Assembly: GCA_951406725.2 (NCBI GenBank)
Contig: OX597826.1
Location: 14,942,001 to 15,006,000 of the forward strand
Source of the DNA: Octopus vulgaris
Lineage: Eukaryota
Direction: 5' to 3'
Length of the DNA stretch: 64,000 nt
Made by a program: the position numbers and the translations under genes. The notes beneath the pieces are model-generated. The model did not search any database and was not told the DNA's origin. It worked only from the letters and a program-made list of their open reading frames with translations. This document shows, one piece after another, positions 1-64,000 of this stretch (the first letter of the stretch is position 1; every line of letters starts with the position of its first letter).

Positions 1-87
1 TATGACAGACTATACTTGTCCTTTTTCATTGAGATGCAGCTTCAAAAGTACCAGACCAGTTGTAATCTTAATATTTCCCCGAAAGAA

Positions 88-300
88 GGGCGGCGAGCTG
101 GCAGAATCGTTAGCACGCCGGGCGAAATGCTAAACGGTATTTCGTCTGCCGTTACGTTCTGAGTTCAAACTCCGCCGAGGTCGACTTTGCCTTTCATCCT
201 TTCGGGGTCGACTTTACTTTTCATCTTTTCAGAGTCGATTAAACAAGTACCAGTTACGCACTGAGGTCGATGTAATCTACTTAGCCCCTTTGTCTGTTCT
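88..300 (+). mobile_element. tRNA-derived SINE, family 1
   Basis: Head GGCGGCGAGCTGGCAGAA (A-box-like), GAGTTCAAACTCC (B-box), core GCCTTTCATCCTTTCGGGGTCG; many near-identical copies in the window. Confidence 0.8.
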
Positions 301-308
301 TATATATA

Positions 309-397
<89 letters not shown>

Positions 398-468
398 ATA
401 TAATAATAATAATAATAGTAATAATAATAATAATAATGATAATAATAATAATAATAATGATAATAATA
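301..468. repeat. Compound (TA)n/(TG)n/(AAT)n microsatellite
   Basis: Read directly; explains the spurious YI/CV/N-rich ORFs. Confidence 0.95.
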
Positions 469-619
469 CAGGTGAAAAATTGAATATTAATTTGATTAAT
501 ATCAATTTAAAAACAGTGGTGTAGCATATTGAAAAATTTAAGGTTTCAGGAAAAAAATATATTACATACATATAAGAGGGATGGCTTGTAAGTGGACATC
601 CGTCTTATATGTATATGTG

Positions 620-678
<59 letters not shown>

Positions 679-1276
679 ACCTCTTAAAGAAAGCGTCATG
701 ATATTTTTTCTTTCTTCTTTTTCTTTTCTGACAGCTGAGAAGAAGAAAGTTAATCTCAAAAAAGAAACCAGGACCGAATTCTTGCGAAAGAATGAACAGA
801 ATAAAAGTATCCAAGGACCTTTATTTCCCCCTCTTCGTTCAGGTGGTGGTATTAAATCGAGCGATGAATTAAATTTACCACCCAAGAACTCAGAACATTA
901 GTAGCTTGAATAAATACCACCAAACCTCTCAGTATATCGTTGGTGGTGGAAATGTGAAAACCGTTGGCAGACTAATTAAGAAGATAGTGGGCTGACCGCG
1001 CAACAACCAATGGTAGTTGTATGAGAAAAAGAAGACATCAACTGAGATGAGGGCAAACTCAGGTGGTGCCCTCCCTCCACTACCACCACAGCTATCCTCG
1101 TTAGAGCCCACAAGGCTGACTATACATATCAATAACCTTACCTCGAAGTACCTGAATATCTAATCCTAACAGTTTGATGATAGGTGGTAAGTTACACGTC
1201 ACGTTGTCTAGAAACGCAAAGCTACAATGGAATTAAATATATCATTCTTGAGCGAGTGATCTACAATATTGTAATA

Positions 1277-2566
1277 TACGTTCAAAGCATATTCAAAATT
1301 TGGGCTTATAAAAAAAAAACAATTTTGTACATTTCACAACTTTATTTAATCACCTTCAAAATGCTCCCCTTGGAAGTTCACACACTTTTCCAAGCGGTCC
1401 TGCCACTGCTGGTAACACCTCTGGAACGCCTTCTCTGGAATGCTCAGGAGATCCATTGTTGCTATTCCCATAATTTCCTTTCACGACTAAAATCACTTCC
1501 CTTTCAGCGTAGTTTTCAGATTGGAAAAGAGCCAAATCTCACACGGTGCCAAGTCGGGAAAGCCTGCTGAACAAGTGTTACGTTGTTCTTGAATAGGAAA
1601 ATTTGGGTTTTGTGGACGGAATGAGCGGGCGCATTGTCGAGGTGAAGTTGCCCATATGTCCAGCCACTTTCGACGCACAATATCAGGAAGGCGATATATA
1701 ACCACCAAGTAGTATTCCTTATTGATTGATTGACCTTGTGGTGAGAATTCGTGATTCACAATGCCATGGGAGTCGACGAAACAGGTCAACATTACCCTCA
1801 AGTTGCTGCTAATCTCACGCACTTCTTTGAGCCTTGGTGCTAATGGATGCTTCCATTGGGAAGACTGGAACTTAGTTTCCAGGTCGTGACCATAAACCCA
1901 TGCTTCATCACCGGTGATGATGGTCTTCATGAAGTCTGGGTCGTAGTTTGCACAGTCCATTATGTCCTGAGCGATGTCCATGTGGAATTGCCTCTGCTGA
2001 ATTTCGCCGACGCTCTCCGCATGTACAAATTCTGCGTTAAAATGGAAGGCACCGATACTTCGCTTACTCCCAATTCATGAGAAATTTTCTGGATTGATAC
2101 AAAACGGTTTTCATGACAATTCGCCGAGCCTTTTCAATCGGATCCTCGTTTCGGGATGTGGATAGACTGCTTGAGCGTCCCTCGTCCTCTACATAGGCGT
2201 AGCCAAGTTTGAAGCGCTTGCACCACGCTTTGATCTGAATTTTGTCCACGGCGTCATCGCCAAAGGCCTGCTGAACATTCTCGTTGGTTTGAGCATGACA
2301 ATCACCAAGCTTTTGTCGAAATATGATACAATATCTCTACTTAATGCGTTCGGTTATCTTGCGTGAAAACGAAAATCCTACGAGCACGCACTACACGCCT
2401 GTACTCTAGGCGCAACAGCCGGGAACTAACGCGGTCTGCCGGCGCGAAAATTTCCGTTCATGCGCAGAAAGGGTGGTGTCATCTTCCACCCAAAGGATTT
2501 TGCCCAGGTGACATTAGTTGTGGCGGGAGAAAAAAAAAGTCGGATCCTTTTTGAACGCACCTCGTA
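1277..2566 (-). pseudogene. Decayed mariner (DD34D-type) transposon
   Basis: ORF 1493-1981 has TIITGDEAWVYGHD and PDLAPCEIWLFSNLK (YSPDLAP-like); ORF 2064-2249 resembles the N-terminal HTH region; terminus ...TTTTTGAACGCACCTCG-TA at 2566; frameshifted. Confidence 0.85.
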
Positions 2567-3594
2567 TACTCTACTACATTGTACTGTATTAAAATTCTGC
2601 TCTGCTACACTCGGTTGGTTGAAATAATTGACAAAATTGCAGTGACTTCATATTTTGACAAAAATCTACGAGGCTTAATGGTAGAAGCAAAGTTAAGGAA
2701 TGTTATTTCCAACAATGCAATGCGAGTGAATCTAAAACTGCAGTATTTCGATGATGCAAAAATGTTAAGAATAGTCATTCCACCGAGGTCGATTTCGTCT
2801 TTGTCTTTCGTCCTATCGCTGAGGGGTTGATGTAATCTCCTTGGGGTTAAACAACAACGGCTACAACGAGCCAAAGAAGGAACCTCTGAGTGGTCTCTTT
2901 CTATGATAAGAACTGTAGTCAAACTTCCCTTAAACCACATTATCACCTTTAAAAAAATAAGATATGAAATAATGGTTTCCTTGTGCCATAATTTGAAACT
3001 TATACCACTGCAACACTTGCACTGTCATCCCAACTATCACCATATACTGTCACGTGATCACTTGACTTGCTGGAAATAGTAACCAGTTTTCCCTTAGAAC
3101 ACACTTTACTGTCTTAAATAAAGACAGGACTCGAGATATTACATTCTTACATTGCTTAAATTGCTTTCAATCGTATGTCTATTTAATCTGGTGGCTTGAG
3201 GTTAAGCAACAACAACCAATACACTATTTTGAACCAGTGAAAGAACATCCTTTTAATCACCCAACCCGCTAGAAATAGAAACCAAATTTTACAATCTTAT
3301 AAAGAAAATGATGCATTGATTAATGTAATGGAAAATATGCAATACCTGGGCGAAAATGGGATGGTCATAGCTGGAACGCCTTTATTCATCGATCTGCTTA
3401 AAACAACATACACTAAGCTCACCTTCAAACACCAGTAGCATGAACAATAACGACCATCGAATGTTCGAAATGGCAGTCAACTCTCCCTCAAAGGGAAAAA
3501 GCTGTGAATGATCCCGCCCAAACTACGAACCTTCTCGTGGTGTTTCACAGTCGATTCAGGTAAGAGAGAGAGGAGAGATAGACATATAAAGAGG

Positions 3595-3656
3595 TAGGGA
3601 GAAGAAAGAAGGAAAGAAGGAAAGAAAGAAAGGACGAAAGAAAGAAAGAGAGATGG

Positions 3657-3698
<42 letters not shown>

Positions 3699-3836
3699 GA
3701 AAACAGGAAGAAAGAAAGAAAGAAATAAAGAAAGAAAGAGAGATGGAGAAAGAAAGAAAGAAAGAAAGAAAGGACGAAAGAAAGAAAGGAAGGAAAAGAG
3801 GAAGTAAGAAAGAAAGAAAGAAAGAAAGAGAGATGG

Positions 3837-3911
<75 letters not shown>

Positions 3912-4003
3912 AGGAAGGAAAACAGGAAGAAAGAAAGAAAGAAATAAAGAAAGAAAGAAAGATGGAGAAAGAAAGAAAGGACGAAAGAAAGAAAGAGAGA
4001 TGG

Positions 4004-4057
<54 letters not shown>

Positions 4058-4068
4058 GAAGGAAAACA

Positions 4069-4110
<42 letters not shown>

Positions 4111-4300
4111 GAGATGGAGAAAGAAAGAAAGAAAGAAAGGACGAAAGAAAGAAAGGAAGGAAAAGAGGAAGAAAGAAAGAAAGAAAGAAAGAAGAGAGAT
4201 GGAGAAAGAAAGAAATAAAGAAAGAAAGAAAGAAAGAAAGAAGGATGGAGAAAGAAAGAAATAAAAAATAAAGAAGGAGAAAACGAAGAAAGAAAGAAAT
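3595..4300. repeat. (GAAA)n-based polypurine satellite with higher-order units
   Basis: GAAA runs punctuated by recurring GAGATGGAGAAA, GGAAAACAGGAA and GGACGAAA motifs. Confidence 0.9.
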
Positions 4301-4883
4301 GTGACTACAAGTACTTTGATAGTATTATCAACATACGGAAGGCCGAAAAATGAAGCTGACGTCAGTTGGGTTTGAACTTACCAAAAGATATCGCACGGCG
4401 CACTTAGAAACAGATATCGCATGGCATTTAACCCTGCTACCCATAAAACCACGCTACCCTCACCACAGGGCCTCCTCCTCTACCTACAGCACAATCACCA
4501 CCAGTCGGACACGTGAGAGCATGAATGAAAACATCTACAGCGATAGCGAATGCTGTAGAATCCAGTCAGGGGTGGTGGGCGTGGGGAAAGATAAAACGAA
4601 CTTTAACAAAACAACAAGAAAATATGTTCCTTAAATGTTCTTTTGCTCAATATATCAACCAAGAGATTGTAGGTTCGATCGGCATCTCTGGCGCCGATAT
4701 CTTTTTTTGATGTAAAGTGTGTCGGAAATAGGAGCTGAGATGAAAGGTCGGAATTCGTTTGAAAACGTTGTCGCTCCCTTTTCATGTTGGCCTAAAATGA
4801 AGTCGGCAACTGACCACTGGTCAATTCCACTGTTTATGTGTTTATGTGTGGAGATGTGTATTCGTGTGTGTGCGTGTATGTGT

Positions 4884-5023
4884 GAGTCTGTGGAGGGTGT
4901 TTTATCTACCCGTTTGTGCTCGTGTGTATGTGGGAGTCTGTGGAGGGTGTTTTATCTACCCGTTTGTGCTCGTGTGTATGTGGGAGTCTGTGGAGGGTGT
5001 TTTATCTGCCTGTTTGTGCTCGT
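4884..5023. repeat. 50-bp minisatellite, about 2.8 copies
   Basis: TGGAGGGTGTTTTATCT recurs at 4891, 4941 and 4991. Confidence 0.9.
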
Positions 5024-5083
5024 CTGACCATAAGTGCGCGCAAATGTGTATGTATCAAACAGTGCATGCAGTATATTGTGTGT

Positions 5084-5116
<33 letters not shown>

Positions 5117-5166
5117 CGTGCGTGTGTCTGTGTGTGTGTCTGTGTGTTCGTGTTGTTTTTGTTCTT

Positions 5167-5450
5167 GTATTTGTCCTAGATTTACTATGATCAAGTGATT
5201 CAACTATTAAAAAAAAAGGCGTCCCAACCATAGCCATCCCGTATCCACCCAATATTTTGTATGATGGTTGCATTAACCAATGGATCCTCATATCTTTTTT
5301 AAGGCCCGTATTTGTCCTAGATTTACTATGATCAAGTGATTCAACTATTAAAAAAAAAAAGGCCTTCCAACCATAGCCATCCCGTATCCACCCAATATTT
5401 TGTATGATGGTTGCATTAACCAATGGATCCTCATATCTTTTTTAAGGCCC
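5167..5450. repeat. Tandem duplication of a 141-bp unit
   Basis: GTATTTGTCCTAGATTTACTATG...TTTAAGGCCC begins at 5167 and again at 5308; near identical. Confidence 0.9.
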
Positions 5451-5510
5451 CAAGCTATGTTTGAGGAAATTTTGGCTGCTATTTCTCACAGATCGAACGA
5501 CCATATAAAG

Positions 5511-5654
5511 CAGACATGGACAACCTTTTCCAAGAAACGGGCCGCATGAGACATGGAGCATCATTAGCCGGGCCGCATTTCTAGAAAAGTCTAAGGAATT
5601 TTTCTTTTGGAGTGCCATTGTGAAAGCCCCGCGGGCCGCAGTTTTCCATGACTG
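5511..5654. mobile_element. hAT-like MITE
   Basis: Imperfect TIRs CAGACATGGACAAC / GTTTTCCATGACTG with internal GGGCCGCA motifs; no clear TSD. Confidence 0.55.
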
Positions 5655-6429
5655 ACAGGCTCCAGCGTTGCCAAGTGTTTGTGGGTATGTTTGTGGTTAT
5701 GTGTGAGCGCATGCGCATATGTTCGAGGGGGAAATGCTGCTATTTTAATTCCAGGTAAACCCCGATTGAACTAATCTATGGCCTACATTGTTCTTCTGTT
5801 TGTGCTTTTTTCTGCTGTTTTTCTTGCACGCTGTAATCTAGGACTACAATGATGATGGCCGCTCCCGTCGATTTCGACGTATGAGTGTTTGAACGAGAGA
5901 GTGTAAAGAAAGAGACAGACAGACAGACAGACAGACAGAGACAGACAAACACACAGACAGAACAGCTTTAGAAAATAAAAAAAACAAAAGCTGCATCTAC
6001 TTGCAATTGGTGCAATGAAGGTGCAATGAAGGTGCAATTGGTGATTTTGATTTTGCCTGGGATTGAGCAAATGTGTCTGTACTATAATATTCAAATGTTA
6101 TATCGTAATTATTTTTTAAGATTTGCAATACGAGGGAGGTTCGCATGGCCACAGTCAAATGACTGAAATATGTAAAAGAGTATATATACACGTGCATGCA
6201 TAAGATCAAAAGACGCGAACGTGAAACTCGGGTTAAAATTTACACACACACACATACACACACACAGATAGACTGATTGATTGGCAGATAAATAAAAAAC
6301 ATTCATACATGTATGTGTGTATCTATCTATATATCTAAATGTACTCGGGCGGGCGCGCGCGCGTGTGTTTATAAGTTACGTACCCATAACTTATCAGATT
6401 GCCAAAACTGAACAATGGAATACGTATGT

Positions 6430-7100
6430 GGAAAGACTTCCGCCCGTTCTCCCACCCCACCCCATTTTCTCGCAAATTTGTTAATTAATTTTTTTTTTTT
6501 TTTTTCCAAAACCCACGTTTTCGGATACAGAGGTTCCGAAAAATTGCCAAAAATCGGCATTGTTAAATTATTTCCCCCTTTTCCACGTGAAATTCTTCAA
6601 TTTTGACTTTTTACCCCGACACTAACCCTAACCCAAATCCTAAAACCGTAACCCTAACCCTAACCCAAACCCTAAAACCCTAACTCTAACCCTAAACCTA
6701 ACCCTAAAACCCTAACTCGAACCGTAACTACAGAAATGTTTTGAAATTTTTGTCCGAATTATAATCCCCGTATTTTTCCCTATATTTAGAAACAAAATAA
6801 TTGTTAAAAAAAATTTTACAGAATTTTAAAAAAATTTTACAGAAATTAGAAAAAAATTTTTTTTTCAGAATCATAATCTTCGCATTTTTCTGCATTTAAA
6901 AAAAAAATTCTGAAAATCGTTAAAAAAATGAAGGAAATGTGTGGGTGGTAATTTAAAACGCTGATTTTTGCCAATTGTTTTGCAGATTCCTATTCCCCGA
7001 GGCCGAAAAGGAGGGGGGGGGTCGAAAAAAAATTTCAAAAACGGGTGGTTTTTGGTGGAGGACGGGTGGTTTTTGGTGGGGGACGGGCGGAAGTCTTACC
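6430..7100. mobile_element. Merlin-like MITE, family A, with internal telomere-like array
   Basis: TIRs GGAAAGACTTCCGCCCGT / ACGGGCGGAAGTCTTACC; 8-bp TSD ACGTATGT/AGGTATGT; degenerate (CCCTAA)n at about 6622-6730. Confidence 0.7.
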
Positions 7101-7232
7101 AGGTATGTATATATAACATACACATAAATATGTACATAAATGCAAACATATACACTCACACATATATATATGCATGAATGTATGCGAATACATATGTGCG
7201 TGTGGCGTGCGCATATGTGCGCATGCATGTAT

Positions 7233-7441
7233 TACTCTTTTACTCTTTTACTTGTTTCATTCATATGACTGTGGCCATGCTGGAGCACCGCCTTTAGTCG
7301 AGCAAATCGACCCCAGGACTTATTCTTTGTAAGCCCAGTACTTATTCTATCGGTCTCTTTGGCTGAACCGCTAGTGTGACGGGGACATAAACACATCAGC
7401 ATCGGTTGTCAAGCAATGCTAAGGGGACAAACACAGACACA

Positions 7442-7499
<58 letters not shown>

Positions 7500-7672
7500 A
7501 ATATACATATATACGACGGGCTTCTTTCAGTTTCCGCCTACCAAATCCACTCACAAGGCTTTGGTCGGCTCGAGGCTATAGTAGATAACACTTGCCCAAG
7601 GTGCCACGCAGTGGGACTGAACCTGGAACCATGTGGTTGGTAAGCAAGCTAATTACCACACAGCCACTCCTA
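7233..7672 (-). mobile_element. tRNA-derived CORE-like SINE, family 2, full length
   Basis: Minus-strand head GGAGTGGCTGTGTGGTAA, B-box GGTTCAGTCCC, CORE-like GGCACCTTGGGCAAGTGT, internal (TG)n, tail (GTAAAAGA)n. Confidence 0.8.
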
Positions 7673-7731
7673 CGTCTATGTATGCACAAGAACGACTAGA
7701 AAGAGAAAAAAAGATGAGCTGGATAGAGAAG

Positions 7732-7767
<36 letters not shown>

Positions 7768-8019
7768 ATGGATGAGAAGCATAATCTCTCTCTCCATTCA
7801 CACTCTGTCTCTCAGTTCCTACACACATTCTCCTCGCTTCGCACTCTTATCACCTCTTTCAATAAGACTCCCATCGCTTCATCTCACTGAAATATTTCAT
7901 CAAAGATGTAAAGCACCATTAAACAGACGATTAACAGGCAATGAGAGTGAGTAAGTGTGGTTTATAATACTGGAGTTGATAAAGAGACAAAGAATGCTGA
8001 TGATGCACACACACACACA

Positions 8020-9147
8020 AACAAATTTATTTTAATAAGGGGTAGGACCGCCTTTGGCAGTAATTACAGCTCGAATTCTTCACTTAAAACCGTGTCCAGG
8101 TCTTGTAGTGAAGATGATAGAGAGTATCGACTCCTTAATTTTTTTCTAAAATGCCCCATAAATGTTTAATAACATTGAGATCTGAGGACTGTGGGGGCCA
8201 GACAAGATATTCAACTTCACTAGAATGTTCCTCGTGCCATTTCAGTAACAACTTTAGCTGTGTGAATTGGTGCATTATCATCCAGAAAGATTGCGTTTCC
8301 CCCCGGAAACAGTTCCGCAAACATAGAATGAATTTGATTAGATAAAATGCTTAAATAGTCTTTACTATTAATTCTGCCATGAAGGGAAACCACTGGGCCG
8401 GCGGATTTCCAAGATATCGCCCCTCAGATCATCACAAATCCACCTCCATGTTTAACAGGTGGAAAAAGGCAATCTGGGTCAAATGCTTCTTTTGGCTGTC
8501 TCCACACGTATACTCAGCCGGTGGTCAGAAATAAGGTAAAAGATAACTCGTCCGCGAAAATAACATTTTCCACTGTTCTAGGGACCAATTCCGTAGGTTT
8601 TTACTCCACTCTAAACGCTTTGCAACGTTTGTTTTTGAAAGTAGGAGTTTTCTGATTGCAGCCCTCCTATGAAATCTGGCTTTGTGCAGTTCCCGACGAG
8701 CAGTTTTTGTGGAAACTGGGTTCTCGAGGTGGTCATTAAGCTCTGCAGTAATTTTGGGAGCTGTACTTTTGTGATACTTTCTAACAATTCGCGTAAGAAT
8801 CTGACGGTCCCTATCTAAAAGTTTTGGTTTTTTTCCGGAGTTTTGTTTCGACGAGGAGGTTTTTTCCCTCTTTCTTAAAGGCTGTCATTACTTCGAGTCA
8901 GTACGGCTTGATACACCAAACGTTTCGACTGTATTCGTTACGCTAGCGCTTGCCATATGAGCACCAAATAATTAGGCCTCTTTGAAAGTCCGACAGATCT
9001 GTTATTTTAATGAATTTTAGCAAAACATATTAAGCAACACTAATAATAAATCAGTAAACATAAAAATAAACAAGCTTTTGAAGGTTTTATAGAAATATCA
9101 AAATTACGATGGTATTATACTAGGTTTTCCATTATTTTGTCCGGCCA
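8020..9147 (-). pseudogene. Decayed Tc1-like transposon
   Basis: ORF 8135-8320 contains WPPQSSDLNVIKHLW (Tc1 WPxxSPDLNPIEHLW); DDNAPIH occurs in an adjacent frame; many disablements. Confidence 0.8.
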
Positions 9148-9192
9148 ATATATGTGTGTGGGTGTGGGTGAGGGTGTGTGTATGTGTGTGTA

Positions 9193-9234
<42 letters not shown>

Positions 9235-9341
9235 CGAGCAGAGTTTCTCATATATTGGAAGAAAAAAGCAAAATATGTTGTATAGAAAGTTCTTACTCTA
9301 AATTCAATTTATTCTTCAATTCAGAAATCAATTTTGAATTC

Positions 9342-9406
<65 letters not shown>
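9342..9406. repeat. (AAT)n microsatellite at the 3' end of the LINE array
   Basis: Pure AAT run directly abutting LINE copy A; the array's other flank is (AAT)n at 22080-22110. Confidence 0.95.
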
Positions 9407-9682
9407 CAATTCTTTTTTATTGGCCACAAGGGCTGACACGCATGATTACATAAAGGGACAAGACAGGACGAAAGGTTACAAAGGGTTTTGTCCGTTTGTT
9501 AAAAAAATCCGTGTAAAAAACTTTATAACAATGATTATTAAAACAATGAAAAACTCCCAAAAGGGGGAGACGTTTCGAAAGGTTCCTGGTGGAAAAAACT
9601 CTACAAAAGCTAACGGGAGCCTGGTCTAAAAAGGGGGTGTAGAGAGTCCCCTTTTTTTCTCCTTTGTATTACCTTTTTGAAA

Positions 9683-12600
9683 TCACAGGCGAAACCTGAG
9701 AACTGGTCCATTTATACAGGCCAGTCTCGCACAATTCACCCACCTTTCATAAAACTTGCTACCGGACAGCACTTTCCTCTCTAACCTCATCTTCCTTTTC
9801 AAGTGAAACTTGAAAATGTTGATGAGGCCTTGACCAAAGAGGAAAGTGTCTGTCTTTAGCCCTTTCAAACGAGTCCACCACACCACCTCTTTCGCCACAG
9901 CCACTAGGCACAAGAAAACGGCCTCGCCCTCCTTGTTAAAGGAGGTCGGCGGGGCAATCTTCACTATGGATTCGGCCGATAGTCGGATCCGTCCTACACG
10001 TGACAGTAGCTGTTCGACATAAACCCATATTTCAGCAATACTCGGGCACTGGACGAGTGCGTGCAGGACGGTTTCGTCGTCCTGGCAACACCTCGGGCAG
10101 GCCCGGCTGACGGCACTTCCGTGCCGGTAGAGTTTATCTCGAACAGGCAGAGCCCCTCGGTAGCACTGCCAGGCGAGAGACCTCTGGAAATTATCCATCG
10201 GCCCCGGCCCGAAAGTCCTCCCGAACAGACCGCTCAGTTCGTCGTCTTCAACGCCTAGAGTTTCCCCGAGAACGTCGTCGCATTTTTCCTCCACTAACCC
10301 TCTATAGAACGCTAGAGTGGAGCTGTAACCGACCGCATTGCCCGCCTGGCGGAGGGCGGAGAGGGCTTGACGGCACTCGAGGTGCCAAGCGCCCTTTCTC
10401 GGTCTACGTTTGATCCAGGTCTGCAGCTCCGTCAAAGAGACGAGCTGCGGAAAATCGCGTCTGACAAAAGACGACCACACCTGTTCACCGTCTAGGAAGC
10501 GCTTGAGATGCCGCAGCCTGAGCGCATGTCTGCGCAACAGCAACCACGGCATTCCAAGGCCTCCGTTCAGCGGTCGTTGACAGCAGATGGATCGCCTGAC
10601 CAGTGGCACCTGACCCTTCCACAAAAAGTCGAAGAGCAGGCGTACCAGCTTGGCCAACCAGCGGTCGGGACAAGGGACGACGGTCAAGCGGTAATAGATG
10701 ACGGATGCGATGTACGCATTCGCCACCTCCGCTCGACCTTTCAGGGACAGCTTCCTCTCGGCCCATTTCTGGGTGAGACGTGCCACCCTGCTCGTCACCT
10801 CTTCCCAGTTCTTATCCACCTGGAGGTCCGGACCGAACCAGACCCCGAGCAGTTTAACGGGTCCGTCTGTCCAGCGCCCTACGACGCTGTTGGACGGCAT
10901 GGGCTTGCCTCTCCAGGTGCCCAGTTGCAAGCCCACAGACTTTTCCGCGTTAATATTTGCCCCTGTCACCGCTTCGTACTGGTTTAGCGTCTCGCCAATC
11001 AGGCCAATGTGCCTGTGGCTCGACACCACCACGGTGACGTCGTCGGCATAAGCAGACACGCTGTTTCCGCCTCCTAGATCGCGCGGGATACCCCTCAAAG
11101 CCTCCAACTTGCGCAGTAATGGCTCGAGAGTCAAAATGTACAAGAGGGAGGAGAGAGGGCATCCTTGGCGGACCGAACGCGAGATGTCGAACGGTTCCGA
11201 AAGGTGACCGTTCACCCGTATCACCGAGCAGATGTTGCTGTATAAAGCAGCGATCCACCCGCGGAAGACTGGACCGAAGCCGGCTGCCTTGAGGACAGCT
11301 GCCAGGTACCGATGGTCGACTCTATCGAAGGCTTTACTCTGATCCAAGTTGATCAAAGCCCCACCCGCGCCAGCGTCGTTACCCACCCTCTCTATGATGT
11401 AGCGCATGACATGGAGGTTGTCGTGTATCGACCTGGTCGGCACGGCGCATGTCTGCGTCTTGCCGACCAGCTTGTCCACGACAAGCGCCAATCTCTTGGC
11501 TAGCACCTTGGCCAAAATCTTCAACTCTGCATTGAGCAGAGTGATGGGCCGGAAATTCCCTATAACGTCCCCCTTGTTTGGGTCCTTCTTTAGCAAAGCC
11601 ACCACCCCTCGACAGACAAAAGCAGGAATTCTCCCGTTTTGCTGCCAGTTGCAGTAGACGTTTGCCAACAGGTCCGCAAACAAGTCTGGCATTGAAAAGT
11701 AAAGCTCGTAGGGCAGACCATCCAAACCCGGCGATCTACCTCTCGTGCAACTCTTCATCGCTTCCTGTACTTCCCAGGCAGATATCGGTCCTTCGCAGCA
11801 CTCTGCCTCGCTGTCCGAGAGTTGCGGCAGTCCGTCCAGGTACACACCGAAGTCTGTACCGTTGGTGTCCGTTCCACCGCTCGTCCCAAACAGCTGAGCA
11901 AAGTGCCGCTGAAGCACCGTACACATCTGCTTCGGTTGGGTAACCTCGCGCCCGTTCTGGTCCACCAAAGACCGAATGGTTGCTCTGTTGCCTCGCTTCG
12001 CCTCCGCCACGCGGGCCCATCGAGCGGCTCTAGTCCCCTCCCCGCTTAGCGAACGTGCCTTAGCTCTGACAACGCAGCCTTCGTGTTTGGCGTCGAAGTG
12101 TTGGTCGAGGGCCAACCTTGCCGCCAACACGTCGGTCGCGATGCCAGTGTCAAGAGCCTCGTCTAGTTTCTTAACTAAATCCCGCTCTCTCTTCCTACGT
12201 TCAATAGCTAGAGTCTTACTATACCTAATCGACTCTACTCTAATTGCTCTCTTGAGGGCAAACCACCAGTTGTTGTTGATGATTGCCCCCGTGAGCGCCC
12301 GCTTAACTAGTAAACTAATCCGGTCTCTGTAAGCTTTGCACGCCGTTAACGACGCGTTCAGCTTCCAGTAGCCGGGTCCCTGTCTATGTAGCCTATCTAA
12401 GTCGACCGTACAGATCACTAATTTGTGGTCCGTATATTCGACTAGGTGGAATTGTGGACACCCTACGCTGTCCTTATCCGCTGGCCTACAAAACACTCTA
12501 TCTAAGTACGATCTAGACGACCCGATGCGGTTTGTCCAAGTCCACATTGGCACATTCGGGTTGTCTAGTCGAAACCTGTCGGACAGCTGAAAGCGGCCGA

Positions 12601-13117
12601 GTAGGTTGGCGAGGCTCTTGCACCCTCCCCCTCTCCTATCAGACGCTCCCCTGCCCACCCGATCGAAACGTTCGTCTAAGACAGCGTTCCAATCCCCAAC
12701 TAGTACTAGAGTGCGTGACGTTCCCAGGAAAACTTCCAGACGTTTGAAATAATCCGACTGCCCTGCTCCTGTCGGAGCGTAGGCAGCCAGCAGTCTGAAA
12801 GCACCGCCGTCACTACCGTCGACGTCGAGGACCACCAACTTACCTTCCGGATCCAAGAAGACTGTCCTTATTTTCAGGTCCAGGCCCTTCCGAAACAACA
12901 CCGCAGTACCACCACCGCCTGCTCCCGGCCGACACGGAGATAGAAATATCTCGTATCCGCCGAAAAGGGCTGCGAGTTCCTGCGGGTCGGAGAGCCTGGT
13001 TTCACTGATGGCTGCTACATCCACATCATGAAACCTCAGGTCGTTTAACAGGTGACCCTGTTTCCAAGGTGACCCGAGGCCTCTCACATTCAAGCAACCG
13101 ATTCTAAGATTTGCCAT
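9683..13117 (-). CDS. LINE ORF2 (APE endonuclease + reverse transcriptase + C-terminal zinc finger), intact, 1144 aa
   Basis: APE motifs LNVRGL, ISET, GDWN, SYLDR, TDH; RT motifs SPGLDG, DQSKAFDRV, SVRQGCPLS, YADD; C-terminal CPRC..ETVLHALVQC. Confidence 0.95.
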   Translation of the reverse strand: MANLRIGCLNVRGLGSPWKQGHLLNDLRFHDVDVAAISETRLSDPQELAALFGGYEIFLSPCRPGAGGGGTAVLFRKGLDLKIRTVFLDPEGKLVVLDVDGSDGGAFRLLAAYAPTGAGQSDYFKRLEVFLGTSRTLVLVGDWNAVLDERFDRVGRGASDRRGGGCKSLANLLGRFQLSDRFRLDNPNVPMWTWTNRIGSSRSYLDRVFCRPADKDSVGCPQFHLVEYTDHKLVICTVDLDRLHRQGPGYWKLNASLTACKAYRDRISLLVKRALTGAIINNNWWFALKRAIRVESIRYSKTLAIERRKRERDLVKKLDEALDTGIATDVLAARLALDQHFDAKHEGCVVRAKARSLSGEGTRAARWARVAEAKRGNRATIRSLVDQNGREVTQPKQMCTVLQRHFAQLFGTSGGTDTNGTDFGVYLDGLPQLSDSEAECCEGPISAWEVQEAMKSCTRGRSPGLDGLPYELYFSMPDLFADLLANVYCNWQQNGRIPAFVCRGVVALLKKDPNKGDVIGNFRPITLLNAELKILAKVLAKRLALVVDKLVGKTQTCAVPTRSIHDNLHVMRYIIERVGNDAGAGGALINLDQSKAFDRVDHRYLAAVLKAAGFGPVFRGWIAALYSNICSVIRVNGHLSEPFDISRSVRQGCPLSSLLYILTLEPLLRKLEALRGIPRDLGGGNSVSAYADDVTVVVSSHRHIGLIGETLNQYEAVTGANINAEKSVGLQLGTWRGKPMPSNSVVGRWTDGPVKLLGVWFGPDLQVDKNWEEVTSRVARLTQKWAERKLSLKGRAEVANAYIASVIYYRLTVVPCPDRWLAKLVRLLFDFLWKGQVPLVRRSICCQRPLNGGLGMPWLLLRRHALRLRHLKRFLDGEQVWSSFVRRDFPQLVSLTELQTWIKRRPRKGAWHLECRQALSALRQAGNAVGYSSTLAFYRGLVEEKCDDVLGETLGVEDDELSGLFGRTFGPGPMDNFQRSLAWQCYRGALPVRDKLYRHGSAVSRACPRCCQDDETVLHALVQCPSIAEIWVYVEQLLSRVGRIRLSAESIVKIAPPTSFNKEGEAVFLCLVAVAKEVVWWTRLKGLKTDTFLFGQGLINIFKFHLKRKMRLERKVLSGSKFYERWVNCARLACINGPVLRFRL

Positions 13118-13157
13118 GTTTCAAAAGTTAGGGGGAAAAAAAGGAGAAAAAAAGGCT

Positions 13158-13980
13158 CTACTTACTGTTGTTGGTGGTGGGGGTGGCTCCCTTGTGCTTT
13201 TGCACGGGTGCTTCAATAATATTTTTGTAAAGTTTCTGAGAGAAACTTTTCCCTAACGATCCCACATCGTTAGGGAATATTTGTTTTATTTCGTTGTAAA
13301 CTGTTTTGTTTATTTTTATTGTGAGAATGTGTGCTGGTGGTGTGTTGTGTGTAGGTATTATGAAATCTGTAATGTTTGTGCTTGTTTTGTTTTTCAAATA
13401 CTCAACCAGTTCCTGGTTTCTTGTATTCACTGCTGTAATCGTGTCTGTAATTGTGTCTGTGTTTGTTTGTGTCTGTGGTAGTGGCAGTAGTGGTGTCGAA
13501 AGTGTTGTTGTTGTTGTTTGCTGTTGTGAGTGTGTGTTGTTGTTAATGTTGTTGTTGTTGTTGGGAAGTACTATTTGTTCGTGCTTCCCCTGTAAATCTT
13601 TTTGTTTTTTCCTCCTTTTCTTTTTTGGAGGCACTATGTTCCATTCTCCTTTGTTGGAATCAGAGCTCGCACAATCCGAGATCTCTTCATCCGGCAAAGG
13701 AATGGTTGAGGGGTCTGCTTCAGTAGCAGGACGAAAAGTTTTTGGTTCCGCCGGTATCGGTGGTGCCGCTGCTCCTGTTACTGTTGATGTCGCTGCTGTC
13801 GACCTTCGAGGTACTGGTGTCGGTGTTGGTTTGGTGGTGGTTGTCGGTGTTGGTTTGGTGGTGGTTGTTGTTGTTGGAGGTGGTGTTGTTCGTCTTGGTG
13901 CTGGTGTTGGTGATGGTGTTGGTGGTGTGGCAGCCTTTGGTGTTTCTTGCTGTTTTTGTTGTTTCTGTTGTTGTTGCTTG

Positions 13981-14014
<34 letters not shown>

Positions 14015-15047
14015 GCTGCTGCCTCTTGCTATACTCCTCCATTCTCTTTTTTTGAATGGGGCAGTCCCTTTTCAGGTGGCTTTCGCTACTGCAGAGGAAA
14101 CATTTTGGCTTTCGCCCCTCTACAATAACATTTAGCCTGGTCCCATCCAGCAAGATGACAAAGTCAGGTATGGCATTGATGTTTTCCTGCTGGATCTGTA
14201 CCAGCAGTTGAATACCCATGCCTGACCAGTTCTTTTCTCGTACCCTCCGAACATTCAGAATAGTGGCAGTGTCCTCTATGCCATAGAGGACAGCCGCCAC
14301 TAGCCATGAGATTTTCTGTTCGGGGGGTATTGTGCTTATAGTTATTTTTTGTACCTTACGCCCGAGGTACGTCGGGACGAGGAACAAATGTTCATTTTGC
14401 AAGGGCGAAATGGCGTTCGCCCTTGCAAGCTCCTCTGTTGGGAAGCGAACCTCCACGGTTCCAAATCGCTTCCCTCTTGTCACATAGCTCTTCTGGCCCC
14501 CAAATGGGCTTCAGAGCCATCTCCAACTGTTGTGGTGTGGCGTTAAACAATCTTTTAGTTTTCTTTTCGAAGACTTTATAAAAGATTGTTCTTTTGTTTG
14601 TCTCTTGTGTGAGTTGTTGAGGTGTGTTGAGGAAAACACTGTTCCCCTCCTTTCTCAACAAATCTTGTGCCATTTTTATGTCCTCCATTGTAATTTCTAC
14701 ATCTTCCGAAATTTGCTTCGCAGCAGAAGCAAAATCGTTAGAAGCTTTTACAGTTTTTTGTTGGTTCTTGTCTGTGTTTGTGTCTGTTATAAGTTTCTTT
14801 ACCTCCCCTTCGGTACAGCATCACTTGTTGAAGGCAGAGGGGGGAAATCAAGAGTGACGTCGAACGCGACGTCCTGGCTTGCATTCTCCTTTTGAACCGA
14901 GCGCGTGCTCTCCGGTTCGGAAGGAGGATCTTTGTTGCCTTTTACGGCTTGAAATGGGTTGTACGTAACCCGTGACGTTGCCTTTTGTTCTTGTGGAGGG
15001 GGTGTTGCAAGAAGGAGGGAAGAGCCAGCAGCTCGTTTCAAAGCCAT
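13158..15047 (-). CDS. LINE ORF1 (zinc knuckle, polyQ, Pro/Thr-rich), split by two single-base homopolymer indels in this assembly
   Basis: Pieces 14799-15146, 14392-14688 and 13158-14483 join into one frame by comparison with copy B; CFLCSSESHLKRDC knuckle; likely start MALKRAAG. Confidence 0.85.
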
Positions 15048-15567
15048 TTTGTAATTATGTGTGTGCAAAAATGTCAATTTCAAAATAAAAAACAGCAATT
15101 TCACCCCGAAGGGGCAAAATTTTCGCCCAACCGACGAGCTCCGCAAGAAGCCGGTCCTTTTGGCTACAAAATATTAAAAAATATTCAAGCTTATCAAAAA
15201 ATTTCCAATAAAATTGGCACAAAACTCACAGAGCTGATTCACGTACGTCCATCGGCGTCGGAAGGAATAATATAATAATAATAATAATCAATTTTTTTTT
15301 ATTGGCCACAAGGGCTGACACGCATGATTACATAAAGGGACAAGACAGGACGAAAGGTTACAAAGGGTTTTGTCCGTTTGTTAAAAAATCCGTGTAAAAA
15401 ACTTTAAAACAATGATTATTAAAACAATGAAAAACTCCCAAAAGGGGGAGACGTTTCGAAAGGTTCCTGGTGAAAAAACCCTACAAAAGCCAACGGGAGC
15501 CTGGTCAAAAAAAGGGGGTGTAGAGAGTCCCCTTTCTTCTCCTTTTACATTACCTTTTTCTTTGAAA

Positions 15568-18500
15568 TCACAGGCGAAACCTGAGAACTGGTCCATTTAT
15601 ACAGGCCAGTCTCGCACAATTCACCCACCTTTCATAAAACTTGCTATCGGACAGCACTTTCCTTTCTAACCTCATCTTCCTTTTCAAGTGAAACTTGAAA
15701 AAGTTGATGAGGCCTTGACCAAAGAGGAAAGTGTCTGACTTTAGCCCTTTCAAACGAGTCCACCACACAACTTCTTTCGCCACAGCCACAAGGCACAAGA
15801 AAACGGCCTCGCCCTCCTTGTTAAAGGAGGTCGGCGGGGCAATCTTCACTATGGATTCGGCCGATAGTCGGATCCGTCCTACACGTGACAGTAGCTGTTC
15901 GACATAAACCCATATTTCAGCAATACTCGGGCACTGAACGAGTGCGTGCAGAACGGTTTCATCGTCCTGGCAACACCTCGGGCAGGCCCGGCTGACGGCA
16001 CTTCCGTGCCGGTAGAGTTTATCTCGAACAGGCAGAGCCCCTCGGTAGCACTGCCAAGCGAGAGACCTCTGGAAATTATCCATCGGCCCCGGCCCGAAAG
16101 TCCTCCCGAACAGACCGCACAGTTCGTCGTCTTCAACGCCTAGAGTTTCCCCGAGATCGTCGTCGCATTTTTCCTCCACTAACCCTCTATAGAACGCTAG
16201 AGTGGAGCTGTAACCGACCGCATTGCCCGCCTGGTGGAGGGCGGAGAGGGCTTGACGGCACTCGAGGTGCCAAGCGCCCTTTCTCGGTCTACGTTTGATC
16301 CAGGTCTGCAGCTCCGTCAAAGAGACGAGCTGCGGAAAATCGCGTCTGACAAAAGACGACCACACCTGTTCACCGTCTAGGAAGCGCTTGAGATGCCGCA
16401 GCCTGAGCACATGTCTGCGCAACAGCAACCACGGCATTCCAAGGCCTCCGTTCAGCGGTCGTTGACAGCAGATGGATCGCCTGACCAGTGGCACCTGACC
16501 CTTCCACAAAAAGTCGAAGAGCAGGCGTACCAGCTTGGCCAACCAGCGGTCGGGACAAGGGACGACGGTCAAGCGGTAATAGATGACGGATGCGATGTAC
16601 GCATTCGCCACCTCCGCTCGACCTTTCAGGGACAGCTTCCTCTCGGCCCATTTCTGGGTGAGACGTGCCACCCTGCTCGTCACCTCTTCCCAGTTCTTAT
16701 CCACCTGGAGGTCCGGACCGAACCAGACCCCGAGCAGTTTAACGGGTCCGTCTGTCCAGCGCCCTACGACGCTGTTGGACGGCATGGGCTTGCCTCTCCA
16801 GGTGCCCAGTTGCAAGCCCACAGACTTTTCCGCGTTAATCTTTGCCCCTGTCACCGCTTCGTACTGGTTTAGCGTCTCGCCAATCAGGCCAATGTGCCTG
16901 TGGCTCGACACCACCACGGTGACGTCGTCGGCATAAGCAGACACGCTGTTTCCGCCTCCTAGATCGCGCGGGATGCCCCTCAAAGCCTCCAACTTGCGCA
17001 GTAATGGCTCGAGAGTCAAAATGTACAAGAGGGAGGAGAGAGGGCATCCTTGGCGGACCGAACGCGAGATGTCGAACGGTTCCGAAAGGTGACCGTTCAT
17101 CCGTATCACCGAGCAGATGTTGCTGTATAAAGCAGCGATCCACCCGCGGAAGACTGGACCGAAGCCGGCTGCCTTGAGGACAGCTGCCAGGTACCGATGG
17201 TCGACCCTATCGAAGGCTTTACTCTGATCCAAGTTGATCAAAGCCCCACCCGCGCCAGCGTCGTTACCCACCCTCTCTATGATGTAGCGCATGAGATGGA
17301 GGTTGTCGTGTATCGACCTGGTCGGCACGGCGCATGTCTGCGTCCCGCCGACCAGCTTGTCCACGACAAGCGCCAATCTCTTGGCTAGCACCTTGGCCAA
17401 AATCTTCAACTCTGCATTGAGCAGAGTGATGGGCCGGAAATTCCCTATAACGTCCCCCTTGTTTGGGTCCTTCTTTAGCAAAGCCACCACCCCTCGACAG
17501 ACAAAAGCAGGAATTCTCCCGTTTTGCTGCCAGTTGCAGTAAACGTTTGCCAACAGGTCCGCAAACAAGTCTGGCATTGAAAAGTAAAGCTCGTAGGGCA
17601 GACCATCCAAACCCGGCGATCTACCTCTCGTGCAACTCTTCATCGCTTCCTGTACTTCCCAGGCAGATATCGGTCCTTCGCAGCACTCCGCCTCGCTGTC
17701 CGAGAGTTGCGGCAGTCCGTCCAGGTACACACCGAAGTCTGTACCGTTGGTGTCCGTTCCACCGCTCGTCCCAAACAGTTGAGCAAAGTGCCGCTGAAGC
17801 ACCGTACACATCTGCTTCGGTTGGGTAACCTCGCGCCCGTTCTGGTCCACCAAAGACCGAATGGTTGCTTTGTTGCCTCGCTTCGCCTCCGCCACGCGGG
17901 CCCATCGAGCGGCTCTAGTCCCCTCCCCGCTTAGCGAACGTGCCTTAGCTCTGACAACGCAGCCTTCGTGTTTGGCGTCGAAGTGTTGGTCGAGGGCCAA
18001 CCTTGCCGCCAACACGTCGGTCGCGATGCCAGTGTCAAGAGCCTCGTCTAGTTTCTTAACTAAATCCCGCTCTCTCTTCCTACGTTCAATAGCTAGAGTC
18101 TTACTATACCTAATCGACTCTACTCTAATTGCTCTCTTGAGGGCAAACCACCAGTTGTTGTTGATGATTGCCCCCGTGAGCGCCCGCTTAACTAGTAAAC
18201 TAATCCGGTCTCTGTAAGCTTTGCACGCCGTTAACGACGCGTTCAGCTTCCAGTAGCCGGGTCCCTGTCTATGTAGCCTATCTAAGTCGACCGTACAGAT
18301 CACTAATTTGTGGTCCGTATATTCGACTAGGTGGAATTGTGGACACCCTACGCTGTCCTTATCCGCTGGCCTACAAAACACTCTATCTAAGTACGATCTA
18401 GACGACCCGATGCGGTTTGTCCAAGTCCACATTGGCACATTCGGGTTGTCTAGTCGAAACCTGTCGGACAGCTGAAAGCGGCCGAGTAGGTTGGCGAGGC

Positions 18501-19001
18501 TCTTGCACCCTCCCCTCTCCTATCAGACGCTCCCCTGCCCACCCGATCGAAACGTTCGTCTAAGACAGCGTTCCAATCCCCAACTAGTACTAGAGTGCGT
18601 GACGTTCCCAGGAAAACTTCCAGACGTTTGAAATAATCCGACTGCCCTGCTCCTGTCGGAGCGTAGGCAGCCAGCAGTCTGAAAGCACCGCCGTCACTAC
18701 CGTCGACGTCGAGGACCACCAACTTACCTTCCGGATCCAAGAAGACTGTCCTTATTTTCAGGTCCAGGCCCTTCCGAAACAACACCGCAGTACCACCACC
18801 GCCCGCTCCCGGCCGACACGGAGATAGAAATATCTCGTATCCGCCGAAAAGGGCTGCGAGTTCCTGCGGGTCGGAGAGCCTGGTTTCACTGATGGCTGCT
18901 ACATCCACATCATGAAACCTCAGGTCGTTTAACAGGTGACCCTGTTTCCAAGGTGACCCGAGGCCTCTCACATTCAAGCAACCGATTCTAAGATTTGCCA
19001 T
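15568..19001 (-). CDS. LINE ORF2, copy B, one single-base frameshift near 18512
   Basis: ORFs 18450-19001 and 15568-18438 together match copy A ORF2; plus strand CCCTCCCCTCTCC versus CCCTCCCCCTCTCC in A. Confidence 0.9.
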
Positions 19002-19042
19002 ATTTCAAAAGTTAGGGGGAAAAAAAAAGGAGAAAAAAGGCT

Positions 19043-19850
19043 CTACTTACTGTTGTTGGTGGTGGGGGTGGCTCCCTTGTGCTTTTGCACGGGTGCTTCC
19101 ACAATGTTTTTGTAAAGTTTCTTCGAGAAACTTTTCCCTAGCGATCCCACATCGTTAGGGAATATTTGTTTGATTTCATCATATGTTTTTGCATTTATTT
19201 TTATTGTGAGAATGTGTGCTGGTTGTGTGTTTTGTGTTGGTATGATGAAATCGGTTATATTTGTACTAGTTTTGTTTTTTAAGTACTCCACTAGTTTTTG
19301 GTTCTTTGTGTTTATTGATGTAATTGTGTCTGTGTGTGTTTGTGTGTGTGGCAGTGGCAGTAGTGGTGTCGAAAGTGTTGTTGTTGTTGTTTGTTGTTGT
19401 GAGTGTGTGTTGTTGTTGTTGTTGTTGTTGATGTTGGGAAGCACTATTTGTTCGTGCTTCCCCTGTAAATCTTTTTGTTTCTTCCTCCTTTTCTTCTTTG
19501 GAGGCACTATACTCCATTCTCCTTTGTTGGAATCAGAGCTCGCACAATCCGACTCTTCATCCGGCAAAGGAATGGTTGAGGGGTCTGCTTCAGTAGCAGG
19601 ACGAAAAGTTTCTGGTTCCACCGGTATCGGTGGTGCCGCTGCTCCTGTTACTGTTGATGTCGCTGCTGTCGACCTTCGAGGTACTGGTGTCGGTGTTGGT
19701 TTGGTGGTGGTTGTCGGTGTTGGTTTGGTGGTGGTTGTTGTTGTTGGAGGTGGTGTTGTTCGTCTTGGTGCTGGTGTTGGTGATTGTGTTGGTGGTGTGG
19801 CAGTCTTTGGTTTTTCTTGCTGTTTTTGTTGTTTCTGTTGTTGTTGCTTG

Positions 19851-19884
<34 letters not shown>

Positions 19885-20919
19885 GCTGCTGCCTCTTGCT
19901 ATACTCCTCCATTCTCTTTTTTTGAATGGGGCAGTCCCTTTTTAGGTGGCTTTCGCTACTGCAGAGGAAACATTTTGGCTTTCGCCCTCTACAATAACAT
20001 TTAGCCTGGTCCCATCCAGCAAGATGACAAAGTCAGGTATGGCATTGATGTTTTCCTGCTGGATCTGTACCAGCAGTTGAATACCCATGCCTGACCAGTT
20101 CTTTTCTCGTACCCTCCGAACATTCAGAATAGTGGCAGTGTTCTCTATGCCATAGAGGACAGCCGCCACTAGCCATGAGATTTTCTGTTCGGGGGGTATT
20201 GTGCTTATAGTTATTTTTTGTACCTTACGCCCGAGGTACGTCGGGACGAGGAACAAATGTTCATTTTGCAAGGGCGAAATGGCGTTCGCCCTTGCAAGCT
20301 CCTCTGTTGGGAAGCGAACCTCCACGGTTCCAAATCGCTTCCCTCTTGTCACATAGCTCTTCTGGCCCCAAATGGGCTTCAGAGCCATCTCCAACTGTTG
20401 TGGTGTGGCGTTAAACAATCTTTTAGTTTTCTTTTCGAAGACTTTATAAAAGATTGTTCTTTTGCTTGTCTCTTGTGTGAGTTGTTGAGGTGTGTTGAGG
20501 AAAACACTGTTCCCCTCCTTTCTCAACAAATCTTGTGCCATTTTTATGTCCTCCATTGTAATTTCTACATCTTCCGAAATTTGCTTCGCAGCAGAAGCAA
20601 AATCGTTAGAAGCTTTTACAGTTTTTTGTTGGTTCTTGTCTGTGTTTGTGTCTGTTATAATTTTCTTTACCTCCCCCTTCGGTACAGCATCACTTGTTGA
20701 AGGCAGAGGGGGGAAATCAAGAGTGACGTCGAACGCGACGTCCTGGCATGCATTCTCCTTTTGAACCGAGCGCGTGCTCTCCGGTTCGGAAGGAGGAGCT
20801 TTGTTGCCTTTTACGGCCTGAAATGGGTTGTACGTAACCCGTGACGTTATTTTTTTTTGTTCTTGTAGGGGGGGTGTTGCAAGAAGGAGGGAAGAGCCAG
20901 CAGCTCGTTTTAGTGCCAT
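19043..20919 (-). CDS. LINE ORF1, copy B, one single-base frameshift near 19986
   Basis: ORFs 19942-21018 and 19043-19912; plus strand TTCGCCCTCT versus TTCGCCCCTCT in A. Confidence 0.85.
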
Positions 20920-21153
20920 TTTGTAATGTGTGTGTGCAAAAAATGTCAATTTCAAAAGGATAAACAGTAATTTCACCCCGAATGGGGCAAAATTTCGCCC
21001 AACCGACGAGCTCCGCAAGAAGCCGGTCGGTTTGGCTACAAAAATATTTAAAAATATTCAAACTTATCAAATGATTTCCAATGAAATTGGTGTCAAATTC
21101 ACGGAGCTGATTCACGTACGTCCATCGGCGTCGGAAGGAATAATAATAATAAT

Positions 21154-22078
21154 CAATTCTTTTTATTGGCCACAAGGGCTGACACGCATGATTACATAAA
21201 GGGACAAGACAGGACGAAAGGTTACAAAGGGTTTTGCCGTTTTTTTAAAAACATCGAGTAAAAATCTTTATAACAACTTATAAAATTCAACAATGAAAAA
21301 CTCCCAAAAGGGGGAGACGTCTCGAAATGACCCGGTGGAAAAAACCCTACAAAAGCCAACGGGAGCCTGGTCAAAAAGGGGTGTAGAGAGTCCCCTTTCT
21401 TCTCCTTTTACATTACCTTTTTCTTTGAAATCACAGGCGAAACCTGAGAACTGGTCCATTTATACAGGCCAGTCTCGCACAATTCACCCACCTTTCATAA
21501 AACTTGCTATCGGACAGCACTTTCCTCTCTAACCTCATCTTCCTTTTCAGGTGAAACTTGAAAAAGTTGATGAGGCCTTGACCAAAGAGGAAAGTGTCTG
21601 TCTTTAGCCCTTTCAAACGAGTCCACCACACGACCTCTTTCGCCACAGCCACTAGGCACAAGAAAACGGCCTCGCCCTCCTTGTTAAAGGAGGTCGGCGG
21701 GGCAATCTTCACTATGGATTCGGCCGATAGTCGGATCCGTCCTACACGTGACAGTAGCTGTTCGACATAAACCCATATTTCAGCAATACTCGGGCACTGA
21801 ACGAGTGCGTGCAGAACGGTTTCATCGTCCTGGCAACACCTCGGGCAGGCCCGGCTGACGGCACTTCCGTGCCGGTAGAGTTTATCTCGAACAGGCAGAG
21901 CCTCTCGGTAGCACTGCCAAGCGAGAGACCTCTGGAAATTATCCATCGGCCCCGGCCCGAAAGTCCTCCTTTTTGGCTACAAAAATATTAAAAAATATTC
22001 AAACTTATCAAATGAATTCCAATGAAATTGGTGTCAAATTCACGGAGCTGATTCACGTACGTCCATCGGCGTCGGAAG

Positions 22079-22079
<1 letters not shown>
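21154..22079 (-). mobile_element. Internally deleted copy C of the same LINE (both termini retained)
   Basis: About 110 bp of the 5' end joined near 21968 to the last ~815 bp (ORF2 C-terminus 21431-21946 plus 3'UTR); (AAT)n on both sides. Confidence 0.9.
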
Positions 22080-22110
<31 letters not shown>

Positions 22111-22770
22111 GTCTTGGTATAAAAGATGGGCTACAGCAAATATTCTGCTCAATACCACAGATTTGCTTGTCAGTTGTTTGACCGTAACCAGTTGAGCATG
22201 TCCTTTAGTGGCTGACGATATGTGCATCTCTGATCATGAGCAGAAGTAGGGGGGAGCATCATAGCCATGTGTTGAGAGGGATTCTTTGGGGTTTGAATGA
22301 TTCACCTCTGGTAACATGGGTGTTTTGTTCAACATCCTTAAACAACCCTGATTCAGGGACCCTAACCCTAACCCTCACTCACACATACTATTTACATTTC
22401 TCCCTCTATCGAAAAACGATGTGGCGAATGAGGAGATGGAGGAGGAGACATAAAGAGCCACGTTCTCACTTTCTATATCTCCCCTCTCACTCACTCATTG
22501 GCATCATGCACAGATGCATGTGTTTTTAGTCGAACAAAGGCGATGCTCCAGCATGGCTGCAGTCAAGTGACAGAAACAAGTAAAAGATATTGTTGACATT
22601 ATAAGAATTTATAATGAGAGAACGTGAAAACACTCCTTCTTGGAACTGGATCTCGAAGCACATATACAGCCATAAATAATTCTTTCTATTATAGGCGCAA
22701 TGTTTGAAATTTTAGAGGAGAGCTCAAATCAATTACATCGACTCCAATGATCGACAGGTACTTGTTAATC

Positions 22771-23001
22771 AGGGCGGTGAGCTGGCAGAAACGTTAGCAC
22801 GCTGGGCGAAATGCTTAGTGGTATTTCATCTGCCGTTACGTTCTGAGTTCAAATTCCGCCGAGGTCGACTTTGCCTTTCATCCTTTCGGGGTCGATAAAT
22901 TAAGTACTAGTGAAGCACTGGGGCCGATGTAATCGACTTAATCCGTTTGTCTGTCCTTGTTTGTCCCCTCTGTGTTTAGCCTCTTTAGGGTTAAAGAAAT
23001 A
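22771..23001 (+). mobile_element. SINE family 1 with 15-bp TSD, inserted in an older antisense SINE
   Basis: Flanking direct repeat AGGTACTTGTTAATC on both sides. Confidence 0.8.
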
Positions 23002-23069
23002 GGTACTTGTTAATCGACCCCGGAAGAACGAAAGGCAAAGTCAACTTCGACTGAATTTGTGTCGTGTGT

Positions 23070-23136
<67 letters not shown>

Positions 23137-23797
23137 CGTGTGTGTAAGCTAGCTAGATGAAAGAATGAGGTGCTTAGTGAAGTTATTTGTTGTGGATCAG
23201 CTCCAGATCATTCTCAGTGAAGCTTGTGATCCAGGTTAGGGATGTGCAAAGGGATCCACACTACCACCAAGATGATTAGGCTGTGGAACGATCTCGTGTA
23301 AGGGGACCTTATTTGATAGAGAATGTATGGTGCGTGAGTAGATTGTCAGGAGTCTGTGATCCCCCACTCAGGTTCGATTCTCAAACAGAAGCGTTTTACA
23401 AGATGTCATTTGTACTTCGAGAAAAGACAAACATCACAGTCGTCTACATGTCTACGTGAGTGTGAGGGAGAAACGGAGAGAGAGAACCCAAGTGCTCGCA
23501 TGCGTGTGTGTGTGCGCGCTGAATCGTCTCTCTCGTGAGATTCCATAGATGGCGGTTGTCTTTGAGGCGTTGAGACTGCGGTGGCAAACTTCAAACGAAA
23601 CAGCCTAGACTAGCAGCTCCGCTGCCTCCATGCGGTACATCGTTTAGCATTTAGTAAGCCGTTTGTCGTTACAGTTCATTGTTTTTGGTTCAACTTGAGG
23701 GAAACGAAGATGGCGCTCTAAATATTTATTTCAAATAGTCTGATCATAGACAGACAACACGTGAGGCATGCTTTTTGAGCAGCTCTTCTACATCTTG

Positions 23798-23860
<63 letters not shown>

Positions 23861-23908
23861 TTGGGATTTTGTTTGCAAGATTCTTTATATGAGTTCGTGT
23901 GTTGAAGC

Positions 23909-24100
23909 ATATTCTGTTGTGTCTGGGGAGAGTCATTTTCTTTTTGTGCCTTATTATGTAACACACTCACCGGTAAAATTTCCGCTTTTTTCTTTCTTTA
24001 TATTTTTTAAAAATAAGAAAAAAGTGAAAATTTTACCGGTGAGTGTGTTACATAATAAGGCACAACAAGAAAATGACTCTCCCCAGACACAACAGAATAT
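23909..24100. repeat. Long inverted repeat, arms of about 73 bp
   Basis: ATATTCTGTTGTGTCTGGGGAGAG...CCGGTAAAATTT mirrored by AAATTTTACCGG...CCCCAGACACAACAGAATAT. Confidence 0.9.
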
Positions 24101-24649
24101 ATGTATATACATACTGTGTATGTGCGTGTGTATGTATGTATCTTTGTGTTTGTGCTTACCCACACTCCACTACCACTTGGCTACCAATGCTGGTTGTTTA
24201 GGCGCCCATTACCTAGCGGTTCATCGAGTAGAACTGATAAAATAAGTTCCAGACATAAAAAAAAATTACGTACTGGGATCGATTCATTCGACCAAAGCCT
24301 TCAAGACAGTCAGACCGCAATCCAGTGATTAAAATATGTAAAAGGTAATGTCATATAATGATGTATGCGCGTGTGGGGGTAGGTGGCGGGTGGGGCGTAT
24401 GTTGAATACCACAGAATATAAATTCTTGTTTTGCGTTGATTTATTGTCTGTGATTATTATGGGCTGTGAAGATGTTTGCAAGTGACGTCAGCGCACACTT
24501 GTCGGCCTTAAGCCTATCTCTGGACATTGAAATGAAAAACGAAACATCGCCACGCAATATTTATACTTAAATCATGGGATTCGATGTAGCTACGATGAAT
24601 CAGTGTACCGAGTGAGGTATCTGCATTTGTCAGGTGTTTGTTTCTCTGT

Positions 24650-25017
24650 TTCAATATCTCTTGTCCAAGAGAACTATTGATTCATTTTCCTTCGTCTTAT
24701 TTGGTCGAATGTGAAATTCAGTGCAGCTGACAATTTGCTGGAAGCCAAGAGAAACCGACTTGAAATTACAAAACGTAGCGACTTACGGCTGAAGTTGACG
24801 AAATGGTCTCCTCAACTTAAGGATCTGTGCCGTATGCACCAGGCACAGGGTTCTCACTAAATGAGTTGAGGTACCAATCAGTCAGGTAATTGAATTAAAA
24901 ATCGTGTTTCTATATTAAAAAAAAAGTTGATGGGCACCAGATTATTTGTTATTTAAAAGTGGGGTACTGGAAAATTTATTAAAAGGTGGGGCACCGGAAA
25001 ATGGTTGGGAAACACTG
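24650..25017 (+). pseudogene. 3' end of a hAT (Charlie/Buster-type) transposon
   Basis: Translation KRNRLEITKRSDLRLKLTKWSPQLKDLCRMHQAQGSH-stop; terminus TTGGGAAACACTG. Confidence 0.75.
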
Positions 25018-25029
25018 AGGAAGAAAGCA

Positions 25030-25960
25030 TTTGTGTCTATTACGGTATCAGTGGCCTGATGGAAAGGATTGGCAGCTTTCGCTATAATCCAAACAAAAGG
25101 AGTTGTTCATTGACTCTAGTAAAGCTAGCGTTAAAGCTGTAGTACGACACTTCGGCAATTAAAAATTTTCAACACCTTTAAGACTTGTTACTGGCCTTAA
25201 TGAGACTCATGAGTCAATGGAACTGCTGTTAAGACTCATCAAATATAAGGACCACTTATGAAATATTAGTAGCGACTTCAAAGCTGCATCACTACCTCTT
25301 GGGTTATACAGTTGGGCAACACAAAGCATACATAGTTTTTTGTGTCTATGGAACAGCAGAGATGACAAGAAGGACTGCAAAAAACATGATTCGCTATCTA
25401 GAACTGAACATGTTGTTGGTAAACACAATGTGAAACGTCCGGTACTTATTGAACTTCAAAAAATACATCTTCCACCACTTCAGAATTAAACTTGGTCTTA
25501 TGAAAATTTCGTGAAGGCTATGGGTCATCAGGGTAGTGGTCTTCAGCGTTTAAAGCATAAATTCAAAGGAATATTGGTAGATACTAAACTAAAAGCTGGA
25601 GTTTTCACTAAGCCACAGATTCATCATTTCTATCTAATCTAAATGAAAATAAGCTTAGAGCATGGACATCTTTTGCTGAAGTTGTCAAAATTTTCTTGGA
25701 AACCACAAAGCTGAAAACCACCGTAAACTCGTAGAAGATATGCTTAAATCTTGTGCAAAAATATGATGCAAACTGTCTTTGAAAAGGTATTTTATAAATT
25801 CTCATCTGGACTTCTTCCCGGCCAATCTTGGGGCTGTGAGTAACGAGCACGATGAGTGCTCCCACCAATAGATCTCAGGGAAAACAAATATCATGGTAAT
25901 TTCAACCCAAATATGATTAGAGATTATGTTTGTTTCTACAGTCGCTGAGGAAAAGGAAGA
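25030..25960 (+). pseudogene. Decayed DNA transposase, Chapaev-like (family tentative)
   Basis: Frameshifted motifs FLCLWNSRD, LPPL..IKLGLMK.FVKAM and HLDFFPANLGAVSNEHDE. Confidence 0.6.
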
Positions 25961-26619
25961 GGAAACACCAAAGTTTCATTTAAGAACAAGAAGTTGCCTT
26001 TCGGTAATAATGACAAACTACTGACGCGGTGACTCCGCCAGCAGAATTCCGCTGTCTTAAGCCAGAATCAAGGAGGGAAGACACCTCTGTTCACTAATTA
26101 TCTAAGTATGCTTAACATAAAATGTGGCACGGAAAAGTAGCTTGGCGGGCAAGAAAAAAAAAAAGAAAAAGAAGGGGTTTCGGATACACGTAAGCTGGAC
26201 GTGATAGAGAAATTTAGATATTAGATCTGAAATTAGCATCAGAAATTTGTCAGGAATCAGCAGTGTATGTGTCTGTAACAAAAGAAAAAGCAACAGTTGC
26301 AATTTGTTGCCTAGTGTAACCAAAACATTTTCTCCGTTTATTCCAAGTCAGTTTTTTTCCCTCTACTAATGTCTAATTTGATCATTTTCAATTTTCAAAA
26401 CTTGATGTGGGACAAACTGAATCATGACTAACACCAATAATTTTTTTTTTAATTGCATGATGCGTCAATTATATTAAGAAGAGATCCATTCCAGAAGATC
26501 ATGAAGAAGCCATAGAGAATACTTTTATGCTGTGGTTTTAGATTTAGCCGACATATCATGTGCCATTTTACCGAGATCCTCTTTCGTTTCCCTTAGATAT
26601 TTTAAAGTTTTATTTTTAT

Positions 26620-26965
26620 TCTTTTACTTGTTTCATTCGTTTGACTCCGGCAACGCCGGGTCACGGCCTTGGAGAATTTTAGTCGAACTTATCGACTCCA
26701 GGACTTAATTTTTCGTAAATCCTGGTACTTATTCTATCGGTCTGTTTTGCCGAGCCGCTATGTTACAGGGTCATGAGCAAACCAGCACCCGTTGTCAAGC
26801 ATTGGTGGGGGACAAACACAGATACAAAAACACCACACACACGCGCGCGCGCGCACACGTATATGTAGGACGGGCTTCTTTCAGTTTCCATCTACCAAAC
26901 CCACTCACAAGGCTTTGGTCGGTACGAGATCATAGCAGGAGATACTTGCTCAAGGTGCGACGTAG
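26620..26965 (-). mobile_element. SINE family 2, diverged
   Basis: Matches the 7233-7672 copy (CTTCTTTCAGTTTCC, CCACTCACAAGGCTTTGGTCGG). Confidence 0.7.
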
Positions 26966-27408
26966 AGGATATTGTGTATGAGCCTCTTTGTCCAATGGAG
27001 ATTCTGAAGAATTGAAGACGGAAATTTACTTTATTTTATCGTATTCATTTTATCCTACCTGAATTTCTCTCTTGTATATTCGAAGAGAACGGAGATAATT
27101 TTCTGAAATAGTTTTTTAAAAATATTTTCATTTTTTTTTTTAATGCCCTTTGAAAAGATCATTTGCTTAACTGATATCGCTTTTGTAAGGCATTGAACAT
27201 TGGTAAAAAAAAGATCCATTTTTTGGCAAATTCAGAACAACAGGAATTATCACTCGTTATGTTCCACCCACCAAGCACTAGGGCGATTTGTTCGAGGCGG
27301 TGCCCCAGCATAGCCGCAGTCCTATGACTGAAATAGATAAGAAATTGATGAAAGGCACACATACAAATATATATGTATAGATACTTACATACATATGTGT
27401 ATATGGAT

Positions 27409-27448
<40 letters not shown>

Positions 27449-27637
27449 AGACATTCACATACTTGTGGGAGTGGGTTGTGTACTGGATGTCATGTTCATC
27501 GCACACTTCCGAGGTTAGGCTCCTAATAACCCCGACAAGTACCAACCGGATGAGAGAAGAGATAAATGTGTTTGCGTTTGTATTTACGCGTGTTGCACAC
27601 ATACACGCATATAGACTCGCGTGCACACACATACACA

Positions 27638-27675
<38 letters not shown>

Positions 27676-27746
27676 CACACGCACATGAAATCTATGCGCG
27701 TTTATAGACAGGTGTATCGGTATGTGTGAGTATATGGTTTGGAATA

Positions 27747-27973
27747 TACGAAGTGTTGCTGGAAAGTTCTTAGTTTTAAGCGTGTCCCGAAAAGCCTGGT
27801 TGGAAGTCCAACCTTCGGAGTCCTTCTACAGGGTGTAGAAAAACTGAAGGACCTCTGCGGTAAGTGTATGAATCTGAGAAGGGAATATGTTGGGTAAAAT
27901 CGTTATTAACTGATCCTCTAATCCTCCTGCATTTTCTTTTACTCAAAGCCAAAAACTTTTCAACACCTCTCGC
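27747..27973. mobile_element. Tc1/mariner-type MITE
   Basis: TA-CGAAGTGTTGCTGGAAAGTT versus AACTTTTCAACACCTCTCG imperfect TIRs. Confidence 0.55.
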
Positions 27974-28290
27974 ACATGTTGTATAAATGTGTGTGTGTGT
28001 GTGTGTGTGTGTGCGTGCGCCTGTGTGATGGTAATATCTCGTAGTCCGAGAAAGGCGGTTGCTCAATTTCTTGCTGAGCAACCTGCGCAAATTCTTTGCT
28101 TATAGTGATCAATTGTGTGCGCTGTTCATTACTTCACTCCCTGCTTCAAATCGTCAGGGTGTCTCGAAGCAATTGCAGAGGAACGAGTGAGGAAGTGTTT
28201 TGTTCTAGAACACAACACAGTACCCGGGCCAGGAATTGAAACTGTGATCTGACGATTGTGAATGCATCACCTTAACCACTAAGCTATGTA

Positions 28291-28369
<79 letters not shown>

Positions 28370-28723
28370 GCAAATACACACATATGAACGTATGTTTGGA
28401 TAACTGTGGGTGTAGTTATAAGATTCCTCGTTACCGGGCGTATTTCTATGATGGAGATACTTGGCGATCGTAATATCCTCCGTCTACTTGCAAACCAGCA
28501 TCCACCACCTTCACGCCACCGCAACCTGCAATAAGGGGCCCAGCTCACCGTGCGATTGGGGTATCAGTTTCTGTTGACTTAGGTATGACTTCAAATATGT
28601 GTACGTGATGTTTCTGATGTGAGCTGATGACAAGGGCTTGTTCCGGCTGGTCCTTGACGCGGTGGCTGACGTTCCCTAAACCGTAACCTGTTGTCAAGAA
28701 GCACATGTCACATATTCTAACTC

Positions 28724-28789
<66 letters not shown>

Positions 28790-28819
28790 CAGCAGCAGTA
28801 GCAGCAGCATCAGCGGCAA

Positions 28820-28892
<73 letters not shown>

Positions 28893-29081
28893 GGTGGTGG
28901 TGGTGGCAGTAGTAGTAGTGGTGGTGGTGGTGGTGGTGGTGGTTATGGTGGTGGCAGTAGTAGTAGTAGTAGTGGTAGTGGTGGTGGTGGTGGTGGTGAT
29001 GGTGGTGGTGGTGGTGATGGTGGTGGTGGTGGTGGTGATGGTGGTAGTGGTGGTGGTGATGGTGGTGGTGGTGGTAGAGGC

Positions 29082-29132
<51 letters not shown>
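28724..29132. repeat. (GTA)n/(GTG)n compound trinucleotide microsatellite
   Basis: Read directly; source of the poly-Val ORF. Confidence 0.95.
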
Positions 29133-29506
29133 TAGGATTGTTGTGGTTGTAGTTTAACCCCTGGTTGACACTTATTGCGCACGAGTCCCATCCGTGTCCT
29201 TTTCATCTTATTTTCAAGCATAGTGTACCTGGGACTACATTATCACATGTATCAGTCAGGTCATCTATGATCAAAGGTTTCCTGCAACGACAGCTCGGAC
29301 TTTTCAATTGTCTCTGATACATCATTATCTAAGTTGTTCTTTCTGTTTAAAGATAGTAGTGAGCATATCGGTGTGTAGGATAACTCTTCGTCTCACAACG
29401 AGGACAAAAAGCCCCTAGAAACCCCACCCCCTAGGGAAAAAAACCCGAGGAAAAAAAACATTCAATTTTCAATCAGCATTTTTATTTTTATTATTTGTAG
29501 CTTCTA

Positions 29507-30140
29507 AGGCGGCGAGCTGGCAGAACCGTTAGCACGCCGGGCGAAATGCTTAGCGTTACGTTCTGAGTTCAAATTCCGCCGAGGTAGACTTTGCCTTTCA
29601 TCCTTTCGGGGTCGATAAATTAAGTACCAGTTACGCACTAGGGTCGATCTAATCGATTTAATCCCCTTGTTTGTCCCCTCTGCGTTTAGCCCCTTGTGAG
29701 CAATAAAGAAATAAGAAACGTTAGCACGCCGGGCGAAATGCTTTGCGGAGTTTCGTCTGTCGTTACGTTCTGAGTTCAAATTCGGACGAGGTCGACTTTG
29801 CCTTTCATCCTTTCGGGGTCGTTAAATTAAGTACCAGTTGCGTACTGGGGTCGATCTGATCGACTGCATCCTCCCCCAAAATTTCGGGCCTTGTGCCTAG
29901 AGCAGAAAAGATTATTCGTAGCTTATTTTAAGGCAGAATCATTAGCACGCTGGGCAAAATGCTTAGCGGTCTCATTTCGTCCGAATTGATGATCTGAGTT
30001 CAAATTCTGCCGAGGTCAACTTTACCTTTCATCCCTTCGAGTGCGATAGATTAAGTGTCTGCGAAACACTGAGGTCGATGTAATCGTCCAGTCCCCTACT
30101 CAACAAAATTTCAAGTCTTGTGCCTATAGTAGAATAGATT
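29507..30140 (+). mobile_element. Cluster of three tandem SINE family 1 units
   Basis: Repeated TTAGCACGC..GGCGAAATGC / GAGTTCAAATTC / CCTTTCATCC blocks. Confidence 0.8.
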
Positions 30141-31546
30141 ATTTGTAATTCATGAGATGTAAAATATTATATTAATTATGTAGTAACCTCAATCAGAAAA
30201 ATGAGCATAATAAAAAAAAAAGAACATCATACCGTACCTTTGAAAAAAATTAAAACAAACACATGATTAAAAAAACCTCATTAAGTTTTGAGGTTCATTT
30301 AGAGTTCATTCTACTGCAACGTGATGCGGTGCTCTACGCCACTCAGAAATTCTTCCATAGTCTTCCTCGCATTCATGTAGTCCAGACGGGGCTCCTGTCC
30401 TAGGTGGGGGTTTGTCCGGATCCCTAGTGAATCTAGGGGGGTATAGCTGCTGTTTCTAACAAGTCAAACGACTGCAAAGAAGCGCCCTCGTTGGATTCTT
30501 TTGAAAGGGGTTTCTATTCCAAGATATCGACAATCTGAAGTTGTTACCATACTTCAACTATTTACTGTTGTTCGGTGGGGGTGGGCGTCTCCACATGTGG
30601 ATTGTCTTACTTCTGAAGGAACAACTCAAAGTAAATAAAGAAGTGAAACAAAGACAAACAATAACTAAAATCATGGATGGGACTGGGATGACGGCGGTGA
30701 TGATATTGTTGTTGCTCTTGTTGATGTAGATGGTGGTGGTGGTGGTAGTGGTGGTTCTGGTGGCGGCGGCGGCGGCGGTGGCGGTGGTGGTGGTGGTGGT
30801 GGTGGTTGTCCAGGTGGTGGCCTTGGTGGTAATGTTGTTATTGCTGCTACCGCTCGTAGTGGTGTTGGTTGTTTTTTGCTGTGGTGGTAGTCGTGGTGGG
30901 GTTGTTTGAGAGGCTGGTGGTGTTGGGACTGATGATGGTGATGAAGTTAAAATCCAGAATTGGTGGAAACTGATGTTTGTATAAAGGAAAGAATGTGGTT
31001 GGTGGCGGTGGTGGTGGTGGTGGTGTTGGTGGTGATGACGGCAGCGGTGTGTTGGTGATGGTGTTGATGGCGGTGTGTGTATGTGTGTGGCCGTATATAG
31101 CGACGGTGATGTGCGTGTGGTGTGTAAACAGATAACTCGGGAAAGGGCACGCACGTGGCTAGATGGTTACTAGTGGTAAGGAGGATGACAATAGTCTGGA
31201 GGGTATGGCACGCATGTCAATATATATTTATAGGTGCGTGGCATTGTCTATAGGTGTGTGAATGGTCGTGCATGTGCGTTTATATATATAAGTGCGTATA
31301 TATGGGTGTGTATGTGTGAGGGCCTATTCTCACATATATGTGTCTGTAATACACAGATACACCTGTTTATAGATTAGGGTGTGTATCAATCGGCAGGTAT
31401 GCATGAATATTTATCAGTAGAAAGAACAACTTAAAGGTGTGTAGCTTCTTTTTTCTCTTTTTGTTGTCTCTTTACGGGTTCCAACGCGCGGGCACGCACA
31501 AGAATGAGAAAAGAGGAGAGGAGGAAAGAGAGGGACAGAAAGAGAA

Positions 31547-31594
<48 letters not shown>

Positions 31595-31783
31595 CGTGTG
31601 TGTTTGTGTATGTCTGTTGGTAGTAATATAGTTTTTTAAAGTTAGACAATGTGGATGAGGTACACATCGAAAATTTGTGTGCAATGCAAATATAGAAAAA
31701 ACTACTGGGAAACGAATACTGTTTTACCTTCTCAATAAAGAGGTGATGAATTATTCTGTAATATTAATTGTGGAACATTATTA

Positions 31784-32219
31784 GGATCTTTTCGGTTTGA
31801 ACGGCAGTTTTTAACATAATTTCTAGGTAACTAAAAAAATTTTAACCTTCGTATACTGGTAGAATGTGTTTATAAAACATCTTTTTCTCTTGGCTTTATT
31901 GAGAAAATTCTATTGTTTGTAAGATATTTGTTGTTGTTTTTTCTTCAATTTCTGCAATTTCAACCAATCAATGACGTCCATTGTGGCAAAAAAAACATTT
32001 TGTGCCATATGAATATGTCCCTCGTTTACGAAACAGATTGGGTTTATTTACATTTGTGAAGAAAGAAAGATACCCTTCCCCCCCAGCCCTAACCCCAACC
32101 CTAACTAACCCTAACCCTAAAACAGATTGAAATGCAATAGATCGATACTAGGGTCATAATTATGGGTGACAATTTCATGACACCGCTAGAAAAAACTGCC
32201 GTTCAAACCGAAAAGATCC
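31784..32219. mobile_element. Merlin-like MITE, family B, copy 1
   Basis: TIR GGATCTTTTCGGTTTGAACGGCAGTTTT; 8-bp TSD CATTATTA/CCTTATTA; internal CCCTAA repeats. Confidence 0.85.
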
Positions 32220-32522
32220 CCTTATTAGTCTAGCTGACACCTTATATCAGGGATTCTCAATCATTTTTATTTATGCATTTCGTTGATTACTATTTTATCT
32301 TGTGTGGATCCCCGTAGCCATTCGACGTTTAAAAACTGGTTTTATAGTAATTTCTTTCAAAATTCCTATTTTGATTTTCACACATTAACTTTTGTAGGTT
32401 GAACTATGTAAGGATCTCATTTTTTTCATTCGCAAAATCAGCCCCCTTTAATTTTGCTCAGATTGCTTTCAATTTTGGTGTATCGAAGCAACTCTGAATT
32501 TTGATTACGATCAACCAATTAC

Positions 32523-32941
32523 GGATCTTTTCGGTTTGAACGGCAGTTTTTTCTAGCGGTGTCATATGAAATTGTCACCCATAATTATGACCCTAGTATC
32601 GATCTATTGCATTTCAATCTGTTTTGAGGGTTAGGGTTAGGGGTGGGGGGAAGGGTATCTTTTTTTCTTCACAAATGTAAATAAACCCAATCTGTTTCTT
32701 AAACGAGGGACATATTGATACGGCACAGAATGTTTTTTTTCTCAATAGACGTCATTGATTGGTTGAAATTGCAGAAATTGAAGAAAAAAACCCCAAATAT
32801 CTTACAAACTATAGAATTTTGTCAATAAAGCCAAGAGAAAAAGATGTTTTATAAACACATTCTACCAGTATACGGAGTTTAAAAGTGTTTAGTTGCGTGG
32901 AAATTATTAAAAAAAAACTGCCGTTCAAACCGAAAAGATCC
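32523..32941. mobile_element. Merlin-like MITE, family B, copy 2 (inverted relative to copy 1)
   Basis: Same TIR; perfect 8-bp TSD CCAATTAC. Confidence 0.9.
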
Positions 32942-33433
32942 CCAATTACTTTATCTCGTAAATTAAAGAACCCGATGGTATTCGAAATTAAAGTTGAGAA
33001 ATTTGGGTAATTTTAGCCAATCAACAAACAGCGAGGCATTAACAGCTTGTTACCTTGGGAACTACACATTGTGTTGTGTTTCACCTGCATGTTGTGTTGA
33101 TTCTTCACACCGTCAGATTTACTTCACTCGCGTGTTTTGTTTTAATAGGTATTTGTATTTATCAATTAGAATTTTATTATAGAAATTTTTCATCAACTGT
33201 CTTAATATTTTTCATATATAAGAGAAGTTGTTTGCGATGTTTATACAGTTTCTTGGCATTATGAAGGTGAATGGAATATGTGAACTTAGTACAGATAATT
33301 TGACATTATTTTTGAAGTCTGTTTGCAAAAACATATAAAATACAAACTCTTTGTTGACCAGTGTTATTCTTATCGTAGTTTACAAATCCAAACATGAAAA
33401 CGTTATTCAACTTTATTTAAGTTTTGGAGACAG

Positions 33434-33511
<78 letters not shown>

Positions 33512-34029
33512 ACATGTACTTATATATTAATGATGCACACAAATACATGACATGTATGCATAATATTGAAAAACGCATAAAGTAAACACATGTAGACAAA
33601 TATATTAATATAACGAATTAAAGAAAAAACATTCAATCAATGAAGAGACAAAGGAAACACTAAGATGATAAATGTTGATTTTATTAGCTATTTTTGTTTA
33701 TTTAGAAACTTAAAATGAAGTCATTTTACTGACGTTAAACTATAAATTTCACAGGGTACAACTTTAAAGTCGACACCACTGCGCTAAACGTGGAAAATTT
33801 CTGTTTCGCTATTGGCTAAAAATACATAGTTTTTTTCGATCTTAAAACCTCTGTAACCTTTTTCCTCACAACATCATACCTTCATAGCAATTAGACTGGA
33901 ACACTATATTATTATAGCCGATTTTCAGATTTTTTACTGTCTATTAAAAAATGCATATTTTGCGGATGAAAAAACTAGATCTCTACGTAAAATGCAAATA
34001 ATACTAATAAATATAATTATAATAATAAT

Positions 34030-36122
34030 AGAGACCTAGAGCACCATACTGCCAGCGCAGGACCAAGCGCTGGCCAAGAAAAGAACAAACAGAAGATAAA
34101 GAACCATACTGGCGTAGACGAATTTGTGAGGAACTGACATTTAGGACAAGTTAACGGATTGAGAAGAGGGGATTTGCAGAACGAATGCATAAGAATAATG
34201 CTGGAAAGAACAAATAGAATAAGACAGAAAGGTAATGATGTGAGATTGGAAGAATTGAAACAAAGCGTAGGAGCAATCAAAGCAAAACTGGAAAGAAATG
34301 ACAATAGAAAATGAAAGTTCAGGCGAAACAGATTATTTGAAGCAAATCAGAAGAAGCTGTTTCACGAACTAGATGGGCAAATACACGTAACAATGATACC
34401 AGATGCAGAGGAAAGCAAGGCATTCTGGGGAGGGACCTGGGACTAACCTGTAGAGCATAATGATTAAGCGGAGTGGCTGCATGAAATCCAAGATAGGTTA
34501 AGAAGTATAGAAGTCCAAGAAGACATAAAGATATGTACAGAAATGATTTTAAAAAGCAGTTAAAAAACTGCCCAAATTTGAAGAGCCCAGGACTGGATGG
34601 GGTTCAAGGGTATTGGATGAAGAAGCTGAGAGGGTTCCATGAAAAGATAGCACAACAGCTAGATGAGTGCTTGCAGGAAGGCGCAGTGCCCAGCTGGATG
34701 ACAAAGGGAAAGACATTATTATGTCAAGGATCCTGAAAAGGGAAATGTTGCGCCCAGCTTAAAACTAATAACATGGCTTTCGCTACATTGGAAACTAATG
34801 TCAGGTGCTTTGGCCGGCGAACTGTACAGATACTTGGGAAAATGTGAGCTGCTACTCATTAAACAGAAAGGATGCCGAAAATGGAGCTAGGGAACGAAGG
34901 ATCAGCTGTTAATTGAGGATTTAATTATCAGGAACTGCAAAAGAAGACATAAAAATCTGAGCATGGCATGGGTTGACTATTGCAAAACATAAGTTATGAT
35001 ATCACACTCCTGGATAATAATAACAATGGAAATGTGCGGAATAGCAGAGAATATGAGAAGCCTTATAGGGAATAGCATGAAGTGCTGGAGAATGGAATTG
35101 ACAGCAGGGAAGCAAATATTAGGAGAGGCGAAAATCAAGAGAGGAATCTTCTAAGGAGACAGTGTGTCCCCACTGATATTCGTGCTGGAAATGATCTCCT
35201 TGAGTGAAATGCTACAGAAAACAAAGTTGGGGTATGGTCTGGGAAGAGGTAAGGGAAAACTAAACGACTTGCTATTCATGGACGACCTGAAGCTATTCAC
35301 AAAATTTGAGGCAGAACTGAGGCAAAAACTGAACCTAGTCCAGTCTGTGTGGATTTTCACCAATGATGTTAAAATGGAGTTTGGACTCTCAAAATGTGCT
35401 ACGATGGTGATTAGACGAGGAAAACTTGCCAGGACAGAAGTAACATTATTACCAAGTAGTGAAATGATGTAGGCAATTCAACTTCAATCCAGATATAAAT
35501 ACCTGGGAATACTTGAGACAGATGGAATCAAACACAACGACATGAAGGAAAAGACAAAAAGAGAGTACCTTCGGCGAGTGAAAAAAATATTGGCTTCAAA
35601 GCTGAATGCCAGAAACATAATTTCAGCTATAAACTCGCGCCCAATCGCAGTAGTTCGTTATGACGCTAGAATCTTGAAGTGGATGGAACAGGAGCTAAAG
35701 GAGATGGACAGGAAGTCAAGAAAGCTCATAACAATGCATGGAGCCCATCACCCACGTGCAGACACTGATTGCCTATACAGGAAGAGAGAAATGGAGGAAG
35801 GGGACTGATAAGTGTGGATGACTGCATGCGTATCGAACTCGAGAGTATAATGAGATACCTACCCCAAAGTAAGGAAACCTTGGTAGTGACAGTTAGGAAA
35901 AAGGAATATTGGAAGCAGAGAAAAATTGGGAGAACAAAGGAAAAAGTACAAAAAGAACATGAAAAAGAATTACAAAAGGAGGGACTACACAATCAATTCT
36001 ATGTAGTCACAACAGAAGTTGTTGGAAAAGGTAGGTGGTATTGGTTGATGAAAGGAACCCTAAAAAAAGAAACCAAGAGCACTATACTGGTAGTGCAGGA
36101 CCAAGCAGTGGCCACGAACTGA
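34030..36122 (+). pseudogene. Decayed R4/Dong-like non-LTR retrotransposon (RT region)
   Basis: ORF fragments KSPGLDGVQGYWMKK, LLFMDDLKLF, EYLRRVKKILASKLNARNIISAINS, GGRGLISV and QDQAVATN; 5' edge abuts (TAA)n. Confidence 0.8.
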
Positions 36123-36644
36123 CCTATTTAGATTTCCCAATCCAAATAGATTGGAATAGAATACTCAGTACAAATGTTACAAAATGTTTGCCTCCTTGGT
36201 ACGGCCAGAATAATCAGGTAAGTATTAAGTAGCTGAAAAGAACGAACAGCATAGTACTGTAGGTTGCAGGTAGCAAGCTCGCTACGCATGCAAGACTCCA
36301 GGAGCACCAACAAAACCTGTGATAAAGAGAAAATAATATTAACAATAATATTAATTGAGGGTATAAACCCAAAATAAATGAAATACCTCTGAGTAAACAA
36401 TGTACTCCTGACAGTACTTGTGAAGTCATTCGTGAATTTCATCACACACAACATGGACAAAATTTCTTCTTAAGAAAAAATATACATTCAAATAAGTAAA
36501 ACATAATATCATGAATAGCGATAGCGAAACCGGTCGATATATTAAAAATTATATTAAGACTATGTAAGTGTGAATATGTTCCTTTTTAAATTTCTTATCA
36601 ACATTACAACTCACCGCGTGGGGATAATCGAAATTCCTCTTTTC

Positions 36645-36690
<46 letters not shown>

Positions 36691-37157
36691 GTAATGAATA
36701 AAATATATGCATACATACAAACATATATGTACGTGCCTACATCTACATGTATATATACATGCATATATAAATATATATACACGTGAGTACAGGACACCAC
36801 AACTAGACGTAGAACTCAACGAGAAACGAAAACGGAAAAGCCGTTTTTTTACAACAGGAAAAACAGAGTACAGGACATACTACACAAGGAAAAATCCCCT
36901 TCATTTCTCGTTGAGTTTAAAAAGGGTTAGATCGGTTCCTGGATTAGAGATATAAAACCCCTTTGTCGTCTTCAATGTAATATATTCCATGGTACATAAA
37001 TGCAAGTATTTATACACACCCATACGAATAATACATATCGAATTTGGTCGGCAGGACACTATAGAAGAAGCTACTTGAACAAAGTGCAACGCAGTGGGAC
37101 TGAACTCGGAACCATGTGGTTGGGAAGCAAGCTTCCTACCACATAGCTACGCCTGCG

Positions 37158-37198
<41 letters not shown>

Positions 37199-37280
37199 GA
37201 ACATGCACACACACACACACATACATACATACACATGTGTGAATGTATTTGTGAGAGCGTATATATATATATATATATAT

Positions 37281-37812
37281 ATTCAACAACAATTGAGGAA
37301 TGGCCTTAATAGGCCTTAATTTTTTGCTACCCTATATTGATTAATTGATGATTTTCTGACTAATTTTGAAATTGAATCATCAGTTTATATCTACTGCTGA
37401 TAAATTGGCGCGAGTACGATGGTTTTGAAAATTTTAGGGCAGATATTCCTAGGGCATAGATGCAAATGCCTCGTGTATATCCGTCTCTCCTGGCCTCTTT
37501 ACCGACGAGGTGTAGCCTTTGGTGGATTGACTTAATTTAATTTAATTAAGCTGGTTTGCCATTAAAAACACCGAAACAATGCATCGTCTAAAGATGATTT
37601 AGAGTAAATGTTTTTAAGTTTTCTCTAATTTCTGAATTACTACTACTTGGCGGTTTGAGTCCTGGCTGCTCTTTCTAGTGGGTCGAATGGCCTATTAAGG
37701 CCATTCCTCAATTGTTGTTGAATTTATATATAGTCTTTGACTATTTTCTCTTTCTCACTAGACCGCTGGTGGCGATAAATTTCTATTGAATTTTTTGCTA
37801 CCCTATATTGAT

Positions 37813-37815
<3 letters not shown>
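37281..37815 (+). mobile_element. Short Penelope-pLTR-like element with inverted and direct terminal segments
   Basis: 35-bp inverted repeat 37281-37315/37689-37723; 25-bp direct repeat 37320-37344/37791-37815; embedded in (TA)n; carries a hammerhead-like motif. Confidence 0.6.
37496..37594 (+). ncRNA. Type I hammerhead ribozyme-like motif
   Basis: Stem I TCTTTA/TAAAGA, core CCGACGA (U4C), stem II GGTGT/ACACC, GAAAC, near-palindromic stem III, GTC cleavage triplet. Confidence 0.65.
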
Positions 37816-37876
<61 letters not shown>

Positions 37877-38499
37877 CGCGCGCGCACACACACATACACG
37901 TACTCACACAAACACACACTCACACATACATATATGCACACACATAGGCTCGCACATACACACGCACACACTAGAAGGTCTGTTGTCTGAAAGTTTCGTT
38001 ATAAAGTTGTGGCTAGCATACCTAATGTCGTAATCTAGTAATTTTAATTAAAATTACCTCCTTCGTAATGCAAATAGTCTTTTTTCTAAATGATTAATTC
38101 TAACTCAAATTGCAAAGGGAGACAGCCCTGATATTTTAATTAACTGAAATTAAATATGGAATGCAGCGGACAGTGAATCTGATATACAGCAATACGTGAC
38201 AACTACGGACATGTTTCGGTAATAATAGACCCATCTGTTAAACAGAGTCTGAAATGATTGTAAATTCTTCGAACGACTTGAGATGTCAAATTCTTTCCAG
38301 AATAAAATGTTACTAATTAAAGAAACGACTGGCGAAAAATATCCACAGAAGCCTGCTTCATGAAAGCTTAATAAGAAGGGGAAGCTGATGCATGTATACA
38401 TACATGATGTAAAGGTCTTGCTCAACTGGTGTGGAGGCCTTCATTCGCGCATCGCAGCTGCACTGAATAAAACATGTTTACAGGATGGAGGGCGAATAA

Positions 38500-39035
38500 G
38501 TTCCATAAAGTAGTTTTCTACATTGAACTATGTTAAAGCGGGTGGATCAATGATGGTTTGCTGTTGCGACGCAGGTATGTCCTGAAGAGACATATGAAGA
38601 GCTCCGTCATCTCTCCAGGCACCTGGGAGGAGAAGGTTCGGCGATGCGAAGAATAGTACAAATTACCGAAGCCCGTAATCCCAGGTATCGAGGAGAAACA
38701 ACAGCGGGAATACGAAAGAGTATCTGTGAGGCGTTATTTCTCCGTGACTTCAAGTAGTTTTACCTGCAGCAGACGTCATCGCTACCTGCAGATGAAGAGC
38801 AGGCCTTGAAGCCCAGAGGTGAGTTTGCCAGAGATGATTACTAAACAAGAACAGTCAACATCGACCTGCCTACGACCGGTTTCTTTCCATGTTTTTTTTT
38901 TCTGTGTCCCTTTCTATAGAAGAGCGTAGGCTCGAAACGTAAGAGACTTTTTTCTATTCCTGAGCGTTATACTAATACATCTGTTTGTTTTGTACCCCAC
39001 CTGTCTTCGTCTTTTGTTTTTTTCGTAAACTCTCC
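38500..39035 (+). mobile_element. Penelope-like 3' remnant with pLTR-like segment
   Basis: Translation RKSICEALFLRDFK resembles the end of Penelope GIY-YIG domains; segment 38870-39035 recurs at 45085-45265; degenerate hammerhead layout at 38910-38945. Confidence 0.45.
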
Positions 39036-39103
<68 letters not shown>

Positions 39104-39774
39104 AATACAACAACGCAAAACGTCCAGACAATTAGGTGATACAAAAAATGACAACAAAACATCCAAACAGACGATATAAAAAAACAAGGACGGGTCATTC
39201 GAAGCTTTGTATCTTCAGTCAAGAACCAAGTCATCCTCACAATTTCGGCTGATTAATGTATGTATATGTAAGTATATATGTATATGTATATGTTTATATG
39301 AATATTTGTTCATATCTTTTATATATATTAAATAATACGTGTATCATGTTTAATATATTAATATTAATATTTTTAAAGTTCCTTATAACCTCTGACAAGG
39401 ACTATGATTATATATATATATAAGTACCCTATTTTTAAATGTCTAAAACATAATTATGTTGACAACTATAGGCAATAAAAATAAAATTAACTACTTTTAG
39501 ACATAGGCTTAAACGGATGTAAGAAGTGATTTTAATGATTTCAATAATTTATATTATGACTTTTAATACTTTGTATTCTTATCTTATATGTATTGAATTA
39601 TAAGATATATATGTATACTACTAAGGTTCTCATTTTGTTAAATGAATAAATAATCCAATATTCTAATATCCGAAAGTTGATGAACAAACTAAATTTGTTT
39701 CTCCATTGTCTTATTTGTATTATAAACATGTATACATATATATATACATATATACATACACACACATATATATT

Positions 39775-40187
39775 CTCTTTTCTCTTTTTCTCTTTTTACT
39801 TGTTTCAGTCATTTGACTGCGGCCATGCTGGAGCACCGCCTTTAATCGAGCAACTCGATCCCGGGACTTATTCTTTGTAAGCCCAGTACTTATTCTATCG
39901 GTGTCTTTTTTGGCGAACCGCTAAGTGACGGGGACGTAAACACACCAGCATCAGTTGTCAAGCGATGCTAGGGGGACAAACACAGACACACAAACACACA
40001 CATATATATATATACATATATACGACAGGCTTCTTTCAGTTTCCGTCTACCAAATCCACTCACAAGGCATTGGTCGGCCCGGGTCTATAGCAGAAGACAC
40101 TTGCCCAAGATGCCACGCAGTGGGACTGAACCCGGAACAATGTGGTTGGTTAGCAAGCTACTTACCACACAGCCACTCCTGCGCCTA
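39775..40187 (-). mobile_element. SINE family 2, full length
   Basis: Complete head GGCGCAGGAGTGGCTGTGTGGTAAG through tail on the minus strand. Confidence 0.85.
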
Positions 40188-40460
40188 TATATATATTTTT
40201 TATATAAAATATATATATATTTTTTTTTAATATTTATGTAATTAGATATAGACTATTACCGATATTAGATTATTGGTGGGTTTCCTACCTTATAAATTAA
40301 AATTAATATTTAACATTATAATCGATTTTGATATAATCATAATTGTAAAGTTTTAAGTTTCTAGTTTAATAATAGAGTTTATTATAAGTAAAATTATTAT
40401 ATTATTTTTATCTTGAAAATATTGTTTAAATATTTCTGATTATAATTAAAATATTTCAAA

Positions 40461-40557
40461 TAACCTGAAGATTGACTGTAACCATAACTCGAATTATTAA
40501 TTGAATTTAAATTATAGTTATCCGAATTGGTACAGCCATGAAACGATCGTAGTGTTT
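40461..40557 (+). ncRNA. Degenerate type I hammerhead-like motif
   Basis: CTGAAGA, stem II TGACTGTA/TACAGCCA, then GAAAC-GATC-GTA with palindromic stem III; stem I weak. Confidence 0.45.
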
Positions 40558-40607
40558 TACTCTTTATCTTTTATTAAACTTTTAATACTTTTGATATTTA
40601 AAAAAAA

Positions 40608-40684
<77 letters not shown>

Positions 40685-40713
40685 TAAATAAATAATTAAT
40701 TAATAAAATAATA

Positions 40714-40744
<31 letters not shown>

Positions 40745-40959
40745 TAAATTAATTAATTAATAAAATAATAATATATAAACATAAAAATATACATACATAC
40801 ATATATATATATATAGTTGTATATATATATAAAATTTATAAGTTTAAATTATTTAAATAATTTTTTATTTTTAACTTTTATATTTTTAAATTAATTATAT
40901 GTTTTGGCTTATGTTTTTCACTGTTTGATTTGCCTAATAGTGGTTCTATCTCTAATTTA

Positions 40960-40997
<38 letters not shown>

Positions 40998-41218
40998 CAT
41001 ATGAATATATATATATATATATATACATACATGTATAAATATGTATATACATATATAAATATGTATATATATATATAGATATACATGTATATGTATATAT
41101 ACATATATATATATATACAATATATTTAATATATATATATATATACATATATAAATATGTATATATATATATAGATATACATGTATATGTATATATACAT
41201 ATATATATATACAATATA

Positions 41219-41269
<51 letters not shown>

Positions 41270-41569
41270 TATGCTTCCATTTCCTGAGCGCCTATTAATA
41301 ATAATACTGTAATTGTTCCATATAGATTAAAATTATATATATATATATGTATATATACACATATATACATATATGTACATGTACATATATATAATTTATG
41401 TGTTATAGGTTATGCTTACAGTCTAAGGGATAAATGTATCCGTATGCTTTACTGGTGTATTACCTCACTATGTACAGACCTTGCTGTACTGTTAACAGTA
41501 GTTGCTAATTTAAATGGTAAACCGTCGTGGAATATATTCAGACAAGAAAAGAAATGGAGCAAACAGTTA

Positions 41570-43556
41570 ACAATTAGAAGTTGATTACTGGTATTAAAAG
41601 GTCATAGTTTAATTGTAGTTAAAAAAAACATTTTTCAGCTGTTTCAGTTTGTTATTTTTGAAATAAATTTGCATTTATCTCGTTCCATTTAACGAACGTC
41701 GTCAGAAGGATCAAGAGAAAAGGAAAAGAAAAAAAGAAGGAAGGAAAATCTTCGTTAAGTCTTACATTTTGTGCTTACAATTTTGTGTCCTTTAAGGTTC
41801 CACGTGTGTGTATATTTCTTCAATTAGATGAATGGAGCAATAAGTGAGGAAAATGACTAGGTGACCGGCGGTGTTAGTTGAAAGAGTAATACCTGGTAGT
41901 AATATCCTGTGTTGTTTATTGTAATAAATAACACCGTTTGAGACCGCTAGATAAGTCCCTATGATGGCAAATAATACCCTTGTTGAAAATTAAGGATGCT
42001 AAAGAACCAATAACGTCCCCGTTAGTAATTATAATACCAAGGTAAATAGAATAAATGAATCGAAATGGAGCAAGACTACCAAAGCTGATAGTACAATAGA
42101 AAAAGAAGAAGAATTATAATTATAAATTTACGATCTACAGCAATACTGAGGGCATTCTTTACACCTAAAACAAAAATATTGAAAATAGCAAATGGAATAA
42201 GGATAGCATCTGGCTGATAATCCCCTTCGCGATATAAACTAAAAACGAATATAGTTAAATCTATAATGAAACTTATAAATAAGCCCTTCAATATGAATAC
42301 GAAATACTCAGAAATCTTTAGCAATAAAATTAGAGTGGGCCATAAACTAACTAGCAACCAAGCTACTATTATAGCCTCTATCAAAAATAAAAACTAGATT
42401 CCTTCTATGAAACTAAGAAGAATAACAATAAAAAGCACAACAACTAATCGATTGATATAATAAGTGATCCCCCAAATAACCTACCCTCTAAAAATTCGGG
42501 CAAACATCTTATAAATGATAATCCCCTCCACCATATCATATACAGATAATCTTACTAATCTATATGGTTGCAGAGATAAAAATGCTTGTGAATTCTTGAA
42601 TAAATATAAAATTAAAAATATAATCTACCAATGTGATGTATTCTCCAAGAATTCCACGATAACTTATATAGGTACAACTAAAAATGAAATGAAACTTAGA
42701 TATAATTCCCATCTCTCAGGTTTCAGAAATAGAAATAAAGCCAACTCTACCGGATTAAATAGTAACACCTCGGAACTTAAAGATAATAACATTAATTACA
42801 GATTAGAATGGCGCATCCTAGCCAAAACGTTTTCATATAACCTTTAAAATAATCGCTGAGAAATTCTACATTTTGATGGCCTAATCAGAATTACTTAATA
42901 AAACGACACGAGAAATATACAACAGGCCTACATAAAGATAAATTCTTATTCTCTAAATACCGCTAATACCTACATTACAGGTTATTAGCTGACCTGTCTA
43001 ACATCTGATTACCCCTCCTGACCCCCCTCACCATAGAGCATGATTTAATATCACATCACAATTAAATGAAATTACCCCCAAATAACTGATTTATCGTAAC
43101 TGTACGATGTACACCTGGAGCTATAATTCTCTTTAATATATTCATATTAAAGTTAGATCACTGACAAACATACTAATTGATAGGGCAGCCACTAACATGA
43201 ACACGATTAAATGAGCGATTTATCCTATTCAAGCCGACTCTATTGGTTTTAATTATATTAACGAGTAGATAGCCCGCACCGCACATAAAAACATCTTTAT
43301 CTATTTATTTATATATCTATTATGCTTTTTCGTAACCCGAATTTATACCGTATATCGCACTTAAACTTTTAAGAGTATCCTTTTTTTTTAACAAGAGCAT
43401 CCTTAATTTTTAATTATTTGCTATCATAGGGACTTATCTAGCAGTCTCAAGCAGCGTTATTTATTACAATTAACGACACCGGATATTACTACCAAGTATA
43501 ACTCTTTCAACGAACGCCACCGGTCACCTAGTCATTTTCCCTACTTATTACTCCAC
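41570..43556 (+). mobile_element. Penelope-like element remnant with inverted pseudo-LTR
   Basis: 41834-42000 is the diverged reverse complement of 43396-43554, bracketing a GIY-YIG ORF. Confidence 0.8.
42515..42847 (+). pseudogene. GIY-YIG endonuclease fragment of a Penelope-like element
   Basis: NIIYQC...TYIGTTKNEMKLRYNSH...LEWRILAK. Confidence 0.8.
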
Positions 43557-43729
43557 AAGGACACAAAAATGGTAGTGTGTTTACGTCCCCGTAACTTAGC
43601 GGTTCGGCAAAAGGGCCCGATAGAATAAGTACTAGGCTTACAAACAGTAAGTCGTCCGGGGTCGATGTGTTCGACTAAAAAGCAGTGCTCCAGCATGGCC
43701 GCAGTGAAATGACTGAAACAAGTAAAAGA

Positions 43730-43796
<67 letters not shown>

Positions 43797-43901
43797 CGTG
43801 ATTGACCGGGCGATCAGATGTTGCTACACATCGCTGGTCACAATGCGCTTCGCATTGTTTTAGCCTTCAAATGATGCCACTCCGCAGGCTAAGCGAGCAG
43901 G

Positions 43902-44436
<535 letters not shown>

Positions 44437-44489
44437 ATGTATGTATGTGTGTGTGTGTACAGAGAAGTAGAGAGAGAAAGAGAGAGAGA

Positions 44490-44711
44490 AGGTGATTAGG
44501 TTATTAGACTGCTGTTATGCAGGGCACCGCTGTGACGAATTTTAGTCGAACGAATCGACCCCAGTACTTATTTACAATTTTTTTTTTCAAGCGTGCTACT
44601 TATCTATCGGTCTCTTTTGCCGAACCGCTAACTTACGGGGACGTAGAAACAGAAAGGCCGGACGTCAAGTGATGGTAGACACACACACACACACAGACAC
44701 ACACACACACA

Positions 44712-44772
<61 letters not shown>

Positions 44773-44945
44773 GTACACGCATGCACACACACACACATAT
44801 ATTTTATAGTACAGGCTTCTTTCAGTTTCCGCCTACATAGTGCAGCCTGAGACTATATTAAAAGACACTTGCACAGGGTGCCACGCAGCAAAACTGAACC
44901 CAGAACAATTTGGCGAGGGAGAAAACTTCTTTCCACATAGCTATG
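44490..44945 (-). mobile_element. SINE family 2, diverged, with expanded (CA)n
   Basis: Family 2 landmarks CGAACCGCTAA.TTACGGGGACGTA and GTGCCACGCAG. Confidence 0.65.
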
Positions 44946-45267
44946 ATTATATATATATATAAGTATGTATGTATGTATGTATGTATGTATGTATGTATGT
45001 ATGTATGTATGTATGTATGTATGTATGTATGTATGTTTGTATGTATATATGTAAATATGTATGTGTGTGTGTCATTCATTCGCCATGCTGGACCAACGAA
45101 ATCTACAAGTTTTTTCATTCTCTGTTTATTTTCTCTTATTCCTTTCTGTTGAAGCGCTAAGGCACGAAACGTAAAAGATTTTTTTCATTTTCCGGAGCGT
45201 CAAACTAATACCATGGCTTATTGTTCATACACCTCTCTTCGTCTTTTGCTTTTGTTCTATTAATTCC

Positions 45268-45350
<83 letters not shown>

Positions 45351-45352
45351 CA

Positions 45353-45485
<133 letters not shown>

Positions 45486-45545
45486 GTGCGTGTGTGTGTA
45501 TATATATATATATACACAGACACATATATAACGTGCATATATATA

Positions 45546-45582
<37 letters not shown>

Positions 45583-45919
45583 GACACATAAACATGTATA
45601 TTTATACTAGTATATACACATATTACTACACATGTGTGTAAGTGCGTGGGCGTGTGTTGGATTTCTAGAAAAACACACCTGAACACCTGTGCCGTATTGC
45701 GAGCCTTCAATATAATCTTCACTGAGTCATAACAACACTTGATTCTCCGTTGTAGATCAACAGGCCACACATGCATTTTACCCCGACAAAGGCTTCATAG
45801 GACAAAAGCGATGTTACAACCATCAGCGAGATCCCCCCCATCTAGTGGGATTGATGACGTGTCGGCGATACTATTAGCGATGCTGTGGGTATCATGCCAT
45901 TCTATAGAGAAGATAAATC

Positions 45920-46366
45920 GGATCTTTTCGGTTTGAATGGCAGTTTTTAACATAATTTCTAGGTAATTAAAACATTTTCAACTTCGTATACTGGTAGAAT
46001 GTGTTTATAAAACATCTTTTTCTCTTGGCTTTATTGAGAAAATTCTATAGTTTGTAAGATATTTGTTGTTTTCTTTTTCTTCAATTTCTGCAATTTCAAC
46101 CAATCAGTGACGTCTATTGAGTTAAAAAGCATTCTGTGCCGTATGAATATGTCCCTCGTTTAAGAAACAGATTGGGTTTATTTACATTTGTGAAGAAAAA
46201 AGGATACCCTTCCCCCCACTCCTAACCCTAACCCTAACTCAAACTAACCCTAACCCTAACCCAAACTAACCCTAACCCTAAAAGAGATTGAAATGCAATA
46301 AATCGATTCTAGGGTCATAATTAAGGGTAACAATTTCATATGACACCGCTAGAAAAAACTGCCGTT
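45920..46366. mobile_element. Merlin-like MITE, family B, copy 3 (right TIR truncated)
   Basis: Left TIR and body match copy 1; longer CCCTAA array at 46220-46280. Confidence 0.85.
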
Positions 46367-46886
46367 ATGGAAGGAATGTGTGTGTGTGTGTGTGTTTGTT
46401 TGTGTGTGAGTATGTGTGTGTGTGTGTGTGTCTGTGTCTGTGTTTGTCCCGCTACCATCTCTTGAAAACTGATGGTGGTGTGCTTGAGTCCCCGTAACTT
46501 AGCGGTTCGGCAAAAGAAACCAATAGAATAAGTACTAGGCTTACAAAGAATAAGAACTGGGTTCGATTTGCTCGACTAAAAAGGCAGTACTCCAGCATGG
46601 CCGCAGTCAAATGGCTGAAACAAATAAAAGAATAGACAGTCTATCCGAGAGTTTTATTATGGGACAAAAAAAGACTTATATATTCGTTTATCTGCCATCC
46701 AGCTTCCTATTTTGTGTGTGTGTGTGTATGTGTGTGTAGTGCGTACATACATGCATACATAAATACATACATACATATATGCATACATTCATACATACAT
46801 ACATATATGTATACATACATACATTCATAATACATACATACATACATACATACATTGATACATACATACATACATATATACATACA

Positions 46887-46917
<31 letters not shown>

Positions 46918-48906
46918 TCATTCGTGTTTCGATGTAAAAATGCCAAGCGCTCCAAATACACTAATTAGAAATATGTAATGTTTTAAACAAGTGTTATAAA
47001 ACATTGATTTCCTTCATACCGAAAAGTTTCGTACGGATATTTAAATGTATTTGTCCAGGAGTCTGATGAAAATGCTTTGCGCGTTATGCCTGTGTCCTAC
47101 ATACAACATGACTCTTATATTTCAATAGCCATTATATTTGTATTTGCCTGTGAGCAATATCCTCACCATCACCGCTTTACCCACTGCCTGGCTATGGACT
47201 CCATATGTCTGTCATGTCCCGAACTAGAGTTTTTTATCATATATCACCATTGACCTGTGATGTTGGAGCTCTCATAGTCAAACAATCTATGAATATATAC
47301 ACTCTATCTTCTGTACGTTGAGACCTACTAATCATTACTTACACTGCCTTAAAAATCATGCACCAATTGCACGCAGAGTGGGATATAATAATTTTGTCTC
47401 TTTCAATAGCACAAAACATTTAATAATACCCGTTACAGATGCAGGTGTAAAAGTGATAAAAAGGAATCTTCCACGCCACCAAAACTAATTTGAAACCATT
47501 ATTTTGGTAAGTTTTGATATGATATGAATTGAAATTATTTGGGGTTTCAATTTGTTTTTCATCCTTCAAGGGTCAACATAATCCAATATGGAAACAAGTG
47601 AGTCGATACCATCGATTGTCCTTTCTACCACAATGTATGGCATTGTGCCTATGTTTGAGACTATATCTCGCTACAACCGACAAAATAAGTACTAGGCTTA
47701 CAAATAATAAGTCCTGGGGTCGATTTGCTCGACTAAAAGCGGTGCTCCAGCATGGCCGCAGTCAAATGACTGAAACAAGTAAAAGAGTAAAGAGAGAGAG
47801 TATCTCTTTGATCAGGGTTGACCCAGTGCTAAATAATAACAACAACAAGAGCGTCATCATCATCATCATCATCATCATCATCACACCACTACCACTACTT
47901 CCAACTATAGACCAAGCAACGGAAGAAATCTGTCAGTGGTCACTCAACTTTCTAGAAATAGCAACAAAATCCTCCTCAAATCAAACACTATTCCGTCTGT
48001 AAAATATATATATATATATATATAATCCTTGATACGCCATGAATGGTTATGGTTTGAGTGGATTAAATCATAGAAAATTCTCGATTAAAACTAACTTGGG
48101 GGTCAAGCACCACTACCGTTGCCTTCGTCGGCAGAAGCAGCAGTCAGCTTCAATCAGATCAGCTTTCAAAGATTTGCATGACTGTCCATCCTTTGATCTG
48201 CTATAACAGAAATAGTTGTGTTTGACTTTCAGTTGACCACTGGACGTCAATAGATCATATGTAAACACTGGCCATAGTAGCTTACACTCGGCTTTTGTAT
48301 TAAGCCTTTCATCACTGACCCATGACTAGTTCTCTCTCTCTCTCTCTCTCCCTCTCTCTCTTTCTCTCTCTCCCTCTCTCTCTTTCTCTTTACCTTTACA
48401 TATAATAAATATATGTTGAGTCAGTGTATCTGTGTGCCTGACTGTATTCATCTCTGCGTATCGCGCGTGTGTATATGTGAGTGAAAGAAGAAAGTGTCCG
48501 AGCGAATGTATGTATGTATGTGTGTACTGTTGTAGTAGAAATGTCGATGCTGACCAAACGAAGCCACGGCCGAAGGCTTTCCAACCACGAACATTCAGTC
48601 TTTTGAGGATAATCTCTGAGATTTGCTTTTAAGACGGCGAAAGGTGATTCGAGGGATGTTAGGCTGTTGTTACTCAGGTATCAAGACGCACTAGAAATAG
48701 CAGCTGTGTTCGTAGTAGGAGCATCTACGACCATTTACATTCGCTCTCACTACTTTGTGTAAGTGCAGAGTACATATGATGCTGCTTGAAGTTAGAATGT
48801 CGTTGCGAGAGGAGATTCTGACATGATAACTTGGATAATTTAGGTAATTTATGGACAATGTATTTTTGTTAGAGATTGAAAGGGAAAGCGCGCGCGTGAG
48901 ATGGGG

Positions 48907-48960
<54 letters not shown>

Positions 48961-49109
48961 CAGAGAGAGAGAGACATTGAGGAGAGAGATATGTTTGCCT
49001 ACAAGAATATTGATAAAATATCTGAAGCGCTTGGTGAAATCTTTTCGATGCGTCCAAAATTTGTTTACTGTCAAAGAAAGGCAGCGTGCTTTCAAGTTAG
49101 TCTATTCGC

Positions 49110-49435
49110 AAGCCATGAAGTAGTGTGCTTAAGAGGTTGGGGTTCTCAGCTCACGATCTTTATATCGTGACTTCGATTTCAGGCGACGCACTGTCGGCTT
49201 GAGCAAGACGTCATTCCATATTACTCTACACCACTCACCTGGCAAAAATGAGTTGTACCTGCAATTCAAAGGACCAGCCTTATCTCATTCTGTTTCACGC
49301 TGAATCTCCTTGAAAACTACGTAAACATTACGAGTGTCTGTGGAGTGTTCAGTCACTTCCAAGTTAATTTCCCGAGCAGGCTGTTCCGTTAATAAAATCA
49401 ACTGGAACACTCTTCGTCGTAACCGACGAAGAACC
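49110..49435 (+). mobile_element. Probable third SINE family
   Basis: Degenerate tRNA-like head, TTGAGCAAGAC core-like motif, tail ending CGTCGTAACCGACG. Confidence 0.45.
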
Positions 49436-49603
49436 GAGTTCGCAAGCTATTATTTTACACACTATTTTCTTACACGAATTACATTTTCATTTAAATGTTT
49501 TCCCTCTTTCCTGATTGTGTCGTTAGATTTGAATATTTTTCTCGCTCCATGGCCGCAAGCAGAATCTTTCGTAAAGTAAATCGATAGCTGATAAGCTAAA
49601 GGA

Positions 49604-49730
49604 GATCTTTTCGGTTTGAACGGCAGTTTTTTCTAGCGGTGTCATATGAAATTGTCACCCATAATTATGACCCTAGTATCGATCTATTGCATTTCAATCT
49701 GTTTTAGGGTTAGGGTTAGAGCTGGGGGGG
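49604..49730. mobile_element. Merlin-like MITE, family B, copy 4 (fragment)
   Basis: One TIR plus body up to TTAGGGTTAGGGTTAG and a G run. Confidence 0.8.
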
Positions 49731-51219
49731 GGGAGCTCTGGGGGAATGCCGAGTGTCAGAACAAAAGCACGTGTCATTCTAGCTGACGTTACGACCATGT
49801 GCCACTTCACCTGTATTTGAATGAGTTAGTGACTTTAGGTTGATATATTGAACATCATTTAAGAACAAGAAAAACTGTTATATTCACGTTTCGATGATTT
49901 TCTTCCTAGCACTGTCTACTATAAAGGACTTCGGTACTCATTCACAACTTTGGTTGCTGATACACTTACGCTGCTCCTGGAATTGATGAAGTGGACTACT
50001 GTTATTGACTAGTTTGTGGTAGAGTGATCAAAGTTCTCAATATTTTATAGTTGACTGTGCTTTCAATAAATAAATAAATTTGAATTTCTGTGTATTCTTA
50101 AATGGCTACATTGATTCTTCCACAATGTAGTTGTCTGGTTGTATATCATTCGTTTGCGTGTGCGTTTCTGTTTGTGTGTGTGTGTGTGACGCAGATATCT
50201 ATCGATGAAAGATGTAAACATAGGCAAGGAAACCGAAAAGCTAGTGGTTTTCGATCGCAGTCCCCTACAATATTTGTTCTGCGCTGAGTTACAAGTACTC
50301 CTTTGTCACTGCCATGGCCCAAAGTGTAAGGAGCCTGTAGTTGACCTGATGGAAATTTTTGATTAATGACATTCTTTGATATCAATAGTGATACAAATTT
50401 AAATTCAATCAACTAATTTAGGACTTATTACAAATCATTGGAATAGTCAGATTCGCCCCTACATCCTTTACAGAAGATATTGTTTACTTTTTAGTGACTT
50501 AATACTTCAACCAATGTAAGCCCACCACCACTATTTCTCATTTCGTTTCTATCAACAAGACTTGTTACTAATTTACTTTTGTTTTTCTTTATGATTCTTA
50601 TCAGACTTACCACGAAACAGAGTTTCATTAATTACCTATTCCGACCACCTGCTTGAAGGTTTTTAAATTTCCTTCGGATGTTTTCAAATTATCTACATTG
50701 ATGTAATTTTGATAACGAAAATCACACATTTTGTTTCCAAAAATTAATAAAAGAATTTACAAGCATTTTGAATTGTTACTTTAGTCAATAGGAATATTCC
50801 TTTGCCGGATATAGCGGAAGTCACGACTGCTTGTCCCCATGGAGATAGCACACATGACACCTTTACGTGATCTCTCGAACTGCAAGAAATAGCAGGCAAA
50901 ATATTCCTTAAAGCATCGAACTCACGACCCTTAAACGCTTACTTTACCCCACAGATATTACTTGTACTTTCTCTTTTCCTATAAGAAAACTGTAAGCAAA
51001 ATTTAAAAACGAAAAAATTAGTAACCAGCCAGTTGTTTCTCTACCACCAAACTTTGTGCTTGGAGGTCCATGAGGAAAAGTTTACATCCGTGGAGCGATT
51101 TTAAAAAATCTAGTAAAATGTTGTAATACTTCAAGTGCTTAGTAGAAATTTAACGAGATCCCAGAAAGCAAACAGCGAGAGCAAATACTGCAAGACATTT
51201 TGATGCTTTAACAGTTTTG

Positions 51220-51634
51220 GGATCTTTTCGGTTTGAACGACAGTTTTTTCTAGCGGTGTCATATGAAATTGTTACCCATAATTATGACCCTAGAATCGAT
51301 CTATTGCATTTCAATCTCTTTTAGGGTTAGGGTTAGGGGTGGGAGAAGGGTATCTTTTGTTTCTTCAGAAATGTAAATAAACCCAATCTGTTTCTTAAAC
51401 GAGGGACATATTCATACGGCACAGAATGCTTTTTAACTCAATAGACGTTACTGATTGGTTGAAATTGCAGAAATTGAAGAAAAAAACCCAAATATCTTAC
51501 AAACTATAGAATTTTCTCAATAAAGACAAGAGAAAAAGATGTTTTATAAACACATTCTACCAGTATACGAAGTTTAAAATTTGTTAGTTACCCAGAAATT
51601 ATGTTAAAAACTGCCGTTCAAACCGAAAAGATCC
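51220..51634. mobile_element. Merlin-like MITE, family B, copy 5
   Basis: Complete TIRs; perfect 8-bp TSD CAGTTTTG. Confidence 0.9.
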
Positions 51635-51971
51635 CAGTTTTGTCGATCCATCGTCCTGGATTGGTACTTAAAGCTATGAAAGATGTAAGTTCATAGCAAC
51701 TCAGAGCGTAAAAAGCCGAAACAAGTACCGCGAGTTATTTTATCCTACTCATTAACTACTCGTAAATGAAAAGTAAAATCTTTAGTTTGAGATATGGCGA
51801 AAATATGACCAGATTTCGAATGGCTGAAAATGGGAGCTTACCAGTTTATTGTTGCTTAAATATCGACAAACAAAAAGCCGGAACATTTTCTTATTTTGTT
51901 ACTGTTGCCTGCTTACTAAAAATACTATTTTGCTTGAATTAGGAATGTACTGAATAAACCCCAACTCAACT

Positions 51972-52291
51972 CATTAACAATGAAATCTTAAAAAGAAATT
52001 TCTGTTGGTTCTTAGCTTTAACGTGTGTAAAAAACAGGGAATGGTTATAGGCCAAAAAGCAGTTAGTAGTTCTGGACGGAAGTAAAGTAACAAAGAGAGT
52101 TTCAATAAAGAAAAATTGATATGCTCTGTTGAAAATGTTAAGAACATTTTCATTAACAATGAAACCTTAAAAAATAAATTTCTGTTGATTCCTAGCTTTA
52201 ACGAGTGTAAAAAATAAAGAGTGGGAATGGTTACAAAAAACAGTTAGTAGTTCTGGACGGAAGTAAAGTAACAATGAGAGTTTCAATAAAG
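51972..52291. repeat. Diverged direct duplication, about 140-bp unit at 179-bp spacing
   Basis: CATTAACAATGAAA...CAGTTAGTAGTTCTGGACGGAAGTAAAGTAACAA...GAGAGTTTCAATAAAG at 51972 and 52151. Confidence 0.85.
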
Positions 52292-52533
52292 GAAATGTTC
52301 GAATTTGCCTTCCCATAGAAACATTTATCTAGTCAACAATATCTGGCGAATGACCACCCATCAAATTGAGCGTTTTTATATCTGCCTTTTTTGTGGGTAT
52401 CTTCTACTACGATCGGATAAGATTGTTTTTACATATATAAAGATTTTAAGGCAAGAATAATTCAATCTTAAAATTTAAAGTTTCAATTGTATTCCATAGG
52501 TTTTGTTAAATTTCTTTCAGCTTTTATTTTAAA

Positions 52534-52920
52534 GCGCAGGAGTGGCTGTGTGGTAAGAAGCCTGCTTACCAACCAAATGGTTCTGGGTTCATTCACACTG
52601 CGTAGCACTTTGGGCAAGTGTCTTTTACTACAGCCTCGGGCCGACCAAAGCCTCGAGTTGATTTGGTAGACGGAAACTGAAGGAAGCCAGTCGTATATAT
52701 ATATATATATATTTGTGTCTGTGTTTGTCCTCCCACCATCACTTAACAACCGATGGTTGTGTGTTTACGTCCACGTAACTTAGCGGTTCGGCCAAAGAGA
52801 CCGATAGAATAAGTACTAGGCTTCTAAAGAATAAGTCCTGGGGCCGATTTGCCTGACTAAAAGGCGGTGCTCCAGCATGGCCGCAGTCAAATGACTGAAA
52901 CAAGTAAAAGAGTAAAGAGT
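52534..52920 (+). mobile_element. SINE family 2, full length
   Basis: GCGCAGGAGTGGCTGTGTGGTAAG head through AAGTAAAAGAGTAAAGAG tail. Confidence 0.85.
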
Positions 52921-53476
52921 TTGAAGTTTTTTAAACTGTCAACAGACTATTTTTTTTTTAAATATAGTTCTGGGGTATATTGTTGTCGAAAATCTCACTC
53001 ATTTTTCTTTCTTTCGTTTTTTTCAATCCCTAGAATGTACAAAACATCGATATGTTTGTCCCTATATGAACGGCATGCACGAACCCATCATGTGGTCTCT
53101 CAACCTACTAGGAAGAGCAACCAAATTTCCAAGTGATAAGAAGAAACTTAACAAGATCCTATTCCATTATTCTTCATTAATCTCTATCTGCGGGACTAGC
53201 ATTTTCATACAAACACACTGTTAAAAAGTTTCTGATCAGATCCAAGGTCTACGATATAACACTTCACCAACTCAACAACATTTTCAGTTTAATAGGCAAA
53301 TCACTCTTTCTGTACAACTCGCACTTAATAATTCCGTTTTTCTTGAAGAGGGAATAAAAATAGAGATTTTATTGCTGCTGGGGAAATAGGGAATGTGTTC
53401 AACGTAAGAGAATGAATAAAATGCATGCTGCTTCACCGGTCCGTTTATCTAATGGTTATTTATTTTCTGAAAATAA

Positions 53477-53697
53477 GGTGGCGAGCTGGCAGAAACGTTA
53501 GCACGCCGGGCGAAATGCGTAGCCGTATTTCGTCTGCCGTTACGTTCTGAGTTCAAATTCCGCCGAGGTTGACTTTACCTTTCATCCTTTCGGGGTCAAT
53601 AAATTAAGTACCAGTTATGCACTGGGGTCGATGTAATCGATTTAATCCGTCTGTCTGTCCCCTCTGTGTTTAGCCCCTTATGGGTTGTAAAGAAATA
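53477..53697 (+). mobile_element. SINE family 1 with 18-bp TSD
   Basis: GGTTATTTATTTTCTGAA flanks both sides (53454-53471 and 53698-53715). Confidence 0.85.
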
Positions 53698-55658
53698 GGT
53701 TATTTATTTTCTGAACATCATAAATTTGGGTTCCAGTATTTCTATAAATATGAGGCTCGGTATATCGAAGCACAAAAATAAATAAACATTATTCGTACTT
53801 GTGGCGTTGTTACAATGACTACACAATCTGTGATGTAATTATGACTTCATATTAAAATCAGTCTAAGTCCTTAATATTTGATTTTTATCTGGTTGGGTCA
53901 TGGCGCGGCATGTGTTATTGAAGACTTAGAAAAACCCGTTAGGTATGCTATTGCATCCATCATAAAACGCGGAGGAAATATTCTCAGTGAAAGACACGAA
54001 CTTAACGTTTTCTCTGACTTGCAAGGTAGTGAAAACCGTTCGATGGACCCAGGTGTCAACAACGGAACTATTCAGTCTTTAACAGATTACAACAGACACG
54101 TACTATCTGATTAAAGGCGGATACGAGCGAGATGTTAGTAATATTTGAGCAGCTAATTAAGGTGAGCGTTGGACTTCAAAGCCTTGATGAGCTGGGCATT
54201 TCTAAAACCCCCAATAACAGTCGTAGCTGAGTAGTTGCAGGCAAAGAAAATTGGCGGATTTAAATGGACTACTCTACGAGTATTATTTTGTCAGACTTCT
54301 TCGCTATTGTTGCGGCTGATATCAAAAGCAACTCGTATCTTTTCCAAGTGTTCAAAACTAGAAGTGGAGAAATATCGTAGACTTAGTCTTGTAACTGCTA
54401 AATGTAAATATCGGGCCAAATTGTCACCCTGTCTCCCTATGTTTAAGGTATGTATGTTTATCAAATGTGTTACATGACTGCCGATGTTTTGAAGAATACA
54501 CTATTTGTTGATAAAGATTACTTGGCACTTGTGTAATCGCATTCGAAAAATTATGGGAATAAAAAATTCTTCTGAAAATTGTTTTGAAAGAAGTACTGTG
54601 CCGTTACTTCGTACTGAGACGCGTGAAGAACATCGTTTGTTCTCTGAATATTACGACATCAATTATAGAGAACAGTGGCCAGGTACTTCGTCGCCAGATA
54701 CATAAATTTATTTTACTATAGAGAAAAAGAAAACGTAGAGAATAATAAGCCAAATGAGCGATAAGCCCAGACCCTATGTGCAGGTCCGGTTGCCTGCCAA
54801 GCTAATGGTATAAATTGCCTGCCTCTTTATTTACAAGGAAGAATAAGCGCTTTCTTCTTATAAGGTGTTTATGATGGAAATGTTGTGGACAAGATTGAGA
54901 ATCAGAGCTTTTCTTCCTTCCAGCCAATCTGTTCGTGAACATCTTCAAATATTAATTGATCAAGAAGTTGAGGATCTCTAAGAAATGGTAGATATCAATG
55001 TAAACAATGTTTGGCCTGTTTAAAGTGTTCTAATCTGAACACGTGGCTGCAGACTTGATACCATAACCAAGAGAGGATACTTTTGGTAGTCAGAATAATT
55101 CGTGCTCTATGGAGTTTCCGTGATTAGTCCTGAACGTAAAAAAACACAATGGCTTCTAATTTTCGTTTCTTCTTGTGTCATCCTTGTGGATATAAAAGAA
55201 ACCATCAGTATTATACTTACGCGTTCTTTTATTGTTTTATTCAGCCTAAGTTACTTAGACTATGAATAACCAACTTGATAAATTATTTTATGTATAAATG
55301 GGTGAGTATTCCGCACACCTGTACTCTAATATATTTCACAAGCCCTATCAGCGTGACAGTCTATGACATGACTGAACGTTTGAATTACAGGTATAACCCA
55401 TCCAACAGGCTTCCGTGTAATTTCCACATGCGCCTAGTTTCATTCACAAAGTTTCAATCAGCTGGAAGACCTTAAAAAGACACCGTCCCAAAACGCAAAC
55501 AATGGGATTGATCTTATAACCACATGAGTTCAAAGCAAATTCCTTCATCACTCAATATGTCACTAGTACTTATTACTTATGTATTTATGTGTGCATATAT
55601 GTTCTATAAGTACATATGTGACTGTGTGTACAAAGTACAAATACACGTGCTTTCGTAC

Positions 55659-55694
<36 letters not shown>

Positions 55695-55949
55695 ATTTAA
55701 AGGGCAAAAACCACTAGGTGGTCAGCCTTTTTGCCCTTTAAATATACACATGTATTAGAATTTTCTCTGATTTTTCAGATTTTTGTATGCTAGGCTACTG
55801 GTTTTAAATTGATATTAATTAAATTAATATTAAATTTATCTCCCTCATTATTTAATTATATATATATATATATATATATACCATATACTCAAATGCTAAG
55901 ATACAAAAATATCCAAGTATAATTATGATGCTTGTTCATGAGTTTAAGC

Positions 55950-56224
55950 TAGTGGTTCCCGAAGTGGGTATTACTGTCACATTCTAGGGGCGGTGGAAAG
56001 ATCCGGAAGACGGGCGTTGAAGAAAAGTGGGGTGATAATGTGGTGGCCAAAAGTGGGCGATGAATGTAGAAACAACAAATGGGTTAATCGGGTCAAGTCT
56101 CAGGGAAATACAATCGTTTTGAATTTGCTGCAGAAAGCGGTTTACATTTGTGAGGAGTGGTGGCGCTAGGAGTGTTGTCTGGGTGCCAAGGGGGTGGCAA
56201 ACTGAAAAAGTTTGGGAACCACTG
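55950..56224. mobile_element. hAT-type MITE
   Basis: TIR TAGTGGTTCCCGAA / TTTGGGAACCACTG; 8-bp TSD GTTTAAGC/GTTTAGGC. Confidence 0.8.
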
Positions 56225-58921
56225 GTTTAGGCTTTCAATATCAACAACCCTGTACGGTTTTCAGTTTGGTAATTCTTTTTTCAATCTGTATGACCAACTG
56301 CTCGGTTACGCAGCACACCACATACGACATCAGGTTTTAGGCCAGTGCAGACATAACAGACATACACACACAAAGCGACAGCCTGCTGAGGCGTTTCAGC
56401 TCAATTTCCACCCACCAAAGTATTATTGTTTAAACATGAGGTCATGGTAGGAAACATTTGTCCCAAGCATGAAGTTGCAAACCGAACTTTTTAACCAGAC
56501 AGCTATACATGGCTTTTCCCAAATAGATTAGCGAATACAATGAATCAGTTGAAAATGGCGACTGAAACTAGATTCAGAATAGTTTGTGTCAATCACAAAG
56601 AATGATGAAAGGAACAGTAATGATCCAATAAAAAACATATTATAATGATAATTAAAAACAATATAAACACAAATTTATTAAAAATATTTTATTTTTTTAC
56701 GTCTTAATTTATTTATTTAGAATATAGCGATTGCGTTACTGGAGTTATGTTCTTCTTAAGGATGGTAACAAACAGAAACAAATACACAATTTAAAAGAAA
56801 AATGTTTTTAAATGTTTGCGACTGATACCCATATAAACGTTTGTCTACAAAATAGCATTTTATGATAGAGACTCACATATATATACATAAATATATAACA
56901 TGGTTGGGTAAATAAATTACATACAGAAAAAAAAAGGAACAACAACGAAACATACAGGCCGTGTTCTTCACCGTATCACAGTAATTCAGGCGAAAAAAAA
57001 AAACTTACTGTGCATCAGACAGTATACTCACACTGCTTCTTCTTATTCTACTCAGCAACTTACTAAGGATATACTAAACTTCGACATTTTCTCAATTAAA
57101 TTGCAAACCGTAGTTGAATAAATAAAATGGGTTACAAGGTCACTGGATTAAACACCCTTTCAAACAAAGATGAATGTTTGCTAACGATGGTCACAGCATT
57201 AGGATCCCTTATTTTGTGAACAAGAAAATACACCGTTACAGGGGGCGAAGTGAAGTTTACGACTAAATGTTTCATTTCGAAGCTGGGGTCAGTTTTGTAC
57301 CTCACTAATGTCTTAGACATGACATCATACCATCACATGTTTATTATCCTCTAGAAAATACGAGATCTTAACCACTTCACGTAGATTTTCTTTTTTAAGA
57401 GGCCAGTGTGTGACTTGAGGTAAATTTATCTTATTTCTATTGACTTGATAGACCCGTGCATTGTATGAACTTAAGCAAGAGGGTACACTGCTCTAGCTAC
57501 TTTAGCCCTTTAGCGTTCAAATTAATATGTCATAAGTAATTCTTATTCATTTACATTTTAAAAAATTGATCTGGTATTATCTTGTATCTTCAAGATTTGA
57601 AAGATGTAATTGTTTATTTTTAGAATTACATTGCAGGGTAAGTGTGAGATACTGATTCTGGCTAGTTTGAGCATAAAACGAGTAGAATATTCGGGCTGGA
57701 TATAGCCGGTTTAAACACTGGCTACTTTACAGAAGTTAAACTATCGCTTTAACATTAAAAAAGACAAGAGCTGATACAGGCAATCGGTGGGTTACTGAAT
57801 TTAGCATGCTACTGTGAGAGCAAAATATTGGTAATCACTCGAGTAGTTCTAAAATGTTTGTATACGTAAGAGCTGCTTCGTACCAGATGTGTGAACAGTA
57901 TTCAACGTAGGTCCCGAAATTTATAGAAAGTCAGCAATAGCTATACTGATATGTGATCAGCATAAAAGCGAACCAGGGACTTTGAAGGAGAAGACGGTCC
58001 TCAGAATTGAAGAGATCAGCGCGTCTTTTCAAAGAAGTGTCGCACTGATAACCAGGAACGTCTTGGCTCTTCAGGGCCTGAACTGACGTACCAGGAGAAA
58101 TACACCACTGCAAACCAAGGTTGAATTGGTACTTTTTTATTATACTAATGACTCCGTCTTAGTGCCATAGAATATCACAAGACTGTCATATCTCTAGCTT
58201 AGGAAGATTTTCAGGGTCTATGTTTATAGAAGTTAACATAGATTAGTGGATTGTGTCCAATTACGTATATTTAGAGGAAATGTTATTTACTTTGCAGTAC
58301 AAAAAACAGCAATGACTGAGTGTAGTGGTTATTAAGCAAGGGCCTGGGGGAGTTGGACACAACCAAGGTGACTAGAGTGTGAGAGACGAATGGGTCGGGA
58401 GTATCTGAGCTGAGGTATTGTAAGACAAGCCTAATCCGAAGAGAGCAGGAGTGAGCATAGTTGCAGTAGAAAACAGTGAGAGAAAGAAGACCGCTCGCCT
58501 GAAGAAGAGAGTCTGGAGTGTGTCTGGGTAACATTTACATAAGAATGTGTGTGGTAAATAGTTGCAAGTGGTATAAACCGAAGTTTGAGGTGCACCAAAT
58601 TCGACATATGAGCTGAAGATGCCAATTAAAGCATAATTTAATGGAATAGCCTTAGGCTATATACAAATAGCCGAAAAAAATATCAGGTATTCTTAGTTAT
58701 CACAACCGTAAAAGAAAAAATAATATTTAAAAAAGTGGAAAAAATAAAACTTTTAAAGAAATTATCAATGTAATTTCTAAGTTTGTGTTTTGTAATATCA
58801 AAGGTATCATATTCTAGTTTCATTCTTAATGGAACTAGAAGTGTATCGAGTTAGTGTTTCTGGCTACTTGGACATGCATCAAGAGAATTGAATAATCTAC
58901 ATCACGGTACAATTTCAAAAT

Positions 58922-59247
58922 CTATACAATGACCGATTCATCACAAGAATTTCGACTTCTTGGAGAATCTTGTGGAGATGGTAAGGAACTAGATAAAAGT
59001 AAAGAATCTTTTGGTTCTAGTTTCACCGAAACATCACGAGTTGCTTGCCTTTGTCGTAGTTTTCTGTCTTTGGCACGTCTGTTTTGAAACCATATCTTAA
59101 TCTGCCTTTGAGATAATCCTAATTCCTGGGCCAGTTCAGCTTTACGGACAACATCGATGTAGACGTTATAGTGGAACTCTTTTTCCAATTCAAGTCGCTG
59201 ATGATCTGTGTACACACTCCGGTATTTGTCCTTCGTCCGTGTTCTGC
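58922..59247 (-). CDS. Cdx: Terminal coding exon of a Cdx/caudal ParaHox homeobox gene
   Basis: After acceptor TTGTAG (phase 1) the frame reads [27 protein letters not shown]...[15 protein letters not shown]; TRTKDKYR and [13 protein letters not shown] are Cdx-diagnostic; stop at 58922. Confidence 0.93.
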
Positions 59248-59257
59248 CTACAATTAG

Positions 59258-59316
59258 ATAACAACAACAATAATAAAGCTAATAATAATAACAAAATAAT
59301 AATAATAATAATAATG

Positions 59317-59353
<37 letters not shown>

Positions 59354-59378
59354 TGATGATGATGATGATAATAATAAC
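59258..59378. repeat. (AAC)/(AAT)/(GAT) microsatellite next to the Cdx splice acceptor
   Basis: Read directly. Confidence 0.9.
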
Positions 59379-59854
59379 TATGGTTTCAGATTTTGACACC
59401 GGGTCTGTATATTTGGGGTGGTGATGGGGAGACAATTATATCGACCCCAGTACTTGAATGGTACTTATCTTCTAAGACCCCGAAAATATGAAAGGGGAAA
59501 TCGACCTCGGAACATGAAGACGGACAAAATGCCACTGAGCATCTCCCTCAGCATGCCAACGATTCTGTCCCCTAACACCTCAACAAGAATAAGAACAACA
59601 ACAACAGTAGCAGCAACAATAATGATCTTTACTACTAGAGACACAAGTTCGGAAATTTGTGGGTAGGAAGCTAGTCGATTACACTGATCCCCAGTGCTAG
59701 ACTGGTATTTATTTTATCGAAATTTACCCCGAAAGGATGAAAGCTGACCTCGGCAGATTTGAACTCAGAACGTGAAGACGGACGAAATATCGCTAAGCAA
59801 TTTGTCCGGTATGCTATCATAACGATTCTGCCTGCTAACCACCTTTCTGCCAGC

Positions 59855-60420
59855 AATCATGTCTTAATTGAATGCAGTAAGCTAGCAGGAAAAGAGTATC
59901 AGCGCAGGCATGACAATGTAGGTAAAAACTGCATTGGGATGTCAGCCGAGAGTGTGGTTTCGAAATAAAACAGAAAAGTGGTATGAACACGAACGAAAGG
60001 ACAAAGCCCTGATAAAGAATAAGATTTTAAAGGATTTTATAGGACTTGCCCAAACAGAATAACCGTACTAATGATGTACGTAATGAGACTAGATACAATT
60101 ACTGACAAAAGCAACATTAAATGTAAGACCATAGGCATAAGAAAAACATGTGATAACAGTGTTGATACTAAAGAGATATCTGGACCAAACTAGAGATTTG
60201 AAGCGATTGCAGAAAAATAAGATAGCAATTATTCATGTGACATGTGGTGTACTTGACAAAACACACAAAATGCTACTAAGAAACTGAAGTATACTGGAAT
60301 TGAGACTTCCATTGTCGACCAGCAGAAAAGTGCAGTACAGCATTCTGCAAGAATCTTAAGAAAGATACTTAAGGTTTGAGAAGACTTACCCATATAGATC
60401 GTAATTAACAATAATAAAAA
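59855..60420 (+). pseudogene. R4/Dong-like 3' fragment in the Cdx intron
   Basis: HVLIECSKLAGKEYQRRHDNVGK matches the CCHC/RHD region preceding an RLE nuclease; QQKSAVQHSARILRKIL C-terminus. Confidence 0.7.
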
Positions 60421-60594
60421 TCCATTCTGCTATAGACACAAGGCCTGGAGGAGGGGGCCAGTCGATTTCGAAAGGACGAAAGGTAAAGTCGACTTTGGCG
60501 GAATTTGAACTCAGAATGTAAAGACAGACGACATAACGCTAAGCATTTTGGCCGACGTCCTAACGATTCTGCCAACCAGCTCTCCACCTTAGTA

Positions 60595-60681
<87 letters not shown>

Positions 60682-60685
<4 letters not shown>

Positions 60686-61235
60686 CAGATTCGTGGGGAA
60701 CCCAGTGGAAATCACGGCATACAAAGAGCAAAGACGTGGTATCAGCAAACGCCAGATGAGGTCCCCGAAAATGAAAATTGCAAAATCCTGTGGGATGCAA
60801 TGATCTAGTGCGATCACCTGACCAGACATAAGAAACTGGACATTGTTGTGGTGAATAAAAAACAAAGAACATGTATGATAACAGGCATAGTATGCCCCGG
60901 TGACAACAGGATCAATGTAATAGAGGAAGAAAATATAAACAACTATGACAATTTTAAGAAGGAAATATGAAGGTCGTGGTCAATGAAGAGAGTAGATGTG
61001 ACAGCAATAAAAGTTGGTGCACTTATCAGCACTCAATTACCAGCATGGTTGAAAAAGATCGGTGCAAGTGTGAAGATAGAGCACCTACAAAAACTAGCAT
61101 TGCTTGGAAGTGCAAGAATTCTTTGTCAGATTCTTGAAGTATGACAGGTAAAACATGTGTTACCTTAGTCTGCTGACTGTGGTCAGCGAACACTTCCCAT
61201 CATACCCAGCAATATAAGCTATGAATTTTAATACA
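60682..61235 (+). pseudogene. Second R4/Dong-like 3' fragment (RLE nuclease), directly after (AAT)n
   Basis: ENENCKILWD...KLDIVVVNKKQRTCMITGIVCPGD...LQKLALLGSARIL; starts at the end of the (GAT)/(AAT) run at 60593-60681. Confidence 0.75.
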
Positions 61236-61242
61236 ATAATAA

Positions 61243-61655
61243 TTATTTCTTTATTGCCCACAGGGGGATAAACATAGAGGGGACAAACAAGGACTAAGCG
61301 TTTAAGTGGATTACATCGACCCCAATGCGTAACTGGTACTGATTTAATCGACCCTGAAAGGATGAAAGGCAAAGTCGACCTTGGCGGAATTTGAACTCAG
61401 AACGTAACGGCAGACGAAATACCTCTTTCTTTACTACCCGCAAGGGGCTAAACGCAGAGAGGACAAACAAGGACAGACATAGTTTTAAGTCGATTATATC
61501 GACCCCAGTGCGTAACTGGTACTTATTTAATCGACCCCGAAAGGATGAAAGGCAAAGTCGACCTCGGCGGAATTTGAACTCAGAACGTAGCGGCAGACGA
61601 AATACCGCTAAGCACTTCGCCCGGCGTGCTAACGTTTCTGCCAGCTCGCTGCCCT
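61243..61655 (-). mobile_element. SINE family 1 dimer
   Basis: Two tandem units on the minus strand; the outer tail ends GGGCAATAAAGAAATAATTATTATT. Confidence 0.85.
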
Positions 61656-63337
61656 AACAACAACAACAGTTTCAAAGTTTCGGCAATGACCAGCAATTTT
61701 AGGGGAATCGGGTTATTCGATCACATCAATCCCTGAACTCGACAGTTACATTATTTTATCAGCTCCGAAAGGAAGAAAAGCAAAGCAGACCTTAGCTGGA
61801 CTTGAACTCAAAACATGATTAAATAACGATTCTATCATCAATTACCACCTAACTTAAAAACATCAAAGCTTAAATTCCAGATATCTACTGGTTTTGTCAT
61901 CCACCCCACTAATAATTATTTCACATTTTGGCACAAGGCCAGTAATTTCAAGGGAAGGTGTAAGTCGATTACCCAGTATTCAATTGGTATTTGTTTTATC
62001 GACTCCCTAAAGGATGAAAAGCAACGTCGACCTCGGCAGCGGACTTTGAACTCAGAACGTGAAGACGGATGAAATGCAGCTAAGCATTTTGTCCGGCGTG
62101 CTAACGATCCAACCGGTACGCCGTCCTCTCTACTACCCTAATAATGACCTTTAGTGGAAAGCGCTATGATGGAGTAAACCTATTCAGAGTGAGTGCGATT
62201 GGATTTGAACTCAGAATGTAAAGACAACGTAGCTAAACGTAGCACTCTACCACCCTTCCTAAAAATAGCATTACAGATGGTGTAGTCGACAGATACACTC
62301 CATATAATTAACGAGTGTCCTTAGTGTACAGTACTAAACTGAAAAAATCCTTAGCGATCGAAGTTGTACGGAGAAAGAAGAGATGTTGCAACAACAAAAA
62401 TAACAAAAACAATCACAACAAACCACAATACAACTGTCAAATATTTTGCTCTATATTGACAGCTAAAGACGAACGCACTAAATGACCCTTCTCCTTAAGT
62501 CACATGACCTTGTCTGATATTCAGTGATTTTTTTCCCTACCACTCGTCATATTAGCCTTTTCATAATCTTAATAATTCCCTCTTCCCATTCACACACTGC
62601 GCATGTACTACTACCATAACCCCTCTCACGTGTAGACTGAAGACTCATACAGACGCAAACAAGTACACACACTCAAGTTGCTAGGATACGGTAACTTCTT
62701 GTAATCCAAACGCAGCGCACCTGCTTCCAAAATTATGGTGACAGAACGTTAAATGAGAGAGTAAGGAAGAAAAACTGGACAAAAACACTGACAACGAATT
62801 GGAGAGTAGCAGCAAGAACTACGATAACAGCACGACAATAGCTATAGCTCTTGCGGTTTGACAGCAAACATAAAAAAAAGACTTAAGTTGTTCAATGATA
62901 ACCAGCAATTAAATCCCTTTCTTAAACAGATTATTACTAATATTATTGAGTCAGACTGATAACATACAAACGTAAATACACGTATACTCATTGACAAGTC
63001 ACATATACAAAAAAAAAAATACACGTTCACACACATACACACACACACATAACACAAACATATACATACACGCATATTACACTTGGCCAAGAATTTTCTA
63101 AACTCTATCTGTTTCCCATATCATTTTGGAGACGTATACGTCTACACAACGCTGTTAAGACCAAATTGAGAAGTAAATGTATCAATAGCAGCCTCCTCTC
63201 CGAAATAGAGGAACCATTTTCCCAGTTGATATTCTAGAGTTTTTGAAATTATCTCCCCTTTTCATCCTCTTTCAGAATTGTTAATTATTTTTGTCTGGTG
63301 TGCATGTGTGGGGGAGAGGAGTGTTTAAGTGTACAGG

Positions 63338-63383
<46 letters not shown>

Positions 63384-63404
63384 TATGCAGGAGTAACTGT
63401 GTGA

Positions 63405-63638
63405 AGGCGGCGAGCGGGCAGAAACGTTAGCACGCCGGTCGAAATGCGTAGCCGTATTTCGTCTGCCTCTACGTTCTGAGTTCAAATTCCGCCGAGGTCG
63501 ACTTTGCCTTTCATCCTTTCAGGGTCGATTAAATAAGTACCAGTTACGCACTGGAGTCGATATAATCGACTTAATCCGTTTGTCTGTCCTTGTTTGTCCC
63601 CTCTGTGTTTGGCCCCTTGTGGGTAGTAAAGAAATAGG
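63405..63638 (+). mobile_element. SINE family 1, full length, followed by a family 2 fragment (about 63655-63790)
   Basis: Complete head, core and tail CCCCTTGTGGGTAGTAAAGAAAT. Confidence 0.85.
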
Positions 63639-63960
63639 TATGATGCTTGCTTCTCAATCACATGTTTTCGGGTTTTGTTCCACTGCGTGGAGCCTTGGGT
63701 AAGTGTCTTCTACTAAAATCTCGGGGGTGACCAAAGCCCTGTGAGTAGATTTGGTAGACGGAAACTGGAAGAAGCCAATCGTATATATAAATTAATATAT
63801 GTGTTTGTTTGTGTGTGTGCGTGGGCGCGCGTGTGTAGTACATTTGATGGGATGAAACCATCCCCCAACGCGTATGCGAATTTGTTTGCCATATCGAGCG
63901 GAGTCAACCAAGTGGGTTAAGCGTCAGTTTTTTCTTTTGTTCATTCACTTGTATGTGTGT

Positions 63961-63996
<36 letters not shown>

Positions 63997-64000
63997 CGCA

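Follow-up and report, generated by a model that had tools for sequence, protein, structure and literature searches.

Engineered fold-back of a transcript suppresses nonsense-mediated decay (Eberle et al. 2008, PMC2689704), and long-distance pairing in the tombusvirids CIRV and TNV-D serves as a switch between translation and replication (PMC5382211). The Ty1/copia element EVD produces a gag-only subgenomic RNA through alternative splicing, with U1 protection (PMC5580714), and vertebrate L1 spacers that were folded alone revealed no shared structure (PMC5381506). Kibi/Koshi-type elements are microsatellite-targeting non-LTR retrotransposons of the L1/Tx1 clade (PMC4494074), and 13 recently active L1-Tx1 families have been reported in Octopus vulgaris (PMC13282606). 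These systems are compared with the present locus as far as excerpts of the cited papers describe them.

In this study, a window of 64,000 nt from O. vulgaris (the whole stretch of DNA analysed; contig OX597826.1, positions 14,942,001 to 15,006,000) was investigated. The inverted match around the ORF2 of a LINE, which the initial annotation had pointed out, is confirmed and is larger than first noted. The ORF2 start and stop regions likely pair in the RNA as a clasp of 20–60 bp, thereby looping out ORF2. The Eberle reporters (PMC2689704) likewise have intramolecular pairing just past a stop codon that draws the 3′ end near and could shield a long 3′UTR; here, however, the pairing is natural, predicted, 20–60 bp in size and extends across a second ORF with its AUG, and the poly(A) signal lies 230–460 nt off, whereas the reporters pair directly beside it. 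Tombusvirid readthrough elements also pair a post-stop site with the 3′UTR over about 3 kb (PMC5382211). SART1 and mammalian L1 share a bicistronic LINE RNA in which ORF2 translation may depend on structure (PMC5972666, PMC10275272), but SART1 has an overlapping stop-start with a local downstream structure, whereas here the spacer measures 24–66 nt, with the partner at a distance of 3.4 kb. EVD resembles the present elements in having a donor where the structural ORF ends, conserved across families; it is, however, an LTR element whose intron is short and in which termination is premature, whereas the candidate intron here would be the whole of ORF2, removal of which was unseen in contigs (PMC5580714). 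Additional to the initial annotation are the conserved GTRAGT motif on the ORF1 stop, the helix extension into the coding ends and the fold-back geometry. Neither an ORF2-spanning duplex nor a Tx1 ORF1-stop donor is described in the papers searched, subscription journals, Repbase reports and supplements being outside the scope.

Sequences and comparison set

All features are given in window coordinates and lie on the minus strand. The comparison set consisted of six L1/Tx1-type families from one genome (W, F, G, H, J and K; 56–83% ORF2 identity), W being the family of window copies A, B and C; the six are related to each other and hence are not independent samples. Sequencing evidence was drawn from contigs only, of runs not on record as RNA, in which strand, level and absence are unreadable.

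LINE copies in the window

Copy A (9407..15265) is a full-length L1/Tx1-type LINE of about 5.86 kb. Its target is an (ATT)n/(AAT)n microsatellite, and it is the first of three head-to-tail copies. ORF1 (13158..15047), with a CCHC knuckle and a Q/T/P-rich linker, is frameshifted in this copy and ends in TAG at 13158-13160. A pyrimidine-rich spacer of 40 nt (80% C+T; 13118..13157) separates it from ORF2 (9683..13117), which is open for 1144 aa and carries an APE endonuclease, a reverse transcriptase (RT) and the C-terminal zinc-binding domain zf-RVT (PF03372, PF00078 and PF13966); its best solved relative is human L1 ORF2p (E 8e-51). The AATAAA poly(A) signal (9417..9422) is followed by the (ATT)n tail. 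Copy B (15274..21139) is 97% identical, is frameshifted in both ORFs and keeps both arms of the duplex described below (5′ arm about 18991-19046, 3′ arm about 15520-15582). In copy C (21139..22080), an internal deletion fused about 110 nt of the 5′ end to the last about 830 nt, and only the 3′ arm is left.

The features of L1-group non-LTR elements were found, namely a separate upstream ORF1, no LTRs, an AATAAA with simple-repeat tail and mostly 5′-truncated copies; the first look gave 8288 candidates for the 3′ kb versus 644 for the spacer. In an RT tree that held no named Tx1 reference, the six families formed one clade with unnamed proteins, and the Tx1 label is partly our assumption. Microsatellite insertion, a Kibi/Koshi-type trait, was observed in W, at (ATT)n, and in F, G and H, at (ATCT)n; K and J insertions lie outside microsatellites. 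Two ORFs, an APE-RT-zf ORF2 of ~1145 aa, microsatellite insertion and tandem copies are common to these elements, Kibi/Koshi and the O. vulgaris L1-Tx1 families, from which the (ATT)n and (ATCT)n targets set the present ones apart; the excerpts of both papers contain no mention of a long-range ORF2 duplex or an ORF1-stop donor (PMC4494074, PMC13282606). A sister clade at 40% identity is represented by P0002-P0006. Protein searches with P0001, P0002, P0003, P0004 and P0005 returned no further family, and a first metagenome scan and a viral scan gave no matches.

Predicted pairing of the ORF2 start and stop regions

Three complementary blocks in a fixed order had been described for copy A, and they are present. 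An 8-nt block (13119-13126) pairs with 9675-9682 and an exact 16-nt block (13140-13155) with 9650-9665, and the block at the ORF1 stop, previously put at 5 nt, extends over 6 nt (13156-13161 with 9639-9644). The blocks are only approximately flush with the start and stop codons: the AUG and UGA sit inside the predicted helix, at an offset that differs by family. The predicted helix runs about 11 bp further, into both ORF2 coding ends (13107-13118 with 9684-9697). The predicted 5′ arm (13107..13161) comprises the end of the ORF1 stop region, the spacer, the AUG and the first three ORF2 codons; the predicted 3′ arm (9639..9697) comprises the last four ORF2 codons, the UGA and the first 44 nt of the 3′UTR. 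A possible outer extension into the ORF1 end (13185..13204 with 9602-9621) is inconsistent across the other families.

The arms are a pyrimidine tract and a purine tract. Exact inverted matches of at least 16 nt occurred in 0/3000 dinucleotide shuffles of both stretches (maximum 14), and the copy A binding energy of −25.6 kcal/mol (versus −7.8 ± 3.4) was reached by 0/200 shuffles. The perfect 16-mer is limited to copy A, and most other copies have one T fewer and an A-to-G change that would leave a G-U pair. Such changes had been ascribed to copies B and C, but these two also carry a 4-nt insertion, and copy C is without the spacer. Homopolymer lengths do not co-vary within W, and an A-to-I editing signature was not found in W copies (A-to-G in 3/24 A columns versus 7/134).

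Each of the six families carries its own version of the start/stop complementarity, the cognate pairing being the best in 6/6 rows and ranking 1 of 720 permutations. The observed energy was reached by 0/200 shuffles in 8/10 subfamily representatives; the exceptions were K2 (3/200) and F (10/200, with a window that clipped its distal block), and each half of F tested singly gave 0/200. The distal block was no better than shuffles in K2 (41/200) and J (69/200) and weak in K (12/200), and with the same windows the AUG-proximal half alone failed the shuffle test in K and K2. The best partner along the element was the ORF2 stop region in 8/9, J being the exception, and in fixed register 53/64 cells were paired versus 15–27 after sliding. 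Two double-sided changes, both altering ORF2 C-terminal residues, separate G1 from G2 (95% aa); G3 is a G1/G2 recombinant, with mismatches tolerated in the AUG helix. The stop is shifted by 9 nt between K and J, with the helix retained. Across families the AUG lies opposite positions −8..−10 (F, G, H), −3..−5 (J), 0..−3 (W) and +4..+6 (K) relative to the stop, thus within 10 nt of it in all six, and spacer length ranges from 24 to 66 nt. The AUG was paired in 9/9 cofolds and in 6/6 folds of ~3.85-kb fragments, and AUG-stop pairing appeared in 0/5 distant controls; for start/stop complementarity, 0/13 distant LINEs beat shuffles. The long-range duplex proposed to close ORF2 into a loop is thus well supported by cross-family covariation and the out-group control. 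Two of the outcomes that the initial annotation named as refuting it, a lack of complementarity in related families and energies that do not surpass shuffles, did not occur.

Full-length MFE folds contained the duplex in 3/5 and lacked it in copy A and H. In copy A, an ORF1 purine tract in basic-patch codons (13605..13622) competes for the spacer and is favoured over the duplex by 2.1 kcal/mol. The sense strand was more stable than the antisense in 6/10 representatives.

Donor- and acceptor-like signals

A GTAAGT 5′ splice-donor-like motif (13160..13165) overlaps the ORF1 stop of copy A. The motif was found at this stop in 52/62 copies examined and in five of the six families (GTRAGT, at most 6 nt from the stop, in two registers relative to it); H is without GTRAGT. 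Each element has 2–5 GTRAGT sites in total, and among distant LINEs an ORF1-stop GTRAGT was present in 1/13. The whole motif lies under the predicted helix in F and G, and part of it does in W.

In a 3′UTR block (9575..9630), a TGAC resembling a branch point is accompanied by a run of pyrimidines and TAG|G, with the AG at 9601-9602; copy A differs here from the W family at 9627 and 9600. The block stands 83–116 nt past the ORF2 stop in W (18/22 copies), F, G and H, i.e. in 4/6 families, and is absent from K and J (0/11 copies). In F, G and H it folds as a covarying hairpin with a 22-nt loop that holds the acceptor-like AG, and this hairpin could instead be an RT-recognition signal.

In run X9, one RNA-like contig exits the element exactly at 13166, before the GT, into foreign sequence without a match in the window or 150 loci, and this site also terminates unitigs in X9 and X15. 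Among the 11 loose ends listed, one falls at the predicted donor site, which is modest evidence. No ORF2-skipping joint was found in contigs of four runs compared over the whole element, and none of the loose ends shown in contigs of four other runs leads into the 3′UTR. The exact spliced junction had 0 matches in the genome for one acceptor variant and one homopolymer length, and no ORF2-less copy was found in 524 kb of fetched DNA.

Discussion

The clasp is quite possibly, with a chance that we put a little below even, a natural fold-back that would shorten the effective 3′UTR of ORF1, thereby allowing escape from decay, and would sequester the ORF2 AUG. The looped transcript would act mainly as an ORF1 message. 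Folding back would reduce the distance between the ORF1 stop and the poly(A) signal, about 3.7 kb, to about 230–460 nt (231–461 nt folded back versus 3648–3904 nt linear), a situation likened to the engineered constructs that escape nonsense-mediated decay. A ribosome ending ORF1 would melt no more than the initial ~15 nt of the spacer, and the inner helix over the AUG would persist and make ORF2 re-initiation rare; with 15 nt past the ORF1 stop removed, a helix of −11 to −27 kcal/mol was left in 10/10. The rare ribosome that crosses ORF2 would unwind the helix over the AUG from its opposite side on nearing the stop, and ORF2p would be released beside the 3′UTR. The initial annotation had offered gating, ribosome recycling and cis-preference; since every family has a paired AUG, repression or gating of the ORF2 AUG would fit better than a role in aiding re-initiation, and no specific support for cis-preference was found.

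SART1-type stop-start coupling was ruled out by spacers of 24–66 nt with no overlap, and readthrough by the 40-nt spacer in W, which puts ORF2 out of frame with ORF1. TURBS termination-reinitiation was rejected since its motif 1 (UGGGA) is upstream of the stop only in G1. Judging from sequence, a short-intron ORF1-ORF2 fusion would not keep the reading frame in W or F and was likewise rejected.

The clasp model leaves the conserved donor motif unexplained. As the main rival reading, ORF2 might be a retained intron, in which case the duplex would serve splicing as a bridge or mask and so govern how much spliced ORF1-only RNA arises relative to full-length RNA, or would place U1 so as to protect the full-length RNA. 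We consider this rather unlikely. The GTRAGT by the ORF1 stop in 5/6 families versus 1/13 distant LINEs, the acceptor-like block in W, F, G and H, the helix over the donor, the X9 contig exit with the unitig ends in X9 and X15, and the precedents of EVD (PMC5580714) and RNA bridges (PMC8052449) argue for it, but K and J are without the acceptor block and H is without GTRAGT, the acceptor-like AG sits in a hairpin loop that may serve RT recognition, and a single loose end marks the site. Neither a genomic junction (for the acceptor variant searched) nor an ORF2-less copy turned up, and the contigs of the eight runs, which cannot show absence, held no ORF2-skipping joint.

Small amounts of ORF2p normally suffice for a LINE, which counts against the improbable reading that the clasp aids ORF2 translation or RNP assembly, by recycling ribosomes to the AUG or keeping ORF2p on its own RNA. 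The AUG is at most 10 nt from the stop in every family, and modelling of a ribosome on the ORF2 stop leaves the distal block bound at −6 to −22 kcal/mol; the AUG, however, is buried inside the helix, J and H retain no more than a weak tether (−6 to −10 kcal/mol), and ORF2p release adjoins the 3′UTR with or without the duplex. Plant viruses use long-distance pairings of 3–4 kb for recoding control (PMC5382211), and a review mentions looping among the untested possibilities for L1 (PMC5972666), both of which are consistent with such aid. It is very improbable that the arms lack an RNA function, being low-complexity or DNA-level inverted repeats whose likeness is maintained through template switching or conversion. 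Their pyrimidine/purine composition, the equally good competition by the ORF1 purine tract in copy A, the unclear sense-strand bias, and the lack of covariation and of A-to-G excess within W would agree with this, but the pairings form a family-specific diagonal, the double-sided coding changes alter amino acids, the helix survives the 9-nt stop shift between K and J, and the arms are bulged and interrupted, unlike a copied repeat.

The fold-back reading bears on two long-open questions, namely how one LINE RNA yields much ORF1p and little ORF2p, and how a LINE RNA whose stop codon lies 3.7 kb from the tail persists. The predicted RNA structure here would constrain a reverse transcriptase in its terminal amino acids, and the conserved donor-like motif could feed host transcripts. 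Natural compensatory pairs (G1/G2, K/J) in a compact covarying structure make clean reporter tests possible. It is conceivable, though doubtful, that LINEs repeatedly evolved an ORF2-looping clasp that combines decay escape, scarce ORF2p and an ORF2 removable by splicing at the donor. The same loop-out in an unrelated CR1-like pair (L121, L123) would, if true, make this a general, unrecognised answer to LINE ORF2 expression.

Element and its copies

Three LINE copies were located head-to-tail on the minus strand, embedded in an (ATT)n microsatellite, in a 2.8-Gb genome that is rich in microsatellites. Copy A (9407–15265) carries a frameshifted ORF1 and an ORF2, open across 1144 aa, that encodes APE, RT and zf-RVT domains and has human L1 ORF2p as its closest solved relative. 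Copy B is 97% identical, and copy C is a remnant with an internal deletion, in which some 110 nt from the 5′ end is fused to the last 830 nt through 3-nt microhomology (21969–21971); this shortened form is possibly non-autonomous. A separate inverted repeat of 232 nt, 96% complementary and with 8 nt between its arms, was observed at 43907–44378. The putative Tx1 label is based on architecture and microsatellite targeting (PMC4494074) rather than on phylogenetic placement among named references.

Predicted pairing between the ends of ORF2

The three complementary blocks that the initial annotation had reported between the ORF1-stop/spacer/ORF2-AUG region (5′ arm) and the ORF2-stop/3′UTR region (3′ arm), about 3.4 kb apart, were found where it had placed them. 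The duplex of copy A also withstood comparison with shuffled sequences: its binding energy was better than that of 200/200 shuffles, and its 16-nt match was longer than in 3000/3000. In cofolding, the helix runs on into both coding ends of ORF2, with the AUG facing the UGA region. Among 22 copies of family W, to which copy A belongs, the exact 16-mer is present in copy A only; the others show homopolymer-length differences and one A/G change giving G-U, and no covariation was detected among these variants. No editing excess was found.

A distant protein query and follow-up fetches yielded 60 stretches, each of which carries ORF2; they fall into six families (W, F, G, H, K and J; 56–83% identity in ORF2). 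Eight to ten subfamily representatives were used, the number varying by test; L050, L053 and L055 (stop shifted by frameshift) and L052 (5′-truncated at the spacer) were excluded. The expected complementarity in related families was recovered, each of the six having its own arms. The cognate partner was best in 6/6 rows of the start-by-stop matrix, and cognate pairing ranked first of 720 permutations, a result that held when other representatives were substituted. With 200 shuffles per representative, the observed energy was never reached in eight of ten; it was reached by 3/200 in subfamily K2 and by 10/200 in F, where the window cut off the distal block (towards the ORF1 stop and 3′UTR) and each half gave 0/200. 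Taken by itself, the distal block gave a weak signal in K and did not reach significance in K2 or J. When the start region was scanned along its own element, the ORF2 stop was the best site in 8/9, J being the exception.

In F, G and H the register is the same: the AUG lies opposite stop −8 to −10, and 53/64 cells pair versus 15–27 after sliding by 1–4 nt; cross-family counts are fairly high (10–14/16), and the register is therefore partly plain conservation. Subfamilies G1 and G2 are set apart by two double-sided changes plus three that are single or gains, which replace S-I-V-L at the ORF2 end by T-M-I-L, and between K and J the helix is kept in place though the stop has shifted by 9 nt. The duplex is very probably real and selected.

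Several features were observed alongside. Subfamily G3 (L051, L059) is a recombinant of a G1 start region and a G2 end region, retaining the distal block with mismatches within the AUG helix. K and J (L031, L039, L032) have a common local hairpin just 5′ of the ORF1 stop, about 35–80 nt upstream of the ORF2 AUG, whose letters differ between the families. Identical sequence flanks J at both ends (L032), and instead of a microsatellite its insertion target appears to be a longer tandem repeat.

Control elements and folding

Eighty metagenome loci gave 26 with a long ORF, of which 13 also had a start and flank that were credible; none of these 13 distant LINEs had a start/stop duplex that beat shuffles (z −0.8 to +1.6). 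In folds of fragments of about 3.85 kb, the duplex was kept in 6/6 families, and AUG–stop pairing was seen in 0/5 controls, one of which formed 16 other pairs in the region. Full-length folds retained the duplex in 3/5; in that of copy A, ORF1 purine codons at 13605–13622 take the place of the 3′ arm as the partner of the spacer, and the fold constrained to contain the duplex is 2.1 kcal/mol less stable.

L121 and L123, a presumed CR1-like pair, are unrelated to the six families: the two share 72% identity, and their identity with copy A ORF2 is 24%. In both metagenome contigs, a leader pairing of about 38 bp is predicted with coding sequence 100–165 nt before the stop (L121:1485–1544 with L121:4653–4717; L123:1533–1592 with L123:4701–4765). 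Each gave 0/200 shuffles at a site chosen as the best of a scan, and the letters have changed between the two. An ORF loop-out may have arisen independently in this second LINE clade.

Splice-like signals

The donor-like motif GTRAGT overlaps the ORF1 stop in 52/62 copies, in two registers, with 2–5 GTRAGT sites per element; it is absent there from all eight H copies, one J copy and one truncated copy. It occurs at this position in 1/13 distant LINEs, namely L080, where GTGAGT overlaps the ORF1 stop and the duplex is absent. A TGAC, pyrimidine, TAG|G block lies 3′ of the 3′ arm in W, F, G and H (0/11 copies of K/J); it also folds as a hairpin, with double-sided change in 3/11 pairs. At 9575–9630 and in homologues (L034, L036, L040, L041), the 3′UTR hairpin has a covarying stem and, in F, G and H, a fixed 22-nt U-rich loop with GTAGG; it could be an RT-recognition signal or an acceptor display.

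Contigs of four runs, only guessed to be RNA, contained no joint spanning ORF2. In four further runs, likewise guessed, one contig (run X9) exits the element exactly before the GT, at 13166, and the donor is therefore probably usable. The foreign sequence that follows was not found in the window or in 150 loci, and is possibly a host exon in a chimeric transcript. ORF2 skipping was not seen in contigs of the eight runs, whose RNA nature is a guess.

Discussion

Known LINE cases (PMC5972666, PMC10275272) differ in relying on local structure or scanning, and vertebrate spacers folded alone showed no common structure (PMC5381506). Among natural systems, the closest analogue is the pairing over 3 kb that tombusvirids use for readthrough (PMC5382211). 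A literature search that excluded supplements and subscription journals found no description of the duplex.

Four readings were weighed. That the pairing has no RNA function is ranked last and considered improbable. Speaking for it, the sense strand was more stable than the antisense in only 6/10 representatives, which is no proof of RNA-level structure. A role in ribosome recycling or RNP assembly is ranked third, as unlikely but less so. Control of splicing, ranked second, is a minor though appreciable possibility, with a precedent in EVD (PMC5580714) and the donor at the ORF1 stop on its side, and the absence of ORF2 skipping in the guessed RNA runs on the other.

The favoured reading, held tentatively, is a fold-back that would protect the RNA and keep ORF2 initiation rare, and it is not mutually exclusive with splicing control. 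It is favoured because of modelled helix geometry, residual energy and precedents. In all families the helix starts at the ORF1 stop or shortly after, the AUG is predicted to be buried, and the effective distance from helix end to AATAAA is 230–460 nt versus 3.6–3.9 kb. If a terminating ribosome is assumed to open 15 nt, −11 to −27 kcal/mol is left. Engineered 26-nt fold-backs suppress nonsense-mediated decay (PMC2689704), and pyrimidine-rich sequence close to stops can also protect via PTBP1 (PMC4764554); the spacers are 62–83% pyrimidine.
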